Positions 1 through 64,000 of a stretch of 64,000 nucleotides of DNA are shown here, one piece after another (within the stretch, counting starts at the first letter, position 1; every line of letters begins with the position of its first letter). The stretch covers positions 24,548-88,547 of the forward strand of contig JAJYYE010000012.1 of the NCBI GenBank assembly GCA_021801265.1, given 5' to 3'. The notes below the pieces were generated by a model. It worked only from the letters and a program-made list of their open reading frames with translations, ran no database searches and was not told the DNA's origin. This DNA comes from Pseudomonadota bacterium. Lineage in GTDB: Bacteria > Pseudomonadota > Gammaproteobacteria > Halothiobacillales > Halothiobacillaceae. The position numbers and the translations under genes were made by a program.

Positions 1-302
1 TATTCAATTTTGGTGATCGGGATGGTGCCGCATCTCAGGCAGAGCTCCAGCACCCGCAGGGGCTGGCTTATCTTCAGGGCGCACTATATATTGCCGACAC
101 GTTCAACAACGCGATTCGCAAGCTTGATTTGGGAAGCCTGCAAGTTACGACCGTGACTAAAAAGCTGGCCCAACCCAATGGGTTGGCGGTATTAAACGAT
201 CACACCCTATTGATTGCCGATACCTACCATGATCGCGTGGTGACACTGGATTTAACCGATGGCGCCGTGACATCATGGCCGCCCAAAAAAATAACCCCGT
301 GA
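1..302 (+). CDS. C-terminal fragment of an NHL-repeat (beta-propeller) protein; 5' end lies outside the window
   Basis: Open frame from position 3 to TGA at 300-302. The translation (...HPQGLAYLQGALYIADTFNNAIRKLD...PNGLAVLNDHTLLIADTYHDRVVTLD) shows two NHL-type repeats. Confidence 0.5.
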   Translation, partial: FNFGDRDGAASQAELQHPQGLAYLQGALYIADTFNNAIRKLDLGSLQVTTVTKKLAQPNGLAVLNDHTLLIADTYHDRVVTLDLTDGAVTSWPPKKITP

Positions 303-315
303 ACCCACCCCACTG

Positions 316-1515
316 ATGCACACACCGCCGCCCCACTGGGATATTTTTTGCCGCGTGATTGATAACTTTGGTGACATCGGCGTAAGCTGGCGTTTGGCGC
401 GCATCCTAGCGACCGATCACCAGCAGTCGGTTCGGCTTTGGGTGGATGATTTAGGCACCCTGGCCCGGCTTGAACCGGCGCTTTCGACTGCCCTGGCCCG
501 GCAGGTGTACCCAGATATAAACCCAAGCATTGAGATCATCCACTGGGCAGGGCCTCAGCCCGACATACTGCCCGCGCCCTATGTGATTGAAGCCTTCGGC
601 TGCGAACTGCCCGCAACCTATCGAGCGCTGATGTCGGGGCGCACCGTTGCCTGGTTCAATTTGGAGTATTTCAGCGCTGAACCGTGGGTTTTGAACTGCC
701 ATGGCCTGCACTCACCCCAATCCGATCATGCGGATAAACAATTCGTGTTTCCCAGCACCTTGCCCCACACGGGCGGTTTGCTGCGTGAAGCAAATCTGCT
801 GCAGGAACGGCAAACGTTTATCCACGATGCCGCCGAGCGTGCACGTTGGTCACAGCAATGGCGAGTCCCCTTGCCAACACCAACTGCACCCTCGTCAAAG
901 GGCTTAACGATTTTGCTCTTCGGTTATGAAAACGAAGCCTTGGCACCGCTCATCAATCTGCTCAATACGTTAGAAGATCAGCCCGTCATCCTCTACCTCC
1001 CCGAAGGCCGCTTGCTGGCCTCGGCGCGCGCCGCATTAAATCGACCGGATTTGGTCGCCGGCGATACGCTGCATCAAGGGAATATCACCCTGCATATTTT
1101 GCCCTTTCTACCGCAAGCGCAATTTGATCGGCTGTTGTGGCTCTGCGATCTTAATTTTGTGCGCGGCGAAGATTCTCTGGTGCGCGCCTTATGGGCTGGC
1201 AAACCCTTGGTTTGGCAAATTTACCCCACCGAAGATGACGCGCACTGGGCAAAACTTGATGCCCTGCTTGATTCGCTCGGTCTTGATTCGTTCAATCAAG
1301 GCTTATCACCCGCCGCCCGCCACGCTTGGCGGCGCATCAACCATGCCTGGAATCAACAAACGCTAGCCCCAGATGACTGGCACGCATTCATGGCCACCCT
1401 GCCCGAATTAAGCCAATACGCTGAGCACACCAGCAGCCGACTTGCCCAACAAACAGAACTCGCTGACTGGCTAGTCAAAACCGCCTTTGAACGGTTACAA
1501 TGCGCCACCAATTAA
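316..1515 (+). CDS. earP: EF-P arginine-32 rhamnosyltransferase EarP
   Basis: The N-terminus [24 protein letters not shown] is the typical EarP (DUF2331) signature. The gene lies immediately upstream of an Arg32-type efp. Confidence 0.85.
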
Positions 1516-1579
1516 TCTAAGGCTTGGTTTTTCAGGCCTTTTTTCCTTGCATTATTTCCTTGATTACTGGGTAATTTCC

Positions 1580-2143
1580 ATGAAAACCGCACAAGAATTC
1601 CGCGCCGGCAACGTCATTATGGTCGGCAAAGACCCGATGGTCATTTTGAAGGCTGAGTTTAATAAATCAGGCCGCAACTCAGCGGTCGTCAAAATGAAAA
1701 TGAAGAACCTGCTCTCCGGCAGCAGCACCGAATCGGTATTCAAAGCCGATGACAAATTCGACCAAGTCATCCTCGACAAGAAAGAATGCACCTACAGCTA
1801 TTTTTCTGATCCGTTGTATGTGTTCATGGATGCCGAATTCAATTCGTATGAAATCGAAGCCGAAGACATGGGCGATACCGTGAATTTCATCGTAGACGGC
1901 ATGACTGATCCCTGCGAAGTGGTGTTCTATAATGAAAAACCCATTTCTGTGGAGCTGCCCACCATCATCGTGCGTGAAATTGCCTACACCGAGCCAACTG
2001 CCCGCGGCGATACCTCCGGTAAAGTCATGAAAGGCGCTAAGCTGACCAACGATTTTGAAATCCAAGTTGCCTCGTTCATCGAAATCGGTGAAAAAGTTGA
2101 AATCGATACCCGCACGGGTGAATTCCGCAAACGCGCGAACTAA
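1580..2143 (+). CDS. efp: Elongation factor P (EarP-type, Arg32 loop)
   Basis: [40 protein letters not shown]... The start was moved to the internal ATG at 1580. Residue 32 is Arg in the loop KSGRN. Confidence 0.95.
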
Positions 2144-2301
2144 GTCCACTGAGCGCCATTCGCGCCCCAATCCCACAGGTGTTTAATTCGCCCCCCAAAA
2201 CCGCCCTGTTTAGTGGCGGTTTTGTTTTGGCTCCAAATTTGCTTGGTAATATCAGTGAATGTGCCCAAGGCATACATTTATTACAGGAGAAGCCCGACAT
2301 C

Positions 2302-3330
2302 ATGCAAAACTCGCTTGATCTGCGCGATTCCGATATAGTCTTGCTCTCCATTTTGGCGCGAGAAACTGATCTTTCGCGATTTTTCACGATTGCCGCCAAT
2401 GCCGCCGCCAAAATTGTTGGCGCCGATGGCGCCGGGCTGATCCTGCCGGAAGGCGATCGATTAAAGTATCGATTTTTCGAGGGGTTACCGCCTCAATTTG
2501 TTGCCCTAACCCAGCAATCATTTGATCGGACGACTGGGGTTGCCGGCGCGGCCTTGGCTCAAAACCACCCTTTATTTATCAACGACTACCCAAACAGCGA
2601 TTTGGCCATGCCACAATTTGTGGCTTCAGGGCTAACAGCCAGCTTAAGCATTCCCATCCGAATCAGTGACCAAATCGAGGCGGTGCTTGCACTATCCTGG
2701 TTCAAACCGCTGGAACAATCACTCAATATGCGGCAATTAAGTTTGGCCACCCTATTTGCCGATTTCATTGGTACCGCACTGTACCGGGATAAAATTGAAA
2801 GCCATCTCAACCAACTGGCACACAGCGACCCCTTAACCGGCTTACCCAACCGGGCAGGCTTTTATCAATTGATGGATCAAACCCTGGTGCGTGCGCAAGC
2901 GGGTGATCGGCATACCGCCCTTGTCATGATTGACATCGACCACTTTAAAACCGTCAACGATACCCTGGGCCATGAATTTGGCGATCGGCTGCTGAAGGAA
3001 ATCAGTAGTCGGCTCAAGGAAGTTATTCACCCTGACGATAAAATTGCCCGACTTGGCGGTGATGAACTGGCAATTTTGATTGAATCCGCACGCCATCTCA
3101 AGGATTTACAAGACATTGTGCGCCGCATCTCTCAAGCAATTTATCTACGCATTGGTCGGGATGGCGAATTTGTACGTATTTCGGGCAGCATCGGCGTATG
3201 TGAAATTCACCCTAAAGAAACACGCAATCAAAATGCGCTGATGTGCACTGCAGATTCGGCGATGTATCAGGCCAAACGGGCAGGTGGCAACTGCGTGGTA
3301 TTTGCACCACCCATTCAGCCGGATTTTTAA
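2302..3330 (+). CDS. GAF-domain diguanylate cyclase (GGDEF family, GGDEL variant)
   Basis: The C-terminal domain has GLPNRAGF...DIDHFKTVNDTLGHEFGDRLL...RLGGDELAIL. An AGGAG lies upstream of the ATG at 2302; the longer ORF starts at a GTG at 2179. Confidence 0.8.
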   Translation: MQNSLDLRDSDIVLLSILARETDLSRFFTIAANAAAKIVGADGAGLILPEGDRLKYRFFEGLPPQFVALTQQSFDRTTGVAGAALAQNHPLFINDYPNSDLAMPQFVASGLTASLSIPIRISDQIEAVLALSWFKPLEQSLNMRQLSLATLFADFIGTALYRDKIESHLNQLAHSDPLTGLPNRAGFYQLMDQTLVRAQAGDRHTALVMIDIDHFKTVNDTLGHEFGDRLLKEISSRLKEVIHPDDKIARLGGDELAILIESARHLKDLQDIVRRISQAIYLRIGRDGEFVRISGSIGVCEIHPKETRNQNALMCTADSAMYQAKRAGGNCVVFAPPIQPDF

Positions 3331-3395
3331 CGGCCGCTAATTCGCTCAGATTGACGGGTTAGAATGACGCTTCATTCGTCACCGCCTGGAATGTC

Positions 3396-6300
3396 ATGCC
3401 CCTCACCGCCCCACCATCGACTATCACACCGGGTTTTTTACTGCTCCAGAGCAATCGGCTTGAGGTGCTCCGGCTGCTTTTGATTGACTGGCTCAAAACC
3501 AACCCCTTGGCACCACTTGAAAATGAAACTGTGCTGGTACAAAGCAACGGCATGGCGCAATGGCTCAAACTCGGGCTCGCGACCGACCGTAAGGCTTCCG
3601 GCGGTGGGCTGGGCATTGCCTCGGGGCTGGAAATGCTGTTACCTGCCCGCCTGCAATGGCAGTGTTATCGCGCCATTTTGGGTGTTCATGCCGTCCCCAA
3701 AGATTCCCCCCTCGACAAAGATCCGCTGGTTTGGCGACTGATGCGGCTACTCCCTGACTTATTGAATGAACCCGATTTTTCCCCGCTACATCACTATGTG
3801 CTGCCGAATGATCAGCCAGACAATGGGCCAGACGAACGGCGCTTATATCAGTTAGCCCTGCGGCTTGCTGATCAGTTTGACCAGTATCAGGTGTATCGCG
3901 CCGATTGGTTGCTGTATTGGCAACAGGGTCACAACGCCCTGCCCCCGAGTGAACCATCTCCGGGTGGCACCGCTCTCGATCCTGAGCAACTCTGGCAGCC
4001 GAAACTGTGGCGAGCAATCACAGCAGATATCCAGGCCCAACAGCCCGAGCACGGCGAAAACAGTGACGTGATGCTGGGTCGAGCGGGTTTGCATCAAGCA
4101 TTTTTGCAAGCCGCCAATCAGCATCAAAACCACCCTACGGGGCTGCCCAGACGCATTATTGTGTTTGGATTATCATCCATCGCCCCGCAAATTTTAGATG
4201 TGCTGGCCACCATTGCGCACTGGACACAAGTGATCGTTTGTCTGCAAAACCCCTGTCAGCACTACTGGGGCGACATCATCGACGGTCATCAGTTGTTTTC
4301 CACCGCCTATCGCGGCAAGCAGCCCCGTAAACTTGCGCGCGCCGATAACCCCGAAGATTTATCCGGCCAAGCGCACCCCTTGCTTGCCGCATGGGGGCGA
4401 CAAGGCCGAGATTTAATGCGTCTTTTAGATACGTTTGAAGACAACACGCGTTTGACTCGGAGCCCAGACAACAACCTGTCGAATCACCTGTCACTCACCG
4501 CATTTGAATCGCCTTGCGCCGCACAATCTCAGCCCAGCCTGCTCAGCCTCATTCATGATGACATTCTGGAATTACGTAGCCCCGCTGAATTGCTCGATCT
4601 GCAGCGTCGCTTAATGCCCCACGATGCGCAGTCATTGCAGTTTCATATCGCCCATAGCCCCCTGCGCGAGGTGGAAATCCTTCATGATCAACTGCTCGCT
4701 GCACTCGAAGCGGATGCCAGCCTCACGCCAACCGACATCATCGTTATGGTGCCGGATATGTCGATTTATGCACCCGCCATCGCCGCTATTTTCGGCCGCA
4801 TCGACTGCTCAGACCCGCGTTTCATCCCCTTCACCATTTCCGATCAAACCACCGGCAGCCAAACGCCGGTCATTAATGCGCTCGATCGATTATTACGGCT
4901 ACCGCAAGCGAGGCTGGGACGGAGTGAGGTGTTAGACCTGCTGGGGACCCCCTTGCTGCGGGCAAAATTCGGCATCAAGGAAGCGGATATCCCCACACTA
5001 CATACATGGATTGATGCCGCTGGAATTCGCTGGGGTTTAGATGCAATGCATCGAGAGCACTTCGACCTTCCGCCCGGTATTACGCAAAACACGTGGCTAT
5101 TTGGGCTTAATCGACTGCTACTCGGTTATTTAAGCGGGGATTCTCAGGCTATGTGGCAAGGCATCGAACCTTACCCGGCCATGGATTCCATTAGCGCCGG
5201 GCTGATTGGGTATCTGGCCGACTTAATTAACCAATTAAGCCACTACACCCACGTTTTGGCGCAACCGTACACACCCGAAGAATGGCAACACTGCTTGCAG
5301 AATTTAATGACGGACTTCTTTCAAGAACCGGATCTCCACAGTCCGGATTCAAGCCGCAACAACGCATCCGATGATCTCGAAACCCACGCGCGCCTGCTCA
5401 CCAGCCTGGCGCAATGGCGAACCGATTGCCATACCGCACACTTCACCCAACCGATCAGCATTGACACCGTGCGCCATGCCTGGCTTGATCGACTCGAACC
5501 ACATCGGCTGCAACAACGTTTTTTAGTCGGCGGCGTGAATTTCGCCACCCTCATGCCCATGCGCGCCATCCCCTATCGGCAGGTCTATCTGCTGGGTATG
5601 GACGATGCGAGCTACCCACGACGCCAGCCTCCGAGCGATTTTGATTTAATGGCTGCCCGCTATCGTCCCGGCGATCGTGCCCGACGCGAAGATGACCGCT
5701 ATTTATTTCTCGAGGCCCTGCTGGCGGCGCGGGAAAAGTTCGTCGTCAGTTGGGTGGGGCGCAACATCAACAACAATCAAACGCGGCCTGCTTCTGTCCT
5801 GGTTAGCCAGTTACACGATTATCTCGATCAATTTTGGCACGCCTCCGGTGACGGAAAAGCCAGCGAACACCTCACTACCCACCACCCGCTGCATCCCTAC
5901 AGCCGCCAATATTTTTCCGGGAAAAATCCGGCATTATTCACCTATGCCACCGACTGGCGCGCGATCCACAGCACAGAAATAGCGGCCCAAACAACAACCA
6001 AGGCACCCTCGGAATCCACTACGTTATCCCTGCCAATCTGGCGACCAGAACGCGTCCTCTCGCTCAATGATCTCAGTAAATTTCTACGCGCACCCGCACA
6101 ACTACTGTTCAAGGAACGATTCGGCATCCAGTTGCAAGCAATTAACGAGGATTTAGAAGACCACGAACCGTTTGAACTGGATGGGCTGAAACGCTGGCAA
6201 ATCAAGCACCAATTAAATGACCGCGTCCGGCAAAAAATAGCCTCAGCCGCAAATTTTATCCACCCGACCCCAGAGGAACTCAGTACGTATCTCCATCAGC

Positions 6301-7043
6301 AATACCATAAGCTGTTGCACAGTGGACAATTTCCCATCATGGTCGCGCTAACGGCAGATGAGTTTCTCGCGCCACTCATGACACAATGGCAAACATGGCA
6401 AACCCTCAAGCAACACTATGAACATCGTCTGCCCACACAACAGCGACAAAGTCTTTGCGGCAATCAAGGCATTGCGCTCGAAGCGCAAACCCAAGATCTA
6501 TTCCAAGCAGAGGATGGTCACCGGGCGCGCTTGATATTTATTGAGGGCAAACTTCACCAAGCGGAACCGACTCGCCCCGAAAATATTCGTAGGGATAAAT
6601 GCGTCAATCAATGGCCCGCTCATCTATTCGCCCAATTAACCGGCCACCCGGTAGAAACACATCTCATTGGAGAAACCGGCACCGTTCGCTTGCCGCCGAT
6701 TGATGAACCCACCGCACGGCACCAGTTAATTAATTTACTGGATTCCTGGTTTGATGCGATTCAGCAACCCTACCCGATTGCCTGCAAAACGGCATTCTGT
6801 TGGCTGGAAAATCATAAGGTAGCCCCTGACCAGGCAATTGATAAAGCCAGAATCTGTTTTGAGGGCGGCTACAATGTTCAGGGTGAAATAGAAAACGACC
6901 CGATTCTCGCGCGAATCTGGCCCAACTTTGACACACTGCTCAATAACCAATTAACCCAAAATCAGCGCTTTACCGATCTGTGCCAACAGCTCTATCAACC
7001 CATCATCACTGCGCTTCAAAAGGGAAATCCCCCTGAAAATTAG
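3396..7043 (+). CDS. recC: Exodeoxyribonuclease V gamma subunit RecC
   Basis: 1215 aa. The N-terminus LLLQSNRLEVL...VLVQSNGMAQWLK is characteristic of RecC, and the size is appropriate. Confidence 0.9.
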   Translation: MPLTAPPSTITPGFLLLQSNRLEVLRLLLIDWLKTNPLAPLENETVLVQSNGMAQWLKLGLATDRKASGGGLGIASGLEMLLPARLQWQCYRAILGVHAVPKDSPLDKDPLVWRLMRLLPDLLNEPDFSPLHHYVLPNDQPDNGPDERRLYQLALRLADQFDQYQVYRADWLLYWQQGHNALPPSEPSPGGTALDPEQLWQPKLWRAITADIQAQQPEHGENSDVMLGRAGLHQAFLQAANQHQNHPTGLPRRIIVFGLSSIAPQILDVLATIAHWTQVIVCLQNPCQHYWGDIIDGHQLFSTAYRGKQPRKLARADNPEDLSGQAHPLLAAWGRQGRDLMRLLDTFEDNTRLTRSPDNNLSNHLSLTAFESPCAAQSQPSLLSLIHDDILELRSPAELLDLQRRLMPHDAQSLQFHIAHSPLREVEILHDQLLAALEADASLTPTDIIVMVPDMSIYAPAIAAIFGRIDCSDPRFIPFTISDQTTGSQTPVINALDRLLRLPQARLGRSEVLDLLGTPLLRAKFGIKEADIPTLHTWIDAAGIRWGLDAMHREHFDLPPGITQNTWLFGLNRLLLGYLSGDSQAMWQGIEPYPAMDSISAGLIGYLADLINQLSHYTHVLAQPYTPEEWQHCLQNLMTDFFQEPDLHSPDSSRNNASDDLETHARLLTSLAQWRTDCHTAHFTQPISIDTVRHAWLDRLEPHRLQQRFLVGGVNFATLMPMRAIPYRQVYLLGMDDASYPRRQPPSDFDLMAARYRPGDRARREDDRYLFLEALLAAREKFVVSWVGRNINNNQTRPASVLVSQLHDYLDQFWHASGDGKASEHLTTHHPLHPYSRQYFSGKNPALFTYATDWRAIHSTEIAAQTTTKAPSESTTLSLPIWRPERVLSLNDLSKFLRAPAQLLFKERFGIQLQAINEDLEDHEPFELDGLKRWQIKHQLNDRVRQKIASAANFIHPTPEELSTYLHQQYHKLLHSGQFPIMVALTADEFLAPLMTQWQTWQTLKQHYEHRLPTQQRQSLCGNQGIALEAQTQDLFQAEDGHRARLIFIEGKLHQAEPTRPENIRRDKCVNQWPAHLFAQLTGHPVETHLIGETGTVRLPPIDEPTARHQLINLLDSWFDAIQQPYPIACKTAFCWLENHKVAPDQAIDKARICFEGGYNVQGEIENDPILARIWPNFDTLLNNQLTQNQRFTDLCQQLYQPIITALQKGNPPEN

Positions 7044-7060
7044 GGGCTTACCCCATCTGC

Positions 7061-7568
7061 ATGCTGAGAATGATTGTGGGCACACAGAAACGGCTACCCG
7101 AAATCCACCTTAATATGATGAGGAGCACTGACCATATCCCGGCAGGCATTCAAGAGCAAGATTTAGGGGTGGGGCTGACCGACCGTGTCATTGATGCCGC
7201 CACCTTCTCGCAGAATCGTCGTCGCTTTGTGGGTACTGACATCAAGCAGACCATCTTCGACCAGGTCGTCGAACAAGCGATTGAGCACATCTGGTTGGCG
7301 GGCGTGTCTTCTACCCCCGCCAACCTGCACAGCAGCGTGCCCTACCGGGATCAACCCAACCCCCATGCGCCAACTTTTCGGCTTTGATGTACGCGCCGTT
7401 GAATCGGACGCAGGCTACTTCACCCCCGCCATCTGCCAGAAACTGAGTGAACGCAACATCCACGGTGTCATCGGCTACCGCCGTCCGAGTCACCGGGACA
7501 GCTACTTCGACAAACGTGAAGTATGTGGACGATCAGACACAAGAGCCTACAACGGCCCCAACGGTTAG
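7061..7568 (+). pseudogene. Degraded IS1182-family transposase remnant (fragments in two frames)
   Basis: Fragments DRVIDAATFSQNRRRFVGTD... and ...VESDAGYFTPAICQKLSERNIHGVIGYRRPSHRDSYFDKRE resemble IS1182-type DDE transposases. They are frameshifted and heavily shortened. Confidence 0.6.
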
Positions 7569-7663
7569 ACCCTCAGGGCTACCGCGAGTATGCCGCGCCC
7601 CTGGACTAATCACCAGTTTCAAACATCAGACACCCCTCGAGCAGGCGTAACCGCATCCAGATA

Positions 7664-7735
7664 CAAAAAAACCCCGCCTTTCAAAAAGACGGGGTTTGTC
7701 AGCAGTCCGAAACCGCCAAAAGGCGGTTTCGGACT
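7664..7735 (-). terminator. Two tandem hairpins downstream of the Pal-like gene (rho-independent terminator region)
   Basis: Perfect 14-bp stem AGTCCGAAACCGCC-AAAA-GGCGGTTTCGGACT at 7704-7735. A second hairpin, ACCCCG...CGGGGT at 7671-7696, is followed on the minus strand by a T-run. Confidence 0.7.
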
Positions 7736-7774
7736 CAGCACCGACGATGAGTCGGCATGCGAACTTAACTCAAA

Positions 7775-8287
7775 TTACTTGCCGTACGCCAAATCAGCGC
7801 GACGATTTTTCGCCCAAGCGGCTTCATTATTACCGTCAACCGCAGGACGCTCTTCACCATAACTGACCACATCAACTTGACTTGGAGTCACACCATCGGC
7901 CAATAACGTATCACGCACCGCAACCGCACGCTTTTCACCAAGCGCAATATTGTACTCACGGCTACCCCGATTATCCGTATTACCTTCAACCAATACATGA
8001 CGCTGTGCACTCGCTTTCAGGAAATCAGCGTTTTGCTGCAACATGGGGCGATAAGATGAATCAACGTTGTATTTATCAAAACCGAAATACACTGTAGCCG
8101 CCGCACCAGCAGGTGCATTAGCGTACAACGTCGCTTCATCCATACCCGAGCCATTCACACCTGAAGTACCCACACCATTTGTAGTGTCAGCGCCCGCCGC
8201 AGAACCCACCGGTTTAGTCGGTGCAGAGCTACACGCAGCCAAAGACAATGCCAATACACCCAAAGAAGCAACTGTTAAAGCACGCAT
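7775..8287 (-). CDS. OmpA-family peptidoglycan-associated lipoprotein (Pal-like)
   Basis: Lipobox LSLAAC|S. The C-terminal OmpA domain reads YFGFDKYNV...VLVEGNTDNRGSREYNIALGEKRA...NRRADL. No tolB lies adjacent, so no pal symbol is assigned. Confidence 0.85.
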   Translation of the reverse strand: MRALTVASLGVLALSLAACSSAPTKPVGSAAGADTTNGVGTSGVNGSGMDEATLYANAPAGAAATVYFGFDKYNVDSSYRPMLQQNADFLKASAQRHVLVEGNTDNRGSREYNIALGEKRAVAVRDTLLADGVTPSQVDVVSYGEERPAVDGNNEAAWAKNRRADLAYGK

Positions 8288-8450
8288 AAAATTAACCTCA
8301 ATAAAACAACAGATGAAATTTAAAAAATTCGTTGTTAATTTATCATAAAGCCAGATTTTGCTACGAAATTTCCATAATCAGAACTGTCATATTTACAACA
8401 CGGAGTCAAAAAACAACACCACCAAGGCAAAAAAACTCAACAAATAATTA

Positions 8451-8479
8451 TTGACATCCATGCCGCTTATCTAGAGAAT
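8451..8479 (+). promoter_or_regulatory. Probable sigma70 promoter of tRNA-Ser
   Basis: TTGACA (8451-8456), a 17-nt spacer, then GAGAAT (8474-8479), followed by a GC-rich discriminator just before the tRNA 5' end. Confidence 0.5.
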
Positions 8480-8492
8480 TCTGCTCCTTCGC

Positions 8493-8582
8493 GGAGGGTT
8501 GGCAGAGCGGTTGAATGCACCGGTCTTGAAAACCGGCAAGGGTTTATCCCCTTCCAGGGTTCGAATCCCTGATCCTCCGCCA
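8493..8582 (+). tRNA. tRNA-Ser (anticodon UGA), encoded CCA end
   Basis: GGAGGGT...ATCCTCC acceptor pairing, anticodon loop CT-TGA-AA, long variable arm (GGCAAGGGTTTATCCCCTTCC), T-loop GGTTCGAATCC. Length 90 nt. Confidence 0.95.
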
Positions 8583-8620
8583 CATAACACGATTAAGCCC
8601 ATGATTTCATGGGCTTTTTT
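8569..8620 (+). repeat. attL: tRNA-Ser 3' end plus terminator hairpin (direct-repeat copy 1)
   Basis: CTGATCCTCCGCCACA (8569-8584) is identical to 15552-15567. Extended similarity continues through AAGCCCATG...ATGGG. Confidence 0.85.
8595..8620 (+). terminator. Rho-independent terminator after tRNA-Ser
   Basis: AAGCCCATG-ATTT-CATGGGCTT followed by a T-run. Confidence 0.75.
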
Positions 8621-8637
8621 GTTTTTAAAAATCCTTC

Positions 8638-8661
8638 GGTGCACCAATCGGTGTACCACTT
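8638..8661 (+). repeat. Candidate integrase arm-type site (left arm of the island)
   Basis: GGTGCACCAATCGGTGTACCACTT matches 15399-15422 at 20 of 24 positions, in the same orientation. Confidence 0.5.
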
Positions 8662-8977
8662 CCCCCAAGATTCAGTTGCATTCTGTTACACCGTTTTGCA
8701 CAAATCGACAACAACACCCAATAGAAATGCCTTACTACATGACAATGAGGTAAGGCACCTGTATTCCATCTCACTCTTAAGAAACCCAATCTCCAAAGTC
8801 ACACAAACTGCGCCTAGAACAGCACATCTAGGAGATTCCCCATATTTCGCAAAATGCATCCTCTAGTCTCGCAGCCCTTTTTCAAGGGGATCGATCCATA
8901 TCCCAAGCTTTACGACACTCATCTGCAAACACCAATAGATCCACGACGACCCTGTAAATCTCCACCGACACAAACCT

Positions 8978-9226
8978 TTGCAAATGTCAATGAGGGGGGG
9001 TGGGTTGAAAATTAGCAATACCCCTCTGGGGCAAGCGGCGCAACAGGGATTTACCAATGGAGCATTCGAGGAGACAGAGGAGGAAGTCACCGAAATCATC
9101 GAGGAGTTTTTTCCACCTCTACTTGATGACCTGGAAGTCAATGCCGCGACAGCTCAAGGCAAACCCAGTCTGACGAACAAACTGAATCGCAAGACGCAAA
9201 ACCTGACTGAAGCGGCAGTGCAGTAG
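8978..9226 (+). CDS. Hypothetical small acidic protein (82 aa), doubtful
   Basis: ORF only. Contains an acidic stretch EETEEEVTEIIEEFFPPLLDDLEV. No recognisable family. Confidence 0.2.
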   Translation: MQMSMRGGGLKISNTPLGQAAQQGFTNGAFEETEEEVTEIIEEFFPPLLDDLEVNAATAQGKPSLTNKLNRKTQNLTEAAVQ

Positions 9227-9439
9227 AAAGGCCATGCAATTGGATTAACCGGAGCCAGGATACGGCTTCGGTTAATTTATGCGGGTAATAAATTTTCTAT
9301 TTTTGTCCCTTTTAAGAACACCCTAAAGCATTTAGGATTTGACCAACTAAAAATCAGGAGCAAAGCATGAGGCAATACCCAGATATACAGCAACAACTTA
9401 CCTATCGACTGGATCCATCTGGCAAATATCGATCCCCAC

Positions 9440-9808
9440 ATGGGCATGGCCAGCGGCAAGTTCACACCATCTGATGATTACGCCAAGATTCAAGCCGACT
9501 CATACCTGATCTCCAAACTGCATATGAACCGACGCGTAAAGGAAATCCTCAAGGAGCAATTTGTCCACCGCCTCACAGCGTTGGCGCCTGACATTGCTCT
9601 GGTGCGAATGGGGCAAAAAAAAGATGGCAAGGACGACTGCCTGCTCGAATGGCGTATCGACGCAAAGCACAAGGTATGGATCTCGTTCGACGGCGAGAAG
9701 GACAGAGGTATGCTTGTCTCGATCGAAGCCGGATGGGCCACCGAAGGTGGCAGTTTCTCCAGCCTGCCCCTGGTCTGGCTCGACAACAGGCCGTGGCCAG
9801 AGGTGTAG
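9440..9808 (+). CDS. Hypothetical island protein (122 aa)
   Basis: Its composition is more protein-like than that of the overlapping ORFs. The region is GC-rich and lacks stops in several frames, so strand and frame are only moderately supported. Confidence 0.4.
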   Translation: MGMASGKFTPSDDYAKIQADSYLISKLHMNRRVKEILKEQFVHRLTALAPDIALVRMGQKKDGKDDCLLEWRIDAKHKVWISFDGEKDRGMLVSIEAGWATEGGSFSSLPLVWLDNRPWPEV

Positions 9809-9997
9809 GTTGGGGGGACTGAAGGCTGGCGCCTGCTTGTGAGGGCGGTGTGTTGGGGCAAGCAAGGTTCATTTTATGGCGGAGGAGCAGGTATTTCAGC
9901 AGCATCTAGCCGTCCCCTTTAAAATGAACGACAATCTGCATACAACTATAAACTTATCAACCATCCAGATAGCTTTCAAAAAAGTCGAACTCATTCA

Positions 9998-10453
9998 ATG
10001 GAAAACTACGAAAAAGCGCATGAATGCCGCCTTTTGGATATTGAAGCCTTGCTTGCGGGGCAAATTCCTCGGGGTACGGCAGCAGCACACCTTGGCGGCT
10101 CTGCAGTGGAGTGTCGTCTCAAGGCTTTGGTGTTGACATACCACAAAATATCGTCTTGGAATGATCACAGCTTGCGCCGCAAGGATTCAAGATTTGGTCA
10201 GCCAATTCCTCGTACTGGGCATGGCCTTATTGGCGCAGTACGCTTAATGCAAGAACTTTATGATAAGGCCAAAGCTGACCATTTATTTCTGAAACATCTG
10301 AATAATGTTACTTACCCTGCTGGCAGAAATGACACCGATTTTATTGCGTTAAGATATTCGGCGCAGGATTTAGGAGGCATGTCACTTTATGAGTGGAATA
10401 AGAGTCTGAATTATGTGCTCGGTTGGTTAAAAAAGAATGAGGCTCTACTATGA
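9998..10453 (+). CDS. HEPN-domain-like protein (151 aa), first gene of the island cargo operon
   Basis: HEPN helix pattern: AAAHLGGSAVECRLKALVL, TGHGLIGAVRLM, FIALRYSAQD, LNYVLGWLKK. Its stop overlaps the next start (ATGA at 10450-10453). Confidence 0.6.
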   Translation: MENYEKAHECRLLDIEALLAGQIPRGTAAAHLGGSAVECRLKALVLTYHKISSWNDHSLRRKDSRFGQPIPRTGHGLIGAVRLMQELYDKAKADHLFLKHLNNVTYPAGRNDTDFIALRYSAQDLGGMSLYEWNKSLNYVLGWLKKNEALL

Positions 10454-13128
10454 ATAATGTAATTAAATTACGTAAAAAGCTGGATGAGCTGTTCCCTGGG
10501 CAATATGAACTTGATGTCGGTGCAAATAAAACAGCGATTATTTTGGTGATTGATAAATCATTTGCTGAACAAACCCGCCCACAACGCTTGCAGCGTATAG
10601 AGCCCTTACTGAAGGCCACGGGCTTACAAATGGGCATTACTGACCTTTATACCCCCGATGAAGCAAACGACATGGGGATTAAACTTACACCATGCACGAT
10701 GCAAGCCCCTGCAAACTGGGATGACGCAGTTTCAATGGTCGAATCGGGTAAATCATTGAAAACGAATATCCGTGACCAAGGTCGTCCACGCCGGATTGTT
10801 TTCTATTCCTATAAAGGCGGCGTCGGAAGAACCACCGCCCTTGTACACACTGCATTTCATCTAGCCCGTAGCGGTTCGCGCGTAGTAGTGGCGGATATGG
10901 ACGTTGAAGCCCCCGGCCTTCATGCAGTTTTGCCAAAACCAGACGGTAAGCCAATCACGGCAGGATTGGTCGATTATCTTTGGGAGCGTCAAGTGCGACC
11001 ATTTGATGCCGACACAGATGAGGGACTAGAAACTTGTTTAGTCGAAGTCAAAAGAGGCCAGCGTAGTGCCATTTCTTATGCGGTTGAAGATCCAGTATCC
11101 CGTGCCCAAATCCATGTTATCCCGGCGGGCGTAGTTGGCCCCGATTTTGTAAGACGGCTTCATACCTTGTCGTATAGAGATGTGCTTACACACAATGATG
11201 ATGCATGGTCACTGTTTGAAAAGGAGCTCATAGAGCAACTCCAACCCGATATTTTATTGATTGATGCTCGAACTGGCCTTGGCGATTGGGGTGGACTGTC
11301 GCTGTTACGTTTGGCCGATGAAGCGTTCTTGGTGCTTTATCCCAGCGACCAAAATATTGAAGGCCTAAACTTTGTTCGCCGGACCTTACAGGATTTAACT
11401 GGGATCAAAACACACTTAGTGTTGTCCCCGATTCCAGAAGGTGTGGTTGGACGTGAATTGGTAGCGCACTTCCGCCCACAACTAGGATTAGATGAGGATG
11501 AGCCATGCGTCGAAATTCATTACAACCCAGGTATTGCTTCTGCACCCTACTACCCAGTTGAAAGTGCAATGGCTAGCTATGCACGCCTGGCTAACATAAT
11601 TCGTGAAACTGAGGTTGAAGACAAGCTGGAAGTCACTTTAAAGAGTACAGATCGCTGGTCAATGATTGAGTCGCTCACGTTTCCGAAACATGACGCGAAA
11701 TCAATTGTGGCGGACAATTTTGATGCTTTTTTTCAAAAGACATCAGATTTTGACAAATTCCTAGACGATGCCCGTTGGGTTATTCGTGGCCGGAAAGGCA
11801 CCGGAAAATCAACCTTGTTCCATCTTTTTGTTGAACACCCCGATAGCGCGATCAAACGTGCAAGGGGCAAGCTTGAACATGTCATCATTCTCCCTGGGCA
11901 CGGCTCAACTGATGGCGCGAAGTTTCGGCCAGCCACAGACGTGTTTGGAACGATTCAAAGGGAACTTGAAAAGGCTGGGCACGATTGGCTTTCCTTATGG
12001 CGTGCCTATGCAATTGTCCGAATTTTTACTTCAAACAAAGAAGAGTTGTTGGCAGCGGGCTTAAGGAAGCCTGAAATGAAAAGATTGCGAACACATCTGC
12101 AAAATAATTTCCGCAATAACACGGATACCGTTCCCGATCAGTGGAGGTCAAGGCACACCAGTGCACTTTTGTCGCTTTTACATGATCCTTTGAATGGTCT
12201 TTGTCGCGACCTTATGGGCGATTTAAATAAAGAATTAGGTGCGAAGGGCGTAAAACTCTGGTTGCTCTATGACGACCTTGATCAAGATATCGATGAAAAA
12301 AGTCCGTGGCAAAGTGATGCCCTTGGTGGCTTGTTGCGGCTTGCTTATGACGCCAACAATATGGACTTGCATAACTTTCGCTTTAAGGTGTTTTTGCGTG
12401 AAGATATTTGGAGTAAATTGGTATTTACCAACAAGAGTCATTTCGGCGAACCGAGGACTCTCCTGCTTCAGTGGAAGATCGATGATTTTCTGCGACTTGC
12501 ATATCGCTTGGCAACGGGGGGCTCCAAGCAGTTTCATGCGCTTACACTACAATCTGTGCCATTAACCGAATCAGAGGTCGATACAGCAAGCGAGGAACAG
12601 CTTCGTCAAGCACTTGCACCGCTTTGGGGCTTGAATCAAGAGAAGGGGAAAAATGCTTTCGTGGCTAGATGGGTTTATTCCCGCATGACGGATTCTAGGG
12701 ATAATACCTATCCGCGCTCACTTACTGTCCTTTTACAAAAAGCAAAAGATCACGAACTTGAAGGCAAAAACAGCTCGAAGCCCATTGCCAGTGATCGGTT
12801 ACTCAGCCGGCCTGCGATGCAGGCCGGTTTAATAGAAGCATCGGTAGAACGCGTCAACGCAATCAAAAATGAATACCCCAATCTGGTCGCATTTCTTGAA
12901 AATGTTTGCAACACAAACTCTCTGCCATCCCAGTTCAGAAGCGACGCACTACATGCCGTATGGCAAGCCACCTCGCAGTCAGAGTATTCCACTTTTGAGG
13001 CATTTATAGTGCAGTTAGAAGATGCAGGCTTATTGATGAAGAAGAATGGAAAAACATATGATTATGGCTTCGCTACACTCTATATTGATGGGCTTGGCGG
13101 CAGACGTGTAATGGGGGAGAAAAAATAG
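10450..13128 (+). CDS. 892-aa double P-loop NTPase: ParA/MinD-like module (KGGVGR) plus a second Walker A/B ATPase module
   Basis: First module: YKGGVGRTT (aa 121-129), VVVADMDVEAPG, ILLIDARTGLGD. Second module: GRKGTGKST (aa 447-455) with LWLLYDDLD (aa 603-611). Long uninterrupted ORF. Confidence 0.85.
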   Translation: MNNVIKLRKKLDELFPGQYELDVGANKTAIILVIDKSFAEQTRPQRLQRIEPLLKATGLQMGITDLYTPDEANDMGIKLTPCTMQAPANWDDAVSMVESGKSLKTNIRDQGRPRRIVFYSYKGGVGRTTALVHTAFHLARSGSRVVVADMDVEAPGLHAVLPKPDGKPITAGLVDYLWERQVRPFDADTDEGLETCLVEVKRGQRSAISYAVEDPVSRAQIHVIPAGVVGPDFVRRLHTLSYRDVLTHNDDAWSLFEKELIEQLQPDILLIDARTGLGDWGGLSLLRLADEAFLVLYPSDQNIEGLNFVRRTLQDLTGIKTHLVLSPIPEGVVGRELVAHFRPQLGLDEDEPCVEIHYNPGIASAPYYPVESAMASYARLANIIRETEVEDKLEVTLKSTDRWSMIESLTFPKHDAKSIVADNFDAFFQKTSDFDKFLDDARWVIRGRKGTGKSTLFHLFVEHPDSAIKRARGKLEHVIILPGHGSTDGAKFRPATDVFGTIQRELEKAGHDWLSLWRAYAIVRIFTSNKEELLAAGLRKPEMKRLRTHLQNNFRNNTDTVPDQWRSRHTSALLSLLHDPLNGLCRDLMGDLNKELGAKGVKLWLLYDDLDQDIDEKSPWQSDALGGLLRLAYDANNMDLHNFRFKVFLREDIWSKLVFTNKSHFGEPRTLLLQWKIDDFLRLAYRLATGGSKQFHALTLQSVPLTESEVDTASEEQLRQALAPLWGLNQEKGKNAFVARWVYSRMTDSRDNTYPRSLTVLLQKAKDHELEGKNSSKPIASDRLLSRPAMQAGLIEASVERVNAIKNEYPNLVAFLENVCNTNSLPSQFRSDALHAVWQATSQSEYSTFEAFIVQLEDAGLLMKKNGKTYDYGFATLYIDGLGGRRVMGEKK

Positions 13129-13289
13129 CTACAAGGGGCGCATCACGGCTCCCTCACTCTCCAATAGCCCTGCAGCGTTCACGGATGAAAACACAAGCTT
13201 GATGAGCTTTCCCAATCGGTCTGAGTGTAGTGGTCTAATGAAACCGGACACTGATTTAGGCGAGAATCATCGTCATAGAGAGGTGTCTG

Positions 13290-14449
<1,160 letters not shown>

Positions 14450-14457
14450 CCACTACA

Positions 14458-15375
14458 TACCAGCCCGGTGTCAAATGCTCGCTGCTTTTTAAGGATTTCG
14501 ATGGCGGTGCGGGATAAAGGAACCCGATGCTGGAATTTGGCCTTCATGCGTTCTGGGGGAATGGTCCAGACTCGTTGTTCAAAATCGACTTCACCCCAGG
14601 TCATGCCACGGACTTCACCTGAACGCGCGGCTGTCAGAATCAGGAATTTAAGCAGTGCTCGTGATACGTCGTAATCTTCCACCACCAAATGGGTTTTCCA
14701 AAATTCAGGAATAATGCGCCAAGGCATAGCCGGTTGGTGCTCGACCCGAACAGCTTTACTAGGTTGTTGGGGCAGCAGGTGTCCGACTACATCGACGGGA
14801 TTGGATTTGCAATACCCATGAGCCCAGCCCCACGCTAGAACAGTATTAATGCGTTGCTTTAGTCGACTGGCGGTTTCCGGCTTGCTGAGCCAGATGGGAC
14901 GCAAGGCATCGGCTATGTGGCGAGGCTCCAGTTGATCGATCGGGATTTCACCGATGATGGGTGCCGCATACTCTCGGAGCGTGTTGATCCACTGGGCTTG
15001 GTGCTTAACATTCTTCCAGCCGGGTTTGAGTTCGGCATAAACCGTTTCAGCTGCATCTTTAAATAATGGAATGACGGCTGCTTTAGCCGCAACCTGTGCG
15101 GCCTCGGCTTTGAGTTCCAGCGGATCAATACCTTCGGTCAGCTGCTCACGAAATAGCACCCCCTTCTTACCGGCCTCAGCAATACCCACGTCTGGGTATC
15201 CCCCTAAACCGGCTTTACGCCGTTTCTGGGTCACAGGGCTGGTGTAACGCAAAATCCACTTTCCGTGTCCTTTAGTACTCGAAGGCTCAAGTGCGAGGCC
15301 AGTGACTCCGCCATGCGGCAAAAGCCCATCATCTGGCTTCATGTTCCGTGCTTTTGCATCCGTAATAACTGCCAC
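14458..15375 (-). pseudogene. P4-type tyrosine integrase, C-terminally truncated by the IS3 element
   Basis: The N-terminal arm-binding-like domain (KARNMKPDD...GLALEPSSTKGHGKWILRY) and the first catalytic Arg region (LTAARSGEVRGMTWGEVD) are present. The sequence ends at the IS boundary before the HxxR and Tyr motifs. Confidence 0.85.
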
Positions 15376-15398
15376 AATTTAGCCCCTCAGCCTTAAAC

Positions 15399-15422
15399 TG
15401 GTGTACCGTTCAGTGTACCACT
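15399..15422 (+). repeat. Candidate integrase arm-type site (right arm, 24 bp upstream of the int start codon)
   Basis: GGTGTACCGTTCAGTGTACCACTT is the partner of 8638-8661. Confidence 0.5.
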
Positions 15423-15551
15423 TTGAGTGAGATTCGGTTGTTCTTCTTTAAACATGGTTGGACTATTGTTATCACTAACACATTGATATACCTTATCTAT
15501 ATTTGCATGTTTTGCACAAAACAAGACTTGTTTGAATTGATAAATAGCGGG

Positions 15552-15598
15552 CTGATCCTCCGCCACAAAATCCAATAAGCCCATGTTTTTTATGGGTT
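15552..15598 (+). repeat. attR: duplicated tRNA-Ser 3' end fragment plus hairpin (direct-repeat copy 2)
   Basis: CTGATCCTCCGCCACAAAATCCAATAAGCCCATGTTTTTTATGGG compared with the tRNA end CTGATCCTCCGCCACATAACACGATTAAGCCCATGATTTCATGGG. Confidence 0.85.
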
Positions 15599-16109
15599 GA
15601 TTATTTGTGTTTTCTGTATGTGTCTTTAGGTCCATCAGATCAGAAACACTATGAGTGGGTCGGGATGTTACAGACAACTGTCATCAACCGCCCAACTCCC
15701 CCCAATGGGGTGTCCCATAAAGGGCTTCGGTAATTCCCCCCTTAGTTCCAATGAGGGTTGTCGGTGTCCGTCGGTTCGATTTCAAACCCCGCCCCCAATG
15801 GGAGTTGGATGAGGGTTGTTTTACAAATCGAAGCACGCGCCCCTATTCGCTTTTCCACTCAAAGCCCGCCAGTAAAGGCATGGGTTATTCACTTAGCGAC
15901 TCTCGCCATGGCGTTCAAAGTCAGTCAGGACCGGATTATTGCGCTCATGATGAAAGTGTTCATGATGTCAATTGGCGCGCTAAGGAATCCAAACGAATGA
16001 GACGACGAAACAACCCGCCTTGCGTTGGTTGCCTCTCGGTATCATCATCTCATGGCCCCTGACACACAAAAATTCTGACAGGCTCGCGACCCCTGATTGA
16101 ATAGCGCGC

Positions 16110-18764
16110 TCAAAGTTCACGCATCCGTTGCACCGCCGGAATTCGTGTTTCACGCAGCGAACCCATCACGGCGAGGGCGACTGAAATCAAGGCAACCATC
16201 ACTAACAGACCGATATATACCCAAGGTACAAGCAGGTGATCTGGCGGTGGATCGAACGCGCCGGTCAGCAGTTTAACCAGCATCCAAGCCAGCAAGAAGC
16301 CCGTCAGAATGCCAATGACACTGCCCACCAAAAACAGCAAAGCCGCCTCACTCCACAGGAAGGCACCCAGTTGTCGTGGCTTTGCGCCCAAGGCCGATAA
16401 AATGGCAAAGGTACGTCGGCGATCGGCCAGCCCCAGCGCCAGAATCAACCCCGTTGCACTGGCAACCATCAAAATGGATAGCCCCAACTCCAAACGCGTT
16501 AAACCATCCAAATCAACGGCAGTAAGGCTCGATCCAATCAGGCGCTGCGCTTCGCCAATGTCCGTCACTTTCGCTCCGGGCAGCGTTTCGGCAATCACCC
16601 GCGCGGCGTTGGCCACCTGCGCGGGTGGCGCGGAGGTTTTCAACAAGATAATTTCCGAGGCATTCGTCCCCGTCATCTGGCCGATGTAGCGGGCATTGGC
16701 GACAAGGAACGAATCACGTGGCGCGGTTGGGAATTCACGGACAATGCCGATAAAATGAAAGGGCACTACATAATATTGATGATCGTTCGAATTCTGGAGC
16801 CTCAAGTTGATGAGGTCGCCGGGCTGCAATTGAAACTCGTTAACGGTTTCTTCCGAGATGAGAATACCATCGGGCGTTTGTTGTAATAAGGCCAGCGTTT
16901 TAGCGGCATTGCCATTGGCAAAGTAAGCGTTCGACATGCGGGTCGCCTCACCAACTCGCGCGGCATCAATGCCATACAAATCCTGTAAATCAGTGCCCAC
17001 ATAAGCAAGCCGATGCTGCATCGGTTCGGCGGCAAGCACGCCGGGCAGTGCCTTGAGTTCTTTCAATTTAGCCGATGCGGGCGCTAAGGCAGTGCCAGTG
17101 ACGGTGACATCGGCACCATTAGTCAGCTCGGCATCGACACGGGTTTGCGCATGATAATTGGTGTTGAAAATCGCCGTGGATGTTGCAAAGGCGAAGGCCA
17201 AGGCGACAAGGCCGATACCCTGCGTCATTCGGTTCGATTGGCGGCTGATGGCCGCACTCACCACCCCGGATAATGTCCCGGCAATCGGCTGCAATCCCAA
17301 GGCCAGAAAGCGTTTGCCGCGTTGAAATCCAACCAGGCAAAGCCGAGTGGTGAGCAGACCGATACCCATCCACATGAGAACCGGGGCCAGAAACGCGACG
17401 TAATCCACAGAAGATGCGGGCGTACCTTCGGGCGCTAAAACCACTTGATACCCGGTGCTCCAGGTTTTCCAGAAAATCACCGCTGCCAAGCCAATCAGAA
17501 TGAAATCAAGTCCGGTGCGCAACCAGAGTCCGTACCGTTTATCGCGCCCCGTCATACGCGCAGCTGCAACGGTGGTTTGTTGCGCATCCCGCCAGGCAGT
17601 GACCAAAATAGCGGCTTGCGCGAGCAAAATACCCATCGAGACGGCGGCAATGGTCGAGTAAAAAGCAGCGGGGGCGAACACGCTGACACCAAGCAGCGTG
17701 CGCGACAAAATTTCCGCCAGGACAAGCCCGCCTACCGCACCACTCAACCCGACGAACATTGCCTCAACCGCGGCAATTTGCAGGATTTGGCGACGAGATG
17801 CACCGCGAATTCGCAAGAGTGCCTGATCCCGCCGACGGCGCGTACCGCCCGATGCCACTACGGCAACGGTTAAAAAAATTGCCAATAGTGCACCCGGCGC
17901 ACCCAAAAACAAAAACAGTACTCTGGCATACAGTGCATCACTGCGCACCGCATCCAAGCGGGCTGCCAAGTTATCGGCAACCAAGCCCTTGCCCGCGATG
18001 CGGATTTCCAGATTTTTTTCGGCACCATGAACCGCAACAAAGGCGGCCAATGGATCATGGGGTAAATGGGTATGAATCAGCCCAACATGCAGTTGCAGCC
18101 GCACGCTATCAGGACGCACCACGGCTTGGGGGTCAAACAGCGATTGCCATTCGCTTAAGGGCAGCAATAGCACGTTATCCGGCGGCGCTTGCGGTGCCGC
18201 GCCTGCGGGCACACCAATGGCCTGAAACATCGAGTCGGCATTGGGCAAGTCGATCACACCACCGACTTTAACGATGACCGGCGGCAGCGCGGGACGCAGA
18301 ATCGTCACACTATCACCGACGGTGACATGCAAATTGGCCGCCGTTTGCTGCGCCACCAGCACACCATCCATCGAGCCAATCAGCAGCCGGAACTGCTTGG
18401 GAAAATCATGCAGGTAGGTGGCATCAAACCCCACCACCTTACCCTTGCCTGTTGTTTGCACCGTGCCGCCCGTATGCGCCTCAAATCCATCGACATCGGC
18501 ATAACCTACTGACTGCACTGTGGCGATGGCTGTGGCTTTTTTTATCGCATCACTGACTAGGCCACGCGCTGTACCAGGCACCAGTTGAACCTGCCAATCC
18601 ACGGGCACCCCCGCAACGGCCCGCTGAGTCATGGAGGCGTTGCTCTGCGCCAAAAAAGCCCCCAGCGCCGCCAGCATGGCGATGGTGACGGCAATACCCA
18701 CCGCAGCGCCAAGCAGTCGGCCATTGCGTTCGCGCATTAATCCTGCAAACCAGATTTTGATCAT
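16110..18764 (-). CDS. ABC transporter permease with duplicated FtsX/MacB-type domains
   Basis: ~885 aa with two FtsX-like TM bundles and large periplasmic loops. The start was moved to MIKIWFAGL, which overlaps the upstream stop (ATGA). Confidence 0.8.
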   Translation of the reverse strand: MIKIWFAGLMRERNGRLLGAAVGIAVTIAMLAALGAFLAQSNASMTQRAVAGVPVDWQVQLVPGTARGLVSDAIKKATAIATVQSVGYADVDGFEAHTGGTVQTTGKGKVVGFDATYLHDFPKQFRLLIGSMDGVLVAQQTAANLHVTVGDSVTILRPALPPVIVKVGGVIDLPNADSMFQAIGVPAGAAPQAPPDNVLLLPLSEWQSLFDPQAVVRPDSVRLQLHVGLIHTHLPHDPLAAFVAVHGAEKNLEIRIAGKGLVADNLAARLDAVRSDALYARVLFLFLGAPGALLAIFLTVAVVASGGTRRRRDQALLRIRGASRRQILQIAAVEAMFVGLSGAVGGLVLAEILSRTLLGVSVFAPAAFYSTIAAVSMGILLAQAAILVTAWRDAQQTTVAAARMTGRDKRYGLWLRTGLDFILIGLAAVIFWKTWSTGYQVVLAPEGTPASSVDYVAFLAPVLMWMGIGLLTTRLCLVGFQRGKRFLALGLQPIAGTLSGVVSAAISRQSNRMTQGIGLVALAFAFATSTAIFNTNYHAQTRVDAELTNGADVTVTGTALAPASAKLKELKALPGVLAAEPMQHRLAYVGTDLQDLYGIDAARVGEATRMSNAYFANGNAAKTLALLQQTPDGILISEETVNEFQLQPGDLINLRLQNSNDHQYYVVPFHFIGIVREFPTAPRDSFLVANARYIGQMTGTNASEIILLKTSAPPAQVANAARVIAETLPGAKVTDIGEAQRLIGSSLTAVDLDGLTRLELGLSILMVASATGLILALGLADRRRTFAILSALGAKPRQLGAFLWSEAALLFLVGSVIGILTGFLLAWMLVKLLTGAFDPPPDHLLVPWVYIGLLVMVALISVALAVMGSLRETRIPAVQRMREL

Positions 18765-19438
18765 ACAGCCTCGATCGACGTGACGTTGGTCTTGAGAACC
18801 CCTTGATCCATTTGCCAAATCGTATTCATGCGCTTTGCCACCAATGGGTCGTGGGTGGAAATAACCAGCGCGGTTGAGGTTCCCGCCAAATGGACAAGCA
18901 AGGCATCGAGCAGCGCATGCCCCGTGGGTTGATCGAGCTGGCCGGTCGGTTCGTCGGCCAAAATCACGCGCGGATTGCCCACAATCGCCCGCGCCATGGC
19001 CACGCGCTGCATTTGTCCGCCGGATAACTCTTCGGGGAGTTTATGCGCCAGTTCTTGCAGGTGAAATGTGGCCAATGCCGCACGCACGGCCGCCGCGATA
19101 TCCCCGGTGAAATTCGCCAGCAGCAGCGGCAGGGCGACGTTCTCGCTGACGGTCAAGGGCTCCAATAAGCTGGGCGCCTGGAAAACCAGGGCAATTTGCT
19201 CGGGCAGCAATGTGTCGGGCGCGCCTAATTCCGGCCACATGAGCGTTCCACTCGTTGGCACGTCCAGCCCGGCCATGAGGTGCATCAACGTGGATTTCCC
19301 GCTACCCGAGCGGCCAATAATGGCGATTCGATCCTGTTCTTTTAGCAGGAAGGTCGCAGAGACAATCGCCGCGACCTGTGCCTCGCCTTGGGCATAGCTT
19401 CGACCAATCGCATCGGCGTGAATGAGGGTTTTATTCAT
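18761..19438 (-). CDS. ABC transporter ATP-binding protein (MacB/LolD-like)
   Basis: GRSGSGKST Walker [15 protein letters not shown] signature, [11 protein letters not shown] Walker B. Confidence 0.9.
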
Positions 19439-20093
19439 GAATCAACCGTCCATCCTGGAGATGAATCACGCGATCGGCCGAGGCTGCCAGCGCCTCGCTG
19501 TGGGTAGCCACCAATACCGCGCCCCCACTATTGCAGCGATCCCGGAGCAACTTCAAGATATTGACTTCAGTAGTTTTATCAACTTCCGCCGTGGGCTCAT
19601 CGGCCAACAACACTTGGGGATCGGCCGACAGCGCAACCGCCAACCCCGCGCGCGCTGCCTCGCCGCCCGATAATTGCGATGGGCGCGCCATGCGCCGACT
19701 TTCCAACCCCATCACCACGAGCAAATGGGTGATCTCCTGCGGATCGACTTTCTTGGCAAGCGACATTTGCAAGCGCATGTTTTCCTCGACGGTGAGATGC
19801 TCAAACAGGTTTCCCGATTGCATCATGATGCCGATATGCCGGGCGCGCAGAGCCGCACGTTCCGCCTCACTACGACGCGACAGGCGAATGCCCGTCACTT
19901 CAACATGCCCACCATCGGGCTCATCCAAACCGGCAAGGCAGGCAAGCAGGGTAGATTTTCCGCTACCCGATGGGCCCATCAAGGCCAAAAACGCCCCTGC
20001 TTCCAATTGGATGGAAACACCTCTGAGTGCCGCCGTTTCATCATCACCACTATGGTAAAAACGATACAGCTCGAAGGCCTCCAAGGACTTCAT
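19431..20093 (-). CDS. Second ABC transporter ATP-binding protein
   Basis: [37 protein letters not shown]. Confidence 0.9.
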   Translation of the reverse strand: MKSLEAFELYRFYHSGDDETAALRGVSIQLEAGAFLALMGPSGSGKSTLLACLAGLDEPDGGHVEVTGIRLSRRSEAERAALRARHIGIMMQSGNLFEHLTVEENMRLQMSLAKKVDPQEITHLLVVMGLESRRMARPSQLSGGEAARAGLAVALSADPQVLLADEPTAEVDKTTEVNILKLLRDRCNSGGAVLVATHSEALAASADRVIHLQDGRLIHE

Positions 20094-20110
20094 TTCAGAA
20101 ACCCCCCATT

Positions 20111-20704
20111 TTATTTAAGCCACTTAAATGAACGAGCAATGCGATTCCATTGATCAATATTATCGGCGCCTAAAGGGGCAGATACATTCAAACTGGCCAC
20201 GGTGCCCGCGCGGTATATGAAATAACGCTGATTTTCCAAGCGCAGTTGCTTATTGGTCACCGGGTTGGGGGCAGAATTAGAAGAATAAACCATCAAAATA
20301 GCGGGCCCGACGGCAAGCCGCACACTGTTGATCGATTCAATCTTAACGGCGCGCCCCACCTTAATGAGTTCGGCCGCTTCATACCGGGTGACGGACTCAA
20401 CGGTGGGCGCGCCACCGGCCGCACCTACGGCCACATCAAGCGCATTATATTTATCAGCAAACCCGACCCCATTGGCACGATCCGTCCGCGCCCAGCCCTC
20501 CGGTACCTGCAATGAGAACCCCAAGGCCGAGGTGTACGTCACAAAGGCCTGGGAATCTGGAATATCGCCCGGCGGGGTTTTTTCTGGGGCTAAGGGTCGT
20601 TCCGCGGCAGCGGTAGACACCAATGGCGTGCCGCCAAATATCAAGACAGAGGCAAAAATACCCGCTGCGATCTTGCATGAAAATTGCCGAATATTGAGTT
20701 GCAT
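20111..20704 (-). CDS. Secreted protein of unknown function, first gene of the ABC operon
   Basis: Signal-peptide-like N-terminus MQLNIRQFSCKIAAGIFASVLIFGGTPLVSTAAA. No recognisable family. Confidence 0.6.
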   Translation of the reverse strand: MQLNIRQFSCKIAAGIFASVLIFGGTPLVSTAAAERPLAPEKTPPGDIPDSQAFVTYTSALGFSLQVPEGWARTDRANGVGFADKYNALDVAVGAAGGAPTVESVTRYEAAELIKVGRAVKIESINSVRLAVGPAILMVYSSNSAPNPVTNKQLRLENQRYFIYRAGTVASLNVSAPLGADNIDQWNRIARSFKWLK

Positions 20705-21144
20705 TGCATCGTCCCCTTGAATAATAAGAAAACTTCGCTTCAAATCGATTCGATATTTGGCTCGAAGCTTGATTGTAATATCGCCGTACACCTTGAATAG
20801 TCAATCTAACCGGACTAACTTAACAAGGATATTCCAGAAAGATTACCAAATCGTAAACATCCGGTTAATACCGTCTTGATGTTCAGGTTTCGATACACCA
20901 CAAACTTAATATTGCCCCGCTCGACCGAGCGTGATGGCATCCGCAACCACCACTTGTTGCCAGATTGTGGGCTTGAGTCATTGCAATTCGATGCGGATCT
21001 GCATCTGGTGATTGGGGGCAGGCATTTTGATGACGTGACTCATGGCGCGCCGGGATTAGCCTAATATAAAATGGTAAATCGCGGGATAAATCGTTATTTC
21101 CCAATAGTTGGGCTATTATTTCGGCGCTAATACAATAAGGTATG

Positions 21145-21211
21145 AGCCGTTCGTGTTGAGTCTGTCAAAACCTGAACGGCTTCAAGCCTTCGATAATCTC
21201 AGGCCGAACGA
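21145..21211. repeat. REP-like imperfect palindromic element
   Basis: GAGCCGTTCGTGTTGAGTCTGTCAAAA...CCTTCGATAATCTCAGGCCGAACG. The arms are imperfect reverse complements. It resembles the widespread CCGTTCG...CGAACGG intergenic elements. Confidence 0.35.
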
Positions 21212-21255
21212 GAAGTGTCCACGTTATTCATGCCGAATCAATTAAGGCTAGCCCT

Positions 21256-23634
21256 ATGTTGTCTCCACCCGAAGCTGTTGGTTTAACTCAACCCGAGGTA
21301 AATAAACGCCAACAACAGGGCCAAGTCAATCTGGTCGAGAAATTCACCACACGCACGGTCTCGGGCATCTTGCGTAACAATGTTGTGACGGTATTTAATG
21401 GCATCCTGACGGCGTCTGTCGTGGCACTGCTGGTGGTTGGCGCCAATAGCGATGCCGTGTTCTTGTCCATCGTCACGCTCGCCAATGTGCTGGTGGGTGT
21501 CATCAGCGAATTTCGGGCCAAATGGGCGTTGGACCGACTTGCACTATTACAGCGCCATGTTGTCACGGTACGCCGTGATGGCCACGACCGGGAAATCCCC
21601 AGCGACGCGGTCGTCCAGGACGACTGGATTCGCTTGACGCCCGGTGATCAAGTGGTCGCCGATGGCATGCTCGCGTCGTCTGCGACACTCGTTATGGACG
21701 AATCGTTGCTGACAGGGGAAGCAACTGCGGTTGGGAAACATACGGGTGACGCCATGCTTTCCGGCAGTTATTGTGTCAGCGGGGTGGGATACTATGTGGC
21801 GACCCACGTGGGTGCCGCATCCAGCGTCAATACGCTGACCGCGCAGGCCAAGGCATACAAGATCCAGCTCACACCCACACAGAAGGTGATCAATACCCTC
21901 GTCAAGGTACTGACTGCGATCTTGATATTGTTCGTTGTCTTATTGCTCATGGCGGCCTACATCAAGCACCTGCCATTGAAGGAAACCATCCTGTCGCTGG
22001 TGACCGTAATCAAAGCCCTGGTGCCGGAAGGGCTGATCCTGATTACCACGCTGACGTTCGCGATGGGCGCGCTGCGCGCGGCCAGACGGCATGTTCTGGT
22101 GCAAAAGCTCGGTGCGGTCGAATCGTTAGGTCATCTGACGGTGCTGTGCCTGGATAAAACGGGCACTCTCGGCACCAACCGCTTGCAATTTGAAGCGTTG
22201 GTACCCTTCGCCTTGAGTCACGACGCGTTAGCGCACTACCTGGGGCTATTTCTCGGCGCGGTGAGCACGCAAAACCAGACCACCGAGGCGATCGCATCGG
22301 CATTCCCCAGCCTCGCCAGTACCGTGATTGACGAGTTACCTTTCAGCACCGAGCACAAAACCAGTGCAGTGCGGGTAGGGTTTGATGGCGAGGATGTGTC
22401 CCTGTGGCTCGGTGCGCCCGAGGCGATGGCCGAGGATCGGCTGACGGATGCCCAGGCTGCGCAGTTGACGGACTTCAGGCAGCAAGGCCTGCGCGTGATG
22501 CTGTTCGCGCGCTCAGCACAAGTACTGTCGCAGCGCGACGACCTGTTGCCATTGGGCTTCGTGGTGCTGCGCGATGAGCTACGCCAGGATGTCGGCAGCG
22601 CGATCAGATTTTACGAAGCGCGTGACGTTACCCTGAAAATACTCTCGGGCGACAACCCTGACACCGTCTCGGCGGTGGCCCGCCAAGCGGGTATAACCCT
22701 GCACGGAGCAACCATCAGCGGTTCCGAATTAGCCGCCTTGACGCCGGATGCATTCGCGAAAGCGGTTCATGAAGGCCAATTTTTTGGTCGGTTGATACCG
22801 CAGCAAAAACAACAGATCGTCAAATGCCTGCAGGAGTCAGGCGATTTTGTCGGTATGGTCGGCGATGGTGTCAATGACGTTTTGGCCTTGAAGCAGGCCG
22901 ACATCGGGGTCGCCATGAACTCGGGCGCAGTGGCGGCGCGCGATGTCTCGGATATTGTGCTGCTGAAAGATTCTTTTGCGCACTTGCCGGCGCTCTCGCA
23001 AGAGGGGGATCGGATCATCCATGGCATCAAGCGCATCATGCAACTGTTTCTCACGAAGAACGTCTACAGCCTGTTTTTTGTCGGCTTTGTCGGCTTCGTT
23101 GGGCTCAGCTTTCCATTGAGTCCGCGCGACATTACGTGGATCGATCTGCTGACCATTGGTATCCCGGCCACCGTGCTGACCCTGTTGGCCCCTGCCGTGG
23201 GCAAACAATCGACGGAAAACTTTCTCCGTGGGCCGTTAAAGTTCGCGCTAGTCGCGGGTCTGTGCACCGCATTTTTTTCACTACTCGTTTACGCGAATTT
23301 CTTCCTGTTTCAAGACCGGACGGAACAGTACGGCAGTACGGCGGGTGTATCGGTGATCGTGCTGATGGGCTTGTACGTGCTGTTCCGATTGACCAGTGAC
23401 GAGCGCGGGCCAACTGCGTCAGCCGCGCAACGCCTGGCGGTGTCGGTATTGCTGATCGGTGCGCCGCTGTTACATGGCGCGGCGGTTTATTGGCCGCCGC
23501 TACGCGACGTAATGGGCATGGTGTCGCTGGATGCAGACTCCTGGATCACGATCCTGGCAGCATCCGGATTGGGGATGGTGACGTTGCATTACCTGCTGCA
23601 AGATGCGATTCGCGCGCGTTTTCTGGGTATGTAG
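21256..23634 (+). CDS. Cation-transporting P-type ATPase (HAD-IC type)
   Basis: CLDKTGTLGTN phosphorylation motif, MVGDGVNDVLALKQADIGVAM hinge, and an N-terminal cation-ATPase-N-like GLTQPEVNKRQQQGQVN. Confidence 0.9.
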   Translation: MLSPPEAVGLTQPEVNKRQQQGQVNLVEKFTTRTVSGILRNNVVTVFNGILTASVVALLVVGANSDAVFLSIVTLANVLVGVISEFRAKWALDRLALLQRHVVTVRRDGHDREIPSDAVVQDDWIRLTPGDQVVADGMLASSATLVMDESLLTGEATAVGKHTGDAMLSGSYCVSGVGYYVATHVGAASSVNTLTAQAKAYKIQLTPTQKVINTLVKVLTAILILFVVLLLMAAYIKHLPLKETILSLVTVIKALVPEGLILITTLTFAMGALRAARRHVLVQKLGAVESLGHLTVLCLDKTGTLGTNRLQFEALVPFALSHDALAHYLGLFLGAVSTQNQTTEAIASAFPSLASTVIDELPFSTEHKTSAVRVGFDGEDVSLWLGAPEAMAEDRLTDAQAAQLTDFRQQGLRVMLFARSAQVLSQRDDLLPLGFVVLRDELRQDVGSAIRFYEARDVTLKILSGDNPDTVSAVARQAGITLHGATISGSELAALTPDAFAKAVHEGQFFGRLIPQQKQQIVKCLQESGDFVGMVGDGVNDVLALKQADIGVAMNSGAVAARDVSDIVLLKDSFAHLPALSQEGDRIIHGIKRIMQLFLTKNVYSLFFVGFVGFVGLSFPLSPRDITWIDLLTIGIPATVLTLLAPAVGKQSTENFLRGPLKFALVAGLCTAFFSLLVYANFFLFQDRTEQYGSTAGVSVIVLMGLYVLFRLTSDERGPTASAAQRLAVSVLLIGAPLLHGAAVYWPPLRDVMGMVSLDADSWITILAASGLGMVTLHYLLQDAIRARFLGM

Positions 23635-24096
23635 GGGCGGGTTTTACCCCGCCATTACGGACGGTTTGGTTATGGCACACCGCTGTTTAAGCATGCCCAG
23701 CACTCTACGTTTTTGCGGAATATGGAAGCGTTCAATATAATCGAATACATCAGATCCTGCTTGTGCGAGCGTTTGATATTGTCGGCGGTTAACCCGCGCT
23801 CGTTTCAGTACACCAAAGAAGCTTTCCGCTGCAGCATTGCCCACAGCGCTCATGCTGCAAATGACGTTGCAGGCCTTGAGGGATCGCTGACACTCATCGC
23901 TGGTAAATTGGCTGCCTCGATTCACTGTGCAGATCACGGGCAAGCTGACTGGCCGGTTTAGCGCTGCTGGCAACCCATCGACCGGCTTCGTGTTTGTACT
24001 CGGCAGGGTATTTTCTTCTCTGTGACATGACACACCTCGTCGCCCATGATCGGGCTTATTCGGGTACCCGTGATAGCGGGTAAAGCCCGCCACTCA
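23630..24096 (-). mobile_element. Internally deleted IS3-family remnant (~467 bp) with ~25-bp terminal inverted repeats
   Basis: The ends TGTAGGGGCGGGTTTTACCCCGCCATTACGG (23630-) and CCGTGATAGCGGGTAAAGCCCGCCACTCA (-24096) are inverted repeats. On the minus strand there is an orfA N-terminus (MSQRRKYPAEYKHEAGRWV) and an orfB C-terminus (RGSQFTS...AESFFGVLKRA...FDYIERFH). Confidence 0.7.
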
Positions 24097-24184
24097 ACTC
24101 ATCATTTGCTTTGACAGGAGATTGTCATAAGAATGATGCGCGAACTGCCCAAGTATGGCTATCAACCGGAGCTTCCCATCATTT

Positions 24185-24763
24185 ATGTCCCTTAAAGTCA
24201 TCATCATTGATCACAACCCGACGCGTACTGCCGAGTTGGAAAAAGCCATGAATGAAATCGGGCATGACGTGGTTGCCCTATTGGGCGCGGGCGATGAAAT
24301 ACTGTCTGCCGTGCATCGTTATCAACCGGATGTCATCCTGATCGACATGGCGCTACCCGATCGGGATACCCTAGAGGCCATGCGGCTGATTACGGCCGAA
24401 ATTCCCCGGCCGATTGTGATGTTTGCCGAGCAAAGCGACACGCAAACCATCCATGACGCCATCGCCTGCGGGGTGAGCGCCTATATCGTCGATGGCCTTG
24501 AACCGCGGCGTTTACGACCGATTATGGATGTGGCGATTGCCCGCTTTCGCGCCCATCAGGATCTGAAAAATGAATTGCAATCGACCCGCGCGCAACTCGC
24601 TGAACGCAAGGAAGTAGAACGCGCCAAAGGCATTTTAATGCGGCTCAAACAAATCGATGAACCCAGCGCCCATGCCGCGATGCGCAAAATGGCCATGGAT
24701 CGCAATCTCAAGCTCATTGATATTGCCCGCACACTCATCACGGCTGAAGAGTTATTGCGCTAA
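24185..24763 (+). CDS. nasT: Response-regulator-type ANTAR antiterminator NasT
   Basis: REC-like N-terminus (VIIIDHNP...VILIDMALPDRD). C-terminal ANTAR (LAERKEVERAKGILMRLKQIDEPSAHAAMRKMAMDRNLKLIDIARTLI). Confidence 0.85.
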   Translation: MSLKVIIIDHNPTRTAELEKAMNEIGHDVVALLGAGDEILSAVHRYQPDVILIDMALPDRDTLEAMRLITAEIPRPIVMFAEQSDTQTIHDAIACGVSAYIVDGLEPRRLRPIMDVAIARFRAHQDLKNELQSTRAQLAERKEVERAKGILMRLKQIDEPSAHAAMRKMAMDRNLKLIDIARTLITAEELLR

Positions 24764-24876
24764 GCGCCCTATGCACTGCATCACATTGGCACATCATTTT
24801 CACCTGCCTGCTTTGTTACAGTGCAAATGCCGGGCCATATAAATTATAACCATTTATTTTTATTGAAATAATTTCA

Positions 24877-24892
24877 TGGCACGCAATCTGCT
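24877..24892 (+). promoter_or_regulatory. Sigma54 (-24/-12) promoter of the globin-narK-kinase operon
   Basis: TGGCACGCAATCTGCT matches TGGCAC-N5-TTGC with one mismatch. A near-identical copy lies at 28765-28780. Confidence 0.7.
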
Positions 24893-24908
24893 TTAATTAA
24901 ATCGCACT

Positions 24909-24997
24909 AAGCCAACGGCGGTTTATGCACAAAGAATTAAGACAAAGGCGTCTTGCACGGTGGGTTCGAACCCATCGGGCAGACGCCTTTTGTTTTT
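24909..24997 (+). promoter_or_regulatory. NasT/ANTAR-type leader: two hexaloop hairpins plus an overlapping intrinsic terminator
   Basis: P1 is AAGCC-AACGGC-GGTTT (24909-24924). P2 is AAGAC-AAAGGC-GTCTT (24939-24954). Both loops have A at position 1 and G at position 4. The terminator AAAGGCGTCT...AGACGCCTTT plus a T-run (24944-24997) shares its 5' arm with P2. Confidence 0.75.
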
Positions 24998-25069
24998 GGC
25001 AACCCCTTTCAAGCTGTGCGGGTTTGCACATTAAATCCGGACTTGAGACGAACCTTCTGGAGATAAGAC

Positions 25070-25480
25070 ATGGATCAGATGACTATCACTCTCGTGCGTC
25101 ATTCATGGCAAAAAGTTGAGCAGATCGCACCACAGGCCTCAGCCATTTTTTATGAAAATGTCTTTACGGCTGACCCGAGTCTCAAATCGTTATTCAAACA
25201 AGGCGATATGACTGCGCAAGGCCAAAAGCTGATGCAAATGATCGGTGTCGCCATCAGCAAACTCGATGAGTTGGATGTTTTGGTTCCCGTTCTGGAAAAC
25301 CTTGCCAAACGCCATGTCGGTTACGGTGTGCAACAGGTGCATTATCAAATCATTGGCGATTCCCTGATTCAGGCGCTGGATCAGGGACTGGGCTCTGATT
25401 TCACGCCCGATGTAAAAAATGCGTGGATCACTGTCTATGGCGTCATGGCCGATGTGATGATTTCCGCATCCAAGTATTAA
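25070..25480 (+). CDS. Single-domain globin (haemoglobin-like)
   Basis: TLVRHSWQKV...IFYENVFTADPSLKSLF...QGQKLMQMIGVAI...LAKRHVGYGV...HYQIIGDSLIQAL is a globin-fold pattern with a proximal His in the KRHVGYGV context. Confidence 0.8.
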   Translation: MDQMTITLVRHSWQKVEQIAPQASAIFYENVFTADPSLKSLFKQGDMTAQGQKLMQMIGVAISKLDELDVLVPVLENLAKRHVGYGVQQVHYQIIGDSLIQALDQGLGSDFTPDVKNAWITVYGVMADVMISASKY

Positions 25481-25545
25481 ATTTGAACAGCTTCTCGGGC
25501 AAACGATAGTGCGTCTGCCCCTATCATTTTTCAGGAGTGCTTTCC

Positions 25546-26826
25546 ATGAATATCAAAGAGTTTAAGCAGGCAGGCCACTGGCCCACCCTACTCTCGGCAT
25601 TTTTATATTTCGATGTATCGTTTATGGTCTGGGTGGTGTTGGGGCCGTTGTCGCTCTATATCACCCAGGATTTGCATATTCCCTTGGCGGAAAAATTTAC
25701 CCTGGTGGCAATTCCGATTTTGTTCGGCGCTTTTTTACGGATTCCGCTGGGGATGCTGGCCGATCAAATCGGGCCCAAGCGCGCGGGGCAACTGGCGCAA
25801 TTAGTTGTCATGGCCGCGATGGGTTATGTTTTTTTGTTTGGCCTGCATTCCAAACTGGATGTCGAAATTTTGGGCATTTTCTTGGGATTGGCGGGTGCGA
25901 GTTTCGCGGTGGCATTACCGCAAGCCAGCCGGTGGTATCCGCCAAAATTTCAAGGGGTTGTGCTCGGCATTGCTGGCGCGGGGAACCTGGGCGTGGTACT
26001 CGATTCGATGATTGTGCCCGCACTGGCTGAATCATTTGGCTGGCAGGCCGTATTCGGTTTTCTGCTGATCCCGCTTGCCATCGTATTTATGATTTACTCA
26101 ATCCTGGTGAAAGACGCCCCCGAAGTGCGCAAAGCGGTTTCCCTGAAAAATTATGGTCTGTTACTGAAAGATTCCGATACCTGGTGGTTCATGTTTTTCT
26201 ACTCGATCACCTTCGGTGGCTTCGTGGGCTTAGGCAATGCTTTGCCGTTGTACTTCACCAACTGGTATCACGTTTCTGGCATTACAGCGGGGATGATGGT
26301 TGCGATTGTGGTGGCCGGTGGTTCACTGTTCCGGCCCATTGGCGGGCTGGTGGCCGATCGCATTGGTGGCATTCGTGCACTCTCGATGCTGTTTGTCCTG
26401 GTGTCATTAAGCTATTTCGTGGTGGCCTTAATGCCCGCAGGCCCGGCGCCGCTGGTCAGCGAAATGGCACAGGCAAAAGTGGCAGGCTGGGGCTTGTTTG
26501 AGATGCCCGCGATTGCCTGGGCATCCACCTTGGTGTTTTTCATCGGCGCGATCGGGCTCGGTATGGGCAATGGTTCGGTATTCCAGCTTGTTCCGCTGCG
26601 GTTTCGTAGCGAAATCGGCGTGATGACGGGCCTGGTTGGCGCAGCGGGTGGTTTTGGTGGCTATTTCCTCGCCCAAGCCATGGGCATGTCGTATGCCAGC
26701 ACCCACAGCTTCATGACCGGTTTTCTGGTGTTCGCCTGCTTGCCGCTGGTCGGTTTGGGTGGGTTGCTTGCGGTAAAAAAACGTTGGCGCACCACCTGGG
26801 GCGCAGTCTCTGGCGCACAGGTTTAA
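25546..26826 (+). CDS. narK: MFS nitrate/nitrite transporter (NarK/NasA type)
   Basis: 12-TM MFS with NarK-like motifs (GFVGLGNALP, GAAGGFGGYF). The ATG at 25546 is preceded by AGGAG. Confidence 0.85.
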   Translation: MNIKEFKQAGHWPTLLSAFLYFDVSFMVWVVLGPLSLYITQDLHIPLAEKFTLVAIPILFGAFLRIPLGMLADQIGPKRAGQLAQLVVMAAMGYVFLFGLHSKLDVEILGIFLGLAGASFAVALPQASRWYPPKFQGVVLGIAGAGNLGVVLDSMIVPALAESFGWQAVFGFLLIPLAIVFMIYSILVKDAPEVRKAVSLKNYGLLLKDSDTWWFMFFYSITFGGFVGLGNALPLYFTNWYHVSGITAGMMVAIVVAGGSLFRPIGGLVADRIGGIRALSMLFVLVSLSYFVVALMPAGPAPLVSEMAQAKVAGWGLFEMPAIAWASTLVFFIGAIGLGMGNGSVFQLVPLRFRSEIGVMTGLVGAAGGFGGYFLAQAMGMSYASTHSFMTGFLVFACLPLVGLGGLLAVKKRWRTTWGAVSGAQV

Positions 26827-26832
26827 TACGCG

Positions 26833-28581
26833 GTGCCTCATTCTGAAGTCGTTCAGGTATCTCCTACACACAGTCGGTTGGGTGTGACTGTGGGTCTCGC
26901 CAGTACGGCGGGACGACGCAGCGATAATCAGGATTTCGCAGCATTCCATATGCCTAACGAACCGGAACTGAGCCATCGAGGCGCCGTGTTTGCGGTAGCC
27001 GATGGCGTAGGCGGTCATAAAGGCGGGCGGGTGGCGGCTGAACTTGGGATACGCGGATTTTTAGAGGGCTACTATGCCCTGCCTGATACCTTGGGGGTGG
27101 AACCCCTGGCCGCCCGCGCACTGGCCGCGATCAACCTCTGGATCCATGCCCAGGGCAACCGTGATCCCGCGCTGGCTGGCATGGCCAGCACGTTTAGCGC
27201 GGTTATTTTGCGGGGCAGACAATGTCATGTCGTCCATTTGGGTGATTCCCGCATTTATCGACTGCGCGCCGGGCGGATGGAGCGCTTCACGGAAGATCAC
27301 ACCTTAAAACAGCCCGATCAGCAGCATGTGTTGTATCGCGCCTTGGGAATTGAAGCCCAGGCGCGTGCCGATCATGCCATCCATAGCCTTCAACCCGGAG
27401 ATCGTCTGCTGTTGTGCAGTGATGGCCTGCATGGGACATTGCGCGAGCGCATCATGCAAGAGCTGCTCGCCCATGGATTAGCAGCGCAACACACGGCCGA
27501 TCAGCTCCTGCGCACCGCACTTGAGCGCGGCAGTCAGGACAACATCACCGCAATTGTGGTTGATGTACTCGATGTACCCGCTGCCGGTCGGGGCGATATT
27601 GAAAACGACCTGGCCGGCTTTCCGCTGATTGCCTTGCCCAAAATCGGCACGACCGTCGATGGGTTTTATCTGCTGCGCCTCATTGCCGACGGCCATTACA
27701 GCCGCCTGTATCTGGCCGAAGATCGACAAGCGCCCAATCATCCTGCACGGGTGCTGAAGTTCCCGCAACCGCGCGTCGCCACCGAGGCCGAATATCGGCA
27801 CGCCTTTGTGCGGGAAGCCTGGATTGGCGGCCGCGTGCATAGCCCTTGGGTTGCGGAGATTCTCAGCCTCCCCCACGGGCGGCAAACCGCGCTCTACTCC
27901 GTGATGCCGTTTTTGGAAGGGCAGACCTTGGCGGAATTTATCACCGCACGCCACCCCATCGACATCGGCACGGGCGCCGGGCTTGCTTTAAAACTGTGCA
28001 AGGCGGTATATGCCCTCCACCGCCAACGCATCATCCATCGCGATATCAAACCGGAAAATGTGTTTCTGCTCAACGATGGGGGGCTAAAACTACTCGATTT
28101 GGGCGTCGCGCGCCTACCAGGATGGGAGAATCAGGATGCAAACCACCCATTGACCGAAGACATTCCCGGCACCCCGAGTTTTATGGCACCCGAACAATTC
28201 CACCATGAACGCGGCACCCTCAGCACCGATATCTACAGTTTGGGCGTCACCCTGTTTTTCCTGTTCACCCGCCATTATCCCTATGGCGAAATTGAGCCAT
28301 TCTCGACCCCGCGTTTTCAGCAACGCAAACGGCTCAATCAATTCAGGCCTGATTTACCCACTTGGCTGGATCAACTGCTGCACAAAACCGTGAGTGGTGA
28401 GCCGGCAGAGCGCCCGCAAGACAGTATGGAACTCGCCTTTGAACTGGAACAAGGCCTGACGGGAAATACCCAAAATCCGCCGAAATTTGTGCCATTTTTA
28501 GAACGCAATCCCCTTTTGTTTTGGCAGATGACTGCCGGCATTTTGCTGATTTTATTACTGGTGACGCTCATTTTTTATTAG
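26833..28581 (+). CDS. Bifunctional PP2C phosphatase / Ser-Thr protein kinase with a C-terminal TM anchor
   Basis: N-terminal PP2C (VADGVGGHKGG...DGLHG...GSQDNITAIVV). Kinase domain (HRDIKPENVFL...DLGVA...GTPSFMAPE). C-terminal hydrophobic tail LLILLLVTLIFY. Confidence 0.85.
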   Translation: MPHSEVVQVSPTHSRLGVTVGLASTAGRRSDNQDFAAFHMPNEPELSHRGAVFAVADGVGGHKGGRVAAELGIRGFLEGYYALPDTLGVEPLAARALAAINLWIHAQGNRDPALAGMASTFSAVILRGRQCHVVHLGDSRIYRLRAGRMERFTEDHTLKQPDQQHVLYRALGIEAQARADHAIHSLQPGDRLLLCSDGLHGTLRERIMQELLAHGLAAQHTADQLLRTALERGSQDNITAIVVDVLDVPAAGRGDIENDLAGFPLIALPKIGTTVDGFYLLRLIADGHYSRLYLAEDRQAPNHPARVLKFPQPRVATEAEYRHAFVREAWIGGRVHSPWVAEILSLPHGRQTALYSVMPFLEGQTLAEFITARHPIDIGTGAGLALKLCKAVYALHRQRIIHRDIKPENVFLLNDGGLKLLDLGVARLPGWENQDANHPLTEDIPGTPSFMAPEQFHHERGTLSTDIYSLGVTLFFLFTRHYPYGEIEPFSTPRFQQRKRLNQFRPDLPTWLDQLLHKTVSGEPAERPQDSMELAFELEQGLTGNTQNPPKFVPFLERNPLLFWQMTAGILLILLLVTLIFY

Positions 28582-28764
28582 CCCCTCCGACCATTTGTCC
28601 AACAGTCGTATTGGACAATGCGCGACACCTACTGAATCCACTGATCGGATCATCCGGCGCGGCAGTGCCCCCTATTCAGCCAAAAAAATTCGTCAACGCA
28701 CTAGATTGGGGCAAATACCTATCGCCGAGAACAGCAACAAATTGATATTAAAAAGATTAATTCA

Positions 28765-28780
28765 TGGCACGTAATCTGCT
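28765..28780 (+). promoter_or_regulatory. Sigma54 (-24/-12) promoter of the nasS-like/nirBD/nasC operon
   Basis: TGGCACGTAATCTGCT. The surrounding TTCATGGCACGYAATCTGCTTTA is shared with 24873-24896. Confidence 0.7.
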
Positions 28781-28796
28781 TTATTTCTTGTGAGAT

Positions 28797-28910
28797 AAAA
28801 AAACCAACGGCGGTTTTTTTAAATTCATTAAGTGATCGTAAAGACAAAGGCGTCTTTCATCAGCCAAACCGGTTTCGGGTGGCGAGTGAAAGCGCCTTTT
28901 TTGTTTTGAA
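28797..28910 (+). promoter_or_regulatory. Second NasT/ANTAR-type leader with terminator
   Basis: P1 is AAAAAACC-AACGGC-GGTTTTTT. P2 is AAGAC-AAAGGC-GTCTT (28841-28856). The terminator AAGGCGTCTTTCA...TGAAAGCGCCTT plus TTTTTTGTTTT overlaps P2. Confidence 0.75.
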
Positions 28911-28937
28911 ATTTTGAACACGCGAGCAACCTCATCC

Positions 28938-30263
28938 ATGAATACACACCCGACTTCTGCCGCCCCCCTGCGTTTAGGCTTTGTTGGCCTCACCGACTGC
29001 GCGCCGCTGGCCGTTGCGCAACATTTGGGCCTGTTTGAACAGCAGGGTTTAACGGTTGAATTCAGCCGTGAACCGTCTTGGGCCAATATGCGGGATAAAT
29101 TGGCGCTGGGGTTGTTTGATGGCGCGCATTTACTGGCACCCATGTTATTGGCGGCGAATCTGAATTTAGAAAAACTCGCCCAGCCGCTGTGCGCATCGCT
29201 GTGTTTAGGCTTGGGCGGCAATGCGATCGTGCTCACCGCCTCACTGATCGCAGAAGCCCAGATCACACCCGATCAGACCCGCAATCCGCTGCAATCGAGC
29301 ATGCAATTGGGGCAATGGCGCCGTAGCGAGGCCTCGCGTGTGCGCAAACTCCGTTTTGCCGCCGTGCATCCCTATTCCACCCACTATTACGAGCTCTGCG
29401 CTTGGCTGGCTGCGGGCGGTATCGATCCGCTCACGGATATCGACATGGTGTATTACCCACCACAGCAAATGCCACAACGCCTGCGCGATGGCGAAATCGA
29501 TGGATTTTGTGCCGGAGAACCGTGGGGCACCATCGCCACCGAAGCATGCCCCCATGAACACGGCGTTATTCTCGTGACAGGGCCGCAATTATGGGCAAAT
29601 AAATCCGAAAAAATGTTCACCGTGCGTGAAAGTTGGGCGGAACGAAACCCCGAACAGCACCTCGGCCTGATTACCGCCCTGATTGAAGCAGGGCGTTGGC
29701 TGGACGAATCTGCCGAGCATCGCCACCAGGCCGCCGAATGGTTGGCCGAACCCCAGTGGCTCGGCCTGCCCCTAAGCCAATTATTGCCGGGCTTATCCCT
29801 CACCCCTGATGCCGGCGGGGTGCCGTGGCTGCGGTTTTTCCGCGATAACGCCCAGTTTCCGCGCCGTTCACATGGGGTGTTTTATTTAACCCAAATGCTG
29901 CGCTGGGGCCATATCGACCGTGCGGTGGATATGCGCCTGATCGCCGAGCGCAGTTACCGACCTGAGTTGTATCGTCATGCCGCACGGGCGCTTGATCTCA
30001 GCGTACCGACCGTGGACTATCTGCCCGAAGGCCTGCACCAATCGCCTTGGACCTTGGCCGCAGCCACATCCGGCCCAACGGCCATGGGTGCCGACTGGTT
30101 TTTTGATGGCAGCACCTTCGATCCGCTCGACCCGGCGAGTTATCTCGAATACATCACCGCCCACAACCCCGGTATGAGTCACCTCATCCCCTCGCCGCTG
30201 CATTTGCGGCTACTCAACCCCATTTTTCAATTGCATTCGACTGCTCTGGAGTTACACCCATGA
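28938..30263 (+). CDS. Cytoplasmic NrtA/NasS-like nitrate-binding protein (no signal peptide)
   Basis: LRLGFVGLTDCAPLAVAQHLGLFEQQGLTVEFSREPSWANMRDKL is the NMT1/NrtA-type fold signature. Its stop overlaps the nirB start (ATGA). The start is uncertain (TTG 28914 or ATG 28938). Confidence 0.75.
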   Translation: MNTHPTSAAPLRLGFVGLTDCAPLAVAQHLGLFEQQGLTVEFSREPSWANMRDKLALGLFDGAHLLAPMLLAANLNLEKLAQPLCASLCLGLGGNAIVLTASLIAEAQITPDQTRNPLQSSMQLGQWRRSEASRVRKLRFAAVHPYSTHYYELCAWLAAGGIDPLTDIDMVYYPPQQMPQRLRDGEIDGFCAGEPWGTIATEACPHEHGVILVTGPQLWANKSEKMFTVRESWAERNPEQHLGLITALIEAGRWLDESAEHRHQAAEWLAEPQWLGLPLSQLLPGLSLTPDAGGVPWLRFFRDNAQFPRRSHGVFYLTQMLRWGHIDRAVDMRLIAERSYRPELYRHAARALDLSVPTVDYLPEGLHQSPWTLAAATSGPTAMGADWFFDGSTFDPLDPASYLEYITAHNPGMSHLIPSPLHLRLLNPIFQLHSTALELHP

Positions 30264-32722
30264 CCCAAACTCACTCCATTCCTCCCGAAAAGCCCCGCCT
30301 GATCCTTATCGGCAACGGCATGGCGGGGATTCGCACGCTGGAAGAATTACTCAAGCTCACGCCGGAGCTTTACGATATTACCGTCTTCGGTGATGAGCCC
30401 TACGCCAACTATAACCGTATCATGCTCTCACCCGTGCTGGCCGGAGAACAGACCATTCCCGACATCATGCTGAACGATGATGACTGGTATGACCGGCACG
30501 GCATTACCCTGCACAAAGGCGTGCGGGTTGAGCGTATCGATCGACTCACGCGCCAGGTAATTACCGCAGATGGCGGCAGTTTTGCCTATGATCGCGTGCT
30601 GATTGCGACCGGTTCGCGGGCGTTTATTCCGCCACTCCCGGGTGCCGATTTGCCCGGCGTAGTGGGATTTCGCAGTATTGCCGATATCGATACCATGCTG
30701 AAAAACTGCCGCGAAGATGGCCATGCCATCGTTATTGGTGGCGGGCTCCTCGGGCTGGAAGCAGCGGCTGGGCTGATTGCCCACGGTATGAATGTCACCG
30801 TACTGCACCGCAACAGCAATTTAATGGATCGCCAGCTCGACCCCGCAGCCGGTCGCTTGCTCGAAAAATCGCTCGAAGAGCGTGGCATTACCATTCGCCT
30901 CAATGCCAATACCCAAAACTTAAGTGGCGTCGATTACGTCACGGGCGTCACGCTCACCACCGGCGAAATCCTGCCCGCTGATTTGGTCGTGATGGCGGCA
31001 GGCATTCGCCCCAATATTGATGTGGCCTTAAATAGTCGCCTTTACTGTGAACAGGGCATCGTGGTGGACGATACCCTGCAAACCTACGACCCGAAAATCT
31101 ACGCGGTCGGCGAATGCGTGCAGCATCGTAAACAGTGCTACGGCCTGGTTGCGCCGTTATTTGAGCAAGCGAAAGTTTGCGCCAATCATCTCGCGCAATT
31201 CGGCATTGCCAAATACGGTGGCTCGATGACCTCAACCAAACTCAAGGTGACTGGCGTGGATGTATTTTCCGCCGGGGAAATCCACGCCGGTGAGGGCCAC
31301 GAAGAAATCGTGCTGGCCGATGCCGCGCGTGGCGTGTACAAAAAAGTCATCCTGCGCGATAACACTATTGAAGGCGCGGTGATGGTCGGCGATACGATGG
31401 ATGGCGCCTGGTATTTCCAGCTCATGCGCGATAAAACCGATGTCACTGCGCTGCGCGAGCATCTGCTGTTTGGTCAAGCGCATGTCGGTGATGCCGGCCA
31501 CGGCGCCAAGGCACGGGTCGCCAGCCTGCCGGATTCTGCTGAAATTTGCGGCTGCAACGGCGTGTGCAAAGGTGATATCGTCAAAGCCATCAATGAACAC
31601 AAACTCTTCACACTCGATGAAGTGCGTGCCCATACCAAAGCCTCGGCCTCCTGCGGTTCCTGCACGGGGCTGGTGGAAGATTTACTCGCCTCAACCCTCG
31701 GCGGTGATTACTCAGTAGCACCGTCAGTGAAATCGATGTGCGCCTGCACCGACGCGACGCATGATGACGTGCGCGCGGGTATTTATCGCCATGGATTGCA
31801 GGATATTCGCGCGATTTTTGGCCAGTTCAACTGGAAAACCGCCGATGGCTGCGCCAAATGCCGCCCCGCGCTCAATTATTACCTGCTCTGCGCTTGGCCA
31901 GAAACCTATCAAGACGACCCCCAATCACGCTTCATCAACGAGCGGGCACACGCAAATATTCAGAAAGACGGCACCTATTCGGTCATCCCACGCATTTGGG
32001 GCGGCGTGACCAGCCCATCCGAACTGCGCGCGATTGCCGATGTGGCCGAACGCTATAAAATCCCGACCGTCAAAATTACCGGTGGTCAACGGATTGATTT
32101 ATTGGGCGTGAAAAAAGAACAGCTGCCCGAAGTCTGGCGCGATTTGAGTGCCGCTGGATTTGTCTCCGGTCACGGCTACGCCAAGGCGCTACGCACGGTG
32201 AAAACCTGCGTCGGTAAAGAATGGTGTCGGTTCGGCACGCAAGATTCGACATCGCTGGGTATCCGGCTGGAACAGCGCACCTGGGGCTCGTGGATGCCGC
32301 ATAAATTCAAGATTGCCGTCTCCGGTTGCCCGCGCAACTGCGCCGAGGCCACAGTGAAAGATTTGGGCGTGGTGTGCGTTGATTCCGGCTACGAGCTCTC
32401 AGTTGGCGGCAATGCGGGCATCAAGGTGCGCGTCACCGATTTTCTGTGCAAGGTGGCTACCGAAGATGAAGTGGTCGAATACACCACCGCCTTTATTCAA
32501 CTGTATCGCGAAGAAGCGCATTACCTCGACCGCACCGCGCCGTGGATTGAGCGGGTCGGCCTGCCGTACGTGCAGCGCCGCCTGATCGAAGACCCGGTTG
32601 GTCGCACCGAACTCGCCGCCCGCTTCCGTCTCTCGCAGCAATTCAGCCAAACCGACCCCTGGGCCGAACGCGCTGCAGGCAAGGAGTCGCATGAGTTTGC
32701 CATTCCGCTGGAACTGGTTTAA
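30260..32722 (+). CDS. nirB: NAD(P)H-dependent assimilatory nitrite reductase large subunit
   Basis: 820 aa with an FAD/NAD Rossmann fold (LILIGNGMAG), a BFD-like 2Fe-2S (CGCNGVCKG), and a sirohaem/4Fe-4S domain (CVGKEWCRFG...SGCPRNCAE). Confidence 0.95.
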   Translation: MTQTHSIPPEKPRLILIGNGMAGIRTLEELLKLTPELYDITVFGDEPYANYNRIMLSPVLAGEQTIPDIMLNDDDWYDRHGITLHKGVRVERIDRLTRQVITADGGSFAYDRVLIATGSRAFIPPLPGADLPGVVGFRSIADIDTMLKNCREDGHAIVIGGGLLGLEAAAGLIAHGMNVTVLHRNSNLMDRQLDPAAGRLLEKSLEERGITIRLNANTQNLSGVDYVTGVTLTTGEILPADLVVMAAGIRPNIDVALNSRLYCEQGIVVDDTLQTYDPKIYAVGECVQHRKQCYGLVAPLFEQAKVCANHLAQFGIAKYGGSMTSTKLKVTGVDVFSAGEIHAGEGHEEIVLADAARGVYKKVILRDNTIEGAVMVGDTMDGAWYFQLMRDKTDVTALREHLLFGQAHVGDAGHGAKARVASLPDSAEICGCNGVCKGDIVKAINEHKLFTLDEVRAHTKASASCGSCTGLVEDLLASTLGGDYSVAPSVKSMCACTDATHDDVRAGIYRHGLQDIRAIFGQFNWKTADGCAKCRPALNYYLLCAWPETYQDDPQSRFINERAHANIQKDGTYSVIPRIWGGVTSPSELRAIADVAERYKIPTVKITGGQRIDLLGVKKEQLPEVWRDLSAAGFVSGHGYAKALRTVKTCVGKEWCRFGTQDSTSLGIRLEQRTWGSWMPHKFKIAVSGCPRNCAEATVKDLGVVCVDSGYELSVGGNAGIKVRVTDFLCKVATEDEVVEYTTAFIQLYREEAHYLDRTAPWIERVGLPYVQRRLIEDPVGRTELAARFRLSQQFSQTDPWAERAAGKESHEFAIPLELV

Positions 32723-32757
32723 CGGCGTCGATTTGAACAATACGTAAAGGAATTTTT

Positions 32758-33126
32758 ATGAACAGCACCTTAAAAAGCGCCTGGTACACCATCGGCCAAC
32801 TCACCGATATCCCTCGCCTCGGCGCAAAAGTGGTGACCTTTCACGGCCAGCCCATCGCGGTGTTTCGCACCCAAACCGATGACGTGTTTGCGCTCAATGA
32901 TCTGTGCCCGCATAAAGGCGGGCCGCTATCGCAAGGCATTGTGCACGATCATAAAGTCACCTGCCCATTACACGGCTGGGTGATCGAACTCGATAGCGGC
33001 TCGGCCACCGCCCCGGATGAGGGTTGTAGCCACACCTATCCCGTACGTGTCACGGCGGGCAAAATCGAGATTGAAATTCAGAACATGGCCGTCATTGAGC
33101 CTAATACCGAAACGCTCAGCACATGA
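32758..33126 (+). CDS. nirD: Nitrite reductase small subunit (Rieske-like)
   Basis: 122 aa with CPHKGGPLSQG...CPLHGW. Confidence 0.9.
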   Translation: MNSTLKSAWYTIGQLTDIPRLGAKVVTFHGQPIAVFRTQTDDVFALNDLCPHKGGPLSQGIVHDHKVTCPLHGWVIELDSGSATAPDEGCSHTYPVRVTAGKIEIEIQNMAVIEPNTETLST

Positions 33127-35876
33127 ACAGCACCAGCCAGACTATTAGCCAGGCCACCGTTAAAACCACCTGTCCCTACTGCGGCGTGGGTTGTGGCGTG
33201 CTGGCTGAACAGAATGGCCAAGGTCACTGGTCGGTGCGCGGTGATCCGGAACATCCCGCCAATTTTGGCCGGCTATGCTCCAAAGGCGCGGCGCTGGCCG
33301 AAACAATTGATTTACCCCACCGCCTTACCGAACCGCAGGTTCGCCAGACTGATGGTCAGCTTGCCGCCGTGAGCTGGGATTTGGCGCTCAACACAATCGC
33401 CGCCGGTTTTCGCGCCGCCATCGACGAATTCGGTCCGGAATCGGTCGGTATTTATGTTTCGGGGCAAATTCTGACCGAAGACTATTATGTCGCCAACAAG
33501 CTGATGAAAGGCTTTATCGGCGCGGCCAATATCGACACCAATTCGCGGCTGTGCATGTCTTCCGCCGTGGCCGCCTATAACCGCGCGTTTGGCTCCGACA
33601 CGGTGCCCGTATCCTATGAAGATTTGGAAAATGCGGATCTTGTGGTGTTGGTCGGTTCCAACACGGCTTATGCCCATCCGGTGATCTTCCAGCGCCTCGT
33701 GGCTGCAAAAGAGCGCCGCCCCGAGATGAAATTTGTGGTGATCGACCCGCGCCGCACCGCAACCTGCGATATTGCCGATTTGCATCTGCCACTCGCGCCT
33801 GGTGCTGATGCGCTGCTGTTTAATGGCTTGCTGGTTGCCTTGGCCGATGCCGACAAAATCAATCAGGCTTTTTTGGCCGATTCAGTGGATGGCTTTGAAG
33901 AAACGCTGGCTACCGCTCGCACTGATGCGCCGGATATCGACACACTGGCACAGCGGTGTGGGCTGAAGAAAAGCGATTTAGAACAGTTTTTTAATTGGTT
34001 TATCGCTACTGAGCGTACCGTTTCGCTCTGGTCGCAGGGCATGAATCAATCCGCCACGGGCACTGACAAGGGCAATGCGCTGATTAATTGCCACCTCGCC
34101 ACGGGGCGTATCGGCAAGCCCGCGATGGGGCCGTTTTCCATCACCGGCCAACCCAATGCCATGGGCGGGCGCGAGGTGGGCGGGCTGGCGAACCAACTCG
34201 CCGCGCATCAAGGCTTTACGCCGGAGGCCATCGACCGCGTGAGTCGTTTTTGGGGTAGCGATCGGGTTGCCCAAAAACCCGGCCTCAAGGCGGTGGATTT
34301 ATTTGCAGCGGCGGGTTCCGGCAAAATCAAGGCGCTGTGGATTATTGCCACCAATCCGGTATTTAGCCTGCCCGATAGCCACGCCGTGCGCGCCGCCTTG
34401 GCAACCTGCCCGCTGGTTGTGCTCTCGGAATGTGTGGACAACACCGATACCGCCGCCTTTGCCGATGTGCTGCTGCCCGCCACCACCTGGGGCGAGCGCA
34501 ATGGCACGGTCACCAATTCGGAACGCCGTATTACCCGCCAACTGCCCTTCATTCGGCCACCCGCTCAAGCACGGCATGATTGGTGGGTTGTGTGTGAGGT
34601 CGCCAAGCGGCTGAGCTTCGACGATGGATTCAACTTCCCCAATACCGCCGCAATTTTCCGCGAATATGCCGCAATGACCGGCTTTGAAAACAACGGCAGC
34701 CGCGATCTCGATCTTTCCGCCTTCGCCACATTCAGCGATGCCGAGTACGATGCCCTGCCGCCCACGCGTTGGCCGCAACCAGCCAACCAGCAAGCAAAAG
34801 AACCCTTTGCCGATGGCCGATTTTTTACCCCGAATCGGCGCGCGCGGATGATCGCGGTACGTGCCCAAGGCCCGACATCTGCGCTGACACCCACCTATCC
34901 GTTGCGCCTGAATAATGGCCGTCTGCGCGACCAATGGCATGGTATGAGCCGCACCGGTGCCGTGCCGAAACTCCTGAATCATGCCAGCGAACCGACGGTG
35001 AGCGTGCATCCGCAGGATGCGGCGCGATTCAGGCTACGCGGCCACCAGATTGCCCGCATCGGCAACGCCAACGGTACCGCTTTAGCGCGTGTTCATCTGG
35101 ATGACAACCAACGGCCTGGATCGCTGTTTATGCCCATGCATTGGAGTCAGGCGTTCAGTCAGCATGGGCTCGTCAACGCCCTGACTGATGCCCAGACCGA
35201 CCCGGTTTCTGGCCAACCCGAGTTTAAAACCCAGGCTGTTTGGGCTGAACCCTATCCGGCCAAATGGTATGGCTTTGCGCTCATTAGCCAGCGGCTGACC
35301 GTGCCCTCGTTAGCGCAATTTTCAGGTGGCTATGCCGTGCTTATCCCCGGCGATGGCGTGGTGCGGATTGAATTGGCGGGCATTGACGCGCCCGAGGACT
35401 GGCTTGGTTGGGCCAAGCGGCAGTTAGGTACTTTAGATGCCCGTAACACCGTACCCCAAGGATTTGAACAGGGGGAAACCGCACACTGGATTGAATTTGC
35501 CGACCCCGCCAACGGCCGATTCCGTATCGCCCAAATTCATGCGGGGCAGCTGGATTGGGTGCTGCACATCACAGCCGACAGTCGTGCGGTCGATACCCAA
35601 TGGCTCGCCGGATTATTCCGCGAAACCGAACTCAGCACCCTGCAGTTGGCCGATGTGATGGCCGGAAAACCCGCAGGCGCACAGACCGATGTGGGACCAA
35701 TCATCTGCGCCTGCTTCAGCATTGGCCGCAACACCCTGCTGGACGCGATGGCCGAGCACCCCATCCCCGATGTCAAAACCTTGGGTGCCTGCACACAAGC
35801 CGGTACCAACTGTGGTTCTTGCATCCCGGAACTCAAAGCCCTACTGGCGCACTCTGCGCTGGTGGCCACACCGTAA
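33123..35876 (+). CDS. nasC: Assimilatory nitrate reductase catalytic subunit (molybdopterin; C-terminal BFD-like 2Fe-2S)
   Basis: N-terminal CPYCGVGCGV 4Fe-4S motif, molybdopterin oxidoreductase body, C-terminal ICACFSIG...GTNCGSCIPELK. Confidence 0.9.
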   Translation: MNSTSQTISQATVKTTCPYCGVGCGVLAEQNGQGHWSVRGDPEHPANFGRLCSKGAALAETIDLPHRLTEPQVRQTDGQLAAVSWDLALNTIAAGFRAAIDEFGPESVGIYVSGQILTEDYYVANKLMKGFIGAANIDTNSRLCMSSAVAAYNRAFGSDTVPVSYEDLENADLVVLVGSNTAYAHPVIFQRLVAAKERRPEMKFVVIDPRRTATCDIADLHLPLAPGADALLFNGLLVALADADKINQAFLADSVDGFEETLATARTDAPDIDTLAQRCGLKKSDLEQFFNWFIATERTVSLWSQGMNQSATGTDKGNALINCHLATGRIGKPAMGPFSITGQPNAMGGREVGGLANQLAAHQGFTPEAIDRVSRFWGSDRVAQKPGLKAVDLFAAAGSGKIKALWIIATNPVFSLPDSHAVRAALATCPLVVLSECVDNTDTAAFADVLLPATTWGERNGTVTNSERRITRQLPFIRPPAQARHDWWVVCEVAKRLSFDDGFNFPNTAAIFREYAAMTGFENNGSRDLDLSAFATFSDAEYDALPPTRWPQPANQQAKEPFADGRFFTPNRRARMIAVRAQGPTSALTPTYPLRLNNGRLRDQWHGMSRTGAVPKLLNHASEPTVSVHPQDAARFRLRGHQIARIGNANGTALARVHLDDNQRPGSLFMPMHWSQAFSQHGLVNALTDAQTDPVSGQPEFKTQAVWAEPYPAKWYGFALISQRLTVPSLAQFSGGYAVLIPGDGVVRIELAGIDAPEDWLGWAKRQLGTLDARNTVPQGFEQGETAHWIEFADPANGRFRIAQIHAGQLDWVLHITADSRAVDTQWLAGLFRETELSTLQLADVMAGKPAGAQTDVGPIICACFSIGRNTLLDAMAEHPIPDVKTLGACTQAGTNCGSCIPELKALLAHSALVATP

Positions 35877-35888
35877 GAGGAAACAATC

Positions 35889-37337
35889 ATGCGTTACCTG
35901 CCCATTTTTCTCGATGTACAGAACAAGCGTTGCGCGCTGATTGGCGGCGGTGAGATTGCCGCCCGCAAACTCGCTTGGCTACAAGCGGCAGGCGCTTCAG
36001 TGCGGATTGTCGCGCCCCAACTCGATGCCGAAGTCGCGGCCAAAATCAACGGCGACACCGTGCAGTATGTAGCCGAAACCTTCCGCCCAGAACACGTGGA
36101 TGGCTGCCTGCTCGTGGTGGCTGCCACCGACAATGCGGCAGTGAACATCGCCGTGGCCGACGCCGCGCGTGCGCGCCATCTGCCGGTGAATGTGGTCGAT
36201 GATCCCGCACGGTGCAGCTTTATCGTGCCCGCCATTATCGACCGTGAACCGATGACGATTGCCGTTTCCTCCAGTGGCACCAGTCCCGTGTTGGCACGCT
36301 GGGTGCGTTCGCGGATTGAATCACTCATCCCCTCATCGATTGGTCGATTAGCGGCATTTTTCGGTGCCCGACGCCAACATGTGGAAGCGCAATTGCCTGA
36401 AATCGGCAGTCGGCGGCGCTTCTGGGAGCAGTTGCTCAATACCGATATTCCCTTTGCCATCAGCCAAGGGCGGGAACGCGATGCCGATACCTATTTTGAG
36501 CAGGCACTGAATGAGCAGGCCAATGCACCCAAAACCGGCAAGGTATACCTCATCGGGGCAGGACCCGGCGATCCGGATTTACTCACCTTCCGCGCGCTGC
36601 AACGCCTGCAACAAGCCGATGTGGTGGTGTATGACCGCCTTGTTGCACCCGCCATTGTCGAATTGGCGCGACGTGATGCCACCCGCATGTATGTGGGCAA
36701 GTGCCGCGACGCACATAGCGTGCCACAGGAAGAAATTTCCCAGCGTCTGGTTGAGTTGGCGCAGGCAGGCAAAATTGTGGCGCGCCTCAAAGGCGGTGAC
36801 CCGTTTATTTTCGGGCGTGGCGGCGAAGAAATTCAGGCACTCGCCGCCGCCGGATTGCCCTATGAAGTAGTGCCAGGCATCACCGCCGCCAGCGGTTGCG
36901 CGGCCTATGCGGGCATTCCACTCACCCACCGCGATTACGCTCAGTCGGTGCGGTTTATTACCGGTCACACCAAGGACGGCATACTCAATCTCGATTGGGC
37001 ACACCTCGCCGCCAGCACCGACACCATGGTGTTTTACATGGGTTTGGGGGCTTCCCAAGAGATTTGCGCGCAGTTAATCACCCACGGCCTGCCTGCCGAT
37101 CACCCTGCAGGCCTGATCGAGCACGGCACCACCGCCCGTCAGCGGGTATACACCGGCACGCTCGCCACCCTGCCCGACCTCATTCGGCGCGCGCAATCGC
37201 CCGCGTTGTTGATTGTGGGCGAAGTCGTCAATTTGCATGAATCGCTGGCCTGGTTCGAGGGTTCCGCCGAGGCATCCGCCGCCTTCACGCCCCCGGTGGT
37301 CAAAAGCGATGCGGCCACGCTGCGGAGCGCGGCATGA
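35889..37337 (+). CDS. cysG: Sirohaem synthase (multifunctional CysG)
   Basis: N-terminal precorrin-2 dehydrogenase/ferrochelatase (LPIFLDVQNKRCALIGGGEIAARK) plus C-terminal SUMT (VYLIGAGPGDPDLLT...GKIVARLKGGDPFIFGRGGEE). Confidence 0.9.
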   Translation: MRYLPIFLDVQNKRCALIGGGEIAARKLAWLQAAGASVRIVAPQLDAEVAAKINGDTVQYVAETFRPEHVDGCLLVVAATDNAAVNIAVADAARARHLPVNVVDDPARCSFIVPAIIDREPMTIAVSSSGTSPVLARWVRSRIESLIPSSIGRLAAFFGARRQHVEAQLPEIGSRRRFWEQLLNTDIPFAISQGRERDADTYFEQALNEQANAPKTGKVYLIGAGPGDPDLLTFRALQRLQQADVVVYDRLVAPAIVELARRDATRMYVGKCRDAHSVPQEEISQRLVELAQAGKIVARLKGGDPFIFGRGGEEIQALAAAGLPYEVVPGITAASGCAAYAGIPLTHRDYAQSVRFITGHTKDGILNLDWAHLAASTDTMVFYMGLGASQEICAQLITHGLPADHPAGLIEHGTTARQRVYTGTLATLPDLIRRAQSPALLIVGEVVNLHESLAWFEGSAEASAAFTPPVVKSDAATLRSAA

Positions 37338-38239
37338 ACACACCCGCTGCCCCCCCAATTCGCGCCGATTTATCAACCGAATTACCACAGGTCTTTGCGG
37401 CGCGGCGCATTGCCCTGCCAGAATCGCGCCAGCTCGATGTATTGGCCGGATTGTTCGAGCGCCGCGGCGCCACCGTACTGCGCTGCCCGCTGGTCAGCAT
37501 TCATGACAGCCCCAATCAAACCACCGTGAGAATTTGGCTCGATACCTTCATCCACGATGCCGCCATCACGGATTTGATACTGCTTACCGGCGAAGGCATC
37601 ACCCGCTTGGTCGCCGCCGCCGAACGTTTTAATATCAAGGAAGAATTTCTGAGACGGTTGAAATCGGTACGGCTGATTGTACGCGGCCCCAAACCGGGGC
37701 GGGCGTTAAAGGTTTGGGATATTCACCCCGCAATTCAGGCCGAAACCCCCACCACGCAAGGCATTATTTCCACCCTGCGCACGCTGCCCACTCTGGGGCC
37801 GCGCATCGGCGTGGTGTTGTATGGCACCGAGCCGAATCGTCCCTTAATCGAAGCCATTACCGAACTGGGCGCAGTGCCCGTCACGGTCGCGCCCTATATC
37901 TACGCCAGTGATTCGGAAACTACCGTAGTCAGTTATTTGATCGAGGAAATGGCCGCTGGTCGGATTGATGTGCTGGCCTTCACCAGTCAACCACAATTCA
38001 AGCGGTTGGCAACGGTGGCCGAGAAAACCGGCCAAACGGATGCGCTCATCAGCGGAATGCAAAAAACCCGCATTGCCGCGATTGGCCCGGTGATGGCTGA
38101 TTATCTGCGTGAACAGGGTGTACGCGTCGATGTGATGCCCGAGGGCCGTTTTTTCATGCGGCCGTTAGTCGATGCCTTGGCCAGCTCATTGGCTGACAAG
38201 CCGACCCAACCGGTTCAAGGTCCCAACCAAGTACGATAG
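37334..38239 (+). CDS. Uroporphyrinogen-III synthase (HemD) family protein
   Basis: HemD-like two-lobe pattern (LTGEGITRLV...FTSQPQFKRL). ATGA overlap with the cysG stop. Confidence 0.6.
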   Translation: MNTPAAPPIRADLSTELPQVFAARRIALPESRQLDVLAGLFERRGATVLRCPLVSIHDSPNQTTVRIWLDTFIHDAAITDLILLTGEGITRLVAAAERFNIKEEFLRRLKSVRLIVRGPKPGRALKVWDIHPAIQAETPTTQGIISTLRTLPTLGPRIGVVLYGTEPNRPLIEAITELGAVPVTVAPYIYASDSETTVVSYLIEEMAAGRIDVLAFTSQPQFKRLATVAEKTGQTDALISGMQKTRIAAIGPVMADYLREQGVRVDVMPEGRFFMRPLVDALASSLADKPTQPVQGPNQVR

Positions 38240-38462
38240 TGCAAGGCTCAAGCCTTCGAAGAAACGTATTGAAGTGAATATCCTCGACCCAATACGGCAC
38301 TGGATGAAAAGAAAGCACGCAATTATCGAGATCTGGCCTAATATTTGCGTTAATGGAAACAAGGCGGTCATTAAGAGACTCCTTAAGGAACCCAATCCGA
38401 TTGGCCCCGTATTCCACCTTTTGACCACATTCCTGGAATGCCCGGTAGTGATAAAAAATCAG

Positions 38463-39245
38463 ATGTCAGAACAAGTCAACCCCAAAGCCCCAACACACAC
38501 ACACAGAATATCGGCTTATCCCCGCGTCTTTGGCTTGGCCGTGTTGATTTGCAGCGGCTGGGCTGCGGGTGGAATACCCACCGTATGGGCCGATGGCCCT
38601 ACAACGGCACACGCTGAATTTCAAAGCGTGCAATCCATTGAATCAGCGATACAAGGTTTTTTAAAACAACAGGTTGCCATCGGAACAAATACCCAATTCC
38701 AGGTCGGCACACTCGATCCTCGTTTACAACTCAAACCCTGCGATCAGTCGCTACAAGTCCAGACGAATAACGCAAGCATCCCGCACGGCGGGCGCATGAC
38801 GGTTCAAGTGGCTTGCACGGGCGCGAACCCTTGGCGTATCTTTGTCCCAGTCAAAATCATGACACTCGTCACGGTGCTCAGCCTTGCACGACCCCTAGCG
38901 CCAGGTGCACAAATTACGGCTCAAGATTTAAGCTCATTGGTCGTTAACGCCAATCAACAAACCAGCGCGTATCTGGTCAACCCTGCGGATGCGATTGGTC
39001 AAGTGGTGACCCGTCCCATGCAGGCCGGACAAATTTTGACGCAACAAGATTTAAATGCCGCCCAGGTGATTAAACGCGGGGATCATGTCACCCTCATCGC
39101 AGGCGAAGACGGCGTCAGCGTTTCTGCCGAAGGCATTGCCCAAGACTCAGCGGGGATTGGACAACGCGTGCTGGTCAAAAATAGCCGTTCTGGAGCACAG
39201 GTTGAAGGCATTGTGCGTGATGCCCATACTGTCGTCATTCGGTAA
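38463..39245 (+). CDS. flgA: Flagellar basal-body P-ring formation chaperone FlgA
   Basis: C-terminal SAF/FlgA pattern (VVTRPMQAGQILTQQDL...IKRGDHVTLIA...GIGQRVLVKNSRSGAQVEGIV). The start was moved to MSEQ before the signal-like segment. Confidence 0.8.
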   Translation: MSEQVNPKAPTHTHRISAYPRVFGLAVLICSGWAAGGIPTVWADGPTTAHAEFQSVQSIESAIQGFLKQQVAIGTNTQFQVGTLDPRLQLKPCDQSLQVQTNNASIPHGGRMTVQVACTGANPWRIFVPVKIMTLVTVLSLARPLAPGAQITAQDLSSLVVNANQQTSAYLVNPADAIGQVVTRPMQAGQILTQQDLNAAQVIKRGDHVTLIAGEDGVSVSAEGIAQDSAGIGQRVLVKNSRSGAQVEGIVRDAHTVVIR

Positions 39246-39261
39246 TTTTTTGCTTTTTCGT

Positions 39262-39288
39262 TAAAGTTTGTGTATTTACTGCCGATAG
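39262..39288 (+). promoter_or_regulatory. FliA (sigma28) class-3 promoter upstream of flgM
   Basis: TAAAGTTT-N11-GCCGATAG against the consensus TAAAGTTT-N11-GCCGATAA. Confidence 0.8.
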
Positions 39289-39375
39289 AATTGGCAAACG
39301 TGGATACAAAGCGCGGGTTTATTGAGGATATCTCACTGACTTGTGTTTTACCCCCCCATTCCAAGAGAGAAAATC

Positions 39376-39702
39376 ATGAGCACAATCAACGGATTTAGCG
39401 GTAAAAACGGGTATGGCAACCCGGCAATAGAAAACCGTAGCGCGGCAAAGCCTGGCTCATCAGCTGAAGCAAGTGCCGCGGAATCATCCATTGAGGATTC
39501 GGCGGTCAATTTATCGTCCGGTGCGACCACAATGCAAAAGCTGACTCAATCCCTAGCCAGCACGCCGTCGTTCGATCAAGCAAAGGTTGATCGCATCAAA
39601 GCCCTAATTGCCGATAGGCAATACACGGTGGATCCCGCAAAAATCGCGGCTAAATTCATGAGCATCGAACCCCAAACACGCACCAATTCAGTCCATCCTT
39701 AG
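39376..39702 (+). CDS. flgM: Anti-sigma-28 factor FlgM
   Basis: ~108 aa, Ser/Ala-rich and disordered, with a C-terminal FDQAKVDRIKALIADRQYTVDPAKIAAKFM. Confidence 0.85.
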   Translation: MSTINGFSGKNGYGNPAIENRSAAKPGSSAEASAAESSIEDSAVNLSSGATTMQKLTQSLASTPSFDQAKVDRIKALIADRQYTVDPAKIAAKFMSIEPQTRTNSVHP

Positions 39703-39719
39703 CGGTTTATAGGGGAAAA

Positions 39720-40205
39720 ATGACATCACCCACGCACAAGATGCTGGATCGTTTAACCCAAGCGGTTAATGAGTTAATGGCATCCCATCGCGCCTTGGCT
39801 CAATTGTTGGTTCAGCCAGATCAGCCCGAATCGGGACACGCGCTGGATGAGATCGTCACCGCGATTCGGCTGGGAAATGCCCGACTGGAAGCAGCAGAGC
39901 AACAGCGGCACGCCTGGCTTGCGCAACAAACCCAGCCGACCAATATGCAGCAAGCGCTGGCAGATGCGGATCAACATGAACACAGCCAATATTTAGTGGC
40001 ATGGCGACGGCTGCAACCCCCTATCGAGTCGCTCAGCACACTCATGCAGCAACATCACATGATCCTCGGACGTTTAGGATTTTTTATTCAAGAGCGCGTC
40101 AATATTTTGACGAACACGCCGGATACACTGGATACGGCGGTGTATGCCGCCACCGGAAAACCCGAGCACACGACCGATCGTCGCCGCTCACTGGGAGATG
40201 CTTAA
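39720..40205 (+). CDS. flgN: Flagellar export chaperone FlgN (probable)
   Basis: 161-aa helical protein directly after flgM, with a Gln/Leu-rich FlgN-like composition. Confidence 0.6.
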   Translation: MTSPTHKMLDRLTQAVNELMASHRALAQLLVQPDQPESGHALDEIVTAIRLGNARLEAAEQQRHAWLAQQTQPTNMQQALADADQHEHSQYLVAWRRLQPPIESLSTLMQQHHMILGRLGFFIQERVNILTNTPDTLDTAVYAATGKPEHTTDRRRSLGDA

Positions 40206-40312
40206 CAGGCTCAAAAATTAGCGAAAAACCGGAATTTATATCGCGCAAATGAGGGTTCTAAGATCATTTTCAATACCGTATTGCCGGGTGCAATCGTTTT
40301 TTCAGTAGCCTG

Positions 40313-40936
40313 TTAAGATTCCGTCTGGATCAGGCAGTCGTTCTGCGCCACTGCTCGGCGCCATAACATAAACCGGCTTTCACCCGCGCGGCCTTCGCGC
40401 ACAATCGCCCACCCCGGAAAATCAATGGGCGACCCGCGCGCACTACACTCCACATAGACCCGCGCATCCGCGGCCAACCAATCGGCCTGATTCAATGCCA
40501 ACAGTGCATTATTGAGCAACGCGGGATGAGCAAAGGGCGGGTCTAAAAAGACCAAATCAATCGGCAGTTCCGCCAGGTGCTGCGTCGACGCTTGCCGCAG
40601 CCATGCAAGCGCATCGGCTTGCCAAACCCGCACCCGCGTGGCGTCGATACCCAAATCCTCAAAATTACGCCGAATTTCGGACACGACCCGTGCCGATTGC
40701 TCAATCGCAACAGCCCAAACGGCACCACGCGATAAGGCCTCGACGCTGAGAATGCCACTCCCTGCAAATAAATCCAACACACGCAGGCCGGCTAAATTTT
40801 GCCCCAACCAATTAAACAAGGTTTCACGCACCCGATCCGGTGTGGGACGTAAACCGGGCATGGCAGGAAAATGCAACCGGCGGGAACGCAGAGCGCCGCC
40901 TGTAATTCTCACGGTTTGTTTCCCATGAACCACCAT
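40313..40936 (-). CDS. rsmD: 16S rRNA (guanine966-N2)-methyltransferase RsmD
   Basis: VRITGGALRSRRL...GLRPTPDRVRETLFNWL...VLDLFAGSGILSVEALSRGA...FLDPPF. Divergent from ftsY, as in enterics. The start was moved to MVVHGKQ. Confidence 0.85.
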   Translation of the reverse strand: MVVHGKQTVRITGGALRSRRLHFPAMPGLRPTPDRVRETLFNWLGQNLAGLRVLDLFAGSGILSVEALSRGAVWAVAIEQSARVVSEIRRNFEDLGIDATRVRVWQADALAWLRQASTQHLAELPIDLVFLDPPFAHPALLNNALLALNQADWLAADARVYVECSARGSPIDFPGWAIVREGRAGESRFMLWRRAVAQNDCLIQTES

Positions 40937-41256
40937 TTGACGCACGTGCCCCGGCGCGGTGGCAGGCAATTCTGAATCCTGTGCATATCGGTCGCGGCGC
41001 GCTGCGGTTTTGGGGACCTTGGACGGAATAGAATGACTCAAAATAACGCCCCACCCATGATTGACCTCAGATGCAAAAATACGCAAAACCCACCCGAATA
41101 CGCGGCGTACTCTATCAGGACGTTTTACCCATGTTAAGATACCCACAATCTTGGCGATAATACCCAACCTATTCAACTGCGGCATCAATCGCTGTCGCCT
41201 GATACTGCATTTCACCCCTTCTTTGTGATTCAATCCCCCCTTAAAAAGGCCCTTTG

Positions 41257-42414
41257 ATGTTTGGATTTTTACGTCGAAAAAAAGCCCCAGAAACCCCGGC
41301 TGAGTTGATGATGGAACCCGAAGTTACGCAGGCGGCGGGGCCGGAAGCCGCGCCCGCCGCCGAGACAGTGGCGACACCAACATCGCCCGCGCCTGTCGAT
41401 ACTGAGCAGTCCGCAGCGTTAGCACCCCTCATTCACGCCGAAACCAGGTCCACTGACCGCGTCGCGCCGTTGACTGAACCGGCGAATCGCGAAAAACCGA
41501 AATCACGCTTTTGGCAACAACTCTCCCGCACCCGTAGCAGTGTCACTGAGGGTTTAGGTGATTTGTTTCTCGGCAAAAAAGCGATCGATGATGAGTTACT
41601 CGAAGAAATTGAAACCCGATTGTTACTCGCCGATGTCGGTCAAACCACGACACAGGCCTTAATTAAAGAACTGCAGCAACTCATCTCCCGCAAGCAACTC
41701 AATGATGCAGAAGCCCTGTTCGAAAAACTGGGCAACCTCATGGTCGAGCGCCTACAACGGGCTCAGAAACTCCGCCCCACCTTTACCGAGCTCCCCCACA
41801 TCATTGTCGTTTGCGGCATTAATGGTGCGGGCAAAACCACAACCATCGGCAAACTCGCTTATTACTTCAAAAATCAGGGACACAAAGTCATGCTGGCCGC
41901 AGGCGACACATTCCGTGCGGCAGCCGTTGAACAGTTGATGACCTGGGGGGAGCGCAATCAAATCCCCGTGATCGGCGAGCCGGGGCGCAACGATGCCGCC
42001 TCCGTGCTTTTTGATGCCGCCCAATCGGCCAAAGCGCGCCAGATTGATGTACTCATTGCCGATACGGCCGGGCGGTTACACACCCAAGGCGGGCTGATGG
42101 ACGAGCTCAAAAAACTGGTGCGGGTGCTCAGTAAATCGCAGCCCGGTGCGCCCCACGAAATCCTGCTGGTGCTGGATGCCAGTATTGGCCAAAACGCGTT
42201 GAATCAGGCGCGGTTATTTCATCAAGCGGTGGGCGTTACCGGTTTGGTGGTCACCAAGCTCGATGGCACTGCAAAGGGTGGCATTCTATTTGCGATTGCC
42301 GATGAACTCGGTTTGCCGATTGATTTTATTGGGGTGGGTGAGCAACTCGAAGATTTACGCCCGTTTGAACCTCAAAATTATGTGGATGCTTTACTGGACC
42401 GCGAACCATCATGA
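41257..42414 (+). CDS. ftsY: Signal recognition particle receptor FtsY
   Basis: Acidic N-terminus, then an NG domain (VVCGINGAGKTTTIGKLA...DTAGRLH...TKLDGTAKGG). Confidence 0.95.
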   Translation: MFGFLRRKKAPETPAELMMEPEVTQAAGPEAAPAAETVATPTSPAPVDTEQSAALAPLIHAETRSTDRVAPLTEPANREKPKSRFWQQLSRTRSSVTEGLGDLFLGKKAIDDELLEEIETRLLLADVGQTTTQALIKELQQLISRKQLNDAEALFEKLGNLMVERLQRAQKLRPTFTELPHIIVVCGINGAGKTTTIGKLAYYFKNQGHKVMLAAGDTFRAAAVEQLMTWGERNQIPVIGEPGRNDAASVLFDAAQSAKARQIDVLIADTAGRLHTQGGLMDELKKLVRVLSKSQPGAPHEILLVLDASIGQNALNQARLFHQAVGVTGLVVTKLDGTAKGGILFAIADELGLPIDFIGVGEQLEDLRPFEPQNYVDALLDREPS

Positions 42415-43079
42415 TCGAATTTGAAGGCGTTAGCCGCCGATTTAGCAATGGACATTTCGGCCTGCAGGAGGTGAGTTTCCATATTCCTGAAGGCCGAATG
42501 GTTTTTATTACCGGACATTCAGGTTCAGGAAAATCAACCCTGCTGCGCCTCATCCCGGCGCTTGATCAACCCACCAGCGGCTTCGTTCGGATCGGCGGGC
42601 ACGATCTTAAAAAAATGCCTAAGCATCAATATCCAAAATTACGCCGTCAAATCGGTGTGGTCTTCCAGGACCATCATTTACTCCCCGATCGCCGCGTGTT
42701 CGACAATGTTGCCCTACCCTTGCAGGTTTCGGGATTTGGATCCAAAGACATTCGCCGCCGTGTTGAAGCCGCACTGGATAAAGTTGGCCTCCTGGCGCGA
42801 CAATGCGCTTTAATTGATGAGCTATCCGGTGGAGAACAACAACGGGTAAACATTGCCCGCGCCCTGGTGAACCGCCCCAAAATCTTGCTGGCAGATGAAC
42901 CAACCGGTAACCTTGACCCTGATCTTTCACGGGAAATATTCAATCAGTTTGCGGATTTTCATGCGGTTGGTGTCACTGTTGTCATCGCCAGCCACGACGT
43001 TCACCTGCTAAAAACCTACACGGTGCCCCGAATTGTGTTAAATCAAGGTCATATTTCTCACATCGAAGAGGCCTTTTGA
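42411..43079 (+). CDS. ftsE: Cell-division ABC transporter ATP-binding protein FtsE
   Basis: [39 protein letters not shown]. Confidence 0.95.
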
Positions 43080-43080
43080 G

Positions 43081-44073
43081 ATGAGCCATCGCGACAGCCC
43101 CATAGATAACCATGGGCCAACTCAAACCAAAGCCAACAGTAAAACATCCACGCCAAAACACGGCTCGCTATCCGCATGGCAAGCCCATCACTATCGGTGC
43201 TTCAAAGATGCACTCTGGCGGTTACTCAGAAAACCGATGAGCGCTTGGGCGACCATCTTCGCCATTGCAGTCGTCTTGGCACTCCCCGGGTTTATCATGA
43301 CCTTAGCCGGCCAAATTAAACACATTGGCGGCGTTTGGGCGAGCGAACAGGGACAGACCAATATTTACTTGCACGCCAATGCGCCCGCAGCAGACATCCA
43401 AAACTTCAAAAAATGGCTGGATGCCCAGGCGCCGGTACGATCCAGCCAAGAGATTACGCCTGAAGACGGCTTGCGCGAACTGGCGCAGCGGCTACAAATC
43501 AGTCACCTCGAGACCCTGGAACCCAATCCGCTACCCACGGTGATCGTGATTCATCTGCACGACGCAACCAGTCAATCGACCCTCGCTTTACGTCAGCAGA
43601 TTCACAACAATCCCCTTGTGGCGAATTTATCAGAAGGCGGCGAATGGATTAAACGCCTTCAAGAGGTCAGTCAATTCTTCGACCAACTCAGTTGGTGGAT
43701 ACTGGCACTCTTTGGCCTGACCGTGATTTTCGTGGTGGGCAACACGTTACGCCTCGAACTTCAAGAGCGGCGCGAAGAGCTCGCACTCATCGGCCTGATT
43801 GGCGGCACGCGTCGATATATGTTGCGCCCGCTTCTCTATGATGGTGCAATTACTGGGTTACTGGGCGGCATCGTCGCCAGCCTCCTGGTGTATGCCCTGA
43901 TTACTGCGTTGACTGCACCGATTAACCAGTTTGCGGCGGGATATGGCACCCGAATCATTGTGATTCCGCCGCTACTTCTCAGCTTACTTTTCGGATTGAT
44001 TGGCCTGGGATTAGGGTGGCTCAGTGCCCAGCTGATTGGTCAGAACTTCCTACGGAAAACAGTACCTGCGTGA
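43081..44073 (+). CDS. ftsX: Cell-division ABC transporter permease FtsX
   Basis: 4-TM FtsX topology in the conserved position after ftsE. Confidence 0.9.
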   Translation: MSHRDSPIDNHGPTQTKANSKTSTPKHGSLSAWQAHHYRCFKDALWRLLRKPMSAWATIFAIAVVLALPGFIMTLAGQIKHIGGVWASEQGQTNIYLHANAPAADIQNFKKWLDAQAPVRSSQEITPEDGLRELAQRLQISHLETLEPNPLPTVIVIHLHDATSQSTLALRQQIHNNPLVANLSEGGEWIKRLQEVSQFFDQLSWWILALFGLTVIFVVGNTLRLELQERREELALIGLIGGTRRYMLRPLLYDGAITGLLGGIVASLLVYALITALTAPINQFAAGYGTRIIVIPPLLLSLLFGLIGLGLGWLSAQLIGQNFLRKTVPA

Positions 44074-44189
44074 CGCACGACACATGGAACTTAAGTTGAG
44101 CAAATCAATCCCAGGGGGGATTGTAAAAACCCTGATAATCGTGTGAAGATAGACAAAATAGTGACATTTAAACCCGAGGTACGAACGCT

Positions 44190-45074
44190 ATGACTACCGC
44201 CCAACACCTCAGCATGCAGCCCCCCCTGCGCATCACGAGTCCTGTGATTGGGGATTCGTTGCAGCAGTATTTAGCTGAAGTCCGGCGCATCCCCTTACTC
44301 ACCGTCGAGGAAGAGCAGCAGCTGGCTGAACAGCTCAAAGCATCGGGTGATATCAAAGCCGCACAAGCGCTCATCATGGCGCATTTGCGCTTCGTGGTGC
44401 ATATCGCCCGGGGTTATCGCGGCTACGGTTTACCCCTGTCTGACCTCATCCAAGAAGGCAATATTGGCCTGATGAAGGCCGTCAAACGCTTTGAACCAGA
44501 ACAGAAAGTCCGCCTGGTCACCTTTGCAGTGCATTGGATTCGCGCGGAGATTCACGAATATATTCTGAAAAATTGGCGCATTGTCAAAATCGCCACCACC
44601 AAGGCCCAGCGCAAACTGTTTTTCAAAATGCGGCAAATGAAAAGTGGACTTGGCTGGCTAACCGCTGAGGAAACTCGCGCAATTGCCGCCGAACTCAATG
44701 TACCTGAACGAGAAGTGGTCACCATGGAATCACGGCTTTATAGCCAAGATATTGCAATTGATACGCCGCTTTATGATAACGATCAGGAAGGCAGCGGTCC
44801 TTCTTACGAGCAAATTTTGGTCGATCAGCATCAAGTCTCCGTGGAGGACGTAACCGCCCAGCGCGATGAAGATGATCGCTTAAGTGCGATGAGTCACGCG
44901 CTGACTGCCCTCGATGCGCGTAGCCGGGATATTTTAGAGCGCCGCTGGCTCTCTGAACCTAAAGCCACGTTGCAAACACTGGCCGATGAATATCAGGTGT
45001 CAGCTGAGCGCGTTCGGCAAATTGAAAATGCCGCGCTCAAAAAACTTAAAACAGCGTTACCAGCACCGGAATAA
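44190..45074 (+). CDS. rpoH: RNA polymerase heat-shock sigma factor RpoH (sigma32)
   Basis: LIQEGNIGLMKAVKRFEP..., the RpoH box QRKLFFKMRQMK, and the conserved ftsYEX-rpoH order. Confidence 0.95.
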   Translation: MTTAQHLSMQPPLRITSPVIGDSLQQYLAEVRRIPLLTVEEEQQLAEQLKASGDIKAAQALIMAHLRFVVHIARGYRGYGLPLSDLIQEGNIGLMKAVKRFEPEQKVRLVTFAVHWIRAEIHEYILKNWRIVKIATTKAQRKLFFKMRQMKSGLGWLTAEETRAIAAELNVPEREVVTMESRLYSQDIAIDTPLYDNDQEGSGPSYEQILVDQHQVSVEDVTAQRDEDDRLSAMSHALTALDARSRDILERRWLSEPKATLQTLADEYQVSAERVRQIENAALKKLKTALPAPE

Positions 45075-45101
45075 GTTAATCACAAACGCGAAAATTGAAT
45101 T

Positions 45102-45132
45102 AAGCCGAATGCTTTTGCAGATTCGGCTTTTT
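45102..45132. terminator. Bidirectional rho-independent terminator between rpoH and the MarC-family gene
   Basis: AAGCCGAAT-GCTTTTGCAG-ATTCGGCTT followed by TTT. Confidence 0.7.
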
Positions 45133-45144
45133 GCTATTGAAAAA

Positions 45145-45819
45145 TTAGAGGCCGATAATCCCCGACTGGTGGATACCCTCCAACCCCATTTGCACACCAA
45201 TCACGGCAAGAATCAAACCCATTAATCGGGTAATAACCGCCACGCCATCGCGACCGATTCGCACCAAAATCCGCTCTGAGAAAATAAAAGCGTAAAACGT
45301 GATGAAGCAAATGATCGTAAACATCACCAAGGTAATGCCTGTTTCTACCCAATGGCCACTCGGGGAATAACTCATTGCAGTCGCAATCGTGCCGGGACCG
45401 GCCAAAACCGGAATGGCGAGTGGCGTTATCGCAATATCGTTTTGCGCATCACTATCCACTTCATCCACCGATTCTGCCGAGATTTGTTTCGGATGGGACA
45501 TTCGAGAATTTTCCCCATGTAACATTCGAAAACCGACCAAGCTGATTAAAATTCCGCCCGCAATGCGCAATGCAGCCAAAGTAATGCCAAAAAGCGAGAA
45601 TAACAATGGCCCAAATAACGCAAAAACCACCACGATATAAAAAGCCATGCGCACCGCTCGCCAAGCCACCTGACGCGTGGTGGCAACACCCATTTGTGCG
45701 GTCAGGCCAAGGAAAATTACCGCATTAGCCACCGGATTCATCATGGCCAGAAATGCCATAAAGACGGCCAACGCATGATGGATTAAATCAGACACACCAT
45801 ACCCCCAAGTAAAATCCAT
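45145..45819 (-). CDS. MarC-family (UPF0056) inner-membrane protein
   Basis: Six predicted TM segments. N-terminal FLAMMNPVANAVIFLGLT motif. Confidence 0.75.
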   Translation of the reverse strand: MDFTWGYGVSDLIHHALAVFMAFLAMMNPVANAVIFLGLTAQMGVATTRQVAWRAVRMAFYIVVVFALFGPLLFSLFGITLAALRIAGGILISLVGFRMLHGENSRMSHPKQISAESVDEVDSDAQNDIAITPLAIPVLAGPGTIATAMSYSPSGHWVETGITLVMFTIICFITFYAFIFSERILVRIGRDGVAVITRLMGLILAVIGVQMGLEGIHQSGIIGL

Positions 45820-46026
45820 TCGAAATCGACTGGCACACTATAAAAATAGAACCGCCAATCAAATCCAAAACATAGCGATTATATTGCCAAATGGTCATTG
45901 CATTTAACCTTTTTCTGGCGCATAAATGGCACGTTATTGAACCATGCAACCTATTTATTTTTCCGATCAAATAAAAAACTCCCGCATATATTTATCTAAT
46001 CCTTTATTCAGAATAATATTAAACTC

Positions 46027-46602
46027 ATGACTGAACACCGCACACTTTTCACGTTTGTCCGAGAATTCATTAAAAACCCCCGCCATACGGGCGCTATTTG
46101 CCCAAGCTCCGGTTTCTTGGCGCGCCAAATGGCGGCGCTGGTACCACCCGGCGAAGGCAAGGTAATCGAATTGGGCCCCGGTAGTGGGCCGATGACACGC
46201 GCCTTGCTGAACCGAGGCATTGCACCAAATGATTTAATTCTGGTGGAACGCACACAATCTTTTGCCGACCATCTCAAACAGCGTTTTCCGCAAATCAAAG
46301 TGATTCATGGTGATGCTTGCGGATTATCTACCTTACTGGGGCAAATCGACGAGCCCATCCGTGCGATTGTGTCCAGCTTGCCGCTTCGCAGCATGCCCCG
46401 TGCTTTGGTGCAGCAAATCAGCAATGAGATCAACCACATATCTCACCCAGGCACACGGTTTATCCAATTTACCTATTATCTGCACGACAAAAAACCGCCC
46501 TTTCCTGAACCCTATTCCGGGCCATTTTCGGGCAGCGAGGGGCATATTGTTTGGTGCAATTTCCCACCGGCGCGGGTTGATGCATTTGACTGGATCGCCT
46601 AA
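46027..46602 (+). CDS. Class I SAM-dependent methyltransferase (phospholipid N-methyltransferase-like)
   Basis: FIKNPRHTGAICPSS... and VIELGPGSGPMT (motif I). Confidence 0.7.
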   Translation: MTEHRTLFTFVREFIKNPRHTGAICPSSGFLARQMAALVPPGEGKVIELGPGSGPMTRALLNRGIAPNDLILVERTQSFADHLKQRFPQIKVIHGDACGLSTLLGQIDEPIRAIVSSLPLRSMPRALVQQISNEINHISHPGTRFIQFTYYLHDKKPPFPEPYSGPFSGSEGHIVWCNFPPARVDAFDWIA

Positions 46603-46756
46603 TTTTCGAAAGAATCTAATCCTCAATCGGCGAGACGTCAATCGGGTGATTAATGGTTTGAGGTAATCCCCCCGAATTTTCGTTGCTGTTTTTTCACTGT
46701 TTTTTCAATCTTACTTTTCATGATGCTCACCTCTCTTTGAATCGCCCCGGGTGTGA

Positions 46757-46955
46757 ACTGACCCCCAGAAGTTGGACGGTCGTGGCCTCGCCGGTCAGGC
46801 GCTGTTTCTCAGCCGGTATTCCACGGGGCTGAGTCCTTGCAATCCAAGCTTGATGCGCTTGCAGTTGTAGTAGTGGATGTAATCATGCACGCCTGCTTCG
46901 AGCGCCTCAATGCCATCGAGTGTGATTTGGCCGAGAAATTCATAATCCGCAGGCG
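46757..46955 (-). pseudogene. 3' remnant of an IS3-family element (orfB C-terminus plus terminal repeat)
   Basis: The minus strand encodes ...LDGIEALEAGVHDYIHYYNCKRIKLGLQGLSPVEYRLRNSA, followed by an IS end GTCCAACTTCTGGGGGTCAGTTCA. Confidence 0.65.
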
Positions 46956-47175
46956 CATATCCCGCTTCCACCGACAGCTACCTGTCGACTGTGACCAGTA
47001 TCACAGAAAGCGGGATGGACTAACGATATTGGCCGAGAAGCTATCGCTGGGGGGCTGGGTGATCTGTAGCTTATTAAGCTATTTCCAACCCGTGGGAAGT
47101 CCAAGCGCCTCTTTGAAGAGTCCGTGCTATTAAGGTAGAACCCGGCCGGGTCAGCACATGTTAAAGCGACATCAT

Positions 47176-48390
47176 TCAATCCGGAGAAAAGATACGAGTC
47201 GCGTCATAGGTCGCACAAAACTCATAAAATGAGGCCGAATCCATCGGTTTGGCAATAAAGTATCCCTGCGCAATATCGCACCCGATACCTTTTAACATAT
47301 CCAGATCCTGCTTCGTCTCCACGCCTTCGGCCACGCTCTTGAGGTGGAGTTTATGGGCCATATCGATGCTCGACTCGACCACAATACGTAAGGCCTCGTT
47401 GTTACCAAAGTCCTTCACGAAGGACTGATCTATCTTCAGTTCGCTGAAGGGGACGCGGATGAGTTGCTGCATGGATGAGTAACCAGTGCCGTAATCGTCA
47501 ATGGAAAGACTGAAACCATGCATGCACAAGCGGGTCAGGTTTTCCAATGCACGAGCAAGATCAGTCATGATCGCGGATTCGGTGATTTCCAGTATTATGT
47601 AGCGTGGATCCAGCCCGGCATTTTTGACCACTGTAGTGATTTTATGCGCCAGATCGGTCTCATTTAAAGAGACCAGAGAAAGGTTGACTGAAACAGTGAC
47701 CTTATTGCTTCTGTTGTGAAACAAACGACACGCCGCTGCCGATTTTTCCAGCATGATAAAAGTGAGCTCGTCAATATTATCGCTCTGCTCCAGCAGCGAA
47801 ATGAAGGCATAGGGTGAAATCACGCCATGTTCAGGATGAATCCAGCGCGCCAGTGCCTCCGCGCCGGTGATATTGCCCGATTTCAACTCAACCTTGGGTT
47901 GAAAGTACGGTTCAAACTCATTTGCGCGCATCCCCAGCAGAATTTCCTCAAGACTGAAACTCAGTGTCGCAGCAGCCTTTTGTGGCATCCTGATTATCGG
48001 GCGCTCAAATTGACTAATCAGCAATTCAAGTTTTGCCCGAGCGATGGGTTTCTCAACCACACCGATCAGCTTGATGCCGTAGGATTTGGCCATCGTTTCA
48101 ATTGAAGCCAGCAACGCCTTGTCAAGCGTGCTGAGTATGAGGATCGAAGGTGCGTATTGGAAATCCCCCAAGTGCCGCATGAACTCCATACCGTCCATTT
48201 CCGGCATATTCATATCGCAAAGTGCGATATCCACCCGGGTGACCGCCGAATCCAGTACTCCCAGTGCCTGCTTGCCGTTGGCAGCCTCGCAAATTTCCGA
48301 AACACCTAGTGTGCGCAGCGTGTTCACGATCATCCGGCGCTGAAAATCATCGTCTTCAATCACCAGAATCTTCAGATTTTGCACCATCAT
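47176..48390 (-). CDS. Response regulator with an EAL (c-di-GMP phosphodiesterase) output domain
   Basis: REC (ILVIEDDDFQRRM...ALCDMNMPEMDG) plus EAL (EALARW...LEITES...DDYGTGYSS...KIDQSFV). Confidence 0.9.
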   Translation of the reverse strand: MMVQNLKILVIEDDDFQRRMIVNTLRTLGVSEICEAANGKQALGVLDSAVTRVDIALCDMNMPEMDGMEFMRHLGDFQYAPSILILSTLDKALLASIETMAKSYGIKLIGVVEKPIARAKLELLISQFERPIIRMPQKAAATLSFSLEEILLGMRANEFEPYFQPKVELKSGNITGAEALARWIHPEHGVISPYAFISLLEQSDNIDELTFIMLEKSAAACRLFHNRSNKVTVSVNLSLVSLNETDLAHKITTVVKNAGLDPRYIILEITESAIMTDLARALENLTRLCMHGFSLSIDDYGTGYSSMQQLIRVPFSELKIDQSFVKDFGNNEALRIVVESSIDMAHKLHLKSVAEGVETKQDLDMLKGIGCDIAQGYFIAKPMDSASFYEFCATYDATRIFSPD

Positions 48391-51035
48391 TTTGACACTC
48401 CATTCGAATCATCGATTACGGTCAGATGTGTTTCAAACAACAGGCAGGCTTCATTCAACTCATTCAGTCCTGCTTGTGTGCCGTCCATATTGCCGTTCTG
48501 TGCCGCCTGCTCGATCGCAGCGCAAATATCAGCCATGCGGATTGCGCCCACCATGCTGCACGAGCCTTTCATTCGATGCGCTGAGCGTGCTGCATTAACC
48601 AGGTCACTATTCGCCAGCATTCCGGTCAGCTTGGCCATGTCTGCTTGAATATGCGATCCAAAATCATGCAAGACCTTGATCTGCTCCTGCCCGTCCGGTA
48701 CGACCTGACTCAATATGGCGTAATCGACAGGTCCCGCAGAGTTTCCGTCATCCGCATCAGCCGGTAAAAGCGATTTTGAACGCGTATCCGTATCCGAAAG
48801 GGACAACCAGTTTGCCAGCGTCTTCTTCAGTAATGTTAAATCTGTCGGCTTCACCAGCAACTCATCCATACCGGCGGCATGGCAATGTTCTACTTCTCCA
48901 GGCAGTGCATTGGCGGTCCAGGCGATGATCGGCGTATGGACAAGGTTTTTCTCCTTTTCAATCTGGCGTATCGCCCGTGTCAGTGCATAGCCATCCATCT
49001 CAGGCATATGGCAGTCGGTAATGACCAGTGCGAAACGTCCCTCACGCCATTTCGACAACGCAACGTTTCCATCATCTGCCGTTTCGGCACGCAGCCCAAG
49101 CAGCTCGATTTGACGCGCGAGCAAATCACGATTGGTGGGATGGTCGTCTACCGCCAGTACCAGTGGGGGGGCCATGCCCTCAAAGAGCGGTTCTACCTTA
49201 CGTTGTTCCACCATGGGAAATAGCGTTGGAATCATCACCCCGGGTGCGGCTGAGATTGGCAAAATTACGGTGATACTGAAAGTGGATCCCTTCCCAAGCT
49301 CGCTGCTCAATTCGATCTGACCATCCAGTAATTGGGCCAGACGGAGGCAGATGGCAAGTCCAAGTCCGGTTCCGCCGTACTGGCGGGCTGTATCGGCGCT
49401 GGCCTGCTGGTAGCGTTTAAACACGCTCTCCTGAATATCCACGGGGATACCGACACCGGTGTCTTTGACGGAGAAGCGTATCCGTTCGCCGCTTTCGAGC
49501 GATTCAAGATATTCGGCACGAATCTCAATTTCGCCGCGCGGGGTGAACTTGATTGCATTGCTGACAAAGTTATTCAGCACCTGTGACAGGCGTAGCGGAT
49601 CGACGATATATGCCTCACTCAGTCGGGAGTCGCTGTGCTGCCACAACACGAGATTTTTTGCGCTGGCTACATGAGAGTAGGTATTAACGACTTCCTGTAG
49701 CAACTGGGGTATTGAGGTGGATTGCGGGGACAGGGCCAGCTTGCCTTCCTGTATCTTCGACCAGTCAAGGATGTCGTTGACAATACGCAACAGACTTCTG
49801 GCAGAGTCCCACGCAGTGTGCAAGGTCTTGTGCTGGTCGCGGTCAAGTGATGTCAAAGACAACACCTCCAGCATGCCCAGCATGCCGGTCAGTGGCGTGC
49901 GCACCTCATGGCTCATGGTGGTGAGAAATGAATCCTTGGCCTGATTAGCCTGCTCTGCGGTCTCCTTGGCAGCAACCAGTTGTTGTTCATGTTGCTGACG
50001 CTCGGTGATGTCACGCATTGTGCCGATGAACTGATGCTCTTTACCGTCCTGTATTTCACTGATGGCCAAAGCAAGCGGGAACGTACTGCCGTCTTTGCGC
50101 TTACCCACCACCTCGCGTTCAATACCGATGATCTTTTTCGTTCCCGTATCCAGATAGTTCTTAAGATAACCATCATGCTCGCTACGATAGGGCTCCGGCA
50201 TGAGCATGTTGACATTGCGGCCAATCACTTCATCGGCTTGATAGCCAAAAATTCGCTCGGCGGCCGGATTGAAGCTCAGCAGCACGCCCCGCGCATCAAT
50301 GCTAGCCAGGCCATCCTGCAAATGCTTCACAATACTGGATACGCGTTTTTCTAGCGTTTTTGAGAGCTGAATCTCGCGTTTCACGCGGAGCACCAGTGGC
50401 CAGAAGAGAAGCGTGATCATAATCAACAATACGGCGATCTGCGTGGACAGGATGATTTGTTGCTGATGGCGCAGATTGGCGATACGGGCCTCGTTTTCAC
50501 GCTGGTACTGGTTAGTCAGGCCATTCAAGCTTTCAAGCAGGGCTTCATTGGCACTATGGATATACTGAAGATCTTGATTGGCAGAGGATAATTTATTGTC
50601 GGGCATCGTGATGATAGCGCGCGCAGCATCTAGAAAATCGCTGACTCTTTTATCCACCAGATACGGCGGCTCAAACATGATCCGCTTAATCTGCCGTGAG
50701 GGATTGCCGGGCAGTCCCAGTGCTTCATCGCCACGTATCAGTCCCTGCTGGGATTTTTCCATAAGATTGATCGCAGCCAACAGCGTGTGGCGTGTGTCTT
50801 GTCGTTCTTCAGGATAGATCAGGAGATCGTTGCTGAGCGTGGCAATGCGCTGCGATAACATGCGCTGCCGACCGCTGATATTGATCACAACGCTGTTTTT
50901 TTGGTTGGCCGCAAGCCCCCTCTCTGCGACGATGTAACTGCCCACAAGGAGAAGCATGACTGCGATGCTGGCTACGATGCCGGTGCTGACCAGGATTTTA
51001 AAAATACGTATGCCGGCTGTTTTGCTATCACTCAT
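48387..51035 (-). CDS. Hybrid sensor histidine kinase (PilJ/NarX-P-box-like periplasmic domain, PAS, HisKA, HATPase, REC, Hpt)
   Basis: INISGRQRMLSQRIA sensor motif, PAS (NPAAERIFGY), H-box SHEVRTPL, GGTGLGLAI, REC (DDHPTNRDLL...DCHMPEMDG), C-terminal Hpt (AHRMKGSCSMVGA). ATGA overlap with the EAL regulator. Confidence 0.9.
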   Translation of the reverse strand: MSDSKTAGIRIFKILVSTGIVASIAVMLLLVGSYIVAERGLAANQKNSVVINISGRQRMLSQRIATLSNDLLIYPEERQDTRHTLLAAINLMEKSQQGLIRGDEALGLPGNPSRQIKRIMFEPPYLVDKRVSDFLDAARAIITMPDNKLSSANQDLQYIHSANEALLESLNGLTNQYQRENEARIANLRHQQQIILSTQIAVLLIMITLLFWPLVLRVKREIQLSKTLEKRVSSIVKHLQDGLASIDARGVLLSFNPAAERIFGYQADEVIGRNVNMLMPEPYRSEHDGYLKNYLDTGTKKIIGIEREVVGKRKDGSTFPLALAISEIQDGKEHQFIGTMRDITERQQHEQQLVAAKETAEQANQAKDSFLTTMSHEVRTPLTGMLGMLEVLSLTSLDRDQHKTLHTAWDSARSLLRIVNDILDWSKIQEGKLALSPQSTSIPQLLQEVVNTYSHVASAKNLVLWQHSDSRLSEAYIVDPLRLSQVLNNFVSNAIKFTPRGEIEIRAEYLESLESGERIRFSVKDTGVGIPVDIQESVFKRYQQASADTARQYGGTGLGLAICLRLAQLLDGQIELSSELGKGSTFSITVILPISAAPGVMIPTLFPMVEQRKVEPLFEGMAPPLVLAVDDHPTNRDLLARQIELLGLRAETADDGNVALSKWREGRFALVITDCHMPEMDGYALTRAIRQIEKEKNLVHTPIIAWTANALPGEVEHCHAAGMDELLVKPTDLTLLKKTLANWLSLSDTDTRSKSLLPADADDGNSAGPVDYAILSQVVPDGQEQIKVLHDFGSHIQADMAKLTGMLANSDLVNAARSAHRMKGSCSMVGAIRMADICAAIEQAAQNGNMDGTQAGLNELNEACLLFETHLTVIDDSNGVSK

Positions 51036-51202
51036 GGCGGACCTCTCGCAAACAAAGCCGTGGGAACGGTAACTTTTGTTGATTCAATATAAAAACCCGG
51101 TAATCACCCAGTTTTCAGTAGCTGTCGACTGTAGAACCCCATCGGACACTGTAACTACTTTTTCTGCCCATTATCTGACATAAGTTGCCGGGGGCAATCT
51201 CC

Positions 51203-51308
51203 TCAGTATTTCTTGGGTCGTTCCTCGTTGTATTCATGCCTTCGGTATTCCTGTACAACCTTGGCGTGCGTCAGACTGATGAAGCAGTGCTCGTTCAGGC
51301 ACTCACCC
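51203..51308 (-). pseudogene. C-terminal piece of an older IS3/IS407-type transposase, split by the IS at 51309-52514
   Basis: The minus strand encodes ...[33 protein letters not shown]-stop. Confidence 0.6.
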
Positions 51309-51376
51309 CGACGCCTCCCCCAAATTGAGTAGCAACCGGAATTAGAGTCCAATCCCAACCATGCAGGAGATTGGAC

Positions 51377-51640
51377 ATGAAGAAGCGTTTTAGTGAAGAG
51401 CAGATCATTGGCTTCCTGCGAGAGGCCGAAACGGGCCTACCGATTAAGGAGCTGTGTCGTCGGCACGGTTTTTCCGAAGCGAGCGACTACCTGTGGCGCA
51501 GCAAGTTTGGTGGCATGGATGTGTCGGATGCCAAGCGGTTGAAGGCACTGGAGGCTGAGAACACCCGTCTGAAGAAGTTGCTCGCCGAATCCATGTTGGA
51601 AATTGAAGTGACCCGCGAGGCATTACGAAAAAAGTGGTGA
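51377..51640 (+). CDS. IS3-family transposase orfA
   Basis: [47 protein letters not shown]... is a typical IS407-group OrfA with an HTH and a leucine zipper. Confidence 0.85.
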
Positions 51641-52482
51641 CGGCACCAGCACGCCGTGAACTGGTGCGTCACCTGACGGGTCAGGGGTTGAGCGAACGGC
51701 ATGCCCTGCGTGTCATTGGCATGAGTGCCAGCGCCTATCGCTATTGCCCCGCACCTGATCGCAATCAGACCCTGCGGGAAGAAATTGTGGCATTGGCCCA
51801 TCGGCACCGTCGCTATGGCTCAGGCATGATCTACCTGAAGTTGCGCCAGTCGGGACAACAGATCAATCACAAGCGCGTTGAGCGCTTGTATGCCGAGACG
51901 GGCCTACAGGTGCGGCGGCGCCGACGCAAGAAGGTGCCGGTGTCTGACCGTCAGCCATTGGGCCGGCCTCAGGCCGCCAACCAAGTCTGGTCGATGGATT
52001 TCGTATTCGATCGCACGGCCGAAGGCCGTGTGATCAAGTGCCTGACGATCGTGGACGACGCCACACACGAAGCTGTGGCCATCGTGCCGGAGCGCGCCAT
52101 TGGCGGGCACATGCTGACACGCATACTGGATCCTCTGGCCATGCAGCGAGGCTTTCCTCATGCGATCCGCACCGACAACGGCAAGGAGTTCTGCGGTCGA
52201 GCCATGCTGACCTGGGCACACCAGCGTGGCGTGAAGTTGTTTCTGATCGAGCCGGGCAAGCCCAATCAGAACGCGTACATCGAATCCTTCAACGGACGTT
52301 TGCGGGATGAGTGCCTGAACGAGCACTGGTTTGTCAGCTTGGCCCACGCCAAGGTGATGATTGAAGCTTGGCGACGGGAATACAACGAGGAACGACCGAA
52401 GAAATCACTGGGTGGTCTGACGCCTTCAGCCTACGCCAGACAACTGGCCGGAAAATCGGCTACATTACCCCTTGGACTCTAA
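51634..52482 (+). CDS. IS3-family transposase orfB (expressed by -1 frameshift as OrfAB)
   Basis: WSMDFVFD...[11 protein letters not shown]...[31 protein letters not shown]...[15 protein letters not shown]. Confidence 0.9.
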
Positions 52483-52514
52483 AGCCAAGTGCTACTGAAA
52501 ACGGAGGGACGTCG

Positions 52515-52715
52515 ACCCATCAACTCGGTTGTAGTAACATTTTGATCATACAAGCCTGATAGGCTGATGACCTGCCAACCTGGGGCCGTACCCATGAGCG
52601 ATGGAACGCCGTTTCCAAAATCTGAAATTGAATGATTCATGGAAGAGAAAATTTCACTGGTTATGGGGATGATCCGAGATGGCGTTATCGGCCCAAGCTC
52701 TGACAAATACACCAA
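52515..52715 (-). pseudogene. Upstream piece of the older, degraded transposase interrupted by the IS
   Basis: The minus-strand translation ...ISDFGNGVPS...LSGLYDQNVTTTELMG is weakly colinear with the DNG..EF...PG.P.QN...E.FNG region of IS3 OrfB. Very degenerate. Confidence 0.35.
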
Positions 52716-53092
52716 AACGCCTTGATAAAATCGAAGCCCGACTTAAAGAGCTGAATGCATACGGGGATATCACAAATCACCCTCTTTAGGCGAAGCTGAT
52801 AAAGCGCACCGCACACCGAAACCATTACCGTCGCAGTGGATCCTCCTGCTGTCGAATACTCTGCACTTCTCCTGTCATCACACTCCGCCCTCGCACATGC
52901 TGCAGCGTATGCTTCAAATTCTCGACCATCAGATTCCTCACGACACTCACTACCTTTAGCTGCTTTCGGCTTCCGTAATCGACCAATCCAAATCACTGCG
53001 AAAAATACAGCGACGCAAACAATGGAAAAAACCAATGCTGCTGCCAACTCTGCAAACGGACGAATAAACCATAACCAGAATGCGTTTCCCAT
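52685..53092 (-). CDS. Hypothetical small membrane protein
   Basis: AGGAGG lies 6 nt upstream of the ATG at 53092. One strong TM segment (LAAALVFSIVCVAVFFAVIWI). The C-terminal part runs into IS debris, so the true end is uncertain. Confidence 0.3.
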   Translation of the reverse strand: MGNAFWLWFIRPFAELAAALVFSIVCVAVFFAVIWIGRLRKPKAAKGSECREESDGREFEAYAAACARAECDDRRSAEYSTAGGSTATVMVSVCGALYQLRLKRVICDIPVCIQLFKSGFDFIKAFWCICQSLGR

Positions 53093-53437
53093 CACTGACC
53101 TCCTGTCCCGTCTAAAATGCACCAAGAGCAAGCAGCGCGCTCTAAAAAGTGATCAAGTTATACAATTGGACGACGACTGTGTTGATGTGTCTCCTTTTCT
53201 CGTAATGCGTTAGCGTAACTTTTACATTCGTTATCAATTCAGGCATATCGCTTCCGTTCTGGTATGGATCATCGTAACACGGCAGCACCAATCTGGTGCG
53301 CGAAACCTATCGCTAAATTACAAAATATTCTATTTAAAACAGAATGTTGTAGTCAATTTTCAGACATGGCATTTAGTTTGCTATATACAGTTCATGAAAC
53401 AAATATTCGTAAGTGACACTCAGCAAGTCAGCACATC

Positions 53438-53845
53438 ATGAACGCCCCCCTTTTTCACATGGTCGCGGATGCGCCGATCCCCGTAGCACCGTTCAGCCAC
53501 GCAGTCGAAGCAAATGGCTGGGTGCTTGTGACCGGGCAATTGCCTATCGATCCGGACGACGATAGTACCCCGCTTCCCGAGGGCATCGAGGCGCAGACGC
53601 ATAAGGTGTTCGGAAATCTAATGCGCGTGCTACACGGCCTAAATCTAAGTCTTGAGCATGTCCTGAGTGCGCGCGTGTTCCTCACGGATTTCCACACCGA
53701 TTACCAGGCCATGAATATGGTCTACGCCAGTTATTTCCCGCCCGACCGCCGGCCTGCACGAACCTGTGTCGGCGTGACTGGGCTCGCGCGTGCTGCGCGT
53801 GTTGAAATCGACTTTATCGCGCGACGTCCACAACACGTTCGCTGA
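53438..53845 (+). CDS. RidA/YjgF/RutC-family enamine/imine deaminase
   Basis: PFSHAVEANGWVLVTGQLPIDP...ARVFLTDF...YFPPDRRPARTCVGV...ARVEIDFIA. Confidence 0.85.
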   Translation: MNAPLFHMVADAPIPVAPFSHAVEANGWVLVTGQLPIDPDDDSTPLPEGIEAQTHKVFGNLMRVLHGLNLSLEHVLSARVFLTDFHTDYQAMNMVYASYFPPDRRPARTCVGVTGLARAARVEIDFIARRPQHVR

Positions 53846-53931
53846 ACCATCGCCTGTCTGTCGGCGACGTCCGGATGCACCGGTGCCGCCGATGTGCAAT
53901 CCACTGTGTCAATCATTCCGGGAGATCAACC

Positions 53932-54825
53932 ATGAGTATTGTCTTTGCAAAATCCCAGCGCCAGCTACTGTCTGCAGCGCTGTTTGTTTCCCTACTACCG
54001 GCGCTGCCAGTCACCACGCAGGCGGCCGATCTTGGGAGTTCACAGGTTTGCCAAGCACTGCAAACCAAATATCCGCAGTTCAAAGGAAAAACGCTTGTCG
54101 ATGCAATCAATCCTCATACGCCAGGCTATGAGGCGCTTGACCCGAAAGACCCGAGCAAATATGTCGGTTTAGATATTGACCTAGCAGAAGCGCTCGGGAG
54201 TTGCCTGGGCTTCTCCCTGAAATACACGCCGGTCGCGTTTGCGGCATTACTGCCAACCCTGCAAAGCGGCCAAGCCGACCTCGTGATTTCTGACATCTAC
54301 GCGACGAAGGAGCGCGCCAAAGCCGCCGACTTCATCACCTATTCAAAGGTCTTCGATGGCGTGCTCGTCGCCAAGGGTAATCCGAAGAATATCACCGGAA
54401 TCAACCTGTCGATGTGCGGTACAACCGCAGCAGAGAACACTGGATTCGTTGAGGTTCCATTGGTGCAGAACTTGGCAGCGCCATGTAAAGCCGCCGGGAA
54501 ACCCGTTCCGCAACTGCAGCTCTATGATAACAATGCCTCCTGCATTCAGGCCATTCTCGCCGGGCGTGCGGACACCTATATCAACGACGTGAATACGGTC
54601 GACCAAGCGGTCAAGGCTTACCCGGACAAACTCAGCAAGGCGGCTGCCGTCACACTTCCTTATCACATCGGTATCGGTGTATCTAAGGACAACCCCGAGC
54701 TGCGCGACGCCATTGTCCTTGCGCTTGGTGAAATTCAGAAATCCGGGTTGCAACTTGATTTGATGAAAAAGTGGGGGTTAAACCAAGGAGCGATCGAGCC
54801 GCCAACCATCATCAGCGATAAGTAA
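53932..54825 (+). CDS. Polar amino-acid ABC transporter substrate-binding protein
   Basis: Signal peptide MSIVFAKSQRQLLSAALFVSLLPALPVTTQA, then a type-3 SBP pattern (GLDIDLAEAL...LQSGQADLVISDI). Confidence 0.85.
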   Translation: MSIVFAKSQRQLLSAALFVSLLPALPVTTQAADLGSSQVCQALQTKYPQFKGKTLVDAINPHTPGYEALDPKDPSKYVGLDIDLAEALGSCLGFSLKYTPVAFAALLPTLQSGQADLVISDIYATKERAKAADFITYSKVFDGVLVAKGNPKNITGINLSMCGTTAAENTGFVEVPLVQNLAAPCKAAGKPVPQLQLYDNNASCIQAILAGRADTYINDVNTVDQAVKAYPDKLSKAAAVTLPYHIGIGVSKDNPELRDAIVLALGEIQKSGLQLDLMKKWGLNQGAIEPPTIISDK

Positions 54826-54842
54826 GTCAAGCGGAGACTACG

Positions 54843-56447
54843 GTGGATCTCTTCTTCCATTATTTGACGTTAGATTACCTGCTCAAGGGTATTGTCCTGA
54901 CCTTGGAGGTCACTACGCTAGGGCTTGTTGGTGGCTTTGCCATTGGCATAGTTCTAGCCGCGATGCTGCTATCTCGCCATCGCTGGATTTCCGTGGTGGC
55001 AAGGACCTATACCGTAATCTTCCGCGGTACGCCACTCATCCTGCAGATGGTATTCGTCTATGACGCGCTGCCACACCTCGGGATAATGCTCAGTGCGCTG
55101 GTCGCCGGCGGCGTCGCACTGGCACTCAATGAAGCACCCTTCATCGCGGAAATTTTACGTGCGGGCATTCGTGGCGTCGATCGTGGCCAGAGTGATGCTG
55201 GCCAGGCGCTGGGCATGTCGTCGTTTGTATTGATGAAGCGAATTATCGCGCCTCAGGCAATACGCACGATGATTCCAGCCTTCGGCAATGAAGGCGTAAA
55301 CGCGTTGAAAAACTCTTCACTCGCTTCCTTCATTTCGGTTCAGGAATTGACACTTCGAAGTACGCAGTTGGCGTCATCCACTTTCGACTTCTTCTCTGTC
55401 TTTTTTGCCTCCGGCCTTCTTTACCTGATGTTGACGGGTGGTGTGTCTGCTATTCAGCTCTTCGCCGAACGGGCACTCGACCTAGACCGACCTCGGGGCA
55501 AGGGAAAGATACTTATGTATCTATTGCCTTGGCGTAGATACGCTGAGGAAGCTCCACCGTCGAAAGCGCCGACCGTTTCAGACGGGGTGGAGGTGTCGGA
55601 ACCTCTTGTTACACCGACTCGTGAAGCACGTATGACTAGGCTGACCAACCTCGCCAAAGGGCCGATCGCTGTTGAAATCCATGATCTAACTAAATGCTAT
55701 GGCTCTCGTCAGGTATTCGGTGATTTGAACTTGCAAGTCCGCACAGGCGAAATCGTTGCACTTCTTGGCCCGAGCGGTTCGGGGAAAAGCACGTTGCTCC
55801 GCTGCATCAATCGCCTCGAAACCTGGGATTCGGGTGATGTGTTGATTGGCGGTCGCCGGGTCGGATACTCATCTGGCGGTATAGTGCTGTCGCCAAGCGA
55901 AGTGGCAAGGCAACGTGTTGATGTTGGTGTTGGCATGCTGTTTCAGCATTTCAATCTATTCGCTCACCTGTCCGCAGCCGAGAACATCGCCGGACCCTTG
56001 CGCTGGGTGCATGGCTGGTCGCAAGAGGCCGCCGCACAGCGGGCACAGGAACTGCTTGATCGCGTCGGCCTCGGCGATCGAGCCGACACACTGCCGCGTC
56101 ATCTGTCCGGTGGGCAGCAGCAACGCGTGGCAATCGCACGGGCGATCGCTCCAGGAGCCAAACTGCTTTTGCTAGACGAACCTACCTCAGCTCTGGATCC
56201 GGAAATGGTCGGTGAAGTTCTGGAGGTCATTCGCAGGCTCGCCATCGAGGACAAGCTCACGATGATCATTTCCACCCATCAATTGCGGTTCGCTGAGGAA
56301 GTTGCCGACCGTGTTGTCTTTCTCACGGATGGCAATATCGTTGAGGATGGCCCGGCCCATGAGGTCCTCAGCCATCCACGCAATCCGCTGACAGCTCGCT
56401 TCATTCGCGTGATGAATTCCGGCCAAACTTCGGCTGTTGCACTATGA
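54843..56447 (+). CDS. Fused amino-acid ABC transporter permease / ATP-binding protein
   Basis: N-terminal HisM/GlnP-type permease (EAA-like ALNEAPFIAEILRAGIRGVDRGQSDAGQALGM) fused to an NBD ([38 protein letters not shown]). Confidence 0.85.
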   Translation: MDLFFHYLTLDYLLKGIVLTLEVTTLGLVGGFAIGIVLAAMLLSRHRWISVVARTYTVIFRGTPLILQMVFVYDALPHLGIMLSALVAGGVALALNEAPFIAEILRAGIRGVDRGQSDAGQALGMSSFVLMKRIIAPQAIRTMIPAFGNEGVNALKNSSLASFISVQELTLRSTQLASSTFDFFSVFFASGLLYLMLTGGVSAIQLFAERALDLDRPRGKGKILMYLLPWRRYAEEAPPSKAPTVSDGVEVSEPLVTPTREARMTRLTNLAKGPIAVEIHDLTKCYGSRQVFGDLNLQVRTGEIVALLGPSGSGKSTLLRCINRLETWDSGDVLIGGRRVGYSSGGIVLSPSEVARQRVDVGVGMLFQHFNLFAHLSAAENIAGPLRWVHGWSQEAAAQRAQELLDRVGLGDRADTLPRHLSGGQQQRVAIARAIAPGAKLLLLDEPTSALDPEMVGEVLEVIRRLAIEDKLTMIISTHQLRFAEEVADRVVFLTDGNIVEDGPAHEVLSHPRNPLTARFIRVMNSGQTSAVAL

Positions 56448-56686
56448 CCAATGAGCCGAAGTGGGGATGGGCAATCAGGGTCAACTGGCGCACAGATTTC
56501 GCTGCAAGCTCACGCGGCCGCATCAGTATATCGCCGACATATGCATCGCGCTCGCGACAATTTCCGCCGCGCTTTGTGTACTTGTCCCATCGACGAGCAT
56601 GCGAGCGGTTCACGCTCGCCGATGGGCACTGAGGCCGCGCAGGGTATCTTTTCGATTTAGCTTATTCAACAACGAGGAAGCCGTCC

Positions 56687-57724
56687 ATGTTTTATGAACT
56701 GCCAGCAACACTTGCAACTGTGCACTGGGGTTACTTTGATGCGGGCCTCGCCCCGGCCTTACGCGTCAAAAGTGGAGACTTTATCCGCGCCGAGGCCGTG
56801 ACGCACCAAGCGGGTGACGCGCCTGAATTGATGATGGATGATGCCATAAGGTTGCTTTACTCAAGTATCCCTGAAAATGATCGGAATCCGGGCGTACATC
56901 TGATGACTGGCCCAATTTACGTGGAAGATGCGCAACCGGGTGACATGCTTGAGGTTCGTTATCTGCAAATGTTGCCGCGCTTTCGATATGGATCAAACCT
57001 CGCTGCTCACTGGGGTCTCCTCTACAAGGAGATGGGCGAGAAGGAGCGCGTGACGATCTATCAGATCGATCCTGACTGCAACACTGCCCACGCCCTTTAC
57101 GCGTATAACTATCCAGGGAAATATACAGTTCCAGGTAAGATCACCAAACGCGGAACTTGCAACTGCGAACCAGCATTGAACGGTGTATGGGTGCCCGTGC
57201 GCCCGCACTTGGGTACGGCCGGCGTTGCGCCAGACGCCATGGGCCGGGTGAGTACGATCCCCCCCGGTGCGCACGGTGGCAATATCGACAACTGGCGTAT
57301 TGGTGCCGGGGCCACGATGTACTACCCGGTTGCAGTACCCGGTGCACTGTTCTCGATTGGCGACCCCCATATCTCGCAAGGCGACGGCGAGATCAGTGGC
57401 ACCGCGATTGAGGCTTCGCTGAATGTGATGTTCCAAATCGTGTTGCGCAAGGACTTTCATTTTCCTTCGCCGCTGCTTGAAACAGCGGACACATGGATCG
57501 TGCACGGTTTCGATGAAGACCTCGATGTCGCGATGAAAAACGCGGCGAAGGACATGCTCCATCTGCTTGTCGACAAGCATGACCTGAGTCGCGACGACGC
57601 GTATTCGCTGATGAGTGTCAGCGCTGACTTTGGCGTCACTCAGGTCGTTGACGGGCGCCAAGGCGTGCACTGCAAGATGCAGCGTGGGATCTTCCCGGTG
57701 CGGTCGACGAATAAAGGGACTTAG
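56687..57724 (+). CDS. Acetamidase/formamidase-family amidohydrolase
   Basis: LATVHWGYFDAGLAPALRVKSGDFI... and ...GGNIDNWRIGAGATMYYPV...FSIGDPHISQGDGEISGTAIE. Confidence 0.85.
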   Translation: MFYELPATLATVHWGYFDAGLAPALRVKSGDFIRAEAVTHQAGDAPELMMDDAIRLLYSSIPENDRNPGVHLMTGPIYVEDAQPGDMLEVRYLQMLPRFRYGSNLAAHWGLLYKEMGEKERVTIYQIDPDCNTAHALYAYNYPGKYTVPGKITKRGTCNCEPALNGVWVPVRPHLGTAGVAPDAMGRVSTIPPGAHGGNIDNWRIGAGATMYYPVAVPGALFSIGDPHISQGDGEISGTAIEASLNVMFQIVLRKDFHFPSPLLETADTWIVHGFDEDLDVAMKNAAKDMLHLLVDKHDLSRDDAYSLMSVSADFGVTQVVDGRQGVHCKMQRGIFPVRSTNKGT

Positions 57725-57848
57725 GTTTTCTACCCAGTCCTTCCATTAATGCCCTCATGAGATAAAAAATCTCGAGCATCTGTTCTCGCCTATAACGAAT
57801 TGTTCACGACATTAATGGACTGTTTACGACTTTAATTGTTCAGAACAC

Positions 57849-59600
57849 TTAAGCCATCATCTGTACAAAGCTTTGCCGATGGAATTGGTACAACCACGTT
57901 TCGCTAATCACCTTGCCATTCAGTGTCAGCACACCATTCAACTCGATCGGCGCATCGCTATCAATAAAGAAATCGAATTGCGTCAGCCAGCGCGGTGTAC
58001 CAGCAACCCAATCAATGCTCATATTATCGGCTTTGCCAGAAGAACTCGACACCGTAAACACGGCATCTTTCGGCTGGTGGCCTTGAAAAAGCGTACTGTC
58101 CCATTCAATCACAAGCTTAACGGTATTGGCAGGGCGCGAACCACCAAAATTCCCCCCTGGCCCCGCCCGCAAGGCAACTACGCGGGCTAATTGGCCATGG
58201 GGGAAAAATGGCTCGTGCTCTGTCCAGTACAAGCGGTATTTAAAGGTTAACGAAGATCCTGCCAAGGCCGGGCCATTGACTTGCCAGAATGCCACTACGT
58301 TATCGAAGGTTTCATCGTTGGTCGGAATTTCAATCAAGGTCACTGAGCCCTTGCCCCAATCACTATTGCCCTTGCTATCGACGAGCGGCTCGACCCACAC
58401 TGAAGGCCGTTTTTCATAGCCGACGCCATCAAGATAATGTGACGCATCCCGATCACGCTGCATCAGACCAAAACCTCGAGGATGCTGATCGATAAAGGCG
58501 GAGTATGCCAAACTGGGCGGATTCGCTAATGGGCGTGCAAGGTGTTCGTTATCACTACGCCACATCACCAGCGTATCGGAATCATGCACTTCTGGCCGCC
58601 ATCCTCGCAGGTGGCTGTTCGGGGTTTCGCTGTACCAAAACATCGAAGTCAGGGGGGCAACCCCTAACTGATCAATGGTTTTACGAATGAATAAATTCTT
58701 TTCAATCACCATTTCGGTATCGCCATCAAAGCGTAACTCAAACCGATAGGCACCGGTAATGGACGGCCCATCCAGTAAGGCATACACCACCACGGGATCC
58801 CCTTCGTTCAGCGCTGGCTCAAACCAGAATGCCCGAAAATCAGGGAATTCTTCACCCTGAGGTAAACCGGTATTAATTGCGATACCCCGTGCCGACATAC
58901 CCACTTGCCCTTGACGGGAAATGGCGCGGAAGTAACTCGCGCCCTGAAAGGTCGCCCAAGGCTCGGTTTTGATCCAATCACCCAAGCGACGCGACCGTTG
59001 TATCCAAAAACCTGAAATACCCGACTGGCCCGCAGGCACTTGTCTGAGTGGGCTATCGGTCGGCATGGAGAAGTATTCTGGGCGATACTCGATTTCGCGG
59101 GCGCGGTCACCCTCTACGACACTCATGGCCACTGACTTCATGAAATACTCACCCAAGGGCCGGAAGGTGATGGGATATACCGAGCCTGAATTCCCCCACA
59201 GGGCATCGTCCGGATTGAAATTGATCTTGCCTGCCGCATCGTAATTAATCGTTTTTATCGCATCTGGCACGGGTGACGGTGGTGCCTGATAGGGGGCTTT
59301 AGCCATCTCCTCAGCTTTGAAAATCAACGATTTATAGGAAAACTGCTTAGGTGCCGCAAAACTCAAGCCCACCTGGGGTGCAGCCACAGCAGGGGCTCCG
59401 GTGGCCTTAGGGGCGGTCGTCGCAGCCGAACCACCCGCTGTGCCATTGGCCGAGGCATCGGCAGCATACACTTCAGGAAACCCCAAGGCGGCCAAGCCCG
59501 TGAGGTTGGCTAAACTGAATAAAAATGCCCGACGAGTGAATTCTGATTGGGGCAGTGTTTCACTTGGCAGGTTTTTCAAGGGTTCGGGCTGAATTTTCAT
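57849..59600 (-). CDS. opgD: Periplasmic glucan biosynthesis protein OpgD (Tat-exported MdoD)
   Basis: Twin-arginine leader (FTRRAFLFSLANLTGLAALG) plus an MdoG-family body. Confidence 0.85.
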   Translation of the reverse strand: MKIQPEPLKNLPSETLPQSEFTRRAFLFSLANLTGLAALGFPEVYAADASANGTAGGSAATTAPKATGAPAVAAPQVGLSFAAPKQFSYKSLIFKAEEMAKAPYQAPPSPVPDAIKTINYDAAGKINFNPDDALWGNSGSVYPITFRPLGEYFMKSVAMSVVEGDRAREIEYRPEYFSMPTDSPLRQVPAGQSGISGFWIQRSRRLGDWIKTEPWATFQGASYFRAISRQGQVGMSARGIAINTGLPQGEEFPDFRAFWFEPALNEGDPVVVYALLDGPSITGAYRFELRFDGDTEMVIEKNLFIRKTIDQLGVAPLTSMFWYSETPNSHLRGWRPEVHDSDTLVMWRSDNEHLARPLANPPSLAYSAFIDQHPRGFGLMQRDRDASHYLDGVGYEKRPSVWVEPLVDSKGNSDWGKGSVTLIEIPTNDETFDNVVAFWQVNGPALAGSSLTFKYRLYWTEHEPFFPHGQLARVVALRAGPGGNFGGSRPANTVKLVIEWDSTLFQGHQPKDAVFTVSSSSGKADNMSIDWVAGTPRWLTQFDFFIDSDAPIELNGVLTLNGKVISETWLYQFHRQSFVQMMA

Positions 59601-59648
59601 GACACATTCTCAAACAAAAAAATAAAAAAGGACAACGATTCCGCACGA

Positions 59649-61754
59649 TTATGGGGTGCAAATCGCGCGGGTTAATTGATCGACACTTCGCCCCCAGGGG
59701 TCTTCCGGCGCCGCCATCCAAGCGTGTTGATGCAAGCGCATCACCGCATCCGCATCATCCAGCACCCGTGCCGCCTGACGTTTGGGTACCGATTGGACAC
59801 CCTCGGCCAATAATTTATCCGCAAGGGCAGTACTTGCTCGTTTGGCAGCACCCGTGCGGTGCGCGGCCAACGCAGCAGCAATCCGCGCTTGGTTGGGATG
59901 CAAAATAGTCCAACTCAGCCAATCAGGGGCTTTTTCGGGCTTAAGCAGAGGCAGGGGAATGGCCGCAAAATCAACCAGTACCTGATCGCCCAGTGCACAT
60001 TCTGGCGGTGTGCACCAAATGCCCCGAGCCCGCCAGCGATCACCCAGAGAAAAACGGGAAAGCCACACGGTAATGGGTGCGGCCAACAATAAAGACAAGC
60101 TGATGGGAATGGTCCAATAAAAGAAGTTGGCATTCAAACTGAGTGCAATACCCGACCAAATCACCGCCAGAATCATGCCCGGTGCATGGCGCACCACCGC
60201 CTGAATCCAACCGATTTCCGAACTGCGGTTTTGACCCGCCCAGCGCACCGTCACATTCAAGATGGCCTGCACCACATACGCCGAATGTGCCAGCATCCGG
60301 ATGGGTGCCAAGAGTATTGAAAATAGATTCTCCAGCAAAAACCCTTGCAGCAACCGCGGAACTGAACCAAAGCCTTGCCGCCGACTACGATCGAACACCA
60401 GCAGATCAAACAAGGCCAAAAGTTTGGGCAGGAACAAAGTTACCAACGTACTGGTGACCAACACAATCGCCCATTGCGGATGCCATTGCGGCCAGTTCGG
60501 GTAGAGGCTGCGCGCATCGGGAAAGTAATTGATGTCACCTGCCGCAAACTGCGCTACCTCGATGGTGCTAAACAGCAAAAACAGGAACCAAACCGGTGAG
60601 GCCAAATAGGCAAAAATCCCATTCATAAATGCCATCCGATGCGCCGTTGCGAGACCACGTTCAAAGCCGATAAAACTCACATGTTGCAAATTGCCTTTCG
60701 ACCAACGTTTATCACGAATCAACTCATCATCCAGCGAGGGCGGCGATTCTTCAAAGCTGCCTTCAATACCGGTTTCCAGCCATACCTCATAGCCCGCGCG
60801 CCGAATAAATGAGGCCTCCACAAAATCATGGCTGAGCACAGTTCCGCGCCATAAACCGAACCCGCGCATGCTTTTTAAGCCGCAGTGCGCCATAAAGGCT
60901 TCAGTGCGGATAATCGCGTTATGCCCCCAAAACACGGCTTCGTTTAATTGCAACGCCGCCAACCCCTCGCTAAATAAGGGACCATATAAATGTGTGACAA
61001 ACTGCTGCATGCGCGCAAAGGCAGAACGGGCATTAAACAAGCGCGGCACCGTCTGGATCATCCCGGCCTTGGGCTCACATTCCATGAGACGAACCAGAGT
61101 AACTACTGCCTCGCCAGACATGACGCTATCGGCATCGAACACAATGAAATACTTGAATTTCCGCCCCCAACGGCGTAAAAAATCGGAAACGTTGCCGGTT
61201 TTGGCGCGTAAATTCACGCGACGACGACGGTAATGCAGCCGACCATGCAAATCGAGTTCATCACAGAGCATCAACCAGGCGGCGCGCTCTTCCAGCCACA
61301 CCTCCGGGTCGCGGCTATCGGATAACACAAAGAATTCAAATGCATCCAGATGGCCGGTCGCCCTCACCGACTCAATACTGGCGCGCAGCCCCCGAAATAC
61401 CCGCTCGACATCTTCATGATAAATCGGTAACGCCACCGCCGTTTTAACTAAGGGCACGGTGGGCAATTGCACACTGAAGCGGGTGAGTAAACTTCGGGCA
61501 TCGCCTCGGCCTTTAAACCGGCGCCGAATATAAAACCCGAATAATGCCATCCATGAACCGGCGGCCACAAAGGCATACAGCGGAATAAATGTAATGAGAA
61601 TCGCTTTTTCAATCGGGGTGCTGCCGTGGTAGGGTAGAACGAGAATCATGCCCCAGATGCCGAACGTGGTTTGCAGCAGCACGAACGCCGTAAATATCCA
61701 GCGACGAATGAGCGCCACACGACGAAACGCATCATGCCCAAATAAATTCTTCAT
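59649..61754 (-). CDS. opgH: Glucans biosynthesis glucosyltransferase OpgH (MdoH), lacking the long N-terminal cytoplasmic domain
   Basis: GT2 core (FFVLSDS...FDADSVMSG...RWSKGNLQH) and multiple TM segments. 701 aa. Confidence 0.9.
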   Translation of the reverse strand: MKNLFGHDAFRRVALIRRWIFTAFVLLQTTFGIWGMILVLPYHGSTPIEKAILITFIPLYAFVAAGSWMALFGFYIRRRFKGRGDARSLLTRFSVQLPTVPLVKTAVALPIYHEDVERVFRGLRASIESVRATGHLDAFEFFVLSDSRDPEVWLEERAAWLMLCDELDLHGRLHYRRRRVNLRAKTGNVSDFLRRWGRKFKYFIVFDADSVMSGEAVVTLVRLMECEPKAGMIQTVPRLFNARSAFARMQQFVTHLYGPLFSEGLAALQLNEAVFWGHNAIIRTEAFMAHCGLKSMRGFGLWRGTVLSHDFVEASFIRRAGYEVWLETGIEGSFEESPPSLDDELIRDKRWSKGNLQHVSFIGFERGLATAHRMAFMNGIFAYLASPVWFLFLLFSTIEVAQFAAGDINYFPDARSLYPNWPQWHPQWAIVLVTSTLVTLFLPKLLALFDLLVFDRSRRQGFGSVPRLLQGFLLENLFSILLAPIRMLAHSAYVVQAILNVTVRWAGQNRSSEIGWIQAVVRHAPGMILAVIWSGIALSLNANFFYWTIPISLSLLLAAPITVWLSRFSLGDRWRARGIWCTPPECALGDQVLVDFAAIPLPLLKPEKAPDWLSWTILHPNQARIAAALAAHRTGAAKRASTALADKLLAEGVQSVPKRQAARVLDDADAVMRLHQHAWMAAPEDPWGRSVDQLTRAICTP

Positions 61755-62092
61755 GATGCGTCAATGCCTTGTGAAGCCCGGGATGATTGAATCAAGGTTG
61801 GATCGAAAGAATGTGCATGACGAACACTGCCGCGCAATAGCGCAGGCATCGCCTGAACCGGTGGCACGGGGACGGCCAGACGTTGCGTTAAATCGGCTTG
61901 GTTGTGCTGAATGTCGAGATCAGCCTCAAGATCAATCGTGGGGCAACCGGTTTGCAAGAATTGATAAAAAACCCGCCGCTGCAGCCAACGCAATTGCGCG
62001 CAAATGGCTTCAGGATAACGGCAGATGGTGTTTGAAGCCATGTCTTCAGGCTTGGTTGCAGGGAGGGTGAGTAACTGTTCCGACGGCAACAT
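61751..62092 (-). CDS. 113-aa ORF translationally coupled between opgG and opgH (possible detached OpgH N-terminal domain)
   Basis: The start overlaps the opgG stop (TAATG) and the stop overlaps the opgH start (ATGA). No recognisable family. Confidence 0.45.
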   Translation of the reverse strand: MLPSEQLLTLPATKPEDMASNTICRYPEAICAQLRWLQRRVFYQFLQTGCPTIDLEADLDIQHNQADLTQRLAVPVPPVQAMPALLRGSVRHAHSFDPTLIQSSRASQGIDAS

Positions 62093-63705
62093 TATTTCAT
62101 CTGCCCAAAACGCGACACATCAGCAGGTAATTCATAACGCCATGTTTCAGAAAGTGTTTTCTTACCCAAGGCCAAATTTGCATCAATAGTGATTTCATTC
62201 TTACCGGTAGGTGCCAGTAACATCGATAAACGCCAATGCCCCGCCTCCGGCAATGGGATAACCGCTTGCTCCAATACAGTCGCGGTATCCCGCGTATTGA
62301 TCTGCGCGATCACCGGGGAGTTGCTGCTCAAGCCACTCAGTTTTCCGCCCGCAAAGTCCAAGTTTACCCGGTAGGCTTTTTCCGTTTTATCATCCGGATT
62401 GGTTTTAACCATGCCGATTAATGGCCGCCGGACTTCAGCCAAAGGCTCCTCAGCCACACGGCCATCACCCACACTCAGGGTGTAGGCAAAAGATATGGGG
62501 TGTGCCGGATCGACCGGATCGGTCGGTTGAAAAAACGCAATTTGATTTTCGTGCACATCGCTATTGGTTGGAATTTGCACAAGCACGATTTTGCCCTTGC
62601 CAAAACCCGCTTCCGTGGTGACCCACAGCGAGGGACGTTTTTCAAAGCGAGAAATGGGATCCTCAAATTGACAAAAACGGGTTTGGCGCTGCATAAAGCC
62701 AAACCCCCGAATACCATCGGCGTCAAACTGATTGATGCGCAGTTCAGCAGGGTTACGCAGCGAGCGGAACACCCAATTCCCCTCCCCTGTATGCATCAGC
62801 AAGCCATCGGATTCATAAGCGGCGGGGCGCCATTGCCCAACAGGACGTTGACCAATCTGGCCATAAAAATACATGGTCGACATCGGCGCCAAGCCCACGC
62901 GGCTAATCCCATTACGCGGGAATAAATTCGCGGTAACATGCACATCGACTTGGGCACCATTGGGCCGAACCACAAATTCATAAGCCCCCGTCAGCGATTC
63001 ACCATCCAGCAGCGCATAAATCGTGAGTTGCTGGTCTGTCGACGCGGGGCGCACCAACCAAAACTTGGTGAACATCGGGAATTTTTCGCCCTGCGGCAAG
63101 CCGGTGTCGATGGCTACACCCCGCGCATGGGCGCCCGGGACTTGATCTGCCGCCACCACACCAAACTGCGCGCCGCCCAAAAATGTAATCATCACATCAT
63201 GCGAATCCTGACCACTGAGCGGGTAATCCACAGAAAAACCGGCAAAGCCTAAATTAGCAGGCACCGTTTGCGCGAAGGCTGGGCTGGGCCAATCAAATTT
63301 CGCCTTATTGAACACAATCGGCGCGACCGATTGAGGCGTCACTTCGTAGATATCCACCGGTTGTTGATAAACATAACCCGCGGCAATTGGGCTGACGCCA
63401 AAACGTGAGGTAGGCCACAAAGCGGCACTTGGTTTAATCGCGATGCGCTCAAACGTGGCTTGATCAATCTGACTCAGTGCCTCAGGGATTTTCGGTTCGG
63501 GAACATAAGCAGAGGCAGCCAACTGCTTGGCTTGAATAGTGACATCATTCAAATCAAACGCTTCGACCGCAGAGGCAAAAAACAACGAACCGCCGACCAT
63601 ACCGACCGCCATAAGGTGTCGAATTCGCGATCGCCGCTTGAACGCTTCGCCCAACGAACCGACCCCGAGACACACTGAACCCAGACCTATTGAACTTGGA
63701 AACAT
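62092..63705 (-). CDS. opgG: Periplasmic glucan biosynthesis protein OpgG (MdoG)
   Basis: Sec-type leader (KRRSRIRHLMAVGMVGGSLFFASAVEA) and MdoG-family similarity to the OpgD paralogue in this window. Confidence 0.85.
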   Translation of the reverse strand: MFPSSIGLGSVCLGVGSLGEAFKRRSRIRHLMAVGMVGGSLFFASAVEAFDLNDVTIQAKQLAASAYVPEPKIPEALSQIDQATFERIAIKPSAALWPTSRFGVSPIAAGYVYQQPVDIYEVTPQSVAPIVFNKAKFDWPSPAFAQTVPANLGFAGFSVDYPLSGQDSHDVMITFLGGAQFGVVAADQVPGAHARGVAIDTGLPQGEKFPMFTKFWLVRPASTDQQLTIYALLDGESLTGAYEFVVRPNGAQVDVHVTANLFPRNGISRVGLAPMSTMYFYGQIGQRPVGQWRPAAYESDGLLMHTGEGNWVFRSLRNPAELRINQFDADGIRGFGFMQRQTRFCQFEDPISRFEKRPSLWVTTEAGFGKGKIVLVQIPTNSDVHENQIAFFQPTDPVDPAHPISFAYTLSVGDGRVAEEPLAEVRRPLIGMVKTNPDDKTEKAYRVNLDFAGGKLSGLSSNSPVIAQINTRDTATVLEQAVIPLPEAGHWRLSMLLAPTGKNEITIDANLALGKKTLSETWRYELPADVSRFGQMK

Positions 63706-63962
63706 CCCAACCTACTCTGAAAATAAATCCCACTGCAAAACACTTGCAAGCATACGGCAATTTTATGATGCCAAGTAATCGATGAATCAACTTTTCCGGG
63801 CAGTTGTTGCGCCGATGAAACGAGCAAACAGCAGCCTAGGCGTAAATCCCCCCAGTCGGCCCGGAGTGCCTACCGAAGAAAATCACCAAATCGCCCCGCA
63901 TCAAAGCTGCAAGCTGTCACAATATACGCTTGTCCCCCGTCCACTTCTGGAATTGCCCCCGC

Positions 63963-64000
63963 ATGAGTTTTGTTCATCTGCATCTTCATACCGAATTTTC
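63963..64000 (+). CDS. dnaE: Start of DNA polymerase III alpha subunit (partial)
   Basis: MSFVHLHLHTEF is the conserved PHP-domain N-terminus of DnaE. Truncated by the window end. Confidence 0.7.
   Translation, partial: MSFVHLHLHTEF

Follow-up and report, generated by a model that had tools for sequence, protein, structure and literature searches.

A decayed tRNA-Ser island carries a two-gene, fused variant of the predicted defense candidate PDC-M28

The stretch of DNA analyzed here, 64,000 nt in length and termed the window below, harbors a genomic island at a tRNA-Ser gene (Table 1). Its att boundaries, as initially proposed, coincide with an exact 16-nt repeat, CTGATCCTCCGCCACA, found at the tRNA 3′ end (8569) and at 15552; a third, degenerate and inverted copy lies ~100 nt upstream of gene A. 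Across 9–13 kb, the GC content is 0.455–0.497 compared to 0.53–0.59 in the flanks, in line with the AT-richness previously noted by eye. The cargo comprises gene A (151 aa) and gene BC (892 aa), with reading frames as reported in the initial annotation. At their junction, CTACTATGAATAAT, the TGA stop of A and the ATG start of BC share ATGA, confirming the recorded 4-nt overlap. The description of these genes as the only large intact ones in the island holds except for an intact-looking IS3-family transposase ORF (285 aa, 13592–14449). The corresponding insertion sequence lacks a target-site duplication (flanks GAG versus TAC) and has truncated a P4-type integrase, probably with an associated deletion: the catalytic domain is cut after ~306 aa, and the Pfam Phage_integrase match covers profile positions 24–82 of 172. 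The island is decayed and no longer mobile, and carries the A–BC operon as cargo.

Table 1 Features of the island and of its two-gene cargo operon (window coordinates).
Feature	Position	Strand	Evidence
tRNA-Ser(UGA), integration target of the island	8493..8582	+	ARAGORN; Rfam tRNA model, 56 bits
attL core, tRNA 3′ end	8569..8584	+	Exact 16-nt direct repeat with 15552-15567
Third copy of tRNA 3′ end/att core, degenerate, inverted	9871..9895	-	Inverted repeats I2 and I3
Gene A, HEPN-superfamily subunit, PDC-M28A-like	9998..10453	+	ORF, PADLOC model, AF2, Foldseek, hhalign, conservation counts
Gene BC, three-module NTPase, PDC-M28B and PDC-M28C fusion	10450..13128	+	ORF, NCBIfam, PADLOC models, AF2
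BC aa 1-112, small alpha/beta N-domain	10450..10785	+	AF2 topology, PDB-wide profile search
BC aa 113-400, ParA/MinD/Soj-fold module	10786..11649	+	NF047398, Foldseek, alignment with E. coli MinD, invariance
BC aa 401-892, Sll1717-family P-loop ATPase	11650..13125	+	NF047389, PDC-M28C, Foldseek, weak Pfam, secondary structure
IS3-family insertion sequence, 25-nt inverted repeats	13226..14457	+	Inverted repeat I1; Pfam rve, HTH_21, rve_3
P4-type tyrosine integrase remnant	14458..15375	-	Pfam Arm-DNA-bind_3, Phage_int_M, partial Phage_integrase
attR core	15552..15567	+	Repeat family D1 (with the 8569 copy)

Full-length homologues at E = 0 number in the hundreds, which rules out chance as the source of the A–BC observation. 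Co-conservation of the two genes, proposed initially as a check, was seen in every informative locus: A immediately precedes BC in Beta-, Gamma-, Alpha- and Deltaproteobacteria, Cyanobacteria and Anaerolineae, and the divergence of both proteins is correlated (r = 0.82). Members share ~50% identity across phyla and dozens of invariant residues, and their hosts include Pseudomonas aeruginosa, Xanthomonas campestris, Burkholderia, Ralstonia, Cupriavidus and an Enterobacter IncF plasmid. Three architectures occur: split A/B/C, A with fused BC and a single-chain A–B–C fusion (P0197).

Protein A yielded a confident AF2 model (pLDDT 90). Its top Foldseek matches in the PDB were HEPN structures (4nqf, Csm6, sacsin HEPN with a TM score of 0.54, and YutE), all non-significant (E = 0.6–7), and a Pfam profile search gave no direct match to the protein itself. 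The A family profile reaches a protein, P0257, that passes the Pfam HEPN model PF05168 (34.4 bits; cutoff, 22), and hhalign joined the family to this HEPN member with 94.6% probability over 125 columns. Judged by these profile comparisons, protein A belongs to the HEPN superfamily, in agreement with the helix pattern recognized at the outset. Family conservation counts highlighted R11, R25-x5-H31, E38-C39-x-x-K42, H75 and R119-Y120. R119, the canonically placed Arg, occurs in 48 of the 49 members, while only one has a His 5–7 residues downstream, as expected for the canonical Rx4-6H motif, which opens the last core helix; the reported absence of this RNase motif was, thus, corroborated. The R25-x5-H31 pattern lies where helix 2 begins and is found in 37/49 members. 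The PADLOC PDC-M28A model matched A weakly and within aa 2–61 only (E = 4.7e-5, 21.9 bits).

Protein BC (AF2 pLDDT, 85) consists of four parts: a tentatively BolA-like N-domain, a Soj/MinD-fold module, a Cdc6-like P-loop ATPase and a C-terminal winged helix. The two independent P-loop modules initially described were both recovered, with every quoted motif at the residues given. Two alignments, one with 16 and one with 80 homologues, showed invariant or near-invariant positions at Y121-K122-G-G-V-G-R127-T, D149/D151, D272-A-R-T-G276, G447-R-K-G-T-G-K453-S and Y607-D-D-L-D611. The alpha-beta-beta-alpha-beta-alpha topology of the N-domain in the AF2 model is compatible with a BolA fold. A PDB-wide profile search ranked BolA-like protein 2 first (5y4b, E = 0.067, aa 5–72), with SufE-BolA (4pui) also appearing; hhalign against E. 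coli BolA gave a probability of just 3.8%, and Pfam provided no BolA match on this domain. We, hence, use the term BolA-like tentatively.

The second part contains a deviant Walker A motif, YKGGVGRTT (nt 10810–10836), which retains the signature Lys (K122) but has R127 where the P-loop Lys would be; K122-G-G-V-G-R127 is invariant across 80 sequences. Alignment with E. coli MinD showed that switch I (D149/D151) and Walker B (D272) are retained. The KGGVGR-motif variant ATPase family mentioned initially does exist as NF047398 (AAA_KGGVGR) in NCBIfam, and BC is a member (158.1 bits; cutoff, 90; aa 113–313). Foldseek matched the module to Soj (1wcv, E = 2.8e-7, TM 0.70), and BC scored far below the NCBIfam equivalog cutoffs for ParA_partition (27 versus 180 bits) and minD_bact (22 versus 213). 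Neither ParB with a centromere nor a MinC or MinE partner was found in the window or in nine annotated contexts. Elsewhere, relatives of this domain are fused to TPR, NACHT, Metallophos or FGE-sulfatase domains. Many members are named ‘tyrosine-protein kinase family protein’ in NCBI and UniRef, raising the alternative of a BY-kinase-like protein tyrosine kinase within a phospho-signaling operon. Weak matches to TIGR01007 (E = 0.041) and the BY-kinase structures 4jlv and 6z0p (E = 0.3–0.5) fit this name but lie far under thresholds and cover the P-loop only. Moreover, the Walker A′ region reads DMDVEAPG rather than the DxDxR of BY-kinases, no C-terminal tyrosine cluster is evident and AAA_KGGVGR is the better-scoring curated model, making a kinase barely credible.

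The C-terminal half carries a second Walker A motif, GRKGTGKST (nt 11788–11814), and the Walker B motif LWLLYDDLD (nt 12256–12282). It belongs to NF047389 (ATPase_Sll1717; 142.3 bits; cutoff, 75; aa 413–874; NCBIfam) and resembles Cdc6 (1fnn, Foldseek E = 1e-5). In the AF2 secondary structure, the ATPase core is followed by a helical domain and then by the winged helix (~aa 831–882); weak Pfam matches comprised WHD_MCM8 and AAA_16.

The initial annotation considered the system undescribed. This view was not upheld, as NCBIfam names both ATPase modules and the family already appears in PADLOC-DB v2 as candidate PDC-M28 A/B/C. PDC-M28 is a three-gene (A, B, C) ‘phage defence candidate’ predicted by guilt-by-embedding, one of 145 candidates in its source (Payne et al., bioRxiv 10.1101/2024.01.29.577857, supplementary file 8); it was proposed from its occurrence within BREX, DISARM or type I RM loci. 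BC matched the PDC-M28B model PDLC04559 (E = 3.5e-31, 107 bits, aa 108–308) and the PDC-M28C model PDLC04561 (E = 3.9e-21, 73 bits, aa 436–845). An Enterobacter plasmid operon, a split Fibrobacteria operon and a Nostoc A + BC pair serve as intermediates: the A homologues from Nostoc and Fibrobacteria matched the PDC-M28A model (2.4e-10 and 3.3e-12, respectively), and Enterobacter A matched our A-family HMM (3e-7). On sequence evidence, the A–BC operon is, therefore, a two-gene version of candidate PDC-M28, with A and a fused BC. PADLOC is probably not to be expected to call the window locus, and current defense-finding pipelines probably miss the fused form. In the literature, we found no paper mentioning PDC-M28 and no experimental study of PDC-M28 or the A–BC family.

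The distribution of the cassette is patchy, with pseudogenized copies (L033, L015 and L068). Insertion sites differ between genera and often adjoin an integrase, IS elements, an AlpA/RepA island or plasmid hsdR. Of the 113 ORFs next to 33 related cassettes, the majority were housekeeping genes (trpEG, nrdAB, aceE, hrpA, acrB, putA and others), and defense-model matches were few (HEC-02, mad2, one SNF2 helicase and SoFic); an enrichment in defense islands is, therefore, not demonstrated. Of the surroundings suggested earlier, mobile elements were, thus, frequently present, whereas defense neighborhoods were not the rule. A phage collection contained no A–BC homologues and PHROG no annotation for them. 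Filamentous bacteria are over-represented among carriers of the cassette. This bias and the housekeeping neighbors would also suit a ParA/MinD-type cellular regulatory or positioning machine (division site, cargo, nucleoid or stress response) that is mobile only incidentally. The Soj/MinD fold with its conserved signature Lys and switch residues is consistent with such a role, as is the possible BolA-like N-domain, since BolA is annotated as an E. coli morphogene and transcription factor. Nevertheless, the missing ParB, centromere, MinC or MinE-like partner, the low equivalog scores, the Arg in the P-loop, the nonconserved genomic site and the patchy, partly pseudogenized occurrence make a positioning machine very unlikely.

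The mobile setting also invites an explanation as a selfish addiction or toxin–antitoxin (TA)-like module, in which a HEPN toxin A, restrained by the large ATPase, would stabilize the host island or plasmid rather than act against phages. HEPN proteins are established toxins in MNT-HEPN systems, A and BC are tightly coupled by the 4-nt overlap, and the cassette frequently occurs on islands or plasmids beside other TA genes such as SymE, RelE/MqsA, ParD and GNAT/DUF1778. However, a highly conserved 892-aa, three-domain NTPase exceeds the needs of an antitoxin, single-chain A–B–C fusions are hard to square with a labile antitoxin and a stable toxin, and A lacks the canonical RNase motif; we consider an addiction module distinctly unlikely. 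TA and abortive-infection roles can coexist.

We favor, at roughly even odds (probability ~0.5), an NTP-switch-controlled conflict module that would act against phages or other mobile elements in the manner of abortive infection. The defense or conflict role put forward initially is plausible with regard to conflict, while defense itself is conjectural given the mostly housekeeping neighbors at the 33 loci. In the proposed conflict module, with sensor, scaffold and effector roles given to its parts by analogy, the Sll1717-type, Cdc6-like ATPase with its winged helix would sense an invader cue, either DNA or protein, and change its nucleotide or oligomeric state. The KGGVGR module may serve as a nucleotide-dependent dimerization or scaffold element with slow or no hydrolysis, as proposed because Arg replaces the P-loop Lys while the signature Lys, switch-I Asp and Walker B are kept; such a Lys-to-Arg substitution usually preserves nucleotide binding and abolishes hydrolysis. 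The HEPN subunit A, presumably produced 1:1 by translational coupling and bound to BC, would provide the output as a noncanonical RNase or nucleotide-binding regulator, and its activation might lead to cell arrest or damage to invader RNA. Points against a conflict reading are the lack of a canonical Rx4-6H motif in A, HEPN fold matches that are individually non-significant and the absence of homologues from the phage collection.

A bolder version, possible but unlikely, sees A–B–C as a mechanistically new immune or conflict machine in which a hydrolysis-crippled ParA/MinD switch (K to R) would couple an ORC/Cdc6-like sensor ATPase to a noncanonical HEPN protein acting through the invariant Cys39, His75 and Glu38-x3-Lys42 rather than as a classical Rx4-6H RNase. 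Here, A could, for example, be a nucleotide binder or supply in trans what the defective ATP site lacks. In kanamycin nucleotidyltransferase, a HEPN-like domain completes the ATP site in trans with a Glu/Lys pair. If this version were true, kin-protective suicide would account for the fact that the cassette seems to favor filamentous, multicellular bacteria.

Several known systems share individual components with the operon. As in MNT-HEPN (HepT/MntA) and HEPN effectors of the Csm6, Cas13 and RnlA type, a small HEPN-superfamily protein is present, with a nucleotide-handling partner adjacent; A differs by its invariant Cys39 and His75 and by the lack of a canonically placed Rx4-6H. Identity with MNT-HEPN was rejected, since there is no nucleotidyltransferase partner and the sole conserved neighbor, BC, has no such domain in Pfam. 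The E-x-x-x-K motif typical of classical nucleotide-binding HEPN proteins (PF05168) is carried by the A family. With ParA, Soj and MinD, BC shares the fold, signature Lys, switch-I DxD and Walker B Asp, but differs in its P-loop Arg, absent ParB/MinE partners, subthreshold equivalog scores and the placement of the module between two other domains. The C-terminal half, comprising a P-loop ATPase, helical domain and winged helix, recalls STAND/AVAST proteins and ORC/Cdc6-like AAA+ ATPases, with Cdc6 as a significant fold match, and a distant family member showed a weak nSTAND3 match. A STAND/AVAST identity was discarded: Pfam showed neither NACHT nor NB-ARC in BC, PADLOC showed no AVAST match, and a repeat-type sensor domain is absent.

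NTP-dependent conflict systems with ‘inactive MinD/ParA-like’ domains, predicted to be inactive effector-type modules, have been described (Kaur, Burroughs, Iyer and Aravind 2020, eLife; PMC7159879), and we infer that KGGVGR domains correspond to this class. The NACHT, TPR, Metallophos and FGE-sulfatase fusions of KGGVGR relatives are architectures treated in that study, which places such domains in vWA-MoxR and STAND ternary systems, whereas the module here is partnered by a HEPN protein and by an Sll1717 ATPase. BC passes the curated cutoffs of both NF047398 and NF047389, but these are domain or subfamily names that assign no function and describe neither the HEPN partner nor the operon. The closest relative is PDC-M28, with homology in all three families: A with the ECxLK, H and RY motifs, B as N-domain plus KGGVGR ATPase and C as Sll1717-type ATPase, in A–B–C order with coupled genes and mobile-element association. 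In contrast to its three separate, adjacent genes, B and C form one 892-aa polypeptide at the window locus, and the model scores are remote (A, 22; B, 107; C, 73 bits) compared to the Enterobacter plasmid operon, a bona fide PDC-M28 (415, 448 and 576 bits). If active, the system would give a first access to the function of PDC-M28, of the KGGVGR ‘variant ParA’ domain, which is widespread, and of the Sll1717 ATPase family; carriers include tractable hosts (for example, P. aeruginosa, X. campestris and Burkholderia), and the complex is already defined by its forms, which range from split through partly fused to fully fused. Because its B–C fusion architecture is a variant of PDC-M28, itself a computationally predicted system, the operon represents a good experimental lead rather than an uncatalogued system.

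The operon consists of A, the gene for a small HEPN-superfamily protein, and BC, the downstream gene for a large fused double ATPase, which overlap by ATGA at their junction (...CTACTATGAATAAT...), exactly where the initial annotation had placed the two ORFs. Two upstream ORFs of 122 and 80 aa were considered as third and fourth operon genes and rejected, as neither has a counterpart in any other locus; since they are not kept elsewhere, the conserved unit is A plus BC.

Features of the island at the tRNA-Ser gene, in window coordinates.
Feature	Position (nt)	Strand	Details
tRNA-Ser(UGA)	8493-8582		
A	9998-10453		151 aa
BC	10450-13128		892 aa
IS3-family element	13226-14457		25-nt inverted repeats
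P4-type integrase	14377-15375	minus	Phage_integrase match ends at profile position 82 of 172

The surrounding island had been described as AT-richer and att-bounded, and it is both: GC content is 0.455-0.497 over 9-13 kb versus 0.53-0.59 outside the island, and the 16-nt 3' end of the tRNA gene, CTGATCCTCCGCCACA, is repeated exactly at 15552. A and BC had also been called its only large intact genes, which holds for every sizeable gene except the transposase gene of the IS3-family element. This element cuts the integrase gene, begins only 98 nt after the BC stop codon and lacks a target-site duplication, with GAG on one side and TAC on the other (13128-13226, 14457-14460). An IS-associated adjacent deletion probably removed the 3' end of the integrase gene and perhaps further island cargo. 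A third copy of the att core (the tRNA-Ser 3' end), inverted and slightly degenerate, lies at 9871-9895, ~100 nt upstream of A, and the integrase gene, which starts beside attR, is read towards the island interior, an arrangement suggesting a composite or an internally inverted island. Scanned for Rfam families, promoters and terminators, the island gave the tRNA and its terminator only, with all else at chance level. Just outside the island, beside the tRNA gene, several overlapping short ORFs resembling degraded-transposase fragments occupy 7061-7650, between recC and an OmpA/Pal-like gene.

Direct searches with protein A gave no Pfam, NCBIfam or PHROG match, and PDB sequence searches with close and broad family profiles returned nothing or noise. 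Its confident AlphaFold2 model (pLDDT 90, pTM 0.87) shows a bundle of helices with an insert at residues 49-76. In a fold search of the PDB it came closest to HEPN proteins (4nqf, Csm6, sacsin HEPN with TM 0.54, and YutE), none of these matches being significant (E 0.6-7); Foldseek comparison with viral structures yielded no significant match. A 27-homologue profile run against 1.8 billion representatives retrieved only 113 proteins, nearly all of 130-200 aa. The decisive tie to HEPN comes through P0257, the most distant full-length relative of A, which passes Pfam HEPN PF05168 (34 bits, cutoff 22). Aligned by hhalign with the close A family, whose alignment does not include it, P0257 matched with 94.6% probability over 125 columns, pairing the ECxLK helix, the (NP)GH motif and the (L)RY motif. 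Among 49 diverse members, R11, C39, H75 and Y120 are invariant, while H31, G34, E38, K42, W54, P107, R119 and W133 are at least 90% conserved. The canonical HEPN RNase motif was not found in this family, as a His 5-7 residues past R119 occurs in 1/49 only; an R25-x5-H31 motif, present in 37/49, sits at the start of helix 2 and not in the canonical position. A is thus placed, as judged from sequence, in the HEPN superfamily, as a putative nucleotide-binding member of the 'classical' type whose invariant Cys and His residues are unusual, and the initial annotation was right both in its HEPN call and in reporting no canonical Rx4-6H motif.

For BC, NCBIfam identified residues 113-313 as NF047398 'KGGVGR-motif variant AAA ATPase' (158 bits, cutoff 90) and residues 413-874 as NF047389 'P-loop ATPase, Sll1717 family' (142 bits, cutoff 75). 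Pfam recognised the ParA-like module over its first ~45 residues only and gave weak AAA_16 and MCM8 winged-helix matches to the C-half, which had no match when searched by itself against PDB sequences. For comparison with the PDB, BC was modelled with AlphaFold2 on the basis of 80 homologues (mean pLDDT 85). In this model, the middle module has highly significant matches to Soj, ParA, MinD, FlhG and BcsQ (1wcv, E 2.8e-7, TM 0.70 on target), and the C-half matches Cdc6 (1fnn, E 1e-5). The earlier call of a variant ParA module plus a second P-loop is therefore correct, and every motif it listed lies at the residues given. Near- or fully invariant in alignments of 16 and 80 homologues are YKGGVGRT (K122, R127), DMDVEAPG (D149, D151), IDARTG (D272), GRKGTGKS (K453) and YDDLD (607-611). 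Alignment with E. coli MinD equates K122 with the 'signature' Lys (MinD K11), R127 with the position of the P-loop Lys (MinD K16), D149 and D151 with the switch-I DxD and D272 with the Walker B Asp. Apart from the catalytic Lys, the KGGVGR module thus keeps all requirements of a nucleotide-sandwich dimer. P-loop K-to-R mutants usually bind nucleotide with little hydrolysis, and by analogy the module would be expected to do the same. The C-half combines a classical Walker A with a Walker B of the form hhhhYDDLD; its model has a helical insertion of ~100 residues after strand 2, a helical domain and a terminal helix-helix-hairpin winged helix.

BC homologues often carry database names such as 'tyrosine-protein kinase family protein', 'MinD-like ATPase' or 'cellulose biosynthesis protein BcsQ', which appear to be over-annotation through P-loop similarity. 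A BY-kinase-like signalling role for BC, which such names suggest, is highly improbable. The ParA, MinD, RepA and ArsA equivalogs of NCBIfam all scored far under their cutoffs for BC, matching in the P-loop region only, and we regard a mobile ParA-type cellular regulator as an improbable reading of the pair. The N-terminal 112 residues are modeled as an alpha-beta-beta-alpha-beta-alpha unit. In an unbiased profile search of the whole PDB, the top hit was BolA-like protein 2 (E 0.067, aa 5-72), with a SufE-BolA protein in sixth place; because hhalign to E. coli BolA reached a probability of only 3.8%, 'BolA-like' is a tentative label. The C-terminal tail (aa 882-892, 13093-13125), with the pattern ...RVxGEKK, is predicted to be disordered (pLDDT about 38) yet is conserved, R886 and G889 being invariant in 80 sequences; it may act as a docking peptide or resemble an arginine finger.

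Scanning one genome per GTDB species revealed full or near-full BC homologues at 37 loci, and at every one of these having upstream DNA an A homologue, detected with the A profile, abuts the BC start. The same arrangement holds in further genomes examined, confirming the linkage of A and BC that the initial annotation had proposed to check. A and BC have diverged from their counterparts in the window to correlated degrees (Pearson r = 0.82, n = 44, in a partly redundant set). Large neighboring ORFs at L013 and L017, considered as second BC copies, proved to be an MMPL protein and a glycosyltransferase. Hosts are often filamentous or multicellular, including Electrothrix/Electronema cable bacteria, Thioploca, Parabeggiatoa, Crenothrix, Oscillatoria, Spirulina, Nostoc and Anaerolineae (loci L011, L012, L019, L020, L022, L026-L028, L030, L036 and L065), in a raw tally of one genome per GTDB species with sampling bias uncontrolled.

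The insertion sites are unrelated between hosts. The cassette lies between nrdB and a SymE toxin gene in Cupriavidus, between aceE and an IS cluster in Xanthomonas campestris, next to pilA in Pseudomonas, beside a PAPS-reductase-like gene in P. aeruginosa, at the edge of an AlpA/RepA_C/KfrA island in Burkholderia multivorans, beside IS fragments in another genome, amid core genes and close to ParD and Barstar genes in a further one, and inside the tRNA-Ser island in the window. The ~500-aa PAPS-reductase-domain protein directly downstream in P. aeruginosa (L003, 10944-12452) may belong to another accessory or defence module. Frameshifted or fragmented copies occur at L033 (3272-5912), L015 (1092-1570) and L068 (8549-9004), where the affected gene is BC in Methylocucumis oryzae and, in two MAGs, A; they could reflect accessory-gene decay or assembly errors. 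No protein relatives were present in the phage collection, the cassette is rare on plasmids and no DNA-level relatives were found there. Together, the varied sites, decaying copies, phage absence and plasmid rarity indicate a horizontally mobile accessory cassette. That this mobile pair is an addiction or TA-like module is rather unlikely. The 113 ORFs flanking 33 cassettes are for the most part housekeeping genes, with scattered defence-model matches (HEC-02A/B once, mad2 three times, one SNF2 helicase and SoFic), so that defence-island enrichment around these cassettes is not demonstrated.

We consider a conflict system a credible reading of the pair, with a presumed anti-phage purpose. In the most economical model, suggested by translational coupling and fusion forms, A and BC would form a single complex of fixed stoichiometry. 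Sensing and switching would fall to the Cdc6-like Sll1717 ATPase with its winged helix; the K-to-R ParA-fold module would be a scaffold that dimerises depending on nucleotide, and the HEPN subunit A the output or effector. The pair offers a well-defined, strongly conserved target present in tractable hosts.

In PADLOC-DB, BC matches PDC-M28B (E 3.5e-31) and PDC-M28C (E 3.9e-21), and A weakly matches PDC-M28A (E 4.7e-5) over its N-terminal 60 residues only. PDC-M28 is a three-gene cassette (CAS_00115, 121 occurrences) among the 145 predicted 'phage defence candidates' that Payne et al. (bioRxiv 10.1101/2024.01.29.577857) derived from genes lying inside BREX, DISARM and type I RM loci. Literature searches for PDC-M28, KGGVGR and Sll1717 in this sense found no mention, and those for ParA-like or MinD-like with anti-phage and HEPN returned nothing relevant. 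By homology, a graded series joins the window pair to a bona fide PDC-M28 member: an Enterobacter bugandensis IncF plasmid carries separate A (179 aa), B (438 aa) and C (491 aa) genes (415, 448 and 576 bits) beside a tyrosine recombinase; a Fibrobacteria MAG has split A/B/C; a Nostoc plasmid encodes A (147 aa) and BC (890 aa, 29% identical to the window BC) with a 4-nt overlap beside hsdR; and the metagenomic protein P0197 holds A, B and C in one chain. In its 842 residues P0197 combines the HEPN-like A domain and the N-domain with the KGGVGR module and the first part of the Sll1717 module, making it a Rosetta-stone fusion of all three components. Placement of the Nostoc copy inside a type I RM operon was rejected, as only hsdR is adjacent and no hsdM-sized ORF was seen. 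The gene for P0294, a cyanobacterial split homologue, lies at a contig end.

The window operon is thus classed, on homology, as a B-C fusion variant, remote in sequence, of the predicted candidate PDC-M28. The initial annotation, upheld on HEPN, the two ATPase modules and a credible conflict system, erred in proposing an undescribed system, as it is already catalogued as this candidate and both ATPase modules bear NCBIfam names. KGGVGR modules beyond the A-BC family occur in fusions with TPR arrays or with Metallophos, NACHT and FGE-sulfatase domains, architectures that Kaur et al. 2020 (PMC7159879) placed in NTP-dependent conflict systems of multicellular prokaryotes, in which MinD/ParA-like domains 'predicted to be inactive' are effector-type modules.
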